Positions 1 to 64,000 of a stretch of 64,000 bases of DNA are shown here, one piece after another. The number at the start of each line of letters is the position of its first letter. Positions within the stretch are counted from its first letter, which is position 1. The stretch is from Octopus vulgaris. Taxonomy: Eukaryota. Location: the NCBI GenBank assembly GCA_951406725.2, contig OX597814.1:201252001-201316000 (forward strand). Reading direction: 5' to 3'. The position numbers and the translations under genes are program-made. The notes under the pieces are model-generated. The model made no database searches and had not been told where the DNA came from. It worked only from the letters and a program-made list of their open reading frames with translations.

Positions 1-400
1 CACTGCGTGGCACCTTGGTCAAGTGTCTTCTATTATAGCCTCAGGTGGACTGAAGCCTTGTCAGTGGATTTGGTAGATGGAAAACTGAAAGAAGCCTGTT
101 GTATATATGTTTATATATATATAGGTGTGTGTGTGTATGTATATATATATATATATATACATATATTGATGATGATGATGATATATATATATGAATGTAT
201 GTGTTTGTGTGTCTGTGTTTGTTCCCCCAACATCACTTGTGTTGGTGTGTTTACATCTCTGTAACTTAATGGTTTGGCAAAAGAAACTGATAGAATAAGT
301 ACTAGGCTTACAAAGAATAAGTCCTGGGGTCAATTTGCTTGACTGAAGGTGATGCTCCAGCATGGCTGCAGTCAAATGACTGAAACAAATAAAAGAATAG
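1..400 (+). mobile_element. tRNA-derived SINE family A (5' end outside window)
   Basis: Matches the other copies: cactgcgtggcacctt...gtggatttggtagatggaaactgaaagaagcc-(TA)n/(TG)n-...gctccagcatggctgcagtcaaatgactgaaac. Confidence 0.85.
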
Positions 401-632
401 CAAATAAATGTCCAAAGAGTGCCTGATTGAGAAAAGTATCTTCTTTCAAAACGTATGTACATGGTTGACAGCTGTTAATGAAATAAATAATTCTTTTGAT
501 GAAAATAAACAAAGTTTTCTTTAGAAGCTTTGAGATGTATTGAAAGATACAGAAATAGTTATACTCAAATGCATGATAATAAAATAGTGTGAACAGGATA
601 AATTATCCATACAATGCAGAAAAATACATTAC

Positions 633-706
633 TGGCCAGCCATGAGACTTGAACTCACATCTCTATGATTACATGTCAAGTGCTTTACCACTAAGCTAAA
701 CTGCCC
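633..706 (-). pseudogene. tRNA-like sequence (TGT anticodon, Thr-like pseudogene or SINE head)
   Basis: Minus strand gggcagtttagcttagtggtaaagcacttgaca-TGT-aatcatagagatgtgagttcaagtctcatggctggcca: A box, B box, T arm and imperfect acceptor stem. Confidence 0.55.
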
Positions 707-1754
707 AGTAACGAATCCTTCTGCAATTTTAGAATTTATAAATTTAGCTCTATAAGACGCTAATGTTAAATTTAAATTATGATGAAAACAAACAAATAAA
801 GTTTGCATTAGAAGAATTGAGATGTATTGAAAGATACAGAAATTCTTTGTTTTGGATATCAAGTCAAAATTGAATTGTTTCATTTTTATTCTTATGTGTA
901 GATATCAATTCCCAATATTGTTTTATATTTGCACAAAAGGAACTGACATAATCCTGCTAATTAATCCCTGGTAGTCATGTTCAGTATATTTAATGATTGA
1001 ATAACAAAAATAATTATCTTCAACAGTTCACTAAACAGCTTTTATATGCATAACAAATAATTTTTTTTAAATGCATGTGATGTGTCTGAATAAAGAAATA
1101 GTGAAGTTATCAAAAGATTGATTTGAATCCAAACATATTTGATGTGAGGAAAATTATCTTATTACATATTAGCCCAAAGAAACATACCTACCAGCCACAA
1201 TAAGAAAGATTCCTTAAAGAGAACTGAGCTCCAAGTTTTTTTATGAACCTACCAAAACAGTCTGGAATGTTCCATGCAGTTTTTAGGCACAGAAACTAAA
1301 CTTTTCTCTTTGACTGTCACTGAATATCACAAACTGACACCAAAGATGATTCCCTGGAGAAAATGTCAGTAGGCTTATAGCACAGTTCCGGTCAATATTA
1401 CCAAATAAAGAAATATTTGCCAAAGATTTTGCCAAAGATTTTAACTTTTGATGTTTGAATTCGAGGAAGGCTGTCTGTTATATTCCGAGAGTGGGTATCA
1501 CATTACAAGTTTCCACTAACACCAGCTGTATTTGATGATATTCACAAAATATTTTACTTTAAGGCATATAGTTAGGATTCTTTTCCTAATCCCCCATACT
1601 TTACAATGCATTGGAGACAATGTTTTTATATCAGAGTCTGTGGGTCAATGGCTATGCTTCAATCTTCAAAGTTTTTATTCATTGTTGAAATAACGAACAC
1701 AAATTCAGAATTATTTACATTTGATGAATATTTGTCCTCATCTCATTTGTTGTT

Positions 1755-1800
1755 AACACAACGTTTCAGCTGATATACCCTCCAGCCTTCATCAGGTGTC
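1755..1800 (-). ncRNA. Minimal type I hammerhead ribozyme motif
   Basis: GACAC-CTGATGA-A-GGCTG-(10 nt)-CAGCT-GAAAC-GTT^GTGTT; stem I GACAC/GTGTT, palindromic ACGT stem III. Confidence 0.75.
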
Positions 1801-2105
1801 CTGGGAAAATTTCGAATCTGGGTTCTCGTTCCTAAGGTATTTTCCCAATGTTATTATTATGGCATAGTGGTTAAGAGCACGGGCTGCCAGCCCCAAGATT
1901 CTGAGTTCAATTCCAGACAGTGACCTGAATAATAATAATGACATTGGAAAAATACCTTAGGAATGAGAGTCCAGATAAATTTTCCCAAGACACCTGATGA
2001 AGGCTGGAGAGTACATCAGCTAAAATGTTATGTTAACAACAAACAAGATGAGGACAAATATCCGTCAAATGTAAATAATATAAATAATTCCTCATCTGTT
2101 AAATA

Positions 2106-2449
2106 TTGCTGAGACCCCCTTCGGTCATGACTGACTGTGAGATTGCACCTAGAAAGTTACTCACCCAGGCACAAGTCCGGGCAAAGTTGTTTATGGAAGA
2201 CCAGCAGTCACCCATGCATAACAGCCTCCCCTCTCCACGCCACCAGTGTTATCTAAGGGAAAGGCAAAAGGGCCGATACAGCTTGGCTCCTGTGACATTG
2301 CAACTCATTTCTACAGCTGAGTGAACTGGAGCAACGTGAAATAAAGTATCTTGCTCAAGAACACAACACACAGCCCAGTCAGGGATTCAAACTCACAACC
2401 TCACGATCGTAAGCCTGACGCTCTAACCACTAAGCCATGCGCCTTCACA
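2106..2449 (-). mobile_element. tRNA-derived SINE family C, nested in the SINE-H tail
   Basis: Minus-strand head gtgaaggcgcatggcttagtggttagagcg...gagtttgaatccc; second copy at 20084-20413; flanked by tgttaaatat/tgtcaaatat. Confidence 0.8.
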
Positions 2450-2764
2450 TGTCAAATATAGAACTGCAAAAATTCAGAATTGTGATTAAAAAGACGTTCT
2501 GTAATAAATCAGCAGATACTGATAAAATAACTAACTCATTAATTTTCCTCACGCACTGATTAATAAATAATACATTTTTGCATTTGTGATATGTAAAAAA
2601 TTATTTAGATTTCTTCAAATAATTTTCTAAAATGAGATCAAGCTCAGTTTTTCATTCAGTGAAATATTAAAAATTATCCTAATATCCAAGTTCCTCTTCC
2701 TCACATTCTCCACAGGATGTTTTTCTTATCCATTTTGATTAACTGAATAATGACGTCAAATGCT

Positions 2765-3098
2765 GAACAAATCATTTCATTGTTTGTTTGATTATCTGAG
2801 ACTACAAAATATCCAGGATTTCTTATAATAAACAGTTAAGAATGTTGTCACTGTATTGCATTGATTTTTTTTTTTATATGCTCAGTTCACAATATTTTGA
2901 TATTAAAGCTTTTCTTAGCTGGTAAAAAATCATCATCGTGGCTGTGTGGTAAGTAGCTTGCTTACCAACAACATGGTTCTGGGTTCAGTCCCACTGTGTG
3001 GCACCTTGGGCAAGTGTCTTCTATATAGCTTCGGGCTGACCAAAGCCTTGTTAGTAGATTTGGTAGACAGAAACTGAAAGAAGCCCATCGTATATATG

Positions 3099-3137
<39 letters not shown>

Positions 3138-3777
3138 TGATACGAGGTCAGTTGAGAAAAAAATTCTATGACCCAGTTTCGTGGTTTGATGTCGGACAGA
3201 CTGTTATTGGCTTTTATCCTGTCATTTGTAGGTAAGATTAATGAATTAGGAAGTGACATTTTGGATCCCTACGGTCAGGGAAAGTTTAAGAAAAAAATAA
3301 ATCTACTACCCTTTAAAATGCGGTGAGCTGGGAGTTCCTCTAGTCAGTTGGCAATAGATCAGTTGGCAGAGGAGTTGAGTTGGCAACAGGGTAGTTGGCG
3401 TGAGGGTTGATGCAGAGATGACAGTTGGCAAGAGGCGAGAAGGAACAAATCATTTCATTGTTTGTTTGATTATCTGAGACTACAAAATATCCAGTATTTC
3501 TTATAATAAACAGTTAAGAATGTTGTCACTGTATTGCATTGATTTTTTTTTTTATATGCTCCGTTCACAATATTTTGATATTAAAGCTTTTCTTAGCTGG
3601 TAAAAAATCATCATCATGGCTGTGTGGTAAGTAGCTTGCTTACCAGCCACATCGTTCCGGGTTCAGTCTCACTGTGTGGCACCTTGGGCAAGTGTCTTCT
3701 ATATAGCTTTGGGCTGACCAAAGCCTTGTTAGCAGATTTGGTGACGGAAACTGAAAGAAGCCTATCGTATATATGTA
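2765..3777. repeat. Direct duplication of about 340 bp (2765-3135 and 3443-3777) including the SINE-A 5' half
   Basis: gaacaaatcatttcattgtttgtttgattatctgagactacaaaatatccag... is present twice, nearly identical. Confidence 0.85.
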
Positions 3778-4053
3778 TCATAATCATCATCGTTTAACGT
3801 CCGTTTTCCGCGCTAGCACGGGCTGGACGGTTCGACCAGGGTCTGGGAAGCCAGGGGCTGCTCCAAGCTCCAGTCTGATCTGGCAGTGTTTCTACAGCTG
3901 GATGCCCTTCCTAAAGCCAACCACTCCGCGAGTGTAGTGGGTGCTTTTTACGTGACACCTGCACAGGTGCCAGGGGAGTCCGGCATCGGCCACGATCGGT
4001 TGGTGCTTTTAACGTGCCACCGGCACGGAAGCCAGCCAAGGTGGTGCTGGCAT

Positions 4054-4088
<35 letters not shown>

Positions 4089-4795
4089 TTGTGTATCTGT
4101 GACTGTCCCTCCAGCATCGCTTGACAACCGATGCTGGTGTGTTTATGTCTCTGTAACTTAGTGGTTTGGTGAAAGAGACCGACAGAATAAGTACTAGGCT
4201 TACAAAGAATAAGTCCTGGGCGCGATGTGCTCGACTAGAAGGTGGTGCTCCAGCATGGCCACAGTATCCTCCTGTGGAGTATCCTCCTCCTCATCATCAT
4301 TATCATCATCATCATCATCGTTGTCGTTGTTTAACGTCCGTTTTCTATGCTGTCATGGGTTGGATGGTTTGACTGAGTACTGGCAAGACAGGAGGCTGCA
4401 TCAGGCTCCAATCTGATCTGACAGGGTTTCTACGGCAGGATGCCCTTCCTAACACCAACCACTCCGATAATGTAGTGGGTGCTTTTTATGTGCCACTGGC
4501 ACGGGAGCCAGTCAGGCAGCAGTGATGTTGGCCACGTTTGGATGGTGCTTTTTACGTGCTATTGGCATAGGAGCCAGTTGGGGTGGGGGTGGGGAGACAG
4601 GCATTGACCATGTTTGGATGGTGTTTTTTTATGTGCCACCGGCATGAATAGCCAGTCAGACGGCTCTGGCATCGACCCACGCATGAATGGTGCTTATTGC
4701 GTGCCACCAGCATGGCAGCCAGTTAGGTGGCACTGGCATCGGCCACAACTACAATTTCCATTTTTGATTGTGATTTGATTGAGATTCTGATTGTG
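3778..4795 (-). mobile_element. Two RTE-type LINE 3' ends with (GAT)n tails, interleaved with a SINE-A 3' half
   Basis: (cat)n-cgtttaacgtccg...ctacagctggatgcccttcc motif, shared with the RT-coding copy at 16730-17450. Confidence 0.7.
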
Positions 4796-4868
4796 ATTTT
4801 GAAAGGCTTAGATGATGCATTTATCTAATCAGTACAACAGTTTCATATCAACTATACACTATTATGGT

Positions 4869-5145
4869 CAGTGGCGGACTGGGTCTATAAATATTGGTTG
4901 CCAGGAGACTAAGGGAGGCCATCCGCAACTACAGGGGGGGGGGCACCTGCAACTGCAATGCTATCATTTAAATTTTTTTTGTTAAAAGTATTCTTTTTCA
5001 ACTGTCTACAAACACAGCCAGGCTGAAATAATTAATGCATTCTCAAACTTGAGGGGATAGGCCCCTTAGATACTAACATGTGCCCCTATATATATGGACT
5101 CTACTGGCACATTGGTAAGCTGGCAACCTAGCCAGTCCACCACTG
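4869..5145. mobile_element. hAT-type MITE
   Basis: TIRs cagtggcggactgg / ccagtccaccactg; degenerate 8-bp TSD attatggt / actatgat. Confidence 0.65.
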
Positions 5146-5454
5146 ACTATGATTAGATCATAAACAGAAAATATAGATTCCTTATGAAAATTCTTTACTT
5201 TTTGAAATATCCTTCCTTTATTATTAATTATGGTCTACAAATGCTAAAATTTCAAGAGATTTATTACTTTGGAAAATTATAGCAGATGTTATATATAATG
5301 TGTTAATACAAGTTTATTCATATCAAGAAGGGCAAAACGTATTATATGAAATGAATTTTAAAACATTATGTTGAAAATGTAATAATAAAAATAATACTGA
5401 TTTTCAACATGTGCGTGGGCATGACTGACTGTGTGGTAAGTACCTCTGACTATA

Positions 5455-5839
5455 TATCCTGAACAGGTAATGCTTCTTGATAGCACTGCCAGGTCAGGGA
5501 TATTTGGTGATTGTTCATTGGTCCCAGCCCAAAAGTTGTCCTGAACAGGCGGGTCAGGTGTTCCTCGTTGATGCCCAGATTCCACCCAAGAACGTCATTG
5601 CACCTCCCCTCCACTAATCCTCTATAGAACACCTTTTTTTTAAACTTCATTACAACAAAGGCGTTCTATAGAGGATTAGTGGAGGGGAGGTGCAATGACG
5701 TTCTTAGGCAGAATCTGGGCATCGACGAGGAACACCTGACCTGCCTGTTCAGGACAACTTTCGGGCTGGGACCTATGAACAATTACCAAATATCCCTGGC
5801 CTGGCAGTGCTGTTGAGAAGCATTACCTGTTTGGGATAT
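5455..5839. repeat. Fold-back inverted duplication (about 180-bp arms, about 20-bp loop) of the L1/Tx1 fragment
   Basis: 5455-5636 is the reverse complement of 5657-5839. Confidence 0.9.
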
Positions 5840-5990
5840 GCTCTACAGGCACAGTTCAAGACACACTGGACCGACTTGCCCAAGATGCGGTCAGAGCGAC
5901 GAAATAATTCTGCACACACTTGTGCAGTGTCCAACCATTTCGGACCTGTGCGCTTATGCCGAATGGCTGCTGTCACATGTGGGATGAGTT
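5652..5990 (+). pseudogene. L1/Tx1-clade ORF2 C-terminal zinc-finger (zf-RVT-like) fragment
   Basis: Manual translation TTKAFYRGLVEG...SLAWQCC*EALPVWDMLYRH...TCPRCGQSDEIILHTLVQCPTISDL (CxxC-x8-H-x4-C). Confidence 0.7.
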
Positions 5991-6007
5991 TGCCTGTTGG
6001 CCAAGTC

Positions 6008-6026
6008 TATAGATAAATAGATAAAC

Positions 6027-6100
<74 letters not shown>

Positions 6101-6187
6101 TAGATAGATAGATGGATTGATAGATAGGTAGATAGATAGATGGATTGATAGATAGGTAGATAGATAAATATATATATATATATATAT

Positions 6188-6235
<48 letters not shown>

Positions 6236-6410
6236 GTAGATAGATAGATGGATTGATAGATAGGTAGATAGATAGATGGATTGATAGATAGGTAGATAGA
6301 TAGATGGATTGATAGATAGGTAGATAGATAAATAGATATATAGATAGATAGATAGATAGATAGATAGAATGGGTAGATACATAGACAGACAGACAAATAA
6401 ATAGATAGAT
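6008..6410. repeat. Compound (GATA)n microsatellite
   Basis: Direct inspection. Confidence 0.95.
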
Positions 6411-6924
6411 AGTTGGATGTATAGATATAAATACAGTTAAATGCATCAGCATTTTCTGTTGTAAATTAATGCAAATTTTTTTGATAAGTAAGCATTGAAC
6501 ATCAAATAATGGGATTATAACACCATTTTTTGATGAAGTGTATTATTCTTAATGGTTTACATTTACTGGTTAATGAAATCACGGAATATCAGTAAATTCT
6601 TGAAATAAAATAAGCCCAAAATGGAATTTTGAAATTTCATTATTTTATTATGGTAGAAATTATATAAATTGTCTTAGGTTCGAGGCAGAGAAGGAGAGAA
6701 AAAGAGAGAGAGGGGGAGAAGGAAAGGGAAGGAGAGTAATTTATTTTGCAGAACTTCAACGGTCAAAACTTGAAGTGTGATGAAGAACGTTATGAATTTA
6801 TAATGTCTGAAAGATAATACAAAAAGAAGAAAAAGAAGGAAATTGCTTGATTCATTCGTACAGAATTTCTGTGACTGAGATTTACATTATTATTCATTTG
6901 TCTTTTTTTATTATCCTCTATCTT

Positions 6925-7174
6925 TTTCTCTTTTACTTGTTTCAGACATTAGACTGTGCCCATGCCGGGGCACCACCTTGGAGAATTCTTAGCTGAATGA
7001 ATTGAACCGCGATACTTATTGTTTTAAAGCCTGGTACTTATTCTGTCTGTCTCTTTTGATGAACCACTAAGCTATGGGGATGTAAACACACCAACAACGG
7101 CTGTGAAGTGGCAGTGGCTGACAAATACAGACACAAAAGCACACACACATAGATATATAACTATAGCAGATACG

Positions 7175-7229
<55 letters not shown>

Positions 7230-7376
7230 TTATCTGTCTGTCTGTCTGTCTATATGTATGTCTATCTGTCTGTCTGTCTATCTCTCCATCTATCTGTCTG
7301 TCTATCTATCTATCCATCTGTTTGTCTGCCAGCCTGTCTGCCTGACTGCCTGCCTCTCTGTCTGTCTGTCTATCTG

Positions 7377-7437
<61 letters not shown>

Positions 7438-7605
7438 ATGCAATGGGCTTCTTTCAGTTTCCATCTACCAAATCCATTCATAAGGCCTTGGTAAGCCCAA
7501 GGGCTATAACAGAAGACACTTGCCCAAGGTGCCATGCAGTGGACTGAACCGGGAACCAAGTGATTGGGAAGCAAGCTTGTAACCACATAACCATGCCTGT
7601 GCCAT
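6925..7605 (-). mobile_element. SINE family A with expanded internal (TCTA)n/(TCTG)n
   Basis: Reverse complement of the family A head and tail. Confidence 0.8.
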
Positions 7606-8245
7606 AGTAATTAGTTAAATAATTATTTTATTTTTTAAGTCTATCACAATTAGTCAACAATAAAATATTGGTCAAAGTTTAACAATGACCAATCACTCAT
7701 TCACTGGTTTTCATTAAATTACAAGAATGACAAGGGAGTGCTTATAATTTAGGGCAGAACAAATATTACAAGTGAGCATTTTCTGAAGTGAGCCAATTTT
7801 TCTTTTCTTTTTTTTTTGTTTTTCTCAAGTGTAACATAGACGCAGGCCTGATTGCATGGTTCGGATATCTGCTTTCCAGTCACATGGTTCTACGTTCAGT
7901 CCCACTGCATAATACCTTGAGGAAGTGTCTTTTACTATGGGTCTAACTTGACCAAAGCCTTTTGAGTGGATTATAGACGGAAACTGGCATAAAAAGTACC
8001 CAGCACATTCAGTACAGTGGTCGGCATCATTAGGGGGAGTGTTCAGCAATAGAAACCATGCCAAAACAAATGGTGGAGCTTGGCACAATCTTCTGACCTA
8101 CCAGCTCCTGCCAAACCCACCAACCCATGCCAGCATGGAAAACAGATGTTAAATAATACTAATGATGATGAAAATGATAGTGATGATGATGAAGATGATG
8201 ATGATGGTGATGGTGATAATGAGGGTGATGATAATGATGATGTTG

Positions 8246-8278
<33 letters not shown>

Positions 8279-8519
8279 ATGTGTCGTTCATTTCAAATAT
8301 TCTGCAAAACATGTTTAGCTATGGTAGAATATTACCTTGTTTGGAAACAAGTAAGGGTTGGTGACAGGAAAAGCATCTGGCCATAGAAAATGTATCTCAG
8401 TAAACTCCACCCAACCCATGCAAGCATGGCTCAGTGAAAGTTAAAAGAATGATGATGATGATGATGATGATAATGAGTAGGAGGAGGAAGATGTGGATGA
8501 GGATACTGCTACTGATTGT

Positions 8520-9243
8520 TTGTTTGTTGAGCGAAGCAGTCTTCGTCCTCTTGGGAGAAGTCCGAAACGTGGTCCTTTGCTATTCATAAGACCCGCAGAA
8601 GAGAAAGCAGGTCAACCCTCAACACCAAGAGCATTAACAGATGGATGAATGCGCATCCAGGCTCAGCGGTTGCATAGGAAGTCGGGGACAAGAAACAGGA
8701 AAAAAAGAGTGAGAGAACGTTGGAGCGAAAGAGTACAACAGGGGTCGCCACCACCCCTGCCGGAGCCTCGTGGAGCTTTAGGTGTTTTCGCTCAATAAAC
8801 ACACACAACACCCAGTCTGGGAATCGAAACTGCGATCCTCCGACCGTGAGTCCGCTGCCCTAACCACTGGGCCATTGCGCCTCCACTTGCTGCTGCTGAT
8901 GACGATTTACATCCCTTCAATTAAAGCAATTTGTTTGTTTGTTTGTTCCTTCTCAAGCCATGCCTGGCTCATGAGGGCCGGTTTCCCGGTTTCTTGGTGT
9001 ATAGGTTCCTCATCTGGATGGGACACCGGTCCATCACAGGTGAGCTGCTAGATGCAGGAGGAAAGAGTGAGAGAAACTTATGGTGAAAGAGTCAGCAGAA
9101 GTTTTGCCATTACCTTCTGCCCAAGCCGTGTGGAACTTAGGTGTTTCACTCATAAACACACACATCGTCCGGTCTGAGATTCGAACCCGAGATCCCTCGA
9201 CCACGAGTCCGCTGCTCTAACCACTAGGCCATGTGCCTCCACA
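8520..9243 (-). mobile_element. Two related tRNA-derived SINEs (family E 8520-8886, family F 8932-9243) with (AAAC)n tails
   Basis: Heads gtggaggcgcaatggcccagtggttagggcagcggactcacggtcggaggatcgcagtttcgattcc and gtggaggcacatggcctagtggttagagcagcggactcg; family E also at 46407-46780. Confidence 0.75.
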
Positions 9244-11423
9244 ATTAGAGCAATGAGATCATAGAAGCATTACAGAAGATGCAGAAAGCAAACAGAAGCA
9301 AGGAATAGGAACAATTAAACTAAGAAATTATGTGTAGTTCTTTAGAACTTCAGTGTAGTTCTTAAGCTGTAAACATCTTAAGGTAGAAGTTAAACCTCCT
9401 TCAAGAAACTTGAAAATGACGTCCATGGATTTTAAATCATTAATCTCATCACCACTGTCATCGCTGTCATCGTCATCATAATTGCCACCGTCATCAATAT
9501 TGTAATAGATCCATAATAAAGACTTGATAAACATTGTTAGAAGTGGCAAATTGATTGTAACATTAGATCAGAGACCTCGGTGTCAGATGGCTACTTGATA
9601 TGAGCTGACTCAAGGCAAACCATTGGCCACAGCAACAACAACGTCAACAATAGAAGTCATCTGTATCTACACTATAATGAAGAAAGCTGCATACTAATTA
9701 GGTATGTAACAATTACTAAAAGTACTAAAAGGAAGCAATTATTAAAGGGTTGACAGTCTGGAAATATTTTTATAAATTCATATTGTAAGAAATTTCCTAT
9801 AATTTCAATTTCTCAAGTTAATTGAATTTTTTAAACTCCAATTTATCAAGTATTTTAATATTCATTGCATTCACTGCGTCCAATTTTTCACATATTTAAA
9901 TATTCATTGCATTCTCTGCCGACTATTCCATTTTTATTTGCAAAGTCTCACTTTCTCTTTTAATGTTTTCATTTCAAGTTTTGATTTGCTATTCGGAAAA
10001 CCGACAGTTTATTCTGTTAATGTATACGTAGTGTATAAACATTATATATTGAATGAAAGGATCTTTTCCGTTTGGTTGCCAGCGGCTGCCAGCATCAATT
10101 TTCTGTTCGAATTGATTTCATATTCAGTGTAATGATACACTTTAATAGGATGATTAAGGACGTGAAAGTAATTTTCGCTATAAATCAGTAAATAAAGAAT
10201 TATTGGTAATTAAAGTTTGAAAATTTTGAGTAAGCCACAGACACATTCATGCCTGTTTCGATAGTAACAAGCAGACACATGAGAACTCTTTTGCCTGTTG
10301 CCATTGTAACAGTCTCTGAAAAGTCTGCGAGGAATCAGGATTTGTGGTCATGCTGGAGCTGGTTTCTTGCTATAGAAGAGCTACATGGCTACTTGCATAA
10401 TAGAAGAGTGGGTGGAAGCAAGTGGGGGTGGAGCAGAAAAGGGAGATAAAACAGGTTTGATGAAGTGTCAGTGTTGATGCTCAAGTTATGAGGTGAAGAG
10501 AAGTGAGTTGGAACAGAACAAGGAATATGATTTGGTAGAATTTGCAAGATTCCATGAGGAGAATGTTGGATGGTTTGAGGTAGAGAATAGGTGGTGAGGC
10601 AAATATACTGAAAGAAGGACAAGAGTTGAATAGCGATGGGTGATGAATGTACATTGAAAGGGATGTAGGGAAGAGTAGGTGATGACTGTAAGAGATTGGG
10701 CAGTGTTGAGGGTGAATGTAGGAAATGATGGACAAAGATGGAGAGGGGGAGCATTAATACATATGAGTTAAGGGGAAGGTTGAAGGTTGTAGCTAATGCT
10801 TAACAGTACAGAAAATGGTGGTGGGGGGAAGCAACAATATTTTGCACAATTCTCAAAAATAGTTGATTCATAAAGCCAGATAGTCATCACCATCATCATC
10901 ATCATCATCATCATCATCGTCGTCGTCGTCGTCTTCATCGTCGTCGTCTTCGTCGTCGTCATCATCATCATCATCATCATTGTTACTGTCGTCTTCATCA
11001 TTATCATTTAACGTCTGTTTTCCATGCCTGCATGGGTTGGATGGTTTGATAGGAGCTGGTAAAGCCTGGGATCACACTCAGGCTCCATAGTCTGTTTCCC
11101 CATGTTTTCTACAGCTAGAAGCCCTTCGTGATCCCAACCCCTTTATAGCCCCTACTGGTTGCTTTTTGTGTGGCACCAGCACCAGTGATTTTACATGGCA
11201 CCAGCGCCAGTGTTCTTTATGTGGCACCAGCACCAACAGGGTCACCAAGTAACTTGCAAGACAAAAAACCTCTTCAGCTGGAAAGAGGGAGTAATAGTGA
11301 GGGTGGTAGTGGCTTTGTTTCAGTTAGGAGAGATAAGATATTTAGAGGGACAGGGGTAGGCATCTTGCTGTAGAGAATAAAGAAAGAGGGGTGAGATAGA
11401 GAGTAATATTGTGGACATTAAAG

Positions 11424-11995
11424 AAGGTGGTGAGCTGACAGAATTGTTAGAATGCTGGGTTTAATGTTTGGTGGCATTTCATCCATCTTTGTTTTCAATT
11501 GAAATGTTGCCGAGGTTGACTTTGCCTTTCATCCTTTTGGGTGGTTGATAAAATAAGTACCTGTTGAGTAATGGGGTCGATGTAATCAACTTAGCCAACT
11601 CCTCCAAAATTGCTGGCCTTGTACTAAAATGTGAAGTGATATTGTAGACATAAACTTCTTTGTTTTATTTCAGTAAAAGTTAGTCTCAGAGTTGAAGCAA
11701 TAAAAATAATGTTGAAGGCAGTAAGATGGCAGAAACGTTAGCATGCCTGGTGACATGCTTAGCAGTATTTCATCTGTCTTTACATTCTGAGTTCAAATTC
11801 TGCTGAGGTCAACTTTACCTTTCATTCTTTCAGGGTCGATAAATTGAGTACCAGTTGCATTCTGCGATCGATAAATTAAGTACCAGTTGCATATTGGGGT
11901 TGATAAATTAAGTACCAGTTGCATACTACGGTTGATTTAATCGACTGGTTCCCTCCCCGCAAAACTTCGGGCCTTGTGCCGAAAGCAGAAAAGAA
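11424..11995 (+). mobile_element. Two SINE family B copies
   Basis: ggcagaaacgttagca...gagttcaaattc...gtcaactttacctttcattctttcagggtcgataaatt.agtaccag. Confidence 0.75.
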
Positions 11996-12161
11996 TAAAA
12001 ATAATGTTGATTAATTCTCAAAAACAAAACAAAAAAAAAATTAAATTAAATAAAAATATATATATATTATTGCAAAAAGTCAGCGTTATATAAAGAACTG
12101 CACAGAGAAGAATAGAAAACTTACCAAAATATATTTCAGTAAAGAAAAAATATATATATAT

Positions 12162-14376
12162 CAGCCTCATCTGGCACCTGTGTCGGTGGCACATAAAGAC
12201 ACCATCCGAAGACCCGGCGACGTAGTCAGTCCACCTGTGCATACCTTCCCTCTTATGACACTTGTGAAGACCTGTTGAGGCAAGTGTGTGACACTTGTGA
12301 AGACCTGTTGAGGCAGAGGCAAGTGTGTGACACTTGTGGAGACCTGTTGAGGCAAGTGTGTGACCCTTGTGAAGACCTGTTGAGGCAAGTGAAAATCAAA
12401 TCAAACCAAATCAAAATAGATGAACATCAATGGAATTTGTATCTTTGTGGTTCCAGTACCGGTGGCACACAAGAAAACCATCCGAACGTGGCCGTAGCCA
12501 GTACCGCATCGACTGGCCTCCGTGCTGTGGGCACAACAAACACCATCTGATCATGGCCGTTCGCCAGCCTCATCTGGCACCTGTGTCGGTGGCACATAAA
12601 AACACCATCCGAAGACCCGGCGACGTAGTCAGTCCACCTGTGCATACCTTCCCTCTTATGACACTTGTGAAGACCTGTTGAGGCAAGTGTGTGACACTTG
12701 TGAAGACCTGTTGAGGCAGAGGCAAGTGTGTGACACTTTGTGAAGACCTGTTGAGGCAGAGGCAAGTGTGTGACACTTGTGGAGACCTGTTGAGGCAAGT
12801 GTGTGACACGTGTGACACTTGTGAAGACCTGTTGAGGCAAGTGAAAATCAAACCAAATCAAAATAGATGAACATCAATGGAATTTGTATCTTTGTGGTTC
12901 CAGTACCGGTGGCACACAAGAAAACCATCCGATCGTGGCCGTTCGCCAGCCTCATCTGGCACCTGTGTCGGTGGCACATAAAAACACCATCCGAAGACCC
13001 GGCCACGTAGTCAGTCCACCTGTGCATACCTTCCTACTTATGACACTTGTGAAGACCTGTTGAGGCAAGTGTGTGACACTTGTGTAGACCTGTTGAGGCA
13101 AGTGAAAATCAAAATCAAATCAAATCAAATCAAACCAAATCAAAATAGATGAACATCAATGGAATTTGTATCTTTGTGGTACCAGTACCGGTGGCACACA
13201 AGAAAACCATCCGAACGTGGCCGTAGCCAGTACCGCATCGACTGGCCTCTGTGATGTGGGCACATAACAAACACCATCCGATCGTGGCCGTCCGCCAGCC
13301 TCATCTGGCACCTGTGTCGGTGGCACATAAAAACACCAACCGAAGACCCGGCAAGACTAGTCAGGCCATAACCCATGGCCCCTACTTGGGACTTAGTCAG
13401 TCCACCTGTGCATACCTTCCTTCCTTCTTGTGACACTTGTGAAGACCTGTTGAGGCAAGTGAAAATCAAATCAAATCAAATCAAAATAGATGAACATCAA
13501 TGGAATTTGTATCTTGTGGTACCAGTGCCGGTGGCACACAAGACAACCATCCGAACGTGGCCGTAGCCAGTACCGCATCGACTGGCCTCCGTGCTGTGGG
13601 CACGCAACAAACACCATCCGATCGTGGCCGTTCGCCAGCCTCATCTGGCACCTGTGTCGGTGGCACATAAAAACACCATCCGAAGACCCGGCAAGACTAG
13701 TCAGGCCATAACCCGTGGCCCCTACCTGGGACGTAGTCAGTCCACCTGTGCATACCTTCCTTCTTGTGACACTTGTGAAGACCTGTTGAGGCAAGTGAAA
13801 ATCAAATCAAATCAAAACAAATCAAAATAGATGAACATCAATGGAATTTGTATGTTTGTGGTACCAGTGCCGGTGGCACACAAGAAAATCATCTGAACGT
13901 GGCCGTAGCCAGTACCGCATAGACTGGCCTCCGTGCTTTGGGGACGTAACAAACACCATCCGATCGTGGCCGTCCGCCAGCCTCATCTGGCACCTGTGTC
14001 GGTGGCACATAAAAACACCATCCGAGCGTGGCCGCCTGCCAGCCTCGTCTGGCACCTGTGTCGGTGGCACATAAAAACACCATCCGAGCGTGGCCGTCTG
14101 CCAGCCTCGTCTGGCACCTGTGTCGGTGGCACATAAAAACACCATCCGAGCGTGGCCGTTCGCCAGCCTCGTCTGGCACCTGTGTCGGTGGCACATAAAA
14201 TCACCCACTACACTCTCGGAGTGGTTGGCGTTAGGAAGGGCATCCAGCTGTAGAAACACTGCCAGATCTGACTGGCCTGGTGCAGCCTTCGGGCTCCCCA
14301 GACCCCAGTTGAACCGTCCAACCCATGCTAGCATGGAAAACGGATGCTAAATGAAATGATGATGATGATGATGATG
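12162..14376 (+). repeat. Hierarchical tandem array built from RTE-LINE 3' UTR, ending in a (GAT)n tail
   Basis: About five 250-430-bp units with internal 31/37-bp and about 59-bp subrepeats; ends ...catggaaaacggatgctaaatg(atg)n. Confidence 0.8.
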
Positions 14377-15789
14377 AGGTTAGCATAAGATGAAAAAAAA
14401 TATTGTCAATCTTTACAAATTTAATACATTTCTTATGTCAGTTATAAAACCAGGAGAATGAAATCATGAGGCCTATTCCTATTATATTGATGTCCAATAA
14501 TTGTTAAAATTTGCTGTATTTAGAAAATATTTTGCATTAAAGATTATTTTGGGAAGCAGTCTATTTGAAATTGAAACAGCTGACAATAGCAGCTATGCAA
14601 ATTGCACTCCTGCTAACTATAAACTATTTCATTTTGCATCATATTTCCTCTGGGAATTTTCTATGTTGAACTGGTAAAATCTGTCTTTGATACAATAATA
14701 TAATGATATTTTTCCCCCATAAAGTTGTACCTTGTGTTCAAAGTTTCCATTTTAATGTATAATCTAAGGTTAATTCTAGGATAAAATATATTTTTATCAT
14801 TATGTCATTCTTCTAAAATTTTAAAAATATTCCTTTCTGCATAATTTTAATTTATCACAAAACTGATATTGCATAGCTCGAAAGTTTATTGTTGAAATAT
14901 TTCCATTGAATTTATTATTTCATGCGTATTTCTGCCATTGTTTATTACTTATTTTTTTAACTTTTTATTGTACCTATGATACAAACAACATTTTGTAATA
15001 TTGTAATGAATCAGTGAAAACAAAATTACAGAAATTACAATCCTATATAGAAAATATGAAAAGTATAAGAGATCATAAAATGAAGGTGTTTATACACAAG
15101 AGACTCAGCTTGCTGGGTAGTATAATGGAAATTTTTTATTTGGTAGAGAAAAGAATCAGAGAAAACATATTAAAAGAACAATTGTTTGCCAGCAATTTGG
15201 AAGCTAATGGCAAATATCTCTCTAATTACACTTTGTTACAAATGGACCAATGAAATATTAAGGCAATAAAATGCTTCCAGTTTATGATGGGTTTTATTTA
15301 AAAATATGATATTTGTGCATGCGACTTAAACCAGCAATAGAGAGTCTCTGTGCAGTCATTTAAACTACTAGAAATAGCAGCCAAATATACCTGAAGTTCT
15401 AGAATCACATGGCATAATGTAGTTCGAGATATACTAAGGCAAAAATGCTAGAATGGTTATGATCATAGGTCTACTCCATGAGGACCTTCTTAGGGTTAGC
15501 AGCAGCAGCAACAGCTGTTGTTGCTGCTGCTGCTGCTGCAACTACTGCTACTGTTACAACTACTGCTGCTGCTCCTACTACTACTGCTGCTGCTGCTACA
15601 TAACAATAGTGATTTTTCTCTCTAGTTCTTTGTTTTAACAAATCTGAATGAAAGGTAAACTAATGTCAACAAGATTTGAACTCAAAATGCAAAAGACTCT
15701 CACAGGTGCCACACTGGGTTCTCAAATTATGGAATGAATTTTAGGGCTTATAAATCTAAAATTCAATCCTAAAATTCACTCCATAATTG

Positions 15790-16055
15790 CCCACAGGCAT
15801 ATGGCGTAGTGGTTAAGAGCATGGGCTACTAACCCCCAGATTCCAAGTTCGATTTCAAGCAGTGACCTGAACAATAACAACAACAATAATAATAACAACA
15901 ACAACATTGAAAAATACCTTAGGAATGAGAACCCAGGTTTGAAATTTCCCCCAAAACACCTGAAAAAGGCTGAAGCGTATATCAACCGAAACGTGTTAAC
16001 AACAAACAAGATGAGGACAAATATCTATCAATTGTAAATAATGTAAATAATGTAT
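15790..16055 (+). mobile_element. SINE-H full copy (decayed HHR at 15955-15997)
   Basis: tggcgtagtggttaagagc...aagttcgattt head, (AAC/AAT)n, aaataccttaggaatgagaacccagg...aatgtaaataatgt tail. Confidence 0.8.
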
Positions 16056-16729
16056 AAGTAGTGGGGTTGATTCATTCAACTTGTACTTCTTCAAAGCTGT
16101 GCCCCAGCATGGCCACAGTCTAATGACTGAGACAAAGGGTGACATAAATAATGCAATGCATGTTTCTTCCAGTTCTTTAACAATCTCTTTTAGATTACTG
16201 CCATAAAATTGCCATTCAAGAAAGAAGGATTTCTTAGAAGCACTGAATCACATATTTTGAGGGAGGAGTAGATATGGAATCTATGAAATTGTCCCCAGAA
16301 TTTCATTTGTATTATTTGTTAGAAAGATCAAAAACAGAAGTCAACTTTAGACTGGGCTCAGCTCCCAACACGGAAGAATGTATGTAAATTCTGGGAAATG
16401 TTTTTTCCTGATGCTCTTCTAAGTAGTTCTAGCAATCCACCCACCATTTTTGCCAAACCATCATCAACACCACCACTACTGCTGCTGCTACCACTGCTAC
16501 TACTACAATGTTTGTATACATAAATGAATAAATAAATAAATAAATAATGATGACTTAATTTATTACTCAATAAAACTGGTATTTCATGAATAAAGATGCA
16601 TGTTTACATAACAAAACAGAACATGATAAAATCTTTTGTTATTTTAATTGAACCAAATGTTCAAATTATGAATTTTTATAAATAATTTGTATAGATTTTT
16701 TTTCTATGAAAGGATGTGGTGAAGAGTTA

Positions 16730-17450
16730 TCATCATCGTCGTTTAGCGTCTGCTTTCCATGCTAGCATGGGTTAGATGGTTTGACTGAGGGCTGGCAAGC
16801 CAGGAGGCTGCACCAGGCACCAGTCTGATTTGGCAAAGTTTCTACAGCTGGATGCCCTTCCTAACGCCAACCACTCTGAGAGTGTATTCGGCGCTTTTTA
16901 CATGCCACCGGTGCAGGAGCCAGTCAGGCAGCACTGGCAATGATAGTGCTCGAATGGTACTCTTTACATGCCACTGGCACAGGACCAGTCAGCTTGTACT
17001 GGCACCAACCATGCTCAAACGGTGCCTTTTACATGCCACCTGCACAAGTGCCAATCGAGCAGTGCTGTCATCGGCCACAACAGTAACTTCACTTGCCTCA
17101 ACAGGTCTTCGCAAGCGCAGTTTATTGCCCAAAGATTGAAGGGCACTCTTAAATGGACCAGTTATGCTGCACTGGCATAGACCACTGTTATGATCACACT
17201 TGGCTTGCTGGGTCTCCTCAAGCACAGCATATCTCCAAAGGTCTTGGTCACTTGTTATCACCTCAGTGAGGCCCAATGTTTGAAGGTCATGCTTCACCAC
17301 CTTATCTGAGGTCTCCCTGGGTCTACCTCTTCCACAGGTTCCTTCTACTGCTAGGGTGTGACACTTTTTCACACAGCTGTCCTCATCTGCACACAACACA
17401 TGACCATCCCAGTGCAGTCGTCTCTCTTGCACACCACATCTAATGCTTGG
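16730..17450 (-). mobile_element. 5'-truncated RTE-clade LINE (RT C-terminus + 3' UTR)
   Basis: ORF 16989-17432 ERRLHWDGHV...EGTCGRGRPRET...VKHDL...LWRYAV, typical of the RTE C-terminus. Confidence 0.8.
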
Positions 17451-17865
17451 ATTTCCTTAGTATCCTTACTTATGGATGGTGTTCCAACCCTGACTATTCC
17501 ATTACAAACAGCGAGGAATTCGTATTCGTAGCATGATTAAAGAATAACTTAACATATCAATACCTCAATATGATATTGTATTATGTGGGTGAATAAATTC
17601 AATCAATTATTGAAAAGATGGAATGAGGAGAGAAGAATTGAATGGATTTCTGATATATATCTAAGTTATAGTTTGATCATTAGAAGAACTAACTTGTAGT
17701 ATAATTGGTCAAACATGATGTAGTATGAAGCTTGTTTCCTGACTACATGGTTTCAGGTTCAGTTCCACTGCGTGGCACCTTGGGCAAGTCTCTTCTACTA
17801 TAGCCTTGGGCCAACCAAAGCTTTGCGAGTGGATTTGGTAGATAGAAACTGAAAGAAGTCCTTTG

Positions 17866-17897
<32 letters not shown>

Positions 17898-17919
17898 TAT
17901 GTATGATATATAATATATA

Positions 17920-17989
<70 letters not shown>

Positions 17990-17998
<9 letters not shown>

Positions 17999-18356
17999 TA
18001 AACATTAAGTCTTGCATATTAAGTTTAAAGGTTTAGGTAACAAGAATATATTCAATAAGATATTTCGTATTTTGTTTTAAGATTTATATTTTCTTATAAG
18101 ATAATATACATATATTTATTTCATTAATCTTGGACCTGACAAATGACAATATTTAAATTGAATTGATTTTATAGTTATCATTTCAAAAATATAGCCACGA
18201 AACATGTGTAGTCTATTTATTATTTATATACTATTTATTTATTATTTCGTACTTTATTTAGTTCTGGGTAAATGTTTTATCGTATCTTTAATTTTTTTCT
18301 ATTTGGCATGATTTAAGTATATCATTGTTGAATTGCTACATGGTGGTTCTTCTCTA

Positions 18357-18360
<4 letters not shown>
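17990..18360 (+). mobile_element. PLE 3' (pLTR) remnant with decayed HHR at 18131-18215, inside the (TA)n of a SINE-A
   Basis: TGGAC-CTGACAA-atgacaatattt...aaatatagccac-GAAAC-ATGT-GTA^GTCTA. Confidence 0.6.
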
Positions 18361-18404
<44 letters not shown>

Positions 18405-19553
18405 GTGTATATGTTGATGTATATGTTTGTGGTTGTCCCCCAACCATCGCTTGACAACCGATGTTGGAATGTTTACGTCCCCGTCACTTAGCGGTTCGGC
18501 AAAAGAGACCAATAGAATAAGTACTAGGCTTACTAGAATAAGTCCTGGGGTCGATTTGTCTGACTAAAGGCAGTGCTCCAGCATGGCTGCTGTCAAATGA
18601 CTGAAACAAGTAAAAGAATAAAAGAATGTGTGTGTGTGTTTGTCCCTCAACATCTCTTGACAACCGGCGTTGGTGTGTTTACATCCCAGTACCTTAGCAG
18701 TCTGGCAAAAGAAACTGATAGAATATATACCAGGCTTTTAAAAAATAAGTCCTGGGGTTGATTTCTTTGACTAAAGATTCAAGGTGGAGCTCCAGCATGG
18801 CCACTGTCTAATGAGTGAAACAAGTAAAAGATAAAAGACCATAAAACAAGAAACATCGTGAAGTGAGTCAGGGAAATAGGTTCAGATTGAGAGAAAGAAT
18901 AATAAACGAGTGAGGACGAATACTTGCAACCAAAGTGGTAGATATTGGGGAAAAATTATAAGACAAAAATTTAATATAAGATATCAGGAATGAACTGAAA
19001 TAACATGTCAGAAGAAGAAGCTAGAAGGGTAAATGGACTCTGAATCATTGTTAGAAAAGGAAAAGAAGTGTTGGCTGTGTGATAGTCATGGTGGTGTTAT
19101 GGTAGCTGCTGTTGTTTTTGCTGGTGAATAAAAATACATTTCTAAGGTTGCGTGAAGAAGTAACTAACAACACTTGTGAACAATTAGCAGAAGATTTAAT
19201 CACCGCACATAGTTTTTTTTTTTATGTGTTGGTCATTTAACAAATACTAAAAGTGACAATTATACACCAAGAGAGACATACTTCTAGGATAAATGACAAA
19301 TTAACTGCTATAACAATCTGTGCCTCATCCATCGCAATTGGAAAATAATTGTGCTATATTTGTGATAATGAAAATTCTGATTACCATCTGCCATCTGTCT
19401 TAATTGAGAGGAATTGAAGACGAGAATAGAGACAGCCACAGCTGCCTCAAGATTCTGTGATTACTGCCAAAAATTAACTTTATATATAGGGCACAAGGAG
19501 AAAGTTCTAGAAAATCAAATTACATGATGGTTTGGCAATGTATGGTTGCTTAA

Positions 19554-20502
19554 CCCTTTGCCTGCCATGAGCCCCATTTGGGGATCTGCTAAAAACAGTC
19601 TCTCTGCCGGTTGTTCGTTGTATTTGAATTAAATTGCTTATGTACATTGCATTTGCAGAGGTGTGTTTAATATCTTGTTGTTAAAACTTTGCCATTATTA
19701 GCTCTGGCTAATCCTAGAGGACATTTTATGTCATAAATCACAATGTTTGAACTACAAAAATATTGACTGTTTTGAAAACGTTTTTTTTTTTTACTGTTGT
19801 GTCTGGGGAGAGTCATTTTCTTTTAATACACGAACTCATATAAAGAATCTTGCAAACCAAATCCAAAAACGAAATATTTTATTTTACATTTCCCATCTAT
19901 ATCAATCATTGATATTTCATACGCATTCGCATTTGATACTACAGTTTCAAAAATATTAAAATATTTATTATTGAGATTGAATAGAAAAGGATAGATATGC
20001 GTTTTTCCAGTGACCCCCATTTGGGTCTTCTCAAAAAATTTATCATAATTTCCAAAATAATTCACATATGAAGAAAATTTAAATGCTGAAATCCCCTTCG
20101 GTCATGATACAGACCATGGGATTGCACCTAGAAAGTTACCCTCCCAGGCACAAGACCAAGCAAGGTTGTTTATGGAAGACCAGCAGTCACCCATGCATAT
20201 TAGCCTCCCCTCTCCATGCCACCAGTGTTATCCAAGGGAAAGGCAAAGGCTGATACAGCTTGGCACCTGTGATGTTACAACTCATTTCAACAGCTGAGTG
20301 AACTGAAGCAATGTGAAATAAAGTGTCTTGCTCAAGAATACAACACGGGATTTGAACTCACAACCTCACGATCATAAGTTTGATGCTCTAACCACTGAGC
20401 CATACGCCTTCACAGAAAATTTAAACACCATATATTATTTTAACTCCTAAAGACACCTGGCAAAGCCAAAAAATAGGAATAAAAAATTTGGCAGTTAATG
20501 GG
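19554..20502. mobile_element. piggyBac-type non-autonomous element
   Basis: TTAA-CCCTTTGCCTGCCA ... TGGCAGTTAATGGG-TTAA. Confidence 0.6.
20084..20413 (-). mobile_element. SINE family C with 12-bp TSD
   Basis: agaaaatttaaa at 20072-20083 and 20414-20425. Confidence 0.85.
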
Positions 20503-20639
20503 TTAATAGACCAATCATGTAAAACTACTGTGGTTTGATCATGATGTCTGCTGGGTTACTAAGCAATTCAGTTTTGAATCACCACTACAGAAATGAATGT
20601 GAGGTGAGTGAGATTTTATACATGGCAACTGAGTTGAAG

Positions 20640-21136
20640 CTTTTGTAGATATGTGTGAGTTTTAGTGACCGAGACCTTTGGTGATACGCTGTGCTTATGA
20701 GGACCAGTCAAGCCAAGTGAAATCGTAGTTGTGGCTGATGCTGGTGTTACGTAACTGGCACCCATGCTGATGGCGCGTCAAGCACTGGGCCTCAGAGAGG
20801 CACAGTGACTGAGTTCATTACAAGTGTTGGGCCTCACAGAGGCAAAATGGCTGAGTATCTTTTGAGTGTTGGACCTCATGGAAGCACTGATTAAGACGTG
20901 GGAAGAAAACCCATCAAGCTGAGCAAAATCACAGCTGTGGCAGATACCAGTGCTTGTAGCATGTAAAAGCACTCATTGCACTCTCAGAGTGGTTGGCATT
21001 AGGAAGGGCATCCAGCAGTACAAAACCATGCTGAGTCAGACTGGAGTCTCGTGCAACCTTCCAGCATGCCAGCCCAGTCAAACTGTCCAACCCTTGCCAG
21101 CATGGACAACTGACATTAAATGATGATGATGATGAT
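20640..21136 (+). mobile_element. RTE LINE 3' fragment
   Basis: agtgaccgagacctttggtgatacgctgtgc...aggaagggcatccagc...(gat)n. Confidence 0.65.
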
Positions 21137-21529
21137 GTATATATAAATTAAAATATGGTCTTGAAACAGCATTAGATGAAAAAGCTAGTGTGCAAAACAT
21201 TTATAATAGGGGTAGGGAAGACAAACAGAAAAAAGTAGGAACAAAAAAAGCCACGAAGAAGTCTAACTTCTTGTGAGATTGTCACCCCTACCCTGGGCTA
21301 GTTTTTGAGTAAGATAGCCAATGAGAACACATGTGCTGTATATTTGGTGTTCACTTGCTTCATACAAATTGGCAGATCGTTAGTAAGGAGAGACACAAAA
21401 TTGAAAGAAGAGAGCAAAGGACCACTGATGAGGTCAGGGAATTGTGATGAAAGAACTCTGGCCAAAATACAATTAATATAAAATTAAGCTGGAGCAAGTA
21501 AACACCAAATGTACAGTGCATGTTTTTAT

Positions 21530-21738
21530 TACTCTTTTACTTGTTTCAGTCATTTGACTGTGGCCAGGCTGGAGCACCGCCTTTAGTCGAGCAAATCGAC
21601 CGCAGGACTTATTCTTTGTAAGCCTAATATTTATTTTATCAGTTTCTTTTGGCGAACCGCTAAGTTACGGGGACGTAAACACACTGGCTTCGGTTGTCAA
21701 GTGATGTTAGGGGGACAAACACAGACACACAAACTCAT

Positions 21739-21799
<61 letters not shown>

Positions 21800-21963
21800 T
21801 ATGACGGGCTTCTTTCAGTTTCTGTCTACCAAATCCACTCACAAGGCTTTGGTCGGCTCGAGGCTATAGTAGAAGACAACTTGCCCAAGGTGCCACACAG
21901 TGGGACTGAACCGGGAACCATGTCGTTGGTAAGGAAGCTACTTACCACACAGTCACTCCTGCA
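21530..21963 (-). mobile_element. SINE family A
   Basis: Full head-to-tail match to family A. Confidence 0.85.
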
Positions 21964-22546
21964 CTTAAATGGTACCAGTTTAGCCTATTGGCTAAACTGG
22001 CAACATGGCCATCACCAAATACAACAATATATATATGATATATATAATAAAACTTAACAATTTGATAAAAGTACCAGTTTGAAAGATATAGTTGGGTCAA
22101 TATATATATGACTAACATTCTTTCCAAGTTCTGACTTAGCATGGCTGCAACCCAACGGTTGGAGATGGCTAAAAAATGAAAGAAATCAATTCAAGGAAAA
22201 AAAATAAATTGCTGACAATCAATAGAATTATGGGTAAACATGAATTCTGTGTTGACTTGGCAAAATAGAATTGATGATAATAGCATGAATGGAAGTATAT
22301 TTTGACGCTGTTTACGCATGGAGTGAAGGCTATTGAAGTATGGCCATTGATGTCTGGCTTGTTAACTTTATTGAGTGTCATGTGAGATTCAATTTAATAA
22401 TCGCTACTATTACTGCAGAATAGCTGTTGTTGTTGTTGCTGTTTAGATTCAGATTGGCTCTGATTGTGCAAAAGGCATTCCAGCCATGACCAACCTGCCT
22501 GGTCTTAGAAAAAAAAACACTGTCCAATGTGTTTTTACAAATGTAA

Positions 22547-22949
22547 GAAGGTAGGTGGCAGAAACGTTAGCATGCTGGGCGAAATGCTTAGCAGTATTTA
22601 GTCTGCCGCTATGTTCTGAGTTCAAATTCCGCCGAGGTCGACTTTCGGGGTCGATAAATTAAGTACCAGTTACGCACTGGGGTCGATGTAATCAACTTAA
22701 TCCCTTTGTCTGTCCTTGTTTGTCCCTTCTGTGTGTAGCCCCTTGTGGGTAGTAAAAAAATGGGTATTTCGTCTGCTGCTATGTTCTGAGTTCAAATTCT
22801 GCTGAGGTCGACTTTGCTTGTCATCCTCTCAGGGTCGATAAATTAAATACCAGTTATGCACTGGGATCGATATAATCGACTTAATCCATCTGTCTGTCCT
22901 TGTTTGTCTCCTCTGTGTTTAGCCCCTTGTGGGTAGTAAACAAATAGGT
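22547..22949 (+). mobile_element. SINE family B tandem dimer
   Basis: Second unit restarts at ggtatttcgtc. Confidence 0.8.
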
Positions 22950-23131
22950 TAATTTGAGGAACATTTGAACTGAGACCTAACTGACAAAACCTGTTAATTT
23001 GATCCTTGTTCTATAACTAGAGAAACCCCTTCAGTAACAACAGGGTTTAATTTCAAGTGAAACTAAGCTTAATGGAAATATAGATGTAGCTCTCTCGATG
23101 TATATTCATGTGTAAAGGCACGTGGCTTAGT

Positions 23132-23785
23132 GATTAGGGTATTCAGCTCACAATCGTAAGGTCATGAGTTCAATTCCTGGTGACACATTGCATCCTTGAG
23201 CAAGACGCTTTATTTCACATTGCTCCAGTCCACTCAGCTGGTGAAAGTGAGTAGTACCTGTATTTCAAAAGGGCCAGCCTTGTCACACTGTGTGCCATGC
23301 TGAATCTCCATGAGAACTATGTTAAGGGTACACGTGTTTGTTAATATCATGAGCAGACAGTTCTGTTTGTCAGATCAACTGGAACCCTCGTCATCGTAAC
23401 CAATGGAGTGCCAGTTAATATTCATGTAAACAACTTGAAATGAAGAAACCAAACATCCTCATCCTCATGATTTAACGTCTGTTTTCCATGCTAGCATGGG
23501 TTGGACAGTTCAACGACTCACGGTCATAGGATCGCGGTTTCGATTCCCAGACCGGGCGTTGTGAGTGTTTATTGAGCGAAAACATCTAAAGCTCCACGAA
23601 GCTATGGCTGCAGGTGGTGGCGATTCCTGCTGTACTTTTTCGCCGCAACTTTCTCTCCTTCTTCTCTTGGCCTGCTTGCTTAGCCAGCGGGGTGGCGTCA
23701 TTTGAAGGCTAAAACAATGCGAAGCGCATTGTGACCAGCGATGTGTAGCAACATCTGATAGCCTGGTCGGTCATGTGATCATGTG
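23132..23785 (+). mobile_element. tRNA-derived SINEs (family D 23132-23415; family E-like 23510-23785)
   Basis: aaggcacgtggcttagtgattagggtattc...gagttcaattcc; gtttcgattcccagaccgggcgttgtgagtgtttattgagcgaaaac. Confidence 0.7.
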
Positions 23786-25877
23786 ATATATATACACACA
23801 CATACACGCACATATGAATGCTACTCCTTCATCAGAAAAATATCAAAAAATGAGATAAAAGTGTTGGGAAAATAAAAATTGTGAAAAGAAGAAAGAGAAA
23901 ACAAAATGGGGGCTTCTTTTGGTGTCCATCTACCAAGTCCACTCCCAAACCTTTGGTCAGCTCAAGGATCTAATTGAAGCCCCTGCCCAAGGTGTCACAA
24001 GGTGGGACTGAACTTGAACCCATGCTGGTTGGGAAGTAAGCTTCTGAACCACACAGTCTAGCTTACACACACACACACACACACACACCCATATGTTTGT
24101 GTGTATGTAATAATATGTGTGTATATATAGAATATATGTATGTGTATGTGTGTATATATATTCACATGCACACATGTATGCATATATATACATGTGTGTG
24201 TGTGTGTGTGTGTGTCCCTTTCACACACAAAGCACTAACATTCTGATTGTTTTGCTTGTTCTTTGTGGCATCAACCCTTTGATAGTTTCATATTTTTTAT
24301 GTATTTTTGATGTATTTTTTGTCTGTATATTTACATGTAGGTCTGTGTTTGTATACATCACATGTATATACAAGCCTATGTCCACATAATTATACGTGCA
24401 TATATGTACAAGTGTGCACATATATGTGTGTGTACATATGAGTATGCGGCATACATTTGTGTATATGTTTGTGTGTATGTAATAATATTGAAATTTCCAC
24501 AGCCGCAAAACCTAGCGTTTTTTGTCAACCTCCATTTGCATATTACTAATGCTGTATGTTTCTGTCTGCGTCAGAATTTTATCCAGCCTCTGGGGCTTAC
24601 AACATCTGAGATGCACTGAAACAGTTAATTCTCTATTATGATGAAATGTTGAATGTATTCGTCCCAAGAGAAAGAATTTAATACAAATTCCAGCTTCTTT
24701 TCTTTGATTATTTTCAAAGCTGCTTGGACTTCCATAGTTATTAATGTATCGCTATTTAATGGAACATAAAGCACTTCTACATGAACTTCTGTCATACAAT
24801 TACGACCTATAGATTTGTCTCGTCCTAAACAAGACTTTGAATTTCAACTGATGGTGAAGCTCCAGCCTGGGCGTTCAGGAGTTTGGGGAAGTACGAGGTT
24901 ATTCCATAATCAGTACTACTCCCATATTCATTCTGATTTGGGGTGGGGATTTCTGTCAAAGGGCCCCAGTTATGAGTCAATTAGCAGATGTTCTTGTGGT
25001 TCGTATCCAGAAAATTCACCATGAGAAATTTACTGCAGAGGAAAATTTGCTGTATGGACACTGATAAAATGTTTTGCATCAGCAATTTTTTTACTTAAAA
25101 AGTATAAAAAGTTTTATAAAGTTATTAAATATAGGCAAGTTTTTATTCTATGTCAGACATAAAAAAATGTGATGAAGTCATTTAAAATGAAATTTCTTAC
25201 GATAAATTTTCCCATGGCAAAAGTGTTTGTTGTGAAATTTTTTGTACCTCCTGTGGCAAATCATCATTATCATCATCGTTTAACATCCGCTTTCCATGCT
25301 AGCATGGGTTGGACGATTTGACTGAGGTCTGGCAAGTCAGATGGCTGCATCAGGCTCCAATCTGATCTGGCAGAGTTTCTACAGCTGGATGCCCTTCCTT
25401 ACGCCAACCACGCCGAGTGTGTAGTTGGTGCTTTTACATGCCATGGGCACGAGGGCCAGTCAGGCAGTACTAGCAACAGCCACGCTCAAATTGTGCTTTT
25501 TATGTGCCACCTGCATAGGAGCCAGTCCAGAGATACAAAAATCTGATGAAGGTTGACCCCTGGATATGCATCACACAGGCCTACCAGTATGTGGACATAT
25601 CCTGATGTCTTGTTGATCAGTCTCCCTAATTAGGGGTTAAACAGGTCCTGGACCTCAAGGATGAAAGCAAGAATGGAGGAGACAACCAGATCAAACACTG
25701 AACAGACTGGCAGAAGGCAACAGAAACAAAAAAACTATAACTGCATCTCGTTCCCAAGAAAAACCATCAAAGTATAGGAACAGGCATGGCTGTGTGGTAA
25801 GGGGTTTGCCATGGTTGAAAACCATTGATTTCGATTATCATGAGAAATCTATATATATCTGAAATGATATATATATA

Positions 25878-26465
25878 TATAAATTAAAACAATATCTACA
25901 AGAATGTAGAGTTTACCTTATGATTGTCAGTGAATTCTAATCAGTAATATGTTATTTAAGTGGGTTTTATGCTGGCTGGTTTTCTAAATAGTTTTATTTA
26001 CACTGGAGCCTGATGTAGCCTTCTGGCTTGCCAACCCTCAGTCAAGCTGTCCAACCCATGCCAGCATGGAAAGCAGACGTTAAACGAGAATGATGATGAG
26101 GATGATGATGGCTTTGTAAAACCAACCTGCATAAAACCCACTTAAATAACGTATTACTGATTAGAATTCACGGACAATCACAAGGTAAACTCTACATTGT
26201 TGTAGATCTTGTTTTCATTTATATACATACATATATATATATGTGATCTCTTAAGCACCACCAGCTCAAATATTTTCTCCTCTGTCTTCCCCCCTTTGGA
26301 TCTTTCCTTCTCCTTGTTTCCGACGAAGAGCTCCGCTCGAAACGTTAAACCCTCCTTCCCTTCTTTTCTGAGCGTCAATAATACTTTAATTGTTCCACGT
26401 CCTGCGTTGCTGTGTTTTTTTCTCTTTTTTTTCTCTTTTTTTCTGTGTTTTCTTGTTTGGATTAA

Positions 26466-26502
<37 letters not shown>

Positions 26503-27315
26503 GATTATTTTCTGTAAGTTATTGAATATAAAGCAGATAAAATGTTATTAACTAAGCTACCAGAAAAAGAAAAGAGCAAGAGACAAGCAATTGATAATTA
26601 TCCTTTCTTTCTATATTTGTGAAATTACACAGAAAGGAATATGAAGATATCAAAAGCCTTCTGCTCACCTCTCACCTTATGCCATACCATTTGTGGAGAT
26701 GGACTCCATCTCCCAATCATATTATGCTTTTCATTGCAGTTTCTGTTGCTACGGTTTTGGACCAGCTGCATGGTTTGCCATGGGATGTTTTTGCTGGACA
26801 TCATATATGTGGATGGTAGTTGGCTCACGTGAGCTCAACTGTCCTTTGACAGGACTTGTTTTTAGTCCTGCAGATTGTCCACAATACCTTCTTCACCCGG
26901 CAAGCCAGGTAAGGAACTGGTTTAGTTACCAACCACCCAACCATGAACCAAGTATTCCTGGGTTATATGGTTCCAGTTGCTGGATTCCCCTGACCTGCCG
27001 CCTGTGTCCATCGATTGAACTTGATTGTTATGAATCAACAAACATTGAGCATCAACAAATTTCTACAACATTTTACAAAGCCATCATCATCCTCATCATC
27101 ATTTTCGTTTAATATCCGCTTCCCATGCTGGTATGGGTTGGACGGCTTGACTGAGGGTTGGCAAGCCAGAAGGCTACATCAGGCTCCAGTGCAAATAAAA
27201 CTATTTACAAAACCAACCTGCATAAAACCCACTTAAATAATATATCACTAATTAGAATTCACTGACAATCATAAGGTAAACTCTACATTCTTGTAGATCT
27301 TGTTTTAATTTATAT
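25878..27315. repeat. Inverted duplication (25878-26122 vs 27070-27315) plus an inner inverted copy (26118-26225)
   Basis: aaaccaacctgcataaaacccacttaaataa...ctctacatt segment is present three times, once inverted. Confidence 0.8.
26245..26468 (+). mobile_element. Short dispersed element with HHR-like motif at 26316-26350 (second copy 42685-42891)
   Basis: GTTT-CCGACGA-A-GAGC-TCC-GCTC-GAAAC-GTT^AAAC; ends in (TA)n. Confidence 0.65.
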
Positions 27316-27627
27316 CACAGTTGGTGAACCTTAGTATAAAATCATCGTCGTTTTAGTTTTCAATTTTTCATGCATGCATGTGTCAGATAAAATTCATTGA
27401 GGCAGATTTTCTATAGTGGGATGTGCTTCATGTCAGCAATCCCCACCTGTTTATAAGTACCCTAATATTTCTCTTTGGCCAGACATGTTTACACAGAAGA
27501 TTGGAAACAAAGGACACCACTTGTATAAGGGAGACACTTGTTTACAACCCTCATGTGGTGTCAAGACAAGAAGATATGAAAATACATATATCATCATTTT
27601 AATGCCTATTTTTCTATGCTTACACAT

Positions 27628-27869
27628 ACTCTTTTACTTGTTTCAGTCATTTTGACTGCGACCATGCTGGAGCACCGCCTTTAGTCGAGCAAATCAACCC
27701 AAGACTTATTCTTTGTAAACCTAGTACTTATTCTATTGGTCTCGTTTGCTGAATCGCTAAGCTACAGAGATGTAAACACACCAGCATTGGTTGTCAAACG
27801 ATGTTAGGGGTCAAACACAGACACAGAAACATATACACACACATACATACATATATATATATATATACA

Positions 27870-27926
<57 letters not shown>

Positions 27927-28088
27927 ACGACGGGCTTCTTTCAGTTTCCGTTTACCAAATTCACTCACAAGGCTTTGGTCGGCCTGAGGCTATAGTAGAA
28001 GACACTTGCTCAAGGTACCACTCAGTGGGACTAAACCTGGAAGTATGTGGTTGGTAAGCAAGCTACTTACCACACAGCCACTCCTACA
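27628..28088 (-). mobile_element. SINE family A
   Basis: Full match to family A. Confidence 0.85.
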
Positions 28089-28847
28089 CCAAAACGTTTA
28101 CCATAATAATACCAGCAATACTTCACTTGAAATTATTCAATAATTTATTGTTCTGTACGAGCATTGATTATTGCCTGACTCCATTTTCTTTTGATTTACT
28201 CTGGTCTTTTATAACATGAAACAAATATGTACTATTAGTATGATTAATACTTAGAATCGGTACATATATTATTTAGTGTGTCTCTTTGTCTGCGTGTGGA
28301 GTGGAGAAAGAGACAAGATAAAGTACCAAGCGACCCAAACTGATGGCATGGTTTAAATAGATATGTATTGTATTTATGTCATTAACCCACTGAATGTTGA
28401 GTGGCTGTTAGATAAGAAGTTTGCTTTTCAGCCACCATATGGTCAAGCATTCAGAGGAACTGAACCCAGAACCATATATATGATCACTGCCAGGGCAGCT
28501 GACTGGCTCCCATGCCGGTGCCATGTAAAAAGAACCATTTGAGTGTGATCATTACCAATGTTGCCTTACTGGCACTTTTGCCGGTGGCACGTGTAAAACA
28601 ACATTCGAACAAGGTCGTTGCCAGTGCCACCTGACTGGCCCCCATGCCAGTGGCACATAAAAGCAGCCACTACACTCTCAGAGTGGTTGGCGTTAGGAAG
28701 GGCATCCAGCTGTAGAAACTCTGCCAAATCAGATTGAAGCCTGGCGCAGCCATCTGGCTCGCCAGTCCTCAGTCAAATCGTCCAACCCATGCCAGCATGG
28801 AAAGCAGACGTTAAACGATGATAATGATGATGGTGGTAGAGAGAGAG

Positions 28848-29197
28848 AGAGAAGATAAGAAATGGAGCAATAATTAATATTGAGAAGTGGATCATTGGTG
28901 TTAAAAAGTCAAATCGGAGTAAATTTACATTTACCTTGTTACATTTAATAAACAAGTCACTAAAATGTAAGCCTAAAGTATTAACAAACTTTCTTCTCTT
29001 TCTTTTTCTTTGCCTTTCTTTTCCCTCTAATTATTCTGAAGGTATTTATTAAATGTAACAAGGTAAATGTAAATTTACTCCGATTTGATAAAGAGAAACA
29101 GCTGTAAATGGTTCCAAACTACAATTAAATAATGACTTTTTAACACTAATGATCCACTTGCCATTGTTAATTATTGCTCCATTTCTTATCTTCTCTG
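28848..29197 (+). mobile_element. PLE remnant with inverted terminal copy and HHR at 29030-29112
   Basis: ATTATT-CTGAAGG-tatttattaaat...atttgataaaga-GAAAC-AGCT-GTA^AATGGT; 28848-28952 is the reverse complement of parts of 29045-29197. Confidence 0.65.
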
Positions 29198-29347
29198 TAT
29201 ATATATATTAAACCATAGGTTTACCTTTAAATTACCTACTACTGTATACCATATAACTCGGACTATACATAGTGAGGTAATACACCAGGAGTGTCTATGA
29301 ATACACCTATTCCTTAGATGGTTGCATAACCTCTAACTTATATCTTG

Positions 29348-29399
<52 letters not shown>

Positions 29400-29939
29400 G
29401 AGTGTGTGTGTGTTTTTATCCCCAACCACTGCTTTTTACTGGAGGCACAAAGCCTCAGATTCAGTGGGAGGGGACTAGTCAATTAGATCAACCCCAGTAC
29501 ACAACTGGTACTTAATATATCTACCCCAAAAAGATCAAAGATAAAGTTGACCTCGGCAGAGTTTGAACTCAGAATGTGAAGACGGGTGAAATGCCGTTAA
29601 GCATTCTGCCCAGCGTGCTAACGAATCTGCCAACTTGCTGCCTTATTTTAGATTATAATAATGAACTTATCTTTTACTCTTCGAATAAAACCCTTTATGG
29701 TGGTGCCCTGAAAGATTTTAGTTCAACAAATTGACCCCAGTACTTATTATTCTTAAGTCTGGTTCTTATTTTCTCAGTCTCTTTTGCTGAACTACTAAGT
29801 TACAGGGACGTAGGCATGGCTATATGCTTTAGAAGTTTGCCTCCCAATCACATGGTGTCAAGTTTAATCTTGCTATAAGAAGATATGGTAGACGGAAGCT
29901 AAAAGAAGCCAGTTGTGTATATATAGTCCTTGATAAAGA

Positions 29940-30019
29940 TTTTGGAGTATAAGCTCAAATCATATGTGTTTTCTGTATACAGCATCTCTGTATGCACACA
30001 CACACACACACACAAATAT

Positions 30020-30087
<68 letters not shown>

Positions 30088-30216
30088 ATATTTGTGTGTG
30101 TGTTCATCACAGTTGTCAAGCTATATATATATATATTTTGGAGTATAAGATCAAATCATGTGTTTTCTGTATACAGCATCCTGTATGCACACACACATAC
30201 ACACACACACAAATAT

Positions 30217-30270
<54 letters not shown>

Positions 30271-30380
30271 ATATTTGTGTGTGTGTGTGTGTGTGTGTGC
30301 ATACAGAGATGCTGTATACAGAAAACACATATGATTTGATCTTATACTCCAAAATATATATATATATAGCTTGACAACTG
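29940..30380. repeat. Direct duplication plus fold-back hairpin centred on (CA)n(TA)n(TG)n
   Basis: tttggagtataag.tcaaatca...tatgcacac twice direct and once inverted (30300-30378). Confidence 0.85.
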
Positions 30381-30382
30381 GT

Positions 30383-30655
30383 GGAATTTGAACTCAGAAC
30401 ATAATGGCAGACAAAATACCTATTTCTTTATTGCCCACAAGGGGCTAAACACAGAGAGGACAAACAAGGACAGACAAACGGATTAAGTCGATTATATCAA
30501 CCCCAGTGCGTAATTGGTACTTATTTAATCGACCCCGAAAGGATGAAAGGCAAAGTCAACCTCGGCGGAATTTGAACTCAGAACGTAGCTGCAAATGAAA
30601 CACCACCACTAAGCATTTCACCCAGCATGCTAACGATTTCACCAGCATGCCACCC
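30383..30655 (-). mobile_element. SINE family B with a partial second unit
   Basis: Junction aagaaata|ggtattttgtc. Confidence 0.75.
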
Positions 30656-31527
30656 TGAATGAAGGATATTATTATAATTTTAATGGTGATAGTCTCCATA
30701 AATATTTCAGCCCTCAGTGGGTTAATGACATAAATATAAAGTATCTCTATTTAAACCATGTTTAGGTCACTAGGTACTTTATCTTGTCTCTTTCTCCATT
30801 CCACATGCAGACAAAGAGACATACTACATAATACATGGACTGTTTCTAAGTATTAATTATACTAATAGTACATATTTGTTTTGTGTTATAAAAGACCAGA
30901 GTAAATCAAAAGAAAATGGAGTCAGGCAGTAATCAACGCTCGTACAGAACAATAAATTCTGAAATACTTTCAAGTTGAACACTGGAACTGTTTTTATGGC
31001 ACCAATTTGTGGTGTATTTATTCATAATCATTACAGATTCTGTTCTGTGACTGTAGATTTTGTCTGTAGTGATTTCAGCCAAAGAATTTATTTATTACAT
31101 TTCGGTTTATTCAGGAGGTTGGAATTAGCGTGTGTCCTCAGAATATATATATATATATAGGAGTAGGTAAATATGAATATATTAAATATATGTGTGTGTG
31201 TGTTTGTGTGTGGGTGAGTATGTGTGTGTGTGTGTGTTTGTGTGTATATGTGTGTGTGTATGAGAGAGTACATGTGTGTGTGATTATATGTGTGTGTATG
31301 TTTGTGTGTGCATTTGTGCGTGTGAGTATATGAGTGTGTGTGTATGTGTGTGCACGTGTTCATGTGAGTATATGCGTGTGTGTATGTGTGTTTGTATGTG
31401 TATGTGTGTGCGTGTGTTTGTATGACTATATGTGTGTATGTGAGTAAGTGTGATCTTCATCATTTAATGTCCATTTTTCATTTTGGCATGCAATATATGT
31501 ATGTGTGTGTGTATATATATATATAAT

Positions 31528-31925
31528 CTTTTACTCTTTTACTTGTTTCAGTCATTTGACTGCAGCCATGCTGGAGCACTGCCTCTAGTCGAGCAAATCG
31601 ACCCCAGGACTTATTCTTTGGAAGCCTAGTACTTATTCTATCGGTCTCTTTTGCCGAACCGCGAAGTTACAGGGACATAAATGCACTAGCATCAGTTGTC
31701 AAGCGATGTTGGGGGGATAAACACAGACACTCACATATATATACATATACAAATACATTTATACGATGGGCTTCTTTCAGTTTCCATCTACCAAATCCAC
31801 TCACAAGGCTTCGGTCGGCCTGAGGCTATAGTAGAAGACACTTGCCCAAGGTACCATGCAGTGGGACTGAACCCGGAACCATGAGGCTGGTAAGCAAGCT
31901 ACTTGCCACACAACCACTCCTGTGC
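31528..31925 (-). mobile_element. SINE family A
   Basis: Full match to family A. Confidence 0.85.
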
Positions 31926-31930
31926 CTAGA

Positions 31931-31979
<49 letters not shown>

Positions 31980-31980
31980 A

Positions 31981-32838
31981 ATAAAGGGTGAAATTAAATA
32001 ATTTAGAAATAATCATTAATTTCACCAAGTAGAGTTCGGCATGTAAAAGACCCATTCAAGGAAGGTTTAAGTAATACTAAGTAATTAAGGGTTCAGCAAC
32101 GATTTGCCTCACCACACACCGAATTTAGAAATAGCAGTCAAAAAGTTTTGGCTATTCTTTCTACTTAAAAGGGAGATCCCAGTAAAACCAAAGCACTTAA
32201 AAAACAAACGACGCAGGTAAAAGAGAAAGAAATGACAAAAATCATTCTATATTAAATTACCTACGGACGCACGTTTCGGAATTAAGTCATTGTAGAGCAT
32301 AAAAAATAAATAATTATATCTTACCTGACCATTTTCCTCCTCAGCGTAGGATTCTTCAATTATACATAATTGCGGCTCAATTATTAATAATTGTGTATTA
32401 AATTTGAAGGCCCTAGAAGACATCTCCTCAACTCATGGTATCAGAGAGAGCGTAAGTCCTGTCAGTACCGCCAAATTTAAAGGGTGAATGAAAGTAAGTC
32501 ACCTTCCCCTGTCCACCAGCGTGTTGCCAAAATAAGATGCTACAGTTTTTTACTGGGAGGAAATACAATTATCAATAATAATAATGGGTGAAATTAAATA
32601 ATTTAGAAATAATCATTAATTTCACCAAGTAGAGTTCGGCATGTAAAAGACCCATTTTTAATATAGAATGATTTTCGTCATTTCTTTCTCTTTTACCTGC
32701 GTCGTTTGCTTTTTAAGTGATTTGGTTTTACTGGGATCTCCCTTTAAAGTAGAAAGAATAGCCAAAACTTTTTGACTGCTATTTCTAAATTCGGTGTGTG
32801 GTGAGGCAAATCGTTGCTGAACCCTTAATTACTTAGTA
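31981..32838 (-). mobile_element. PLE pLTR remnant with partial tandem and inverted copies
   Basis: 31981-32056 is repeated at 32581-32656; 32657-32838 is the reverse complement of 32074-32255; HHR inside. Confidence 0.75.
32260..32350 (-). ncRNA. Type I hammerhead ribozyme (intact core, GUC site)
   Basis: CCTACG-CTGAGGA-GGAA...TTCC-GAAAC-GTGC-GTC^CGTAGG. Confidence 0.85.
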
Positions 32839-33005
32839 TATATATATATATATATACAAAAAGCAATAAAGATTCAAGTTAATTTAAATGAATTTACTTG
32901 AATATGGTACCTAACTTAGATGCACAAAAAAAAACTATACTGATTTAACAATACAGTAATGTGGGGTGATTATAAGCGAGAATGAAGCAACAAGAATGGA
33001 TAGGT

Positions 33006-33096
33006 TTTTAGTACAATCGTTTCATACAAGGACAGGTTTTATTAAAAGTTGCAAAAATTACAGCATATAAACGTGTCCCGTACTCATCAGCTAAAA
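33006..33096 (-). ncRNA. Hammerhead ribozyme in the PLE 3' pLTR (GUA site)
   Basis: TTTTAG-CTGATGA-GTACGGGACA...TGTCCTTGTAT-GAAAC-GATT-GTA^CTAAAA. Confidence 0.85.
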
Positions 33097-34599
33097 TACA
33101 TGTGAGTTCTCTAGACATCCTAGTGGTTGAGGCTATACTCATGAAGTAATGTAGATAATTAAGTAACATAAACAGATTTCAAAAGTTCATTAAAGTTCTT
33201 TAAAGATGATGTACAGTCTTATCACAGAATTTTAAAAAAAGTCTTAATAGCATCACAGAGAAGGTGACCTAATCCATAGTGCACATATGAATTTCCAGAG
33301 ATATGATGAGGGATTACATACTCACAGAAGACAAATTTATCCATTGTTAATTACAACGAGGTGGGTTTCAATTCCTGCTTATTAGCATTACAGAGAGGGT
33401 GAATTAATCCTTTGTATAGATGCACAATTTCCAATGGTGTAGGTGTAAATTTCCAAGGAATTTCATATTCACAGGCGATAAATTTATCAATGGTTGAACA
33501 CAATGAGGCAGGTATCAATTCTTGCTATATGATTAGGTATCTGCCACATTAATCACATTACTGCTATTTACAAGAGGCTGTAGCTATTTAACTTTTAAAG
33601 GCTGAAGGGCTTACTAGAGCTGTATAGAATAGAAAAGGGAAGGGCATAGAGGAAAAGAGAGAAAATAAAAGAGAAGGGAGCAAAAAGGGGGGGAAGGGGG
33701 ACTCAAAGAGAAGAGAAAAGGAAAAAGAGAATAAGAAGAAGAAAAAGAAAAAAGAGAAAAGAGAAAGAAATAGGGAAGGAAGGGAAAAAAAAAAAAAGAA
33801 AAAGAAGAAAAAAAGAAAAAAGAAGAAAGAAGAAAGAAAAAGAAAAAAAGAGGGTTCTAGTTATACAGAAGAATTAGTAGACGACAAGTCTGGTTTTAAT
33901 TTACAGGCATCTAGGAATTAGAGGAGAATATTATTCTTTGACCAGTTAAAACAGCTAATTTATTGCTGTTGAAATCAGCTATGAATTTAAAGAGAATCTA
34001 AAGAGATAACACAGTTAGGGGTTTCGGGGTCAGATGCTAAAATCACCAGAAAATACATTAGGGAAAACTAGGTATAATCTTATCAAAAAGTCATTAAAAT
34101 TTACTTATTTAATTTATTCATTTTATTGTCTTAAGGAGTTGCCGTTTTTATTCATACATTGACGGACTACAGGTCAAATCTTAGAAGATCATTTAAAAGG
34201 TGTTAGGGGATTGTCTATCATAATGAAGATAATCATATTATCACCGAGGGAATAGTCTCATTTATTTAATTTTGAAATAGAATTATGGGTCTATAGTAAC
34301 TCATTTTAATTAATTAGAGTTATGCTAATCAAATTAGATTAAGTTAGGAACTAAAATTAAAAATTACAATTAAGATTTAAAATTAAGAATTTAAAAATTT
34401 AAAAATTGTGAGTTTGAAATTAAATAAAGCCTCAATTAAGCAGCGAATAAGTGCTATTCATTTCCCTGTTCTCAAAAAACTGATGCAGATATAAGGAAAA
34501 AGATAACTGTAGTGTGAGAACTCTTAGTTATCTACTTAAAGCAGTGCTATACCAGTAGAAATCAGGTTATATCTATCTATCTAGTTACGAAAATTCTAA

Positions 34600-36972
34600 T
34601 CATTTAAAATATTTTAAAGTCTTCAATTTAGCGTGGACACAAACTTGACCTAGTTCGATATGGTTATTCAATAGGTTTCTATGTTTTCTATGCTTTAGAA
34701 TTTCATATGTCTCCATGGAGCATAGTTGGCAACCAACCCTACTATTTTTATACGGAATTGCTCTCCTAACTATTTCCCAATTAAGGTTATAATTTTTATT
34801 ATTATTTTTGAGTTCCCAGATTTTGTTTGAAAGTGTGGTGGTACCAGCTTTATGACGTAATTTAAAAGTCGAGATGTGATTTCTAACTCTAGCTAAAAAA
34901 TTAATTGTACATCCAATGTAATAATATTTGTTATTCTCCGTGGATATGGTACATTTATAGATTACATTATTTTCCCCACATAGACCAGGTGCCGGGCATT
35001 TTGATCTTATTCTACACTTACACACAGGAGTAACAACTTCAGGCTTTGGATTATTCTTGGGTAGATGTTTTAGGTTCCTATTATTTTGATAATCATTTCT
35101 ATAGTTGGTGCTGATATCTAAAGTATTGCTATTATTTCTTGATCCTTCTGTTTCATTATTTAGATCTAAAGTCCTACCATGATTTCTTATATTATTGGTA
35201 ATGTTAATATTATTGCTAGTCTTTTTATCCGACTGCATATTGTTGTTATAGATATCACTAATATTTTCATTCTCCTTATTTTCTCTATTTTCCCTATTTC
35301 TATTATTTCTATTATTAACATTATTACTTCTACTAATATCGGCCTTGCTATTATTACTATTAATGTTAATGTTATTAGTCATTCTGTGGTTACTAATTTC
35401 ACCTATGTTATGATAGTTACTATTGCTGTTTTTATTGTTGGTAGTATTATTACAATTGCTATTGGTATTCATGCTGATATTATTATTATTATTATTATTA
35501 TTATTTATATTTCTATCTTTCCTGGCTAGTTTAATGTTGTTATTATTAATCTTAGCTATTAAAGTGGACATATTTGGGAGGGTTGAATAAGAAATCCTAA
35601 CTGTTTTCCTAGAAATAATTCTATGATATCTATGAGAGATAGGGAAATTTTTTTCCAGAATCACTTTGAATTTGTTCTGCATATCCGATTGTATCGCACA
35701 GTTGAAAGGAATATTCAGCCATAATATATCTTTTTTATTAAATTTAGGGTTCGTAGAATTATTACTATTCATCTCACCGGAGTTATTGTATTTATTACCA
35801 TTATTTTTATTTTTATTTGTGTGCATCTTAGGTTTATCTACTTCAATATTATCCGAGTTACCTATGTTCTGGTCAATGTTTCTATTTGAATTGTTGGGCC
35901 TGTACGCTAGATTAGCGTTTACCGTTAGTTTAATTCTACTTTTATTTCGGGCTTGGTCTTTATTGCTGCTTACGTGATTATTGATAACTTCATTATTAGG
36001 AATACGTGAGTTCCCCTTATCAACGAATGTAATCTTTTGGTTGTATCCAGCCTTAGTTAACGCCGTATTATAATGCTCAGAATGGGAGTTAAAAATATCC
36101 TTATTGGATGATAATTTTGAAATTCTTAATGAAATATTTCTTACTAAAGATTCTATAATATTTGGGGGATGATTTGATAATTTATTTACGTAATTCGTGA
36201 TTTCACCTTCCTTTCTAAATGGGTAATGCAGTTTGGAGTTAAGGTCTAGCGTAATATCTAGGAAATTAACTATTTTAGTGCCCGGTTCATACGTTATACT
36301 GAGGTTGAAATCCCTAAAGAACTTATTAATTTTCTTTCTAATCCTTTCTATAACAGATTTATTATTACTAGGGATAACAAACAGAGCATCATCCCTATAT
36401 AGACCTCCCTGTAATTCTGGGATATCCTTGCTTATGCATTTTAATAGATATGCGCCTACTAGGTTGGTTACCTCAGCCGAATCACTGGAACCCATTGGTA
36501 TATCAAAAAAATTTGGTGTATCTGCTCTAGTCCATAATTTATCTTCAAATTCTATAAATGTCTTCCTAGCTAGTAGCACAATATTGATTTCTTCTCTAGA
36601 TATGAGGGAGCGATTCATGGCAAATATTAGTGATTTGTTGAGTAAGATAGGGGAAATGCTAGAGTAATAACTATTAATATCGAACTGAATAAAGGACAGA
36701 CTACTAGTATTAGTTTGAGAGTTAAACCATTTTAGAACTTCATCGGTACTTAGCCATAGGTTTAAGGGGAGAAGAGGGGTTATTTGGGGTAGAACAGTAT
36801 CCAAGATAGATTTACTAAGTCGGCCAATGTCCGACCTAGTTGGACAGATCAGCCTTACCGAAGGGTTTTCCAAGAAGTTCTTTTTGTGGTCTTTAAGGTT
36901 GATCCTGGGCTCACACGGTTTAAGTGGCTCCGTTCTATCCGTTAAATTTAGTTTTTCCATGATCTCTTTCAT
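34600..36972 (-). CDS. PLE reverse transcriptase + GIY-YIG endonuclease (N-terminally truncated, Asn-rich inserts)
   Basis: FDINSYYSSI, PMGSSDSAEV, GLYRDD, NFLDITL; CKCRIRSKC, VIY...YIG, CQLC, LLN, CVH. Confidence 0.9.
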   Translation of the reverse strand: MKEIMEKLNLTDRTEPLKPCEPRINLKDHKKNFLENPSVRLICPTRSDIGRLSKSILDTVLPQITPLLPLNLWLSTDEVLKWFNSQTNTSSLSFIQFDINSYYSSISPILLNKSLIFAMNRSLISREEINIVLLARKTFIEFEDKLWTRADTPNFFDIPMGSSDSAEVTNLVGAYLLKCISKDIPELQGGLYRDDALFVIPSNNKSVIERIRKKINKFFRDFNLSITYEPGTKIVNFLDITLDLNSKLHYPFRKEGEITNYVNKLSNHPPNIIESLVRNISLRISKLSSNKDIFNSHSEHYNTALTKAGYNQKITFVDKGNSRIPNNEVINNHVSSNKDQARNKSRIKLTVNANLAYRPNNSNRNIDQNIGNSDNIEVDKPKMHTNKNKNNGNKYNNSGEMNSNNSTNPKFNKKDILWLNIPFNCAIQSDMQNKFKVILEKNFPISHRYHRIISRKTVRISYSTLPNMSTLIAKINNNNIKLARKDRNINNNNNNNNNISMNTNSNCNNTTNNKNSNSNYHNIGEISNHRMTNNININSNNSKADISRSNNVNNRNNRNRENRENKENENISDIYNNNMQSDKKTSNNINITNNIRNHGRTLDLNNETEGSRNNSNTLDISTNYRNDYQNNRNLKHLPKNNPKPEVVTPVCKCRIRSKCPAPGLCGENNVIYKCTISTENNKYYYIGCTINFLARVRNHISTFKLRHKAGTTTLSNKIWELKNNNKNYNLNWEIVRRAIPYKNSRVGCQLCSMETYEILKHRKHRNLLNNHIELGQVCVHAKLKTLKYFK

Positions 36973-37134
36973 TTCTATGTTTACTTTACGTTTATATGCT
37001 GTAATTTTTGCAACTTTTAATAAAACCTGTCCTTGTATGAAACGATTGTACTAAAAACCTATCCATTCTTGTTGCTTCATTCTCGCGTATATATATATAT
37101 ATATATATATATATGAACACACACACATATATAT

Positions 37135-38230
37135 ATTGTAAATTTTAATATTGTATAAGTCTTTGGTGTAATAATATTTTCCTTATGTAAATATCGTTGT
37201 TTATGTAATGATCTAATTATCGTAATTTTCTATATTATTAGATATTAAATTTAAGTTTATTCGTAAGATACTACTTAGCGATAGATTTGTTATTTGATAG
37301 CAAGCATACGAGGTGTATTAAGTTAGGCTTTTGTATATAAATGTTTTAATAGTATTAATTGTAGTTTTAAATTTATAGTTAAATTAGATAAACCTTGATA
37401 AACTTAGATATGTTTCGACTAAACATTGGTCCAGGCCATGTCTAATTTAATAGCATAACTTAGTTATTTCTTTAAATTGATATTCGCTAGTTATTCCCAT
37501 TGATAATTATATTTATAGTATTTATAGTATATATTCGATAACAAAATTCGATACTATATTACTACGAATTGATTATTTCTATAAGTATTTTACATAAGAT
37601 TTCCGAAAGTTCGTTTAAGTTTGTTTATTTGTATTTTGAAATTAGCTATTTCATCTTTAAATATGAAAAATTAATTTATTAGGTTTTTATTATATATGCA
37701 TATATATTTATTTATAGAGATTATTTTAGATCTTAATATTTATATACATTTATATATTTTCATTGATAATTTATATATATTAGTCATTTTTAAATATTTA
37801 TGTAATTAGATTTAGACTAATACTGATATTAGATTATTGGTGGGTTTCCTACCTTATAAATTAAAATTAATATTTAACATTAAAGTCGATTTTGATATAA
37901 TCATAATTGTTAAGTTTTATGTTTCTAGTTTGATAATAGAGTTTATTATAAGTAAAATTATTATATTATTTATATCTTAAAAATATTGTTTAAATATTTC
38001 TGATTATATTTTAGATATTTCAATTAACCTGAAGATTGACTGTAACCATAACTCGAATTATTACGAATTGTACAGCCATGAAACGATCGTAGTGTTTTAC
38101 TCTTTATCTTTTATTAAACTTTTAATACTTTTGATATATATTTAAAATAATATAAATTAATTAATTTTATGTATTGGCTTATGTTTTTCATTGTTTGATT
38201 TGCCTAATAGTGGTTTTATCTCTAATTTAA
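37135..38230 (+). mobile_element. AT-rich PLE 3' UTR remnant with HHR-like motif at 38024-38096
   Basis: CTGAAGA-ttgactgta...tacagccat-GAAAC-GATC-GTA; 3' end gtggttttatctctaattt resembles 18340-18360; (TA)n flanks. Confidence 0.6.
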
Positions 38231-38234
38231 TATA

Positions 38235-38321
<87 letters not shown>

Positions 38322-38350
38322 AAAGAAGGAAAATGCACACAGTTTACATG

Positions 38351-39647
38351 TATGGTCTGATCACTAAGTATCCAAACTGTAGCCATAGTAACGAAGCTAA
38401 AGCATGCAGAGTAAAGCCGCTTGACACAGATTGACCTTGAACTCTGTTGTGCATATGCTCTAAGTTTTAACTTGCTAGAAAACTTCAAATGTTTACAGCA
38501 GTGCTTGGAAGGAAGGTGTTTAGTGTGTGATCGTCGTATTGACTATGACAGAGAAAGTTGTCATGATGATACCTTCTCAGAGGTCTACCTAAAGTTGTAG
38601 AAAGTGTATGGAGAGGGGTGTATGAGCCACACACAAGTGTACGAGTGGTTCAGACATTTCCAAGATGGCCGAAAAAATGTAGATAGTGACGAACATTCTG
38701 GGAGATCTGCAACCAGTAGAACTGAGAAAAACATAGATGTGCGTGCAGCTGTGAGGGGAAATTGTCGAATCACCACCCGAGAGTTATCAGAGGATGTACA
38801 GATTAGTTATGGTTCAGTTCAGTCCATTATCCCTGAAGATTTGGGTATGAGATGTGCGTCTGCCAAGTTTGTGCCAAAACTGCTTTTAGCTGACCAAAAA
38901 GACACTCGGGTTTCAGTTGCACAAGATCTCCTTGATTGTATCAAGAAGGATGAAAACTTCTTGAAAGCTTTGCGTAGGCCTTTGGGCAAATATTGCCAAG
39001 CTTTCAGAAAAAGTTGATGCTGATTCTCTGCTCAGCCTTCTCTGTCATGGTCAAATCGATGATCACACGCTACACACCTTCCTTCCAAACACTGCTGTAA
39101 ACAGCAGAAGTAAGCTAGAACGTTAAAAGTTAGGCGCAGGAGTGGCTGTGTGGTAAGTAGCTTGCTAACCAACCACATGGTTCCGGGTTCAGTCCCACTG
39201 CATGGCATCTTGGGCAAGTGTCTTCTGCTATAGCCCCGGGCCGACCAATGCCTTGTGAGTGGATTTGGTAGATGGAAACTGAAAGAAGCCTGTCGTATAT
39301 ATGTATATATATATATATATGTGTGTGTATTTGTGTGTCTGTGTTTGACCCCCTAGCATTGCTTGACGACCGATGCTGGTGTGTTTACGTCCCCGTCACA
39401 TAGCGGTCTGGCAAAAGAGACCGATAGAATAAGTACTGGGCTTACAAAGAATAAATCTTGGGTCGATTTGCTCGACTAAAGGCGGTGCTCCAGGATGGCC
39501 GCAGTTAAATGACTGAAACAAGTAAAAGAGTAAAAAGAGTATGTACAGCAGAGTTCATGGTAAATCTGTGCCAAGCAGTTCCACATTGCATACTTTAGCT
39601 TCATTACTATGGATGACAATCCGGATACTTATTGATCAGACCACATA
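38351..39647 (+). mobile_element. Non-autonomous mariner with about 210-bp inverted termini and transposase N-terminus
   Basis: ORF 38604-39017 VYEWFRHF..GR...SGR...FVPKLL; termini ggtctgatcactaagtatcc / ggatacttattgatcagacc; right arm split by a SINE-A. Confidence 0.8.
39132..39540 (+). mobile_element. Full-length SINE family A nested in the mariner terminal repeat
   Basis: aggcgcaggagtggctgtgtggtaag...gtaaaagagtaaaagagt. Confidence 0.9.
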
Positions 39648-40039
39648 ATTTTAAAATATGTTAAAACTACACAAACTATGTGCATTCCTTCTTTTATTGT
39701 ATAAATAATTTTTTTGCATTGCAACTCACCATGTGGCTGAGTGGGTGCTTTTTATGTGCCACTGGCACAGCATCCAGTAAGGGGAGCCTGGTGACGACCC
39801 CGTTCGCATGGTGCTTTTTACATTCCATCAGCACAGGAGCCAGTCAGTGGGTACTGGCATTGGTCTCGATCACTGGCACTAGAGCCAGTAAAGAGGGCCT
39901 GGCAATGGACACGTTCAGATGGTGCTTTTTATGTGTCACTGGCACATGACCCAGTCAGGCAGATCTGGCAACTACCACATTCGGAAGGTGCTTTTTACAT
40001 GCCATCGGCATGGTAGCCAGTCAAGGTGCTCCGGTTCCA

Positions 40040-40041
40040 GC

Positions 40042-40131
<90 letters not shown>

Positions 40132-40385
40132 GAAGAAGAAGAAGAAGAAGAAGAACAACAACAACAACAGCAACAACAACAACAATAATAATAACAATAA
40201 GAACAATAGCAACAACAACAACAACAACTACAACAACATCGAAAATACCTTAGGAATGAGAACCCAGGTTCGAAAATTCCCCAAGACACATGAAGAAGGC
40301 TGGAGGGTACATCAGCCGAAAAATTGTGTTAACAACAAACATGATGAAGACAAATATCCGTCAAATGTAAATAATGTAAATAATT
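40040..40385 (+). mobile_element. SINE-H microsatellite and tail (decayed HHR at 40285-40330)
   Basis: (AAT)n(AAG)n(AAC)n-catcgaaaataccttaggaatgagaacccagg...gacacatgaagaaggctgg...cagccgaaa. Confidence 0.75.
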
Positions 40386-41023
40386 TAAATAATGAGTAAA
40401 ATCTAATTATATTTAAAAAAATCTAATTGTATGTTATGTTGTAAAACAAGAGTTTAGTGAATTTGATGTGAGGAGTTGAATATCCAATGTTTCGAACATT
40501 GTCCTTCTTTAGCAAAACATTGAAAAGAGAAAAATTAATGAAAGTCAGCAGAGTTTTTAACATTGTCTAAGTTAAAAGAAAATGGCTGCAACTGAAAAGA
40601 ATACAAGACTTTGTTAGTTTCATATGTGAACAGGAAATGGTGAGAGAAATAATGTAAAATGGAAGAAGGAAATGGAAATAGTGAAATGAGGAGAAACAGA
40701 CGAAGTTCAGAGTGAGATGAAGGGAAAAGATGAGGAGAGAAAGGAGTTGATGGATGAGAAAGGATTTAAGGAATTAAGAGGAGGTGTCAGAGTAGAAAGG
40801 AAAATGTTTGTTTAAATCTGTTGGTGACATCATGACCAGTTCGGATATGAAGCATTGTTCTTTCCATTTTCCTGAAAATGAGGAACCATATATGCATGTA
40901 TATGTGTGTGTGTGTGTGTGTTTGTATATATACATACATACATATATATATATATATAACTTTGATAGGTTTTGGCCAGTATAGGCACAGGCCATGTCAC
41001 CACTGGTATATACATATACATAT

Positions 41024-41097
<74 letters not shown>

Positions 41098-41104
<7 letters not shown>

Positions 41105-41398
41105 AAATTACAAAAGGAAAATACTCACACTTACATAGTTTTAATATATTTTTTGATATATCGACTGGTTTCGCTATCGCTATTCATGATATTATGTTTT
41201 ACTTATTTGAATATATATTTTTTTCTTAAGAATAAATTTGGTTCATACACAACATGGACCAAATTTTTTCTTAAGAAAAAATATATATTCAAATAAGTAA
41301 AACATAATATCATGAATAGCGATAGTGAAACCGGTCGATATATTGAAAAATATATTAAAACTATGTGTGCGTATTTTCCTTTTTTAATTTCTTGTATA
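41098..41398. repeat. About 300-bp hairpin; probable inverted pLTR pair of a truncated PLE
   Basis: Arms 41098-41246 / 41254-41398 with a 7-nt loop; carry the HHR 3' half GAAAC-CG-GTC. Confidence 0.75.
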
Positions 41399-41444
41399 CA
41401 TTACAATTCACCACGTAGGGATGATCGAAATTCCTCTTTTCTAT

Positions 41445-41500
<56 letters not shown>

Positions 41501-41654
41501 TATATATATATATATTATGGAGATGTAGATTGCATAGCAAGTGACTTGATCTGAGATTGTGTGCTGGAATGAAAACAATTGCGGCGTGGAAGGTTCTTAT
41601 AAACCATTTAAGAAACATACAAAAAACGTTAGATTCACTTCAACATTTAAATTT

Positions 41655-41710
41655 AATTTGGCAAAATATTTTCGTCGCTTTGAGACTGCGACCTGTTCAC
41701 TGACAAAATT
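41655..41710 (-). ncRNA. HHR-like motif with G3:C8 core swap, in a short element (41513-41720)
   Basis: AATTTTGTCA-GTGAACA-G-GTCGC-(9 nt)-GCGAC-GAAA-ATA-TTT^TGCCAAATT. Confidence 0.5.
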
Positions 41711-41730
41711 CCGTGCTGTTATATATATAA

Positions 41731-41831
<101 letters not shown>

Positions 41832-42684
41832 CAGAGAGAGAAAGAGTTATATATATTGATAGATAGATAGAGAGATATGTATGTGTGTACTACATGTATT
41901 TCTCTCTCTCCCCCCCTCTCTCTCTCGCTGTGTTTATATGTACTTCTATGTACAATTGTTTGAAAGAAAGTGGTTGTGAAATGCACTTTAAATCTTGTTT
42001 CTTAACATTTAAGAAACCAGCTGTGAGGCTGGAATCCTATTTTTACAAAACGCAGATGTTGTTGATTAAGTTAGAAACTCTTAACGAAACAAATCTGTAC
42101 AAGATTTTATTTAATATTCAAAGAAACGATCATTTGCTAATTTGTTTCTCATTTTATGGGTTGATAGAATCATTAGAAATTTACAGAAAATGCAAACTGT
42201 CTGTTCCGGATTCTGATTTCAAATGCCGGCAACACCAATTTTGTCTGTTATCCTTTTAGTCTTGATCAATTAAATAAGTACCAGTTATGCACTGGTGTTG
42301 ATGTAACCGACTTAATCCCTTTGTTTTTCCTTGTTTGTCTCTTCTTTGTTAAACCATCTGCAGGCAATAAAGAAATAAATTATCATCATGGAGATATCTT
42401 AACTGATGCCGCCAGTCGTTGGGGTGTCACTCTAGATGTTTTCATGGTCAGCCAATGCCACTGGTGTTGGTTTGTTGTCATGCATAGCAGGTTTGCAATG
42501 TTGTGTCCTGTCCAGTCCTTGATGTTGCTAGGAGTGGCTCTGTAGTAAGAAGCTTGCTTCTCAACCACATGGTTCAGCCCCACTGTGTGGTGCCTTGGCC
42601 AAGTGTCTTCTACTATAGCCTCAGGCTGACCAAAACCTTGTGGGTGGATTTGGTAGACAGAAACTGAAAGAAGTTTGTCGTGTG

Positions 42685-42886
42685 ACCGTGTGTGTACCGT
42701 TGGCAATTTTTTTCCCTCTGTCTTCCCTTCTCTGGATCTTTCCTTCTCCTATGTTTCCGACGAAGGGCTCCGCTCGAAACGTTAAACCCTCCTTCTTCCC
42801 TTCCTTCCTGAGCGTCCAATAATACTATATTTGTTCCATGTCCTCGCGTTGTTGCATTTTCTCTTTGTGTTTTCATGTTTGGATTA

Positions 42887-42891
<5 letters not shown>
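42685..42891 (+). mobile_element. Second copy of the 26245-26468 family (HHR-like motif at 42753-42787)
   Basis: GTTT-CCGACGA-A-GGGC-TCC-GCTC-GAAAC-GTT^AAAC. Confidence 0.65.
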
Positions 42892-42917
<26 letters not shown>

Positions 42918-43149
42918 GAGGACCTCTCATTTAGACTTGCAGTGCTTATATGCATTCATGTTTATATTGCTAGGAGGAGATAATTGTCCACCACAGCCAT
43001 AGTTCTGGCGGTAGCAGTGGATGGTAATATGCACCACAAGTCCATATAATGCAGTATTGCGTGTTCTAACACAACATCCACTTTTATGTGGGGATAGATA
43101 TTACCTTTTGGTTCGGTTACAATTATTTATTTCTTAATAAACCCATTGG

Positions 43150-45320
43150 CTATTTGTGACACCAATTCCTAAATAGGTACTGAGTTTCTATGCATATCAC
43201 TGATGGAAGAATCACTGCTCTCTCTCATCTGGGTGTCTGCTATTGACAAGACCAAAGAAGGCCAAAATCACATGATCTGGTTGTCCTGGCGATAAAAACA
43301 CAAGTGCTTGCATGCACCACACGTCCATATGAGAGGTTCTCTCATGGTAAATAACACAGTATTGTGTGTTCTAACACAACAACCACTTTTAAGTGAGAGG
43401 TTCTCTCTTGGTAAATAACACAGTATTGTGTGTTCTAACACAACAACCACTTTTAAGTGAGAGGTTCTCTCATGGTAAATAACACAGTATTGTGTGTTCT
43501 AACACAACAACCACTTTTAAGTGAGAGGTTCTCTCATGGTAAATAACACAGTATTGTGTGTTCTAACACAACAACCACTTTTAAGTGAGAGGTTCTCTCT
43601 TGGTAAATAACACAGTATTGTGTGTTCTAACACAACAACCAGTTTTAAGTGAGAGGTTCTCTCATGGTAAATAACACAGTATTGTGTGTTCTAACACAAC
43701 AACCACTTTTAAGTGAGAGGTTCTCTCTTGGTAAATAACGCAGTATTGTGTGTTCTAACACAACAACCACTTTTAAGTGAGAGGTTCTCTCTTGGTAAAT
43801 AACACAGTATTGTGTGTTCTAACACAACAACCACTTTTGAGTGAGAGGGTCTCTCATGGTAAATAACACAGTATTGTGTGTTCTAACACAACAACCAGTT
43901 TTAAGTGAGAGGTTCTCTCATGGTAAATAACACAGTATTGTGTGTTCTAACACAACAACCACTTTTAAGTGAGAGGTTCTCTCATGGTAAATAACACAGT
44001 ATTGTGTGTTCTAACACAACAACCACTTTTAAGTGAGAGGTTCTCTCATGGTAAATAACACAGTATTGTGTGTTCTAACACAACAACCACTTTTAAGTGA
44101 GAGGGTCTCTCATGGTAAATAACACAGTATTGTGTGTTCTAACACAACAACCAGTTTTAAGTGAGAGGGTCTCTCATGGTAAATAACGCAGTATTGTGTG
44201 TTCTAACACAACAACCACTTTTAAGTGAGAGGGTCTCTCATGGTAAATAACACAGTATTGTGTGTTCTAACACAACAACCAGTTTTAAGTGAGAGGGTCT
44301 CTCATGGTAAATAACACAGTATTGTGTGTTCTAACACAACAACCACTTTTAAGTGAGAGGTTCTCTCTTGGTAAATAACACAGTATTGTGTGTTCTAACA
44401 CAACAACCAGTTTTAAGTGAGAGGTTCTCTCATGGTAAATAACGCAGTATTGTGTGTTCTAACACAACAACCAGTTTTAAGTGAGAGGTTCTCTCATGGT
44501 AAATAACACAGTATTGTGTGTTCTAACACAACAACCACTTTTAAGTGAGAGGTTCTCTCTTGGTAAATAACACAGTATTGTGTGTTCTAACAAAACCACT
44601 TTTAAGTGAGCGATAAATATTACCTTTTGATATTCATGTCACTAAAGAGGGAAACATTGTTACAATCTAAGAATGTTAGAATATTACTGGCTGCAGCTTA
44701 ACCAAAATAAATTTTTAAACCTATCCTTTATAACCTTTTTAAAACGGTATTAACAGCATAAATCAGGCGAAAATATTTCATCTCAGAAGCAAAGCTGGGT
44801 TAAGAAGTCAGATCCTTAAGAATTTATATCCAAATGTAAGCCACATTCTCAGAAGTTATTAAAATTGAAAAACTTTAACACACGACAGGATTTTGTGGGC
44901 TTCTATAGGCATCAATACACGTAACTACCTTTTTTAATATTCCTCTCATTTAAAGAAAGACCTTATTTTCTCTTATTTGGGTAGGAAGCTGGAACTTTCT
45001 ATTAGAAGGTATAGAGAGGAAGGTATGAAGAAATTGAATACGGTAATAGTATGTCACATATCTACTTCAAATTGGAAAATACTTTTCAGTTCACCACACA
45101 TAATATTACAGTCGAATATGATTTATATTCTTATATTACTATAATTATACCTCTACATCATTTTTCTCCATGACAACACTTAGTTGTCTTCATGTATATA
45201 TACATATATAAATATACAATATTTGACTATGGGAGCCTCACTGTTGCAGGAACGAATTACAGCATTTAGCCTGGGGACATTCTTCATCATGCTGATACAT
45301 TTTAAAGTTACAAAAAAAGT
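43150..45320 (+). pseudogene. Highly decayed Helitron PIF1-helicase remnant
   Basis: Frameshifted motifs in the expected order: DGRITA (GGRTAH-like), LVV-W-D, LLSE-R*ILP (GDFRQ.LP-like), LYPNV...RIL, SPH..L. Confidence 0.45.
43331..44610. repeat. 64-bp minisatellite, 20 units
   Basis: Unit gagaggttctctcatggtaaataacacagtattgtgtgttctaacacaacaaccacttttaagt; unit starts at 43331, 43395 ... 44547. Confidence 0.95.
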
Positions 45321-45498
45321 GATGTTCTGAAGTTCACATATTTTCATGTACTAAAACGTAGTCAGACACATATTTCATGGAAACGAACCACATTGCTTGT
45401 ATGATGATGATGATGGTCATTTACAACCATCACGTGACGCCTAGATATGAATACATGCAAACATACACACATACATGCACACATATACATATATACAT

Positions 45499-45532
<34 letters not shown>

Positions 45533-45544
45533 TTTATCTTTCTT

Positions 45545-45945
45545 TATCTTTTACTTGTTTCAGTCATTTGACTGCGGCCATGCTGTAGCACCGCCTTTAG
45601 TCGAGCGAATCGACCCCAGGACTTATTCTTTGTAAGCCCAGTACTTATTCTATCAGTCTCATTTTGCCGAACCGCTAAGTGACGAGGATGTAAACACACC
45701 AGCATTGGTTGTGAAGCAATGCTAGGGGGACAAACACAGACACACAAGCACACACGCATACATATATATATATACATATATACGATAGGTTTCTTTCAGT
45801 TTCCGTCTACCAAATCCACTCACAAGGCATTGGTCGGCCCGGGGCTATAGCAGAAGACACTCGCCCAAGATGCCACGCAGTGGGACTGAACACGGAACCA
45901 TGTGGTTGGTTAGTTAGCAAGCTACTTATCACACAGCCACTCCTG
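45545..45945 (-). mobile_element. SINE family A
   Basis: Full match to family A. Confidence 0.85.
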
Positions 45946-46049
45946 TATATAATAATTATTTGGGGGAATATTATTCCTAACTTACAGGGAAAAATTCAAT
46001 TTAGAAATACTAAATCAAATTTCACAAAATATAATATATATATATATAA

Positions 46050-46166
<117 letters not shown>

Positions 46167-46168
46167 AT

Positions 46169-46408
46169 ATTGGACGATCCCATAAATAATGCAGTTTTTT
46201 CAATTGCAAGAACTAAATGCTGGAGAGGGACGGGATAAACTACCTGCATCAACTTGTTATAAAAGCAGGTAGCAATTTTACCTTGCCTTATTCTCAGTGC
46301 AAGTCTTGAAGATTGCGGCCTTTAGGCAATGTGGGAAGATGAATGGAGGTATAACGTCGCCATCACTAGTGATCACTCCTAACACCATGTTATTGACTGG
46401 ATGCTTGA
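46169..46408 (-). mobile_element. maT/DD37D-like transposon fragment
   Basis: Minus translation KHPVNNMVLGVITSDGDVIPPFIFP, homologous to the 52054-53281 element. Confidence 0.55.
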
Positions 46409-47252
46409 AGGAGGCACAATGGCCCAGTGGTTAGGGCAGTGTACTCGCAGTTGGAGGATCGCGGTTTCGATTCCCAGACCAGGCGTTGTGTGTGTTTATT
46501 GAGCGAAAACACCTAAAGCTCGACGAGGCTCCGGCAGGGGGTGGTGGCGACCCCTGTTGTACTCATTCGCTCCAACTTTCTCTCACGCTTTCTTCCTGTT
46601 TCTTATCCCCGACTTCCTATGCAACCACTGAGCCTGGATGCACATTCAGCCATCCGTGAATGCTCTCTGTGTTGGGGGCTGACCTGCTTTCACTTTTGTG
46701 GGTCTTACGAATAGCAAAGGACCACGTTTCGGACTTCTCCCACTCTGGGACGAAGACCGCTTCACTCAACAAACAAAACAAACAAACTGGATGCTTGACT
46801 TTTTATCACTCTCAGTACATCTTCAGATTGACACCCAGACACTCTCAAATATTTGGATTGGAATGTCCAGCACAAATGCCAAGCAGCACAGCATCCGTTT
46901 CCAAATTTCTGGCAGAGTCAATTGTCTCATGGTACAATCCATCATGTGACAATGTGTTCCAGCTGATCCAATCAATGGAACAACCTGCTCGTGAAATTAA
47001 TGTGCAAGTGGCTGAGTACTCCACAGATGTGCATATTCTGAATGTAGTTCTCAGAGAGATTCAGCATGACACAGAATGTGACAAAACTGGCCCCTTTGAA
47101 ATCACAGGTACTTTTCATTTTTATCAGCTTAGTGGACTGGAGCACCATGAAATAAAGCGTCTTGCTCAAGGATACAATGCACTACCAGGATTCGAACTCA
47201 TGATCTTAGGACTATCAGCTGAATGCTCTAACCACTAAGCCACCTATCTTCA
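46407..47252. mobile_element. SINE family E (+, 46407-46780) and SINE family D (-, 46935-47252)
   Basis: Match 8520-8886 and 23132-23415 respectively. Confidence 0.75.
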
Positions 47253-48298
47253 CTATAAAGAAAGAGAAGGAGAGATCTGAGAGATATCGTGATCTAATTG
47301 GTCCTATAAACGAGTGAAAAGAGCAATCATTTAAGTTTTCACCTGACGACACGAGGGTCACTACAAAACTATTTATGTGTTAAAACATTTCTTACACAAT
47401 TTAACTAATTTCTGCAACTTGTTACTAATGTTTTGGTTTCATGAAACCATTTAACAACCAGTATCATATGTTCAACAAACTAATAAAAAATAAAATAAAT
47501 AAAATAAAAATAGATGGACTTTAGTTTTAGAAACTTACAAAAATAATGGCATTATATCTACTTTGAATGTTTTAGTTTCTTACTAATAAAATATCAAAGA
47601 AAATTTTTTATTTGATTACAATTATTATACCGTTGGGTATTTTATCATTTTATATACGTTTGTTTTCCTCACAAACTTTTTGTATATTTTATTGAGAAGC
47701 AGAGTTTTCAACACGTTTCTACGATGGATTATGTTACTTATATGTTTCCTTGTTTTTTATCTTTTATCCAATCTCAAAGAAAGTGTTTCCTAAATCTCAC
47801 AGACCTCTTGTCTCTTGTATATGCTTTTGTTTTCTTGAAAACAAAATTTGTTGGCCGGATGAAACCGTTTTTAATTTATCGGATAAAAGAAGTAAATGGA
47901 TATAAGTGTAAAATGCTGAATCAAACTGACTGATTGAAATGTGTTTAAAGGATTACAGTTCTGATTAGGAGCTTAACAGTTTTATATTCAGATTTAATCC
48001 CACCTCTGTTTATCACAGCTGATAACAGAGGATAGATATTGTGAATTTGTAGTATACAGAAAAATGATTATATTAAACTGATAGAAAATAAATAAAAACA
48101 CCCAAAAAACAAACAATTCAAACTGCAACTAATTCTCATCACCATCATTTAACGTCTACTTTATTCATGCATGCATGGGTCAGACAGGATTTGTTGATGG
48201 CCGTGGGCATGTGGCGTAGTGATTAAGAGCACGAGCTACTAACTCCTAGATCCTGAGTTCGATTGCAGGCAGTGACCTGAATTATAATAATAATAATA

Positions 48299-48336
<38 letters not shown>

Positions 48337-48399
48337 GTAATAATGATGATGATGATGATGATGACGATGATGATGATAATAATAACGATGACGATAATA

Positions 48400-48540
48400 A
48401 TTTAACTTAAAAAAAAAAATGAACGAACTATTGAGTTTGGTTTAATGGCCTACCAATGTATACTATGAGTTTCTTTGCCCTAGGAGTCGGGAAGACACTC
48501 GGCAAGAAATGGAAGCAAATTTGAAAGAAGAAAAAAAAAG
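48400..48540 (+). mobile_element. 5'-truncated 3' UTR-only copy of the R4/Dong LINE
   Basis: Near-identical to 51070-51215; followed by (TAA)n. Confidence 0.85.
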
Positions 48541-48689
48541 TAATAATAATAATAATAATAATAAAAGAACATAAAACAATATCATTGATGATGATGATGA
48601 TGATGATGGTGATGGTGATGATGATACTGATGATAGTAATAGTGGTGATAATGATAATAATGATAATAATGGTGATGATAATAACAATA

Positions 48690-51215
48690 AAAAGCCGACT
48701 ACGGCTGCTATAATGGTACGATTATAATTGTAACAGCAATGATGGCCGTCTCCCCGTGAGCCAATCAAAGCTCAAAAATGATAACATTATCGTAGCACCA
48801 AAATGTTTTTGGAAACTAAAAGGAAAATTAAATCAGTACACCAAATCGCTTGTCCTATGGTTAATCTGGAAGCGCGTCCCCCAGGGAAGAGCCAGCCTGG
48901 GATCGAAAAGTCATCAACTGGCACAAACTCTTCTCTGAATACAGACATGGATGGTCACTTGAATGGGAAATTCCCCAACTCGAGCCCTCCAAGTTCACCA
49001 CCACAGAAAGAAAAATGTAAGCGGAACAAATGGACCCGAGAAGAGTATAAAGAAGTAATATACGCTTATTACTATGCATTAGGTAGGCCATCTCAAGAGA
49101 GACACACCGCAAACTCTTACAGTATATGGAGAACATGGAATCAAGACAGTAGGCCCTATTTGGACGAGAACAAATTGGCAAATGTGAGGAGGGATATCCT
49201 TAGAAATAACAGACTCACAGACAGTGAAATAAGCGCGATCAAGCACGCAACGGAAAATGATATGAATATAAGACACAAAGGAAATGAAGAATCAGATGAA
49301 CAGTATAGCCCGCCACGAGGCTTAATTGAAAGACTGTGGAATACGAATCTCCAATTATACCACTCTAATGGAGTACTTGCCTCAGAAAATATAAACTTCA
49401 ACTGTGGAATTTTTCAAGGTGACTCACTTTCACCTTTAATATTCTGCATAGCCCTAATACCCTTTACAAGTGAATTAAACAGAACAGGGTGTAGGTATAA
49501 AATTGCCAATAAAAAAATAAGCCATCTATTTTATATGGATGACTTAAAACTCTATTAAAGGCCTATTGCGCACTGTGAAAGCATTCAGCGATGACATCGG
49601 GATGGAGTTTGGGCTTGAGAAGTGTGCCAAGGCCACTTTCCAGAAAGGGAAAGTGAAGACCACAAATTCAGTCGAGTTAGATGTTGACACAGTCATAAGA
49701 GAGCTTGAGCAAGAACAAACATACAAATGTTTAGGGATAAATGAAGGCTCTGGTATTCAGCATGCAAGCATGAAAGAAAAGATCAGGAAGGAATGTTATA
49801 GGAGAGTTCGTGCAGTCCTGAAATCTGAACTAAATGCACGTAACAAGGTGTTAGCTATAAATTCCTTAGCAGTTCCAGTTGTTACTTATAGCTACAATGT
49901 GTTGAACTGGAATATGAGTGAAGTAAAGAATATAGATAGGAAAATACGCAAGCTGCTGTGTTGTAATAGGATGCACCACCCAAAGGCAGACGTAGATCGC
50001 CTTTACCTTCCCAGAGCCCAAGGAGGCTAGCTTACAAAACAACCACAATTAGACTGGCCAAATATCTTGAAATAACGAATGACTGGATACTAAAGCTCAT
50101 GGAAAATCACGAGAGATGAAAGAAGCTTCATTCTATCATAAAGGAAAGCAAAAAATTTGCTATTGATCTCGTGCAGGATACCCAAACTGAACAACCCGTG
50201 GGAAGTACGGCAACTATTGTTGCAAAGAAGGTGAAAATAATGGCAACGAAAAAAGCGCACGAGCAATTGGCTGAGAGGTGGGAGGAGAAACCTCTGCACG
50301 GCAAATATGTGGCCCGTAGCAAACAAGCTGATGTTGACCAGAAGCAAACCCATCAGTGGCTACGGAGCTCAGGGCTAAAAGCAGAGAGCGAAGGTTTCAT
50401 CCTGGCTGCTCAAGATCAAAGCCTATTAACCCGAAACTACCAGGTCAATGTGATGAAAAATGGAGCAGACCCAAAATGCCGATTCTGCAACGACATGATT
50501 GAAACAGTGGACCACCTAATCTCTGGATGTAAAGTCTTAGCACCAGTGGAGTATAAATTAAAACATGACAGAGTTGGCCAATATCTACACTGGCTAATAA
50601 GTCGCCATTACAATATCAAAACTGCCGACAAGTGGTATAATCACCACCCTGAAGCTGTAACTGAAGGAGAAAATGTAACGATTCTGTGGGACTTTCCAGT
50701 ACATACAGACCGAAACATCAAAGCCAATAAACCGGATATTGTTGTGAAAGACCAAAACAATAAAGTTTGCTTATTGATCGACATGAGCATCCCCTGTGAC
50801 CATAATATCTCAGCGAAAGAGTTTGACAAGCTCAGAAAATATAAAGACCTGCTCATTAAAATTGAGAAAATGTGGCATCTCAAGGCAGTTACAATACCAG
50901 TGATCATAGGAGCACTAGGAATGATCAAGAAGGGAACCGAAAATTATATGAGAATGATCCCTGGCTTACCATCCCTGCAAGAAGTGCAAAAGGTTGTCTT
51001 AACTGGTACATCACACGTATTGAGAAGAGCATTGTCGATGTGAGAACTATTACTACCCATGTATTTTAATTTAACTTTATTTCTATAAAAAAAATGAACG
51101 AACTAGTGAGTTTAGTTTAATGGCCTACCAATGTATAGTATGAGTTTCTTTGCCCTAGGAGTCGGGAAGACACTTGGCAAGAAATGGAAGCAAATTTGAA
51201 AGAAGAGGAAAAAAA
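48690..51215 (+). mobile_element. R4/Dong-clade non-LTR retrotransposon (RT, CCHC, restriction-like endonuclease), internally deleted and frameshifted
   Basis: KWTREE N-terminus; GIFQGDSLSP, HLFYMDDLKL, FGLEKCA, HHPKADVDRLY, AAQDQ, CRFC..ETVDHLISGC, KHD, KPDIV..LID, KYKDL. Confidence 0.9.
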
Positions 51216-51419
51216 ATATAATAATAATAATAACAACATCAAAGATTACCTTAGGAATGAGAACTCAGGCTCGAAATTTCCCCAACACACCTGATGAAGG
51301 CTGAAGAGTATATCAGCCAAAACGTGTTAACAACAAACAAGATGAGGACAAACATCCGTCAAATGTAAATAATATAAATAATGTAAATAATATACCTACA
51401 CACATATACATATGTTTAG

Positions 51420-51675
51420 TCTTTTACTCATTTCAGCCATGCAGCTGTGGTCATGTTGGAGCACCACCTTGGTCTTGCTGATTTTCACAGTCTGGGATGT
51501 TTGACATCACCACTCCTGTATGCACCTGTATGGCTCATTTGGTGTATAAGGAAGTTTGTTTCTGCTGCCCTCGTCTGCACCTCATGTTGGGCTGTCGGTT
51601 CATCTAGTATTGTGGAGAGGAAGGTGTCTAGTTCCTTTTTGAAGACATCTACTTCCACCTCATGCAAATTTCTTA
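51420..51675 (-). mobile_element. CR1-like LINE 3' end
   Basis: RNLHEVEVDVFKKELDTFLSTILDEPT...RAAETNFLIHQ, then ggtggtgctccaacatgaccacagc...gctgaaatgagtaaaag. Confidence 0.6.
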
Positions 51676-51756
51676 ATTTTTAATATATACAGGTGTGTGT
51701 GGGTATAATATGTATATATATTATATATATATATATATATTATGTATGTGTAGAAC

Positions 51757-52047
51757 AATGCCTGTCATCGCCACGGATGGAGGAAGCAGGTTAAGGAGGG
51801 GATCGACACTTTTGAGAGAGCACGTATCCAGCATGAAGAACTTAAGCGAGCTGCGCGAAAGTGCACGGCTCGTATAGTGAATGGGGAAAGCTTGGTCTGC
51901 AATGTTTGCAGTTGTGTATGCTTGTCAAGAGCTGGGCTCATTAGCCACCAACGGAGCCGCAAATGCAAAATATAAGTTAGTCCTAGAGCGCACAATGTTC
52001 CTGAAGGTCAGCAATGGTCTTCCTCGGTCACGAGTGGACGGCCATAA
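51757..52047 (+). mobile_element. RTE-clade LINE 3' end with C2H2-like finger
   Basis: HGWRKQVKEGIDTFE...CNVCSCVCLSRAGLISHQRS, stop at 51973-51975, short 3' UTR. Confidence 0.7.
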
Positions 52048-52053
52048 CGTATA

Positions 52054-53281
52054 TAGGGTGCGTAATGTATTTGAGGACATACATTTTAGAGGTCATTTGG
52101 GGTCATTGCTGCATTTTTTTTGCTAACTCTGTATAATCTTTGTTTCAGAAAATAATAATGGCAGACCTTCAGCTTACTCCATAAATGAAGAGGCATGCTA
52201 TTATTGTGTTTATAAAGGCTGAGCATAGCAATTTAGAAATATCTTCACTTTTAAAAGTTGCCAGATCTTTCATTTACAAAGATTCTAAGAAGTAAGAGAC
52301 TGAAGATAGAAACGTATCATCAGTATCAAAGCATAAAAAGCATTCTAAATGCTCTGAAATCATCAGAATACTGAAATTTATCCAGCAAGTTCAACAGACC
52401 ATTGATTAAAATCTCAGAAAGTTCAAGAGTTCAATTGCAAAATATCTCCATGTGTCCAAAGGAACAGTCAGAAATGTTGTCCATGAAGACATCAGATATA
52501 AGTCTTATATGATGAAGAAAGGTTAATTTGTCAGAAAAAGCAAAAGAAAATCACTACATCAGCTCTAAAAGTCTCTTAAACAAACTGAAAAACCCTGCAG
52601 AAGAAGATTTGATTTGGTTTTTCTCAAATGAGAAAAACTTTGACCAAGATGAAAAAGTTAACGAGAAATGACAGATGGTTATGTGCAGATCCTTCTGAAG
52701 TTTCAAGTGTTATGCATACAAATTTCCTGCAACTGTCATTGTTTCAGGGGTTGTCAGCAATGAAGGACATGTGATGCCTCCTTACTTCTTTCCACAAGGC
52801 CTTATAGTTAACTCTGCCACCTACATTGAGATCCTGGAAATGATTGTTAAGCCTGGGATAGACAGTGTATACAATGGAAGGCCATATGTGTTTCAGCAAT
52901 ATTCTGCATTATCACACATGGCTCTAGTAACACAGGAATAAATGGATGAAAGTTTTCATGATCACATAACCACTAACATTTGGCCTCCTAATTCCCCAGC
53001 TCTCAATCCATTCTTCAGAGAGAGGTCAATGAACATGTCCATAATACCAAAGATTCTTTGAAAGCTGCCATAGTCAGAATAATGTCCAAAATGAACCAGG
53101 ACCACTTGATTTGAGCATGTAGATGATTTAGACCTCATATAGAAGCAGTTATTGAAGCTGAGAAAAGAACGTTTATTTTTATCTTCATAGCATTTTTTGA
53201 TAAATAAATTATTATCTGCTATTAAACATCTGTTTTTTTTTAATAAACATAAATCTGTCCTCAAATATCTTACACACCCTG
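52054..53281 (+). mobile_element. maT/DD37D Tc1-mariner transposon, decayed
   Basis: TIRs tagggtgcgtaatgtatttgaggac / gtcctcaaatatcttacacaccctg with TA flanks; FFSNEKNF, GVVSNEGHVMPP, YVFQQ, WPPNSPALNP. Confidence 0.85.
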
Positions 53282-53304
53282 TATATACAGTATATATACA
53301 TATG

Positions 53305-54906
53305 ATTAAGAGGCACCTGTATTGGGCCATGTAAAAACCACCTGTATTGGGTTACATATAAAGAACTTGTATTGGTGTTATGTGAAAAGCATCAGTGTTG
53401 GTGCCACATACAATGTACCTGTGCTAATATCAGGGCCACATAAAAAATGCCCTGCACACTCCATATATTGGTTGGCAGTAGCAAGGGTATGTAGCCATAG
53501 AAACCAAACCAAATCAGAGAATTACAGCCTCGTGCAGCCCTCCAGCTTGTCAGCTCTGGTCAGGTCACCCAGCCCATGTAAAACGGACGTTAAGTGATGA
53601 TGATGATGATAGTCACAGCTCCAAATGCTAATCACATGTCTGCTGGATGAAGGGCTGACTTAGTTTAAGCATCAAAATTTACACAGATATACAGCTAAAC
53701 AACACAGAAAAGTGGGTCAATAATGATGTGTACCACCTACAAAGCCAAGTGATACAAATGAAATTGGATGCAGAAAATGGTGATGCAATATTTTGAGAGC
53801 CTCTACTAAAATAGTCAACCATGTGATTTAGTCAATGGAGTACGAAAATATGAAATTATTCCTGAAAAACAGATTCTGCTTTGATCTAAAATCCTTCTAA
53901 ACCAACGAAAAACTACATCCTTCAAGCAATGTGGAATTGAATATCTTAAATATTAATTCAATACAGTTCTAAAAATCTTCAGAACCATGTAGAAAGATAC
54001 AGCGATGCCAGTTATGTAAAGCAAAAATAATTATTCTCTTCTTCTTCTTCTTCTTCTTCTTCTTCTTCTTCTTCTTCTTCTTCTTCTTCTTCTTCTTCTT
54101 CTTCTTCTTCTTCGTCTTCTTTTTCTCCTCCTCCTCTCCTCCACCTCCTCCTCCACCTCCTCCTCCTCCTCCTCCTCCTTCTCCTTCTTCTTGCCATACC
54201 ACAAGGTAGAATATGATAGAACAAACTGATTTCATTTTAGTTTGTGAACAACTACAATCTTCGAGCAATGTTAAATTGAATATCTTGAATATCCAACCAA
54301 AGGCTTGTGAGTGGATTTGGTAGACTGAAACTGAAAGAAGCCCATATCATGTATATATATATATATAAAACCAGCTTAGAGAAGAAGAAGAAACGAAACG
54401 AAACGAAACGAATCGAATCGAATCGACGCGAAGGCGCTCAGTCATACAATAGTGTAATAAATACAAACATATATGTACGTACCTACATCTACATGTATAT
54501 ATACATGCATATATAAATATATATACGTGTGTACAGGACACCAAAAATAGACGTAGAACTCAACGAGAAACGAAAACGTAAAAACAGTATGGAACGGACC
54601 ATTCCTTTAACAACGAAAAAAGAGAGTACAAGACAACTACACAAGGAAAAATCCCCTTCATCAGCCGTCCCTAGTTCAACTCCAGTGTGTTTCGAAGGTG
54701 AGGACAGAACACATCTCGTCGAACTAATCCTTCCTGCGAAAGAATTAAATAAAATTCCTTTGCAGAGGGGTAAAAACAAGGAAAAAAATGTGACAAAATC
54801 AGGACGTAAAAGCAATACAATTAAAAACAAATACAAAATAAAAATACAATTACAAGAAATACAGTACAAGAAGGAATAGAAACAGGACAGGAAAACAAAT
54901 AGAGGG

Positions 54907-54977
<71 letters not shown>

Positions 54978-56507
54978 ATGTATTAGCGTCTGTGTTTATC
55001 CCCGCCCCCACCATCGCTTGACAACTAATGTTGGTGTATTTAAGTCCCCGTAACTTAGTAGTTTGGCAAAAGCGACCGATAGAATAAGTACTAGGCTTAC
55101 AGAACATTGACTAGGCTTACAGTCCTGGGGTTGATTTGTTCGACAAAAGGCGGTGCTCCAGCATGGCCGCAGTATAATGACTGAAACAAGGAAAAGAATA
55201 AAAGAATACAAACAATGAGCTTTCCAGTATTTTATCTAAAAAAATCCACTCACAAGGTTCTTTGGTCACCTCAGAACTCTAGTCAAAAGAACTTGCTCAA
55301 GATGCCATGCAGTGGGACTGAAATCCAAATCACATGGTTATGAAGCAAGCTTTTTTAACCACACTGCCATACCTGCAGTGAATGCATATATTATTTAGAG
55401 ATGGCGAGCTGGCAGAAACGTTAAGCACGCTGAGTGAAATGCTTAGCGGTATTTTGTCTGTCTCTATGTTCTGAATTCAAACTCTGCCGAGGTCGACTTT
55501 GCCTTTCATCCTTTTGGGGTCGATAAATTAAGTACCAGTTGCATACTGTGGTTGATCTAACTAACTGACTCCCTTCACCAAAATTTCAGGACTTGTGCCT
55601 CAAGTGGAAAAGAATATTTTGGTAACTCCAAGGCAGCAAGTTGGCAGAAACATTAGCATGCCGGGCAAAATGCTTAGTAGTATTTCATCTGTCTTTATAT
55701 TCTGAGTTCAAATTCTGCCAAGGTCGACTTTACCTTTCATTCTTTCAGGGTCGATAAATTAAGTACCAGTCGTGTACTGCGGTTGATCTAACTAACTGAC
55801 TCCCTTCTCGAAAATTTCAGGCCTTGTGCCGAGAGTGGAAAAGTATATTTTGGTTACTTCAAGGTGGTGAGCTGGCAGAAACGTTAGCACACTGGGCAAA
55901 ATGCTTAGCAGTATTTCGTCTGTCTTTGTGTTCTGAGTTCAAATTCTGCCAAGGTCACTTTGTCTTTCATCCTTTTAGGGTCGATAAATTAAACACCAGT
56001 TGCATACTGGGGTTGATCTAATTAACTGACCCCCTCCCACCAAAATTTCGGGCCTTGCGCCTAGAGCAGAAACGATTATTCAGAGTTGCTATTGCCACTA
56101 AAGTAACAAAATAAGTTGTCAGGTAGCAGACACCTTCCTGGTGTTTTCGGTAAGTAAAACCAAAAGATTTTGCTGGTCACTTGTTTCTACAGATTTGCCT
56201 GATCAGAACTGACACTGAGTTATTCACACAACCAAAATCAATGAATGTTTATTTCTTATTCACACATAGCTTGAGATGAAGAGACTCTGCACTTCATTAA
56301 ATGGGGTTGTATGTTGTCTTTTGTGCACAAACTGAAATGAAAATCAATTTGTTCTCAACATATACCTTTATAATCTACCTTGAGGTAAGATGATGATAAT
56401 GATGATGATGATGATGATGATGATGATAATGATGATGATGATGGTGATGAGGATGATGATGGTGGTGATGATGATTTTGATGATGATGATGATGATGATG
56501 GTGATGG

Positions 56508-56556
<49 letters not shown>

Positions 56557-57520
56557 AACGACGACGATGATGATGAGGTGGAGGAGGAGAAGAAGAAAAA
56601 GAAGAAGAAGAAGGGGAGGAGGTGGAGGAGAAGAAGGAGAGGAGGAGGAGGAGGAGACGAAGAAGAAGAAGGAGAAGAAGAAGAAGAAGAAGAAGAAGAA
56701 GAAGAAGAAGAAGAAGAAGAAGAAGAAGAAGAAGAAGAAGAAGAAGAAGAAGAAGAAGAAGAAGAAGAAGAAGAAGAAGAAGAAGATAATTATTTTTTGC
56801 TTCACATAACTGGCATCGCTGTATCTTTCTACATGGTTCTGAAGATTTTTAGAACTGTATTGAATTAATATTTAAGATATTCAATTCCACATTGCTTGAA
56901 GGATGTAGTTTTTCGTTGGTTTAGAAGGATTTCAGATCAAAGCAGAATCTGTTTTTCAGGAATAATTTCATATTTTCGTACTCCATTGACTAAATCACAT
57001 GGTTGACTATTTTAGTAGAGGCTCTCAAAATATTGCATCACCATTTTCTGCATCCAATTTCATTTGTATCACTTGGCTTTGTAGGTGGTACACATCATTA
57101 TTGACCCACTTTTCTGTGTTGTTTAGCTGTATATATTTGTGTACATTTTGAGGCTTAAACTAAGTCAGCCCTTATCCAGCAGACATGTGATAAGCATTTG
57201 GAGCTGTGACTATCATCGTCATCATCATCACTTAACGTCCGTTCCCCATGGGCCGGGTGACCTGACCAGAGCTGACAAGCTGGAGGGCTGCACGAGGCTG
57301 TAATTCTCTGATTTGGTTTGGTTTCTATGGCTACATACCCTTGCTACTGCCAACCAGTTTAAGGAGTGTGCTGGGTATTTTTATATAGCCCTGATATTAG
57401 CACAGGTACATTGTGTATGTGGCACTAGCACTAGCGCTTTTCACATGGCACCAACACAAGTACTTTAAACGTAACCCAGCACAGATGGTTTTTACATGGC
57501 CCAGAACGGGTGCTCTTAAT
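53305..57520. repeat. Long inverted duplication (53305-54251 vs 56321-57520)
   Basis: Reverse-complement arms including (TTC)n/(GAA)n; spacer about 2 kb. Confidence 0.9.
55400..56080 (+). mobile_element. Three tandem SINE family B variant copies
   Basis: Each unit ggc.agctggcagaaac.ttagc...ccttgtgcc.agagtggaaaag. Confidence 0.85.
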
Positions 57521-58524
57521 GTCGCCTCGCATGGGTGCTTTATACATGACATTGGCACAGGTGTATTTTATGTGTCACAGACACATGTGCCATTTATGTG
57601 GCACTGTCACAGGTGCTATCCATGTGGTGCCACCATGGGTGCTTATTACTCTTTCAAGCATGCACATCTAACATTACATTAACAATTATATTCTTCCTCT
57701 TTTGAAGTGTGATTCGAGGGATATTTTGTTGCTATATTTAGCAGGTCGAGTGACCACGAAGAAGCTCCCTTTGGTTCAAGATGTACATGTATTCTCCCAC
57801 ATTCAATGCATCTTTTACATTTTCATGAATGGCAAAAGACCCCATCTTGCCACCTCCATAAATGAATAGGGAGATAAATTATTGTAAGATTTTTTATGCG
57901 ATGCCAGCATCAATACCTGTCAAAACATGTTCAAGATTCTGGGATGGAGTCATATATATACTTTTTATTATCCAGTATGTCTATGTATTGGATTTCAATT
58001 TATCATTTATGTGCTTAATCTACTTGGTCATGAGGGAAGCATAATATACAAAAATATATATATATAATATAAGATTGACAAAGATCTAAATAGATATAAA
58101 AACCTCACGTAAAATATCAGTGTTCTGGCTAGTTTGCTTATTTTGTAGCTTTTCAACTCAAAGTGTCGTCAGACTCCCAGCGAGAAAATGAATCTCAGAA
58201 ACAAAATGTACAGTGGTAAAAATAGAGAAAAAACGTCAGTAACTTCTCGATAAAGAGACATAAAAGCTTATAGTTATATCCATCTTCAAGAGAAACATAA
58301 ATGAATCCATACACATGACTACACGGACTGTCATGATGATGGATGTAGAAGCACAGTAATGGATACTTTTAGACACGGATAGGGAAATATAAAACAGGAA
58401 CACATACTTATAGGAATTCACATAGACATAGGCATACGAATATACAAACATATATATTGTATATATTGAAGATACAGGCACACATACACACACATACATA
58501 TATATAGAATATGTAAATTTTTAA

Positions 58525-59160
58525 AGCAGGAGTGACTGTGTGGTAAGTAGCTTGCTTATCAACCACATGGTTCTGGGTTCAGTCCCACTTCGTGATACCT
58601 TGGGCAAGTGTCTTCTATTATATATTTCTTTACTACCCACAGGGGCTAAACACAGAGGGGACAAACAAGGACAGACAAAGGGACTAAGTCGATTATATCG
58701 ACCCCAGTGCGTAACTGGTACTTAATTTATCGACCCCGAAAGGATGAAAGGCAAAGTCGACCTCGGCGGAATTTGAACTCGGAATGTAACGACAGACGAA
58801 TTTCGCCCGGGCGTGCTAACGTTTCTACCATGCTCGCCGCCTTATGTCTTCTATTATAGCCTCGGGCCGACCAAAGCCTTGTGAGTGGATTTGGTAGACG
58901 GAAACTATAAGAAGCCTGTCGTATATATGTGTATGTATATATATATATGCGTGTGTGTTTGTGTGTCTGTGTTTGTCTCCCCCAACATCGCTTGACAACC
59001 GATGCTGGTGTGTTTACGTCCCAGTAACTTAGCAGTTCGGCAAAAGAGACCGATAGAATAAGTACTAGACTTAAAAAGAATAAGTTCTGGGGTCGATTTG
59101 CTCAACTAAAATGCAGTGCTCCAGCATGGCCGCAGTCAAATGACTGAAACAAGTAAAAGA

Positions 59161-59162
<2 letters not shown>
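58525..59162 (+). mobile_element. SINE-A with a nested minus-strand SINE-B (58623-58844)
   Basis: 14-bp TSD tgtcttctattata at 58609-58622 and 58845-58858. Confidence 0.9.
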
Positions 59163-59202
<40 letters not shown>

Positions 59203-59484
59203 GTTGCAGTCATAGAAAGTTGTTATACGTTGTTAGGAAGAATATAGTAGAGAGGTCCCTGGATGGTGGTTAAAATATTTAAAATATGAACATATTTTTG
59301 GTAATAGAAGGTAAAATTTATCTCCAACCAAAACTGGTGATCTGGCATAATCATTAGAACACCAGATAAATTGCTAAGTGGTATTTTGTTCATCTTTACG
59401 CTCTGAGTTCAAATACCACCAAGGTCAACTTTGCCTTTCGTCTTTTTGGGGCTGATAAAGTAAGTACCAGTTGAACCCTGGGTT

Positions 59485-59729
59485 CAATACAATCCGGCAG
59501 TCACAGCAGACAATTCTTGCCTGTTTACTGTTACAATGACGAATGCTTTTATGGACCATGCGTCCTTATGAGAGATTCTCTCAAGGTGAATAACACAATA
59601 TTGTATATTCTAACACAACCTCCTCGTTAAGCTGGAGATTAAGATTACTTATTAGTATTAATACTGCTTCAGTCACTATTAATTACATTTTAAGAACTTT
59701 TGTAATATTATAACGAGCGAAGCAGCTAG
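59485..59729 (+). mobile_element. Internally deleted Helitron remnant with a CTAG 3' end
   Basis: GAC GAA TGC...ATG GAC CAT (WDECxMxH-like), GCT GGA GAT (AGD); ends acgagcgaagcagCTAG|t; resembles the 64-bp unit. Confidence 0.5.
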
Positions 59730-59842
59730 TTAGAAAACATCTGTAAGAGATGACAGTAGTAACTAGACAGACAAGTAATGTTTGTTTTCACTTCGCCATG
59801 GCTGTTCCATACAAACCAACGTTACTACAATATATATATATA

Positions 59843-60443
59843 TTCTTTTCTACTCTAGGCAGAAGACCTGAAATTTCTGAATTTCTGGGGAGAGAGCTAG
59901 TAGACTAAATTGACCCCAGTATGCAACTGGGGACGAAAGGCAGAGTCGACCTCGGTGAAATTTGAACTCAGAATGTAGACAGACGAAATAACTCTAAGCT
60001 TTTCGGCCAGCTGCTAATGTTCCTTATTTCTTTATTGCCCACAAGGGGCTAAACATAGAGGGGACAAACAAGGACAGAGACAAAGGAATTAAATCCATTA
60101 CATCGACCCCAGTGCGTAACTGGTACTTAATTTATCGACCCCGAAATGATGAAAGGCAAAGTCGACCTCGGCGGAATTTGAACTCAGAACGTAATGGTAG
60201 ACGAAATACCTATTTCTTTACTACCCACAAGGGGCTGAACACAGAGAGGACAAACAAGGACAGACAAACGGATTAAGTCGATTATATCGACCCCAGAACG
60301 TAACTGGTACTTAGTTAATCGACCCCGAAAGGATGAAAGGCAAAGTCGATCTCGCTGGAATTTGAACTCAGAACATGAAGACAGACGAAATAATGCTAAG
60401 CATTTCGCCCGGCGTGCTAACATTTCTAACATCTCGCCACCTG
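59843..60443 (-). mobile_element. SINE family B multimer
   Basis: Repeated units; junction aagaaata|ggtatttcgtc near 60210. Confidence 0.8.
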
Positions 60444-60476
60444 CTATAATATGTATCTGTATATATAAAAGGCAAG

Positions 60477-60519
<43 letters not shown>

Positions 60520-61189
60520 CGTGAATGTAAATTATGCACGTCCGCAAATTAGCACGCATGTCGCTCCAATTTTAGAACATTCGTCATGATCCTAGCTGTA
60601 TTTTCGTCAACTTATTTTCCCCAGAGGCATCAGCGAATAGCAGTAAAAATAAAATTTCAACCAAAACCTTTAACAATTTTCAAGTCAGAGAAATCACCAT
60701 TGTTTGCAAACAAGAGTTAAGTTCCCTTCGAGCGACGAGTAAGTTTTTGTTAAGACTTTTGTTGTTTTTTCCCATCAAGGAAAAAAGTGTTTTGTTGATA
60801 TACGGGCGACACACACACGAACATGTATGCGTACAAAAACATGTATGCAATAGGTGTACGTACGTGTGTGTATGTATGTGTGTTGCCCATATATATATAT
60901 AGACAAACAAATAAAGTGAGTTCATGGCTGTATCCTACACCAGCTTCCCACAACCAGCCCCAGCACATCCAAAGTACGTTGGATCGCAGGACGGCCTGCT
61001 GTGCTTACCTTGGATCATGGGGCGACCTGCTATGCTCGAGGAGACCTATTGAGTCAAGTACATCAAAATAAAAATCAAATGGAAATTGTAGTTGTGATAT
61101 CCGTGCCGGTAAAAAGCACCATCCAAATGCAATGATTTGGGCAAAGTTTCCTTTTCTGTCCACAGGCCAGCAAGGATTTTCATTTGTGA

Positions 61190-62640
61190 TGACAGTGGGG
61201 GAAAGCCAAATGAAGGAGTCAGGTATTCATTTGCAAACTGAAAACTTCTACAGCTGACTGCCGATAACAACAAATCCTCTCGCCCAGACTATATGCGCAT
61301 TCCCTCTTCCTGAATGTAGCGATTCATGCCGGCACCGGTAATTGGTGACAGAGAGAGCACCTTCATCAGCCATTGTATGTCTGAAATGCAGCAGAGGTTT
61401 TCAAAAGCTTCTTCACTTTTCTGTTTTTAAAGAGAGTCTTATCACTCGATCAGCTTCAAGCAGTCCACTGGCTGTCGTGCCTCGATATTGTAAACTACTT
61501 TGACAGTAGCCATTGTTGTTGTTCATAGCGATGTGCCTTTCAGAAGCTCCAAGAAATACTGCATTTGCTTATAGTTGCTTTCAGCTCGTTTTAGTGCTGT
61601 TGCCTCTATGCACCAATGAGTTGGATACAATGCCTGCAACATGACGCCATTCTCACCTCAGGGGCTTCTCTACAGTGCCTTTCTTTTGGTGACTCTTTAC
61701 GAAGAATCGTGCATTGGTCAACACACTTCAGTCATCACCGATAATAGCAGCCTTTAAGCCAACTTCTTGAAGGGCGAGCTCCAGAGAATTGTTTCCGCAC
61801 TGTACACAATACGTACCAGAAGACATGTTCTTCAATCTCTTTTGGATGCTGGAAACGTTTCCGCTCATGGTAGTTGCACCATAAAAAGGAAAAGCAGTCA
61901 TAATTTTGAGACCAGCGACATGTTTAGTTGGTGTCTCCAAGGAGCAGTCAGGAGGGTAATAAAAACCGAGAAAATCTTTGTGTATATCCAGGTCTTCAGA
62001 AACCTAATGAACAATGCTTGATTCTTGCTCTATGCCAGAGCAATCAGTAGTGCCATTACATATAATACCAATAAACATGGAATTTTCAACTTTGTTTTTC
62101 CTGAGCACACGCCTCTAGGATTTAGTGTATCAGATAGGGAATTATTTCGATGTTTAAGCCGCTGGTTTACTTCTACGCTGTATTTTCAGCAAGTTCTTTT
62201 GCGAGTTCTACAAAGTTTCCTGTGGTATCAGGAACTACTATATGCAGCAGTTTTTCTTGGAATTTTGTTCCGTTTTCGTGCGCCAGTCAACAAGACAGTT
62301 TCCTTAGTTGTTGTGATTCTGTTATGCTAAACTCCTTCCAGACAACAACAGCATCATGATGAATATCATAATGAAGCCATGGGGCTTCCTCAAACGAGCC
62401 TAGGGGATATGAATGTTTCTCTGTGTTGTTTGGAAATTTTAATGTCTTTCAGTCACAAATTGTTTTTCTGAAGTGCAAAATTTTGATGGCACTTCTTAAC
62501 ATGTTAGAAGTGTGTTGTCATTAATTTTGTCACTGGATTGTACTTCCTTAGTCTCCGAAGATCCTGAATTCTCTTGACGAGGCGCAGTACGGAAGAAATC
62601 TGTAATTTTTCTCACTTTTACGTCTGGCGAATTTGACATA
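61190..62640 (-). pseudogene. hAT transposase pseudogene (ZMYM1-like type)
   Basis: PWLHY, DFLGFY, YGATTMSGNVSSIQKRL...YCVQCGNNSLELALQE, LYPTHWC (LCxTRW-like). Confidence 0.7.
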
Positions 62641-63563
62641 ATACATACAGCTGAAAAAAAATGGAAAAAGTAAAAAAAAGTGCAAACAGATCAACAATTT
62701 CATATTTGAAAAGCAGGGTTTCTCTCAATTATTTTTGATTAATTTATTAAAACATACTTGTTTAACATCGTTATCAGACAGAAAAAGTGAATATATATAT
62801 TTTTTCATTTTACAACTTTAAAATTCAACACAGTTCGAAAAAACTAAAAGCAATATGATATACATTTTCGTATTTTGGAACTGAGATAAAGAAGTAACAT
62901 ACAGTATGTGCAATAATGTGAATTATATTTTGTATATTAAAATATGTTTAATTTCGGAGATATACCCAGCGACCGAGTTAATGTTTGGCGAAGCAAACAT
63001 AAGCATGATAACTTTTCCAACTTCTCTCCTCTAAAGATACAAATTGCAAGTGTTTCAAAATGTGGGACCCAGCACGACGAAAACTAACAAAAAAGAAAAA
63101 AAAATGTGGGGACTTGTGTTCCAAAGGTAAGATGAGAGGGCTCAGGAGAAGGACAGAAAGATGGAATAGAAGGGTAGAAAGCAAGACAGAAACAAAGAAA
63201 GGAAAGATGGAATAAAAGGTGGAAAGATAAGACAAACCGTCGCATTATATTAACAAAGGAACGAACGAAAGGTCATGCACAAGACGAGCTATCGTCCAAA
63301 AATTATAATTTCACGCCTTTTGCAGTAAAATTTGGAGGCGCAACAGCAAAAACGACTTTGGGACCAATGAGTGGACATGAAGGACAGAATGAAACCAATA
63401 CAAGAGAATAAAAAAAGACGACAGGTTATGTAGATCCTGCATTGTATAAGCTTGGATGGGAGTAACTGGAAAGAAGACAAGGATGGTTGTGATGCAGCAT
63501 CAAAGAGAATTCTCAGGGTGCCAGAAAATGAGTTTAAGTGAGAATATGGACAATGGATTAAGG

Positions 63564-63597
<34 letters not shown>

Positions 63598-63934
63598 TGC
63601 GTCAGTTTTATATGAATCTGAGAGGAGATTGGCAGGTGATCAGAGATGGAAGTGAAGATGAATATAGTGAGTGATGAACAAAGGTGGAGGCATGGTTGAT
63701 GGTGAATATTGGCATGGTGGTGATGGTGGTGGTGGTGGTGTGTACGAATGAAAGAGAGAGGGGAAGAGAAGGAGAGAAATACAAGTGGCCCAGGAAGGAA
63801 CACGTGACAAACGGCAGCACAGAAAGGAAGGAGAGTAATAGTGTTATAAAATCTATAAACAGATCTAAAAGTAGGGAGATGGTGTGCAAGCTGTGAGCGT
63901 GGAGGGGAGGGATTCATTCCGATCATCATCATCA

Positions 63935-63970
<36 letters not shown>

Positions 63971-64000
63971 TCACCATCATCATCACCATCATCATCATCA

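Follow-up and report, generated by a model that had tools for sequence, protein, structure and literature searches.

Penelope-type elements (PLEs) of the Penelope/Poseidon group are described as having an ORF that starts in the pseudo-LTR (pLTR) at the hammerhead ribozyme motif (PMC11167929; PMC8557442), as in the anole Poseidon element PAc, in which the ribozyme lies within the coding sequence (PMC11167929). Copies of this group commonly display a direct or inverted 5' copy, 5' truncation, a one-sided tail of 30–40 bp, and two classes of 3' ends. The internal promoter reported for Drosophila Penelope is of the Pol II type (PMC2377424), and non-autonomous members are known among PLEs in the form of Chlamys elements.

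Several short repeats come close to the family described here. Schistosoma SMalpha and Sjalpha are SINE-like repeats in which a Pol III promoter is followed by a hammerhead; they occur as tandem copies that cleave in cis or in trans, and the available text of the report names no autonomous partner (PMC6765202). Non-LTR retrozymes are non-coding, hammerhead-bearing derivatives of PLE pLTRs organized as tandem arrays, and the portion of the preprint available mentions no tRNA head, Pol III promoter, or mollusc (bioRxiv 10.64898/2026.07.22.740005). TRIMp3 elements (Cassandra, Helenus, Ajax) are non-autonomous LTR elements with a small-RNA-derived Pol III promoter within the terminal repeat, for which a SINE insertion has been proposed as the origin (PMC10886601).

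The octopus family shares features with each of these systems. It is a PLE whose pLTR, unlike that of other Penelope/Poseidon PLEs, includes a tRNA-derived head with A and B boxes followed by (AAT)n, with 5' ends fixed at this head, and which, unlike other PLEs, has no shared TTTT on its sense strand. Its short unit resembles a SINE2 in its tRNA-like head, fixed 5' end, length of 250–400 bp, and tens of thousands of copies, and because its 3' part is also found in an autonomous partner. Unlike in SINE2, however, this partner is a PLE in which the head is also present, the microsatellite lies inside the unit, the 3' ends correspond to PLE priming sites in coding sequence, and ~60% of the loci are inverted pairs. 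Strictly, the unit is a sub-sequence of the PLE that ends within the ORF, while a SINE2 is distinct from its partner and ends in poly(A) or a simple repeat; the 3' end of the octopus unit is common to the autonomous PLE, not to a LINE. In contrast to SMalpha, the octopus hammerhead is of the minimal PLE type, single or inverted copies prevail, and the family has an identified parent PLE. Similarly, tandem hammerhead units as in retrozymes were found at 0 of 12 random loci and only in rare derived arrays, although rare head-less arrays of the family (C2:2734203-2736029) fit the retrozyme description. Finally, whereas TRIMp3 elements are non-autonomous, the promoter-bearing octopus element is a protein-coding PLE.

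PLE hammerheads, inverted geometry, retrozymes, SMalpha, and Pol III promoters in TRIM LTRs are thus known pieces, and what is new is a PLE with a pLTR that behaves like a SINE, set apart here via the literature. A SINE name may already exist for the short unit, which could correspond to Twin, the SINE reportedly so named by Albertin 2015, or to any of the three octopus SINEs of Ohshima and Okada 1994. In the text available from full-text literature searches and from cephalopod genome and repeat papers, including PMC13282606, we found no PLE with a tRNA or Pol III promoter in its pLTR and no PLE-mobilised tRNA SINE, in line with an initial annotation of this DNA that knew of no such description in cephalopods.

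Structure of the window loci

The window, i.e., the whole stretch of 64,000 nucleotides of Octopus vulgaris DNA analysed here, belongs to a 2.8-Gb genome of 227 contigs and includes four loci with family matches at E-values of 1e-18 to 1e-48 (blastn). The first locus (1701..2481) is delimited by identical, unstranded 12-bp target-site duplications (TSDs) at 1701..1712 and 2470..2481. Its left part is an inverted arm (1711..1851, minus strand) consisting of the PLE pLTR tail, i.e., N-terminal ORF codons, with the short 3' end and without extension; this arm is 88% identical to the forward tail (blastn), and positions 1799-1707 weakly match the N-terminus of the PLE homolog P0003 (tblastn, E 0.06). 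A regex scan identified in this arm a minimal type I hammerhead motif with an intact core (1755..1800, minus strand; predicted cut between 1760 and 1759), the only intact core among five tail copies in the window. An inverted (AAT)n remnant and the inversion junction (1851..1860) lead into the tRNA-derived head (1858..1929, plus strand), which lacks its first 5 nt and includes an A box (1860-1870) and a B box (1905-1914) assigned by motif and alignment. Downstream on the plus strand, an (AAT)n tract (1928..1941) links the head to the predicted start codon, and the forward tail (1942..2088) contains both the likely ORF start ATG (1963-1965) and a hammerhead (1989-2035) with a mutated G12. The tail is continued by a PLE extension of ~40 nt (2084..2469, plus strand), interrupted by an unrelated SINE of ~343 bp (2107-2449) with its own 10-bp TSD (2097-2106 / 2450-2459).

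The architecture proposed in the initial annotation, namely a tRNA-like head with A and B boxes, (AAT/AAC)n, and a hammerhead tail, with an inverted tail adjoining the head and 12-bp repeats around the unit, was therefore found as described. The unit delineated there (1713-2467) is real, although it includes the foreign SINE, and its hammerhead retains an intact core in the inverted arm but not in the forward arm. The tRNA and ribozyme readings are based on motif and alignment, without library matches, as Rfam reported no hammerhead and no tRNA at 1701..2481.

The three other loci listed in that annotation are also genuine. At the second one, an inverted fragment of the PLE ORF end and spacer (15725..15759, minus strand; read against loci L029 and L020) precedes a plus-strand copy (15768..16054) composed of spacer (15768-15794), head (15795-15871), (AAT/AAC)n, and tail, in which the hammerhead is broken and corresponds to a 3-nt deletion variant. 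The third locus comprises a long microsatellite and a tail (40044..40394, plus strand; tail at 40236-40394); the annotation (40040-40385) had described its head as mostly lost, and blastn detected none at all. The fourth, annotated as 48200-51392, is split: its head (48205..48281, plus strand) begins in a short fold-back at the tRNA 5' end and is parted from its tail (51236..51398, plus strand) by an RLE-type LINE within the (AAT)n. This LINE (48400-51220) was considered as the mobilising partner and rejected, since it lies inside the (AAT)n and has no sequence in common with the tail.

Parent element

The flank of one tail match (locus L029) encodes a PLE frame with reverse transcriptase (RT), thumb, and GIY-YIG regions, followed by a stop, spacer, head, (AAT)n, and tail. 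Among 29 further ORF-anchored loci, the head directly follows the stop in all 25 that reach it, the other 4 ending before the stop, while loci anchored at the N-terminus display the order tail, extension, and ORF. Overall, the element thus reads as ORF stop, 32-nt spacer, tRNA-like head, (AAT)n, hammerhead tail, and ORF, with the tail in frame with the ORF. Residues 18-125 of P0003, a full-length homolog of 847 aa (55% identical), span the tail/ORF junction in locus L094 (tblastn, E 3e-27), and the alignment of this protein across the hammerhead, the extension, and the N-terminus indicates that the tail represents the first ~60 ORF codons and that the ribozyme lies in coding sequence. The repeat is almost certainly the whole pLTR of a Penelope/Poseidon-type PLE, and the partner is a PLE and not a LINE, as had been anticipated.

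The protein features are consistent with this assignment. The ORF encodes a PLE-type RT (RVT_1, E 2.7e-6), the closest homologs in ENA and Logan proteins are 55–68% identical, and 2989 homologs carry PF00078/PF26215/PF28514, with PF01541 also present in 3 of the 120 listed. The C-terminal GIY-YIG endonuclease motif was read in loci L029 and L261, the Pfam GIY-YIG model giving no score on the ORF. In L029 it reads YSIPCSC..YKGET, with two internal cysteines between GIY and YIG and no upstream cysteine linker; two cysteines at this position and the absence of the CX2-5CxxC linker are described for the Penelope/Poseidon clade (PMC8557442). Two PLE families from the same genome (A and B) have an upstream cysteine linker, and a quick RT tree, built without named PLE references, grouped the ORF and its homologs apart from these two linker-bearing families. 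PLE families found via Pfam GIY-YIG were rejected as partners because their ends are unlike the tail, and no tail match was detected at 20 loci from three other PLE families of the genome. A scan of viral contigs yielded no relative. Sequencing runs of six organisms contained 88% or more of the words sampled from the tail, and a search for RNA runs listed no carrier recorded as RNA.

A protein search provided 9117 first-look candidate loci. None of the 150 best matches contained an intact ORF, the longest open frame being 569 aa, and copies are ~92% identical to the column majority (~8% divergent), which together suggest that the PLE family may be extinct in the Octopus vulgaris genome.

Copy number and insertion geometry

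Twelve loci were found across sixty evenly spaced 10-kb windows (600 kb), from which we estimate ~56,000 loci genome-wide (rough range 25,000–100,000). An inverted 5' copy was observed at 18/28 and 6/12 tail-anchored loci, 16/30 head-anchored loci, and 7/12 random loci, compared to 1/29 and 1/29 for two control SINEs fetched likewise. The initial annotation's expectation that inverted-tail copies are commoner than in other SINEs is thus borne out (24/40 tail-anchored loci vs 2/58 control loci, Fisher 3e-10, after exclusion of self matches among the controls and of two array loci present in duplicate). Inverted pairs represent about half to 60% of loci, each of a few hundred bases. TSDs are 12–14 bp in length, and TSD scores of at least 9 were obtained for 26/48 inverted loci vs 1/143 mismatched flank pairs.

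Copies end in one of two 3' classes ~40–45 nt apart, i.e., with or without a one-sided extension of ~40 nt, and 38/48 head-to-head pairs combine one long and one short 3' end. This fits the one-sided tail of PLEs and the two internal priming sites reported for the anole element (PMC11167929). Arms from the same locus are 91.2% alike vs 89.9 ± 0.3% when permuted, and non-majority letters are common to both arms in 41/178 cases vs 11 ± 2% permuted. This slight excess is consistent with a single insertion event, as had been deduced for the window locus.

Head, 5' ends, and the likely polymerase

The A and B boxes of the head are spaced as in a tRNA, and, compared to 25 distinct host tRNA sequences, the head is closest to tRNA-Arg(TCG) (z 6.6), followed by Ala (6.5) and Arg(TCT) (6.3), although ARAGORN reported no tRNA in 30 head loci, nor did Rfam for the head. 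When complete-head copies were examined, a set of 30 that includes the query's own locus, 28 started at −11..+5 of the tRNA, the other 2 continuing into the ORF. Of 87 arms (tail-picked, random, and window), 25 reached head position +6, and 15 of these 25 stopped at −12..+6, vs ~6% expected from the within-head rate (binomial 2e-12); 5 stopped at −13..−32 and 5 in the ORF. A scan for A/B promoters in the pLTR regions of distant homologs found 0/22 at ≥8.7 bits vs 13/30 family copies, a weak comparison in that more than half of these aged copies miss the threshold themselves and one shuffled sequence scored 15.8; a regex form of the scan missed the B box of its own positive control. Most head-bearing copies are probably of Pol III SINE-like origin.

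We propose, with a probability of about 0.72, that a pLTR with a tRNA-derived A/B-box promoter gives rise to likely Pol III RNAs, either short and SINE-like or, more rarely, long and extending through the ORF. Pol III would likely start ~4–8 nt ahead of the tRNA, and the short RNAs would be inserted in trans by the RT/GIY-YIG protein of the element. By analogy with the anole PLE, reverse transcription could be primed at two internal sites ~40 nt apart, such that any downstream T-run at which Pol III stops would leave an RNA that can serve as template, and the inverted pair could arise if both nicked strands act as primers. The nearest T4 run lies at a median of 69 nt downstream of short copies (n=107), so that Pol III RNAs would terminate in the flank, and internal priming would presumably render such flank-ended RNAs harmless. 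The Pol III SINE mobilised by a PLE that the initial annotation had postulated is retained as regards the tRNA head and the 5' ends at the tRNA start, but the repeat is the element's own pLTR and not a separate SINE with a captured tail.

Less often, longer Pol III RNAs would run through the ORF, which is free of TTTT. Across the 2.6-kb unit, no sense-strand site has a T4 run in ≥15% of copies (coverage ≥20), and pooled ORF pieces contain 0.2–0.4 T4 per kb vs 1.7–2.4 when shuffled. In three other PLE families of the same genome, we counted 4–9 T4 per ORF, and 13 in one longer partial stretch. At 80 distant homolog loci, 533 T4 were observed vs 343 in shuffled sequences, and only 2 of 70 informative loci were without T4; at the composition-matched homolog rate of 3.3 per kb (64 of the 80 loci), the probability of zero T4 is ~2e-4. 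This lack of a shared TTTT, unlike in other PLEs, suggests that Pol III could transcribe the whole 2.6-kb unit, an interpretation towards which we lean slightly; translation of such an RNA is rated lower.

In a weaker form of the same explanation, Pol III would make short head-to-tail RNAs only, the ORF being expressed via Pol II read-through and the lack of TTTT being a compositional accident. A first-order Markov model expects just ~3 T4 sites per ORF, so that given the family's own dinucleotide frequencies (low TT) the deficit reaches only p ~0.05, and three ORF-containing copies whose upstream head is complete and in direct orientation (L086, L096, L106) continue past it into a preceding ORF end. 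In addition, an uncapped Pol III RNA is an unlikely mRNA. However, T3 runs are halved too (with 12 shared sites over 2.6 kb and none at all in the final 778 nt of the ORF), TTC is preferred to TTT at 16:6 in the natural 569-aa frame vs 20:17 and 17:13 in two other PLE families, and in three copies that include the ORF (L409, L110/L415, L416) the 5' end falls exactly at the head. Restriction of Pol III to the short RNAs is thus possible but rather unlikely. Going further than the Pol III reading preferred here, an autonomous PLE may have switched to Pol III altogether, with a terminator-free 2.6-kb RNA serving both as template and as an uncapped mRNA with a tRNA and (AAT)n leader, while the same promoter in inserted pLTRs generated a PLE-dependent SINE of ~50,000 copies; we put this forward only tentatively.

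Alternatively, the element may be a PLE transcribed by Pol II in the usual way, its pLTR containing a tRNA-like passenger, in which case short copies would be 5' truncations, and their pile-up at the head would result from RT stalling, snap-back, or an RNase P cut at +1. A palindrome surrounds head position +1, many junctions fold back there, and fold-back or microhomology at this palindrome accounts for the extra length of some −7 ends; moreover, characterised PLE promoters are described as Pol II-like, with a DPE-containing internal promoter (PMC2377424), and RNA-seq data showed no start site. Yet many ends at −2..−11 join plain flank or distant tail parts without any fold-back, RT should stall on reaching the 3' side of a folded tRNA rather than once it has copied it, and an RNase P cut predicts ends at +1 while 22/30 complete-head alignments reach −1 or beyond. 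Since the missing TTTT would also be left unexplained, we consider a Pol II PLE with a passenger tRNA improbable.

The RNA data come from one raw-read run of another organism, about 6% of which was used. Here, 10,191 of 12.9 million reads mapped on a natural ORF-to-tail copy, equally divided between strands, without a pile-up of starts or ends at the head or at the ribozyme cut. Read depth was not lower upstream of the head (505/449 vs 431/390), 342 of the reads there stemming from one transcript, and the 382 reads that break off at −7 reflect genomic 5' ends. No back-joint was seen among the displayed joints (24 further ones being undisplayed), for a reference without a tandem junction. This signal is passenger transcription and is neither for nor against Pol III activity.

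Hammerhead motif

The column majority over 166 copies corresponds to a PLE minimal type I hammerhead as defined in PMC4209133, with the core, the extra nucleotide before stem II, the G10.1-C11.1 pair, the palindromic 15.2-16.2, and a stem I of 4–5 bp, and the same layout is found after the stop in distant homolog loci. A strict pattern identified an intact core in 34/166 copies, no Rfam hit was obtained for the hammerhead, and the monomer folds no better than shuffles (z 0 to −0.7). The motif is inherited from the PLE, and its predicted cleavage would need a dimer. Although the initial annotation had placed the hammerhead at the end of the element, ~50–100 nt follow the predicted cut.

That annotation had also suggested ribozyme-processed RNA with ends at the GUU^ cut. 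Signs of hammerhead cleavage in the genomic 5' ends are weak: 17 of 65 tail-internal 5' ends fall at 93–110, just 3' of the predicted cut, vs 11 at 41–92, and a few derived copies (L395, L405, L419) join or start at position 92–94, but only 2/65 ends are exactly at 93–94, where a nearby palindrome or stem II offers another cause. The sequence flanking the predicted cut is retained on either side in most copies, and a variant in which a 3-nt deletion eliminates the cut site has been amplified as well (23 copies in the tail-selected set, ~1 in 10 elsewhere). This deletion is often paired with a frameshifting extra C (15/20 vs 15/47, p 0.003), an association confounded by query choice. In vitro, ribozyme-dead RNA of the anole PLE is reported to insert normally, and cleavage needs protein (PMC11167929). 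RNA processing by the ribozyme was accordingly not upheld, with no ends at the cut in the one RNA-seq run of another organism, and the hammerhead is probably dispensable for the spread of short copies. An independent tRNA SINE with a captured PLE end, mobilised in dependence on hammerhead cleavage, might draw on the 5' ends around the cut and on N7, which varies more than any other core base (T 78%, A 19%), but it is highly improbable given the spanned and deleted cut sites and the anole result, and its independent SINE component is largely refuted because the head belongs to the ORF-bearing element itself.

Discussion

The octopus family combines a SINE-like repeat with an identified Penelope-type parent, and provides a route to a SINE that does not involve the capture of a LINE tail, namely the placement of a Pol III promoter in a pLTR. 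In this respect, it is for PLEs what the TRIMp3 idea is for LTR elements. Should the absence of TTTT be due to Pol III, the ORF would also be one of few long reading frames maintained in a form that this polymerase can transcribe. Current annotation pipelines would divide this one element into a "SINE" and a "Penelope". Meanwhile, the tens of thousands of short two-armed insertions with TSDs and two classes of 3' ends constitute a large natural data set on the insertion mechanism of PLEs. Finally, the inverted pairs are a likely source of dsRNA in a group of animals noted for extensive RNA editing.

Derivatives of the main family

One internal-deletion derivative of the main Penelope-like element (PLE) family is common to loci L392, L393/L402, L394, L401 and L417, mostly on contig C29. 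In these copies, position 34 of the N-terminus (the ORF start region) is joined back to position 9 of the tail, yielding units of ~276 bp that carry the hammerhead and are in some cases arranged in tandem. Position 147 of the N-terminus is the other recurrent join site (L395, L399, L408 and L413). A tandem array of about nine units that lack the tRNA-like head, plus a short inverted arm, was found at L012 (contig C2, 2734203–2736029). Each ~218-bp unit consists of (AAT)n, tail and extension (the ~40 nt beyond the short 3' end) and includes a hammerhead; five distinct units were about 96% alike, and a 13-bp direct repeat lies on both sides of the entire array, which we consider retrozyme-like.

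Other repeats in the window

The fourth main-family copy is split within its (AAT)n by a decayed RLE-type LINE (48400–51220), recognized from a zf-RVT match (E = 4e-4) and a PD..D-type endonuclease motif, and R4/Dong-like by the latter; the LINE's 3' UTR occurs once more in front of the element, at about 48400–48545. Another tRNA-type SINE, about 341 bp long and likewise abundant (2107–2449, minus strand; related copy at 20087–20414), served as a control for the frequency of inverted insertions. An Rfam tRNA match above the gathering score (38.5 bits; 634–705, minus strand), at which ARAGORN called no tRNA, probably marks a further SINE's head. A local duplication (about 2768–2940 and 3447–3620) comprises some 170 bp of flank and the SINE head next to it. 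A 347-nt inverted pair (53681–54027 and 56794–57140; 99% complementary, 2.8 kb apart) possibly represents young DNA transposon termini or another inverted insertion. About 20 near-identical 64-bp units form a tandem array at 43202–44717, and a single stretch at 59532–59628 resembles them.

A young PLE family

Another, young PLE family (L031–L035, e.g., contig C16, 20835000–20841000) displays many intact 781-aa frames with a cysteine linker, and is Neptune-like. Its members have a long upstream frame (about 250–380 aa), a variant hammerhead-like motif at the 3' side whose core has U3-A8, and (TA)n as insertion target; the family is probably active.
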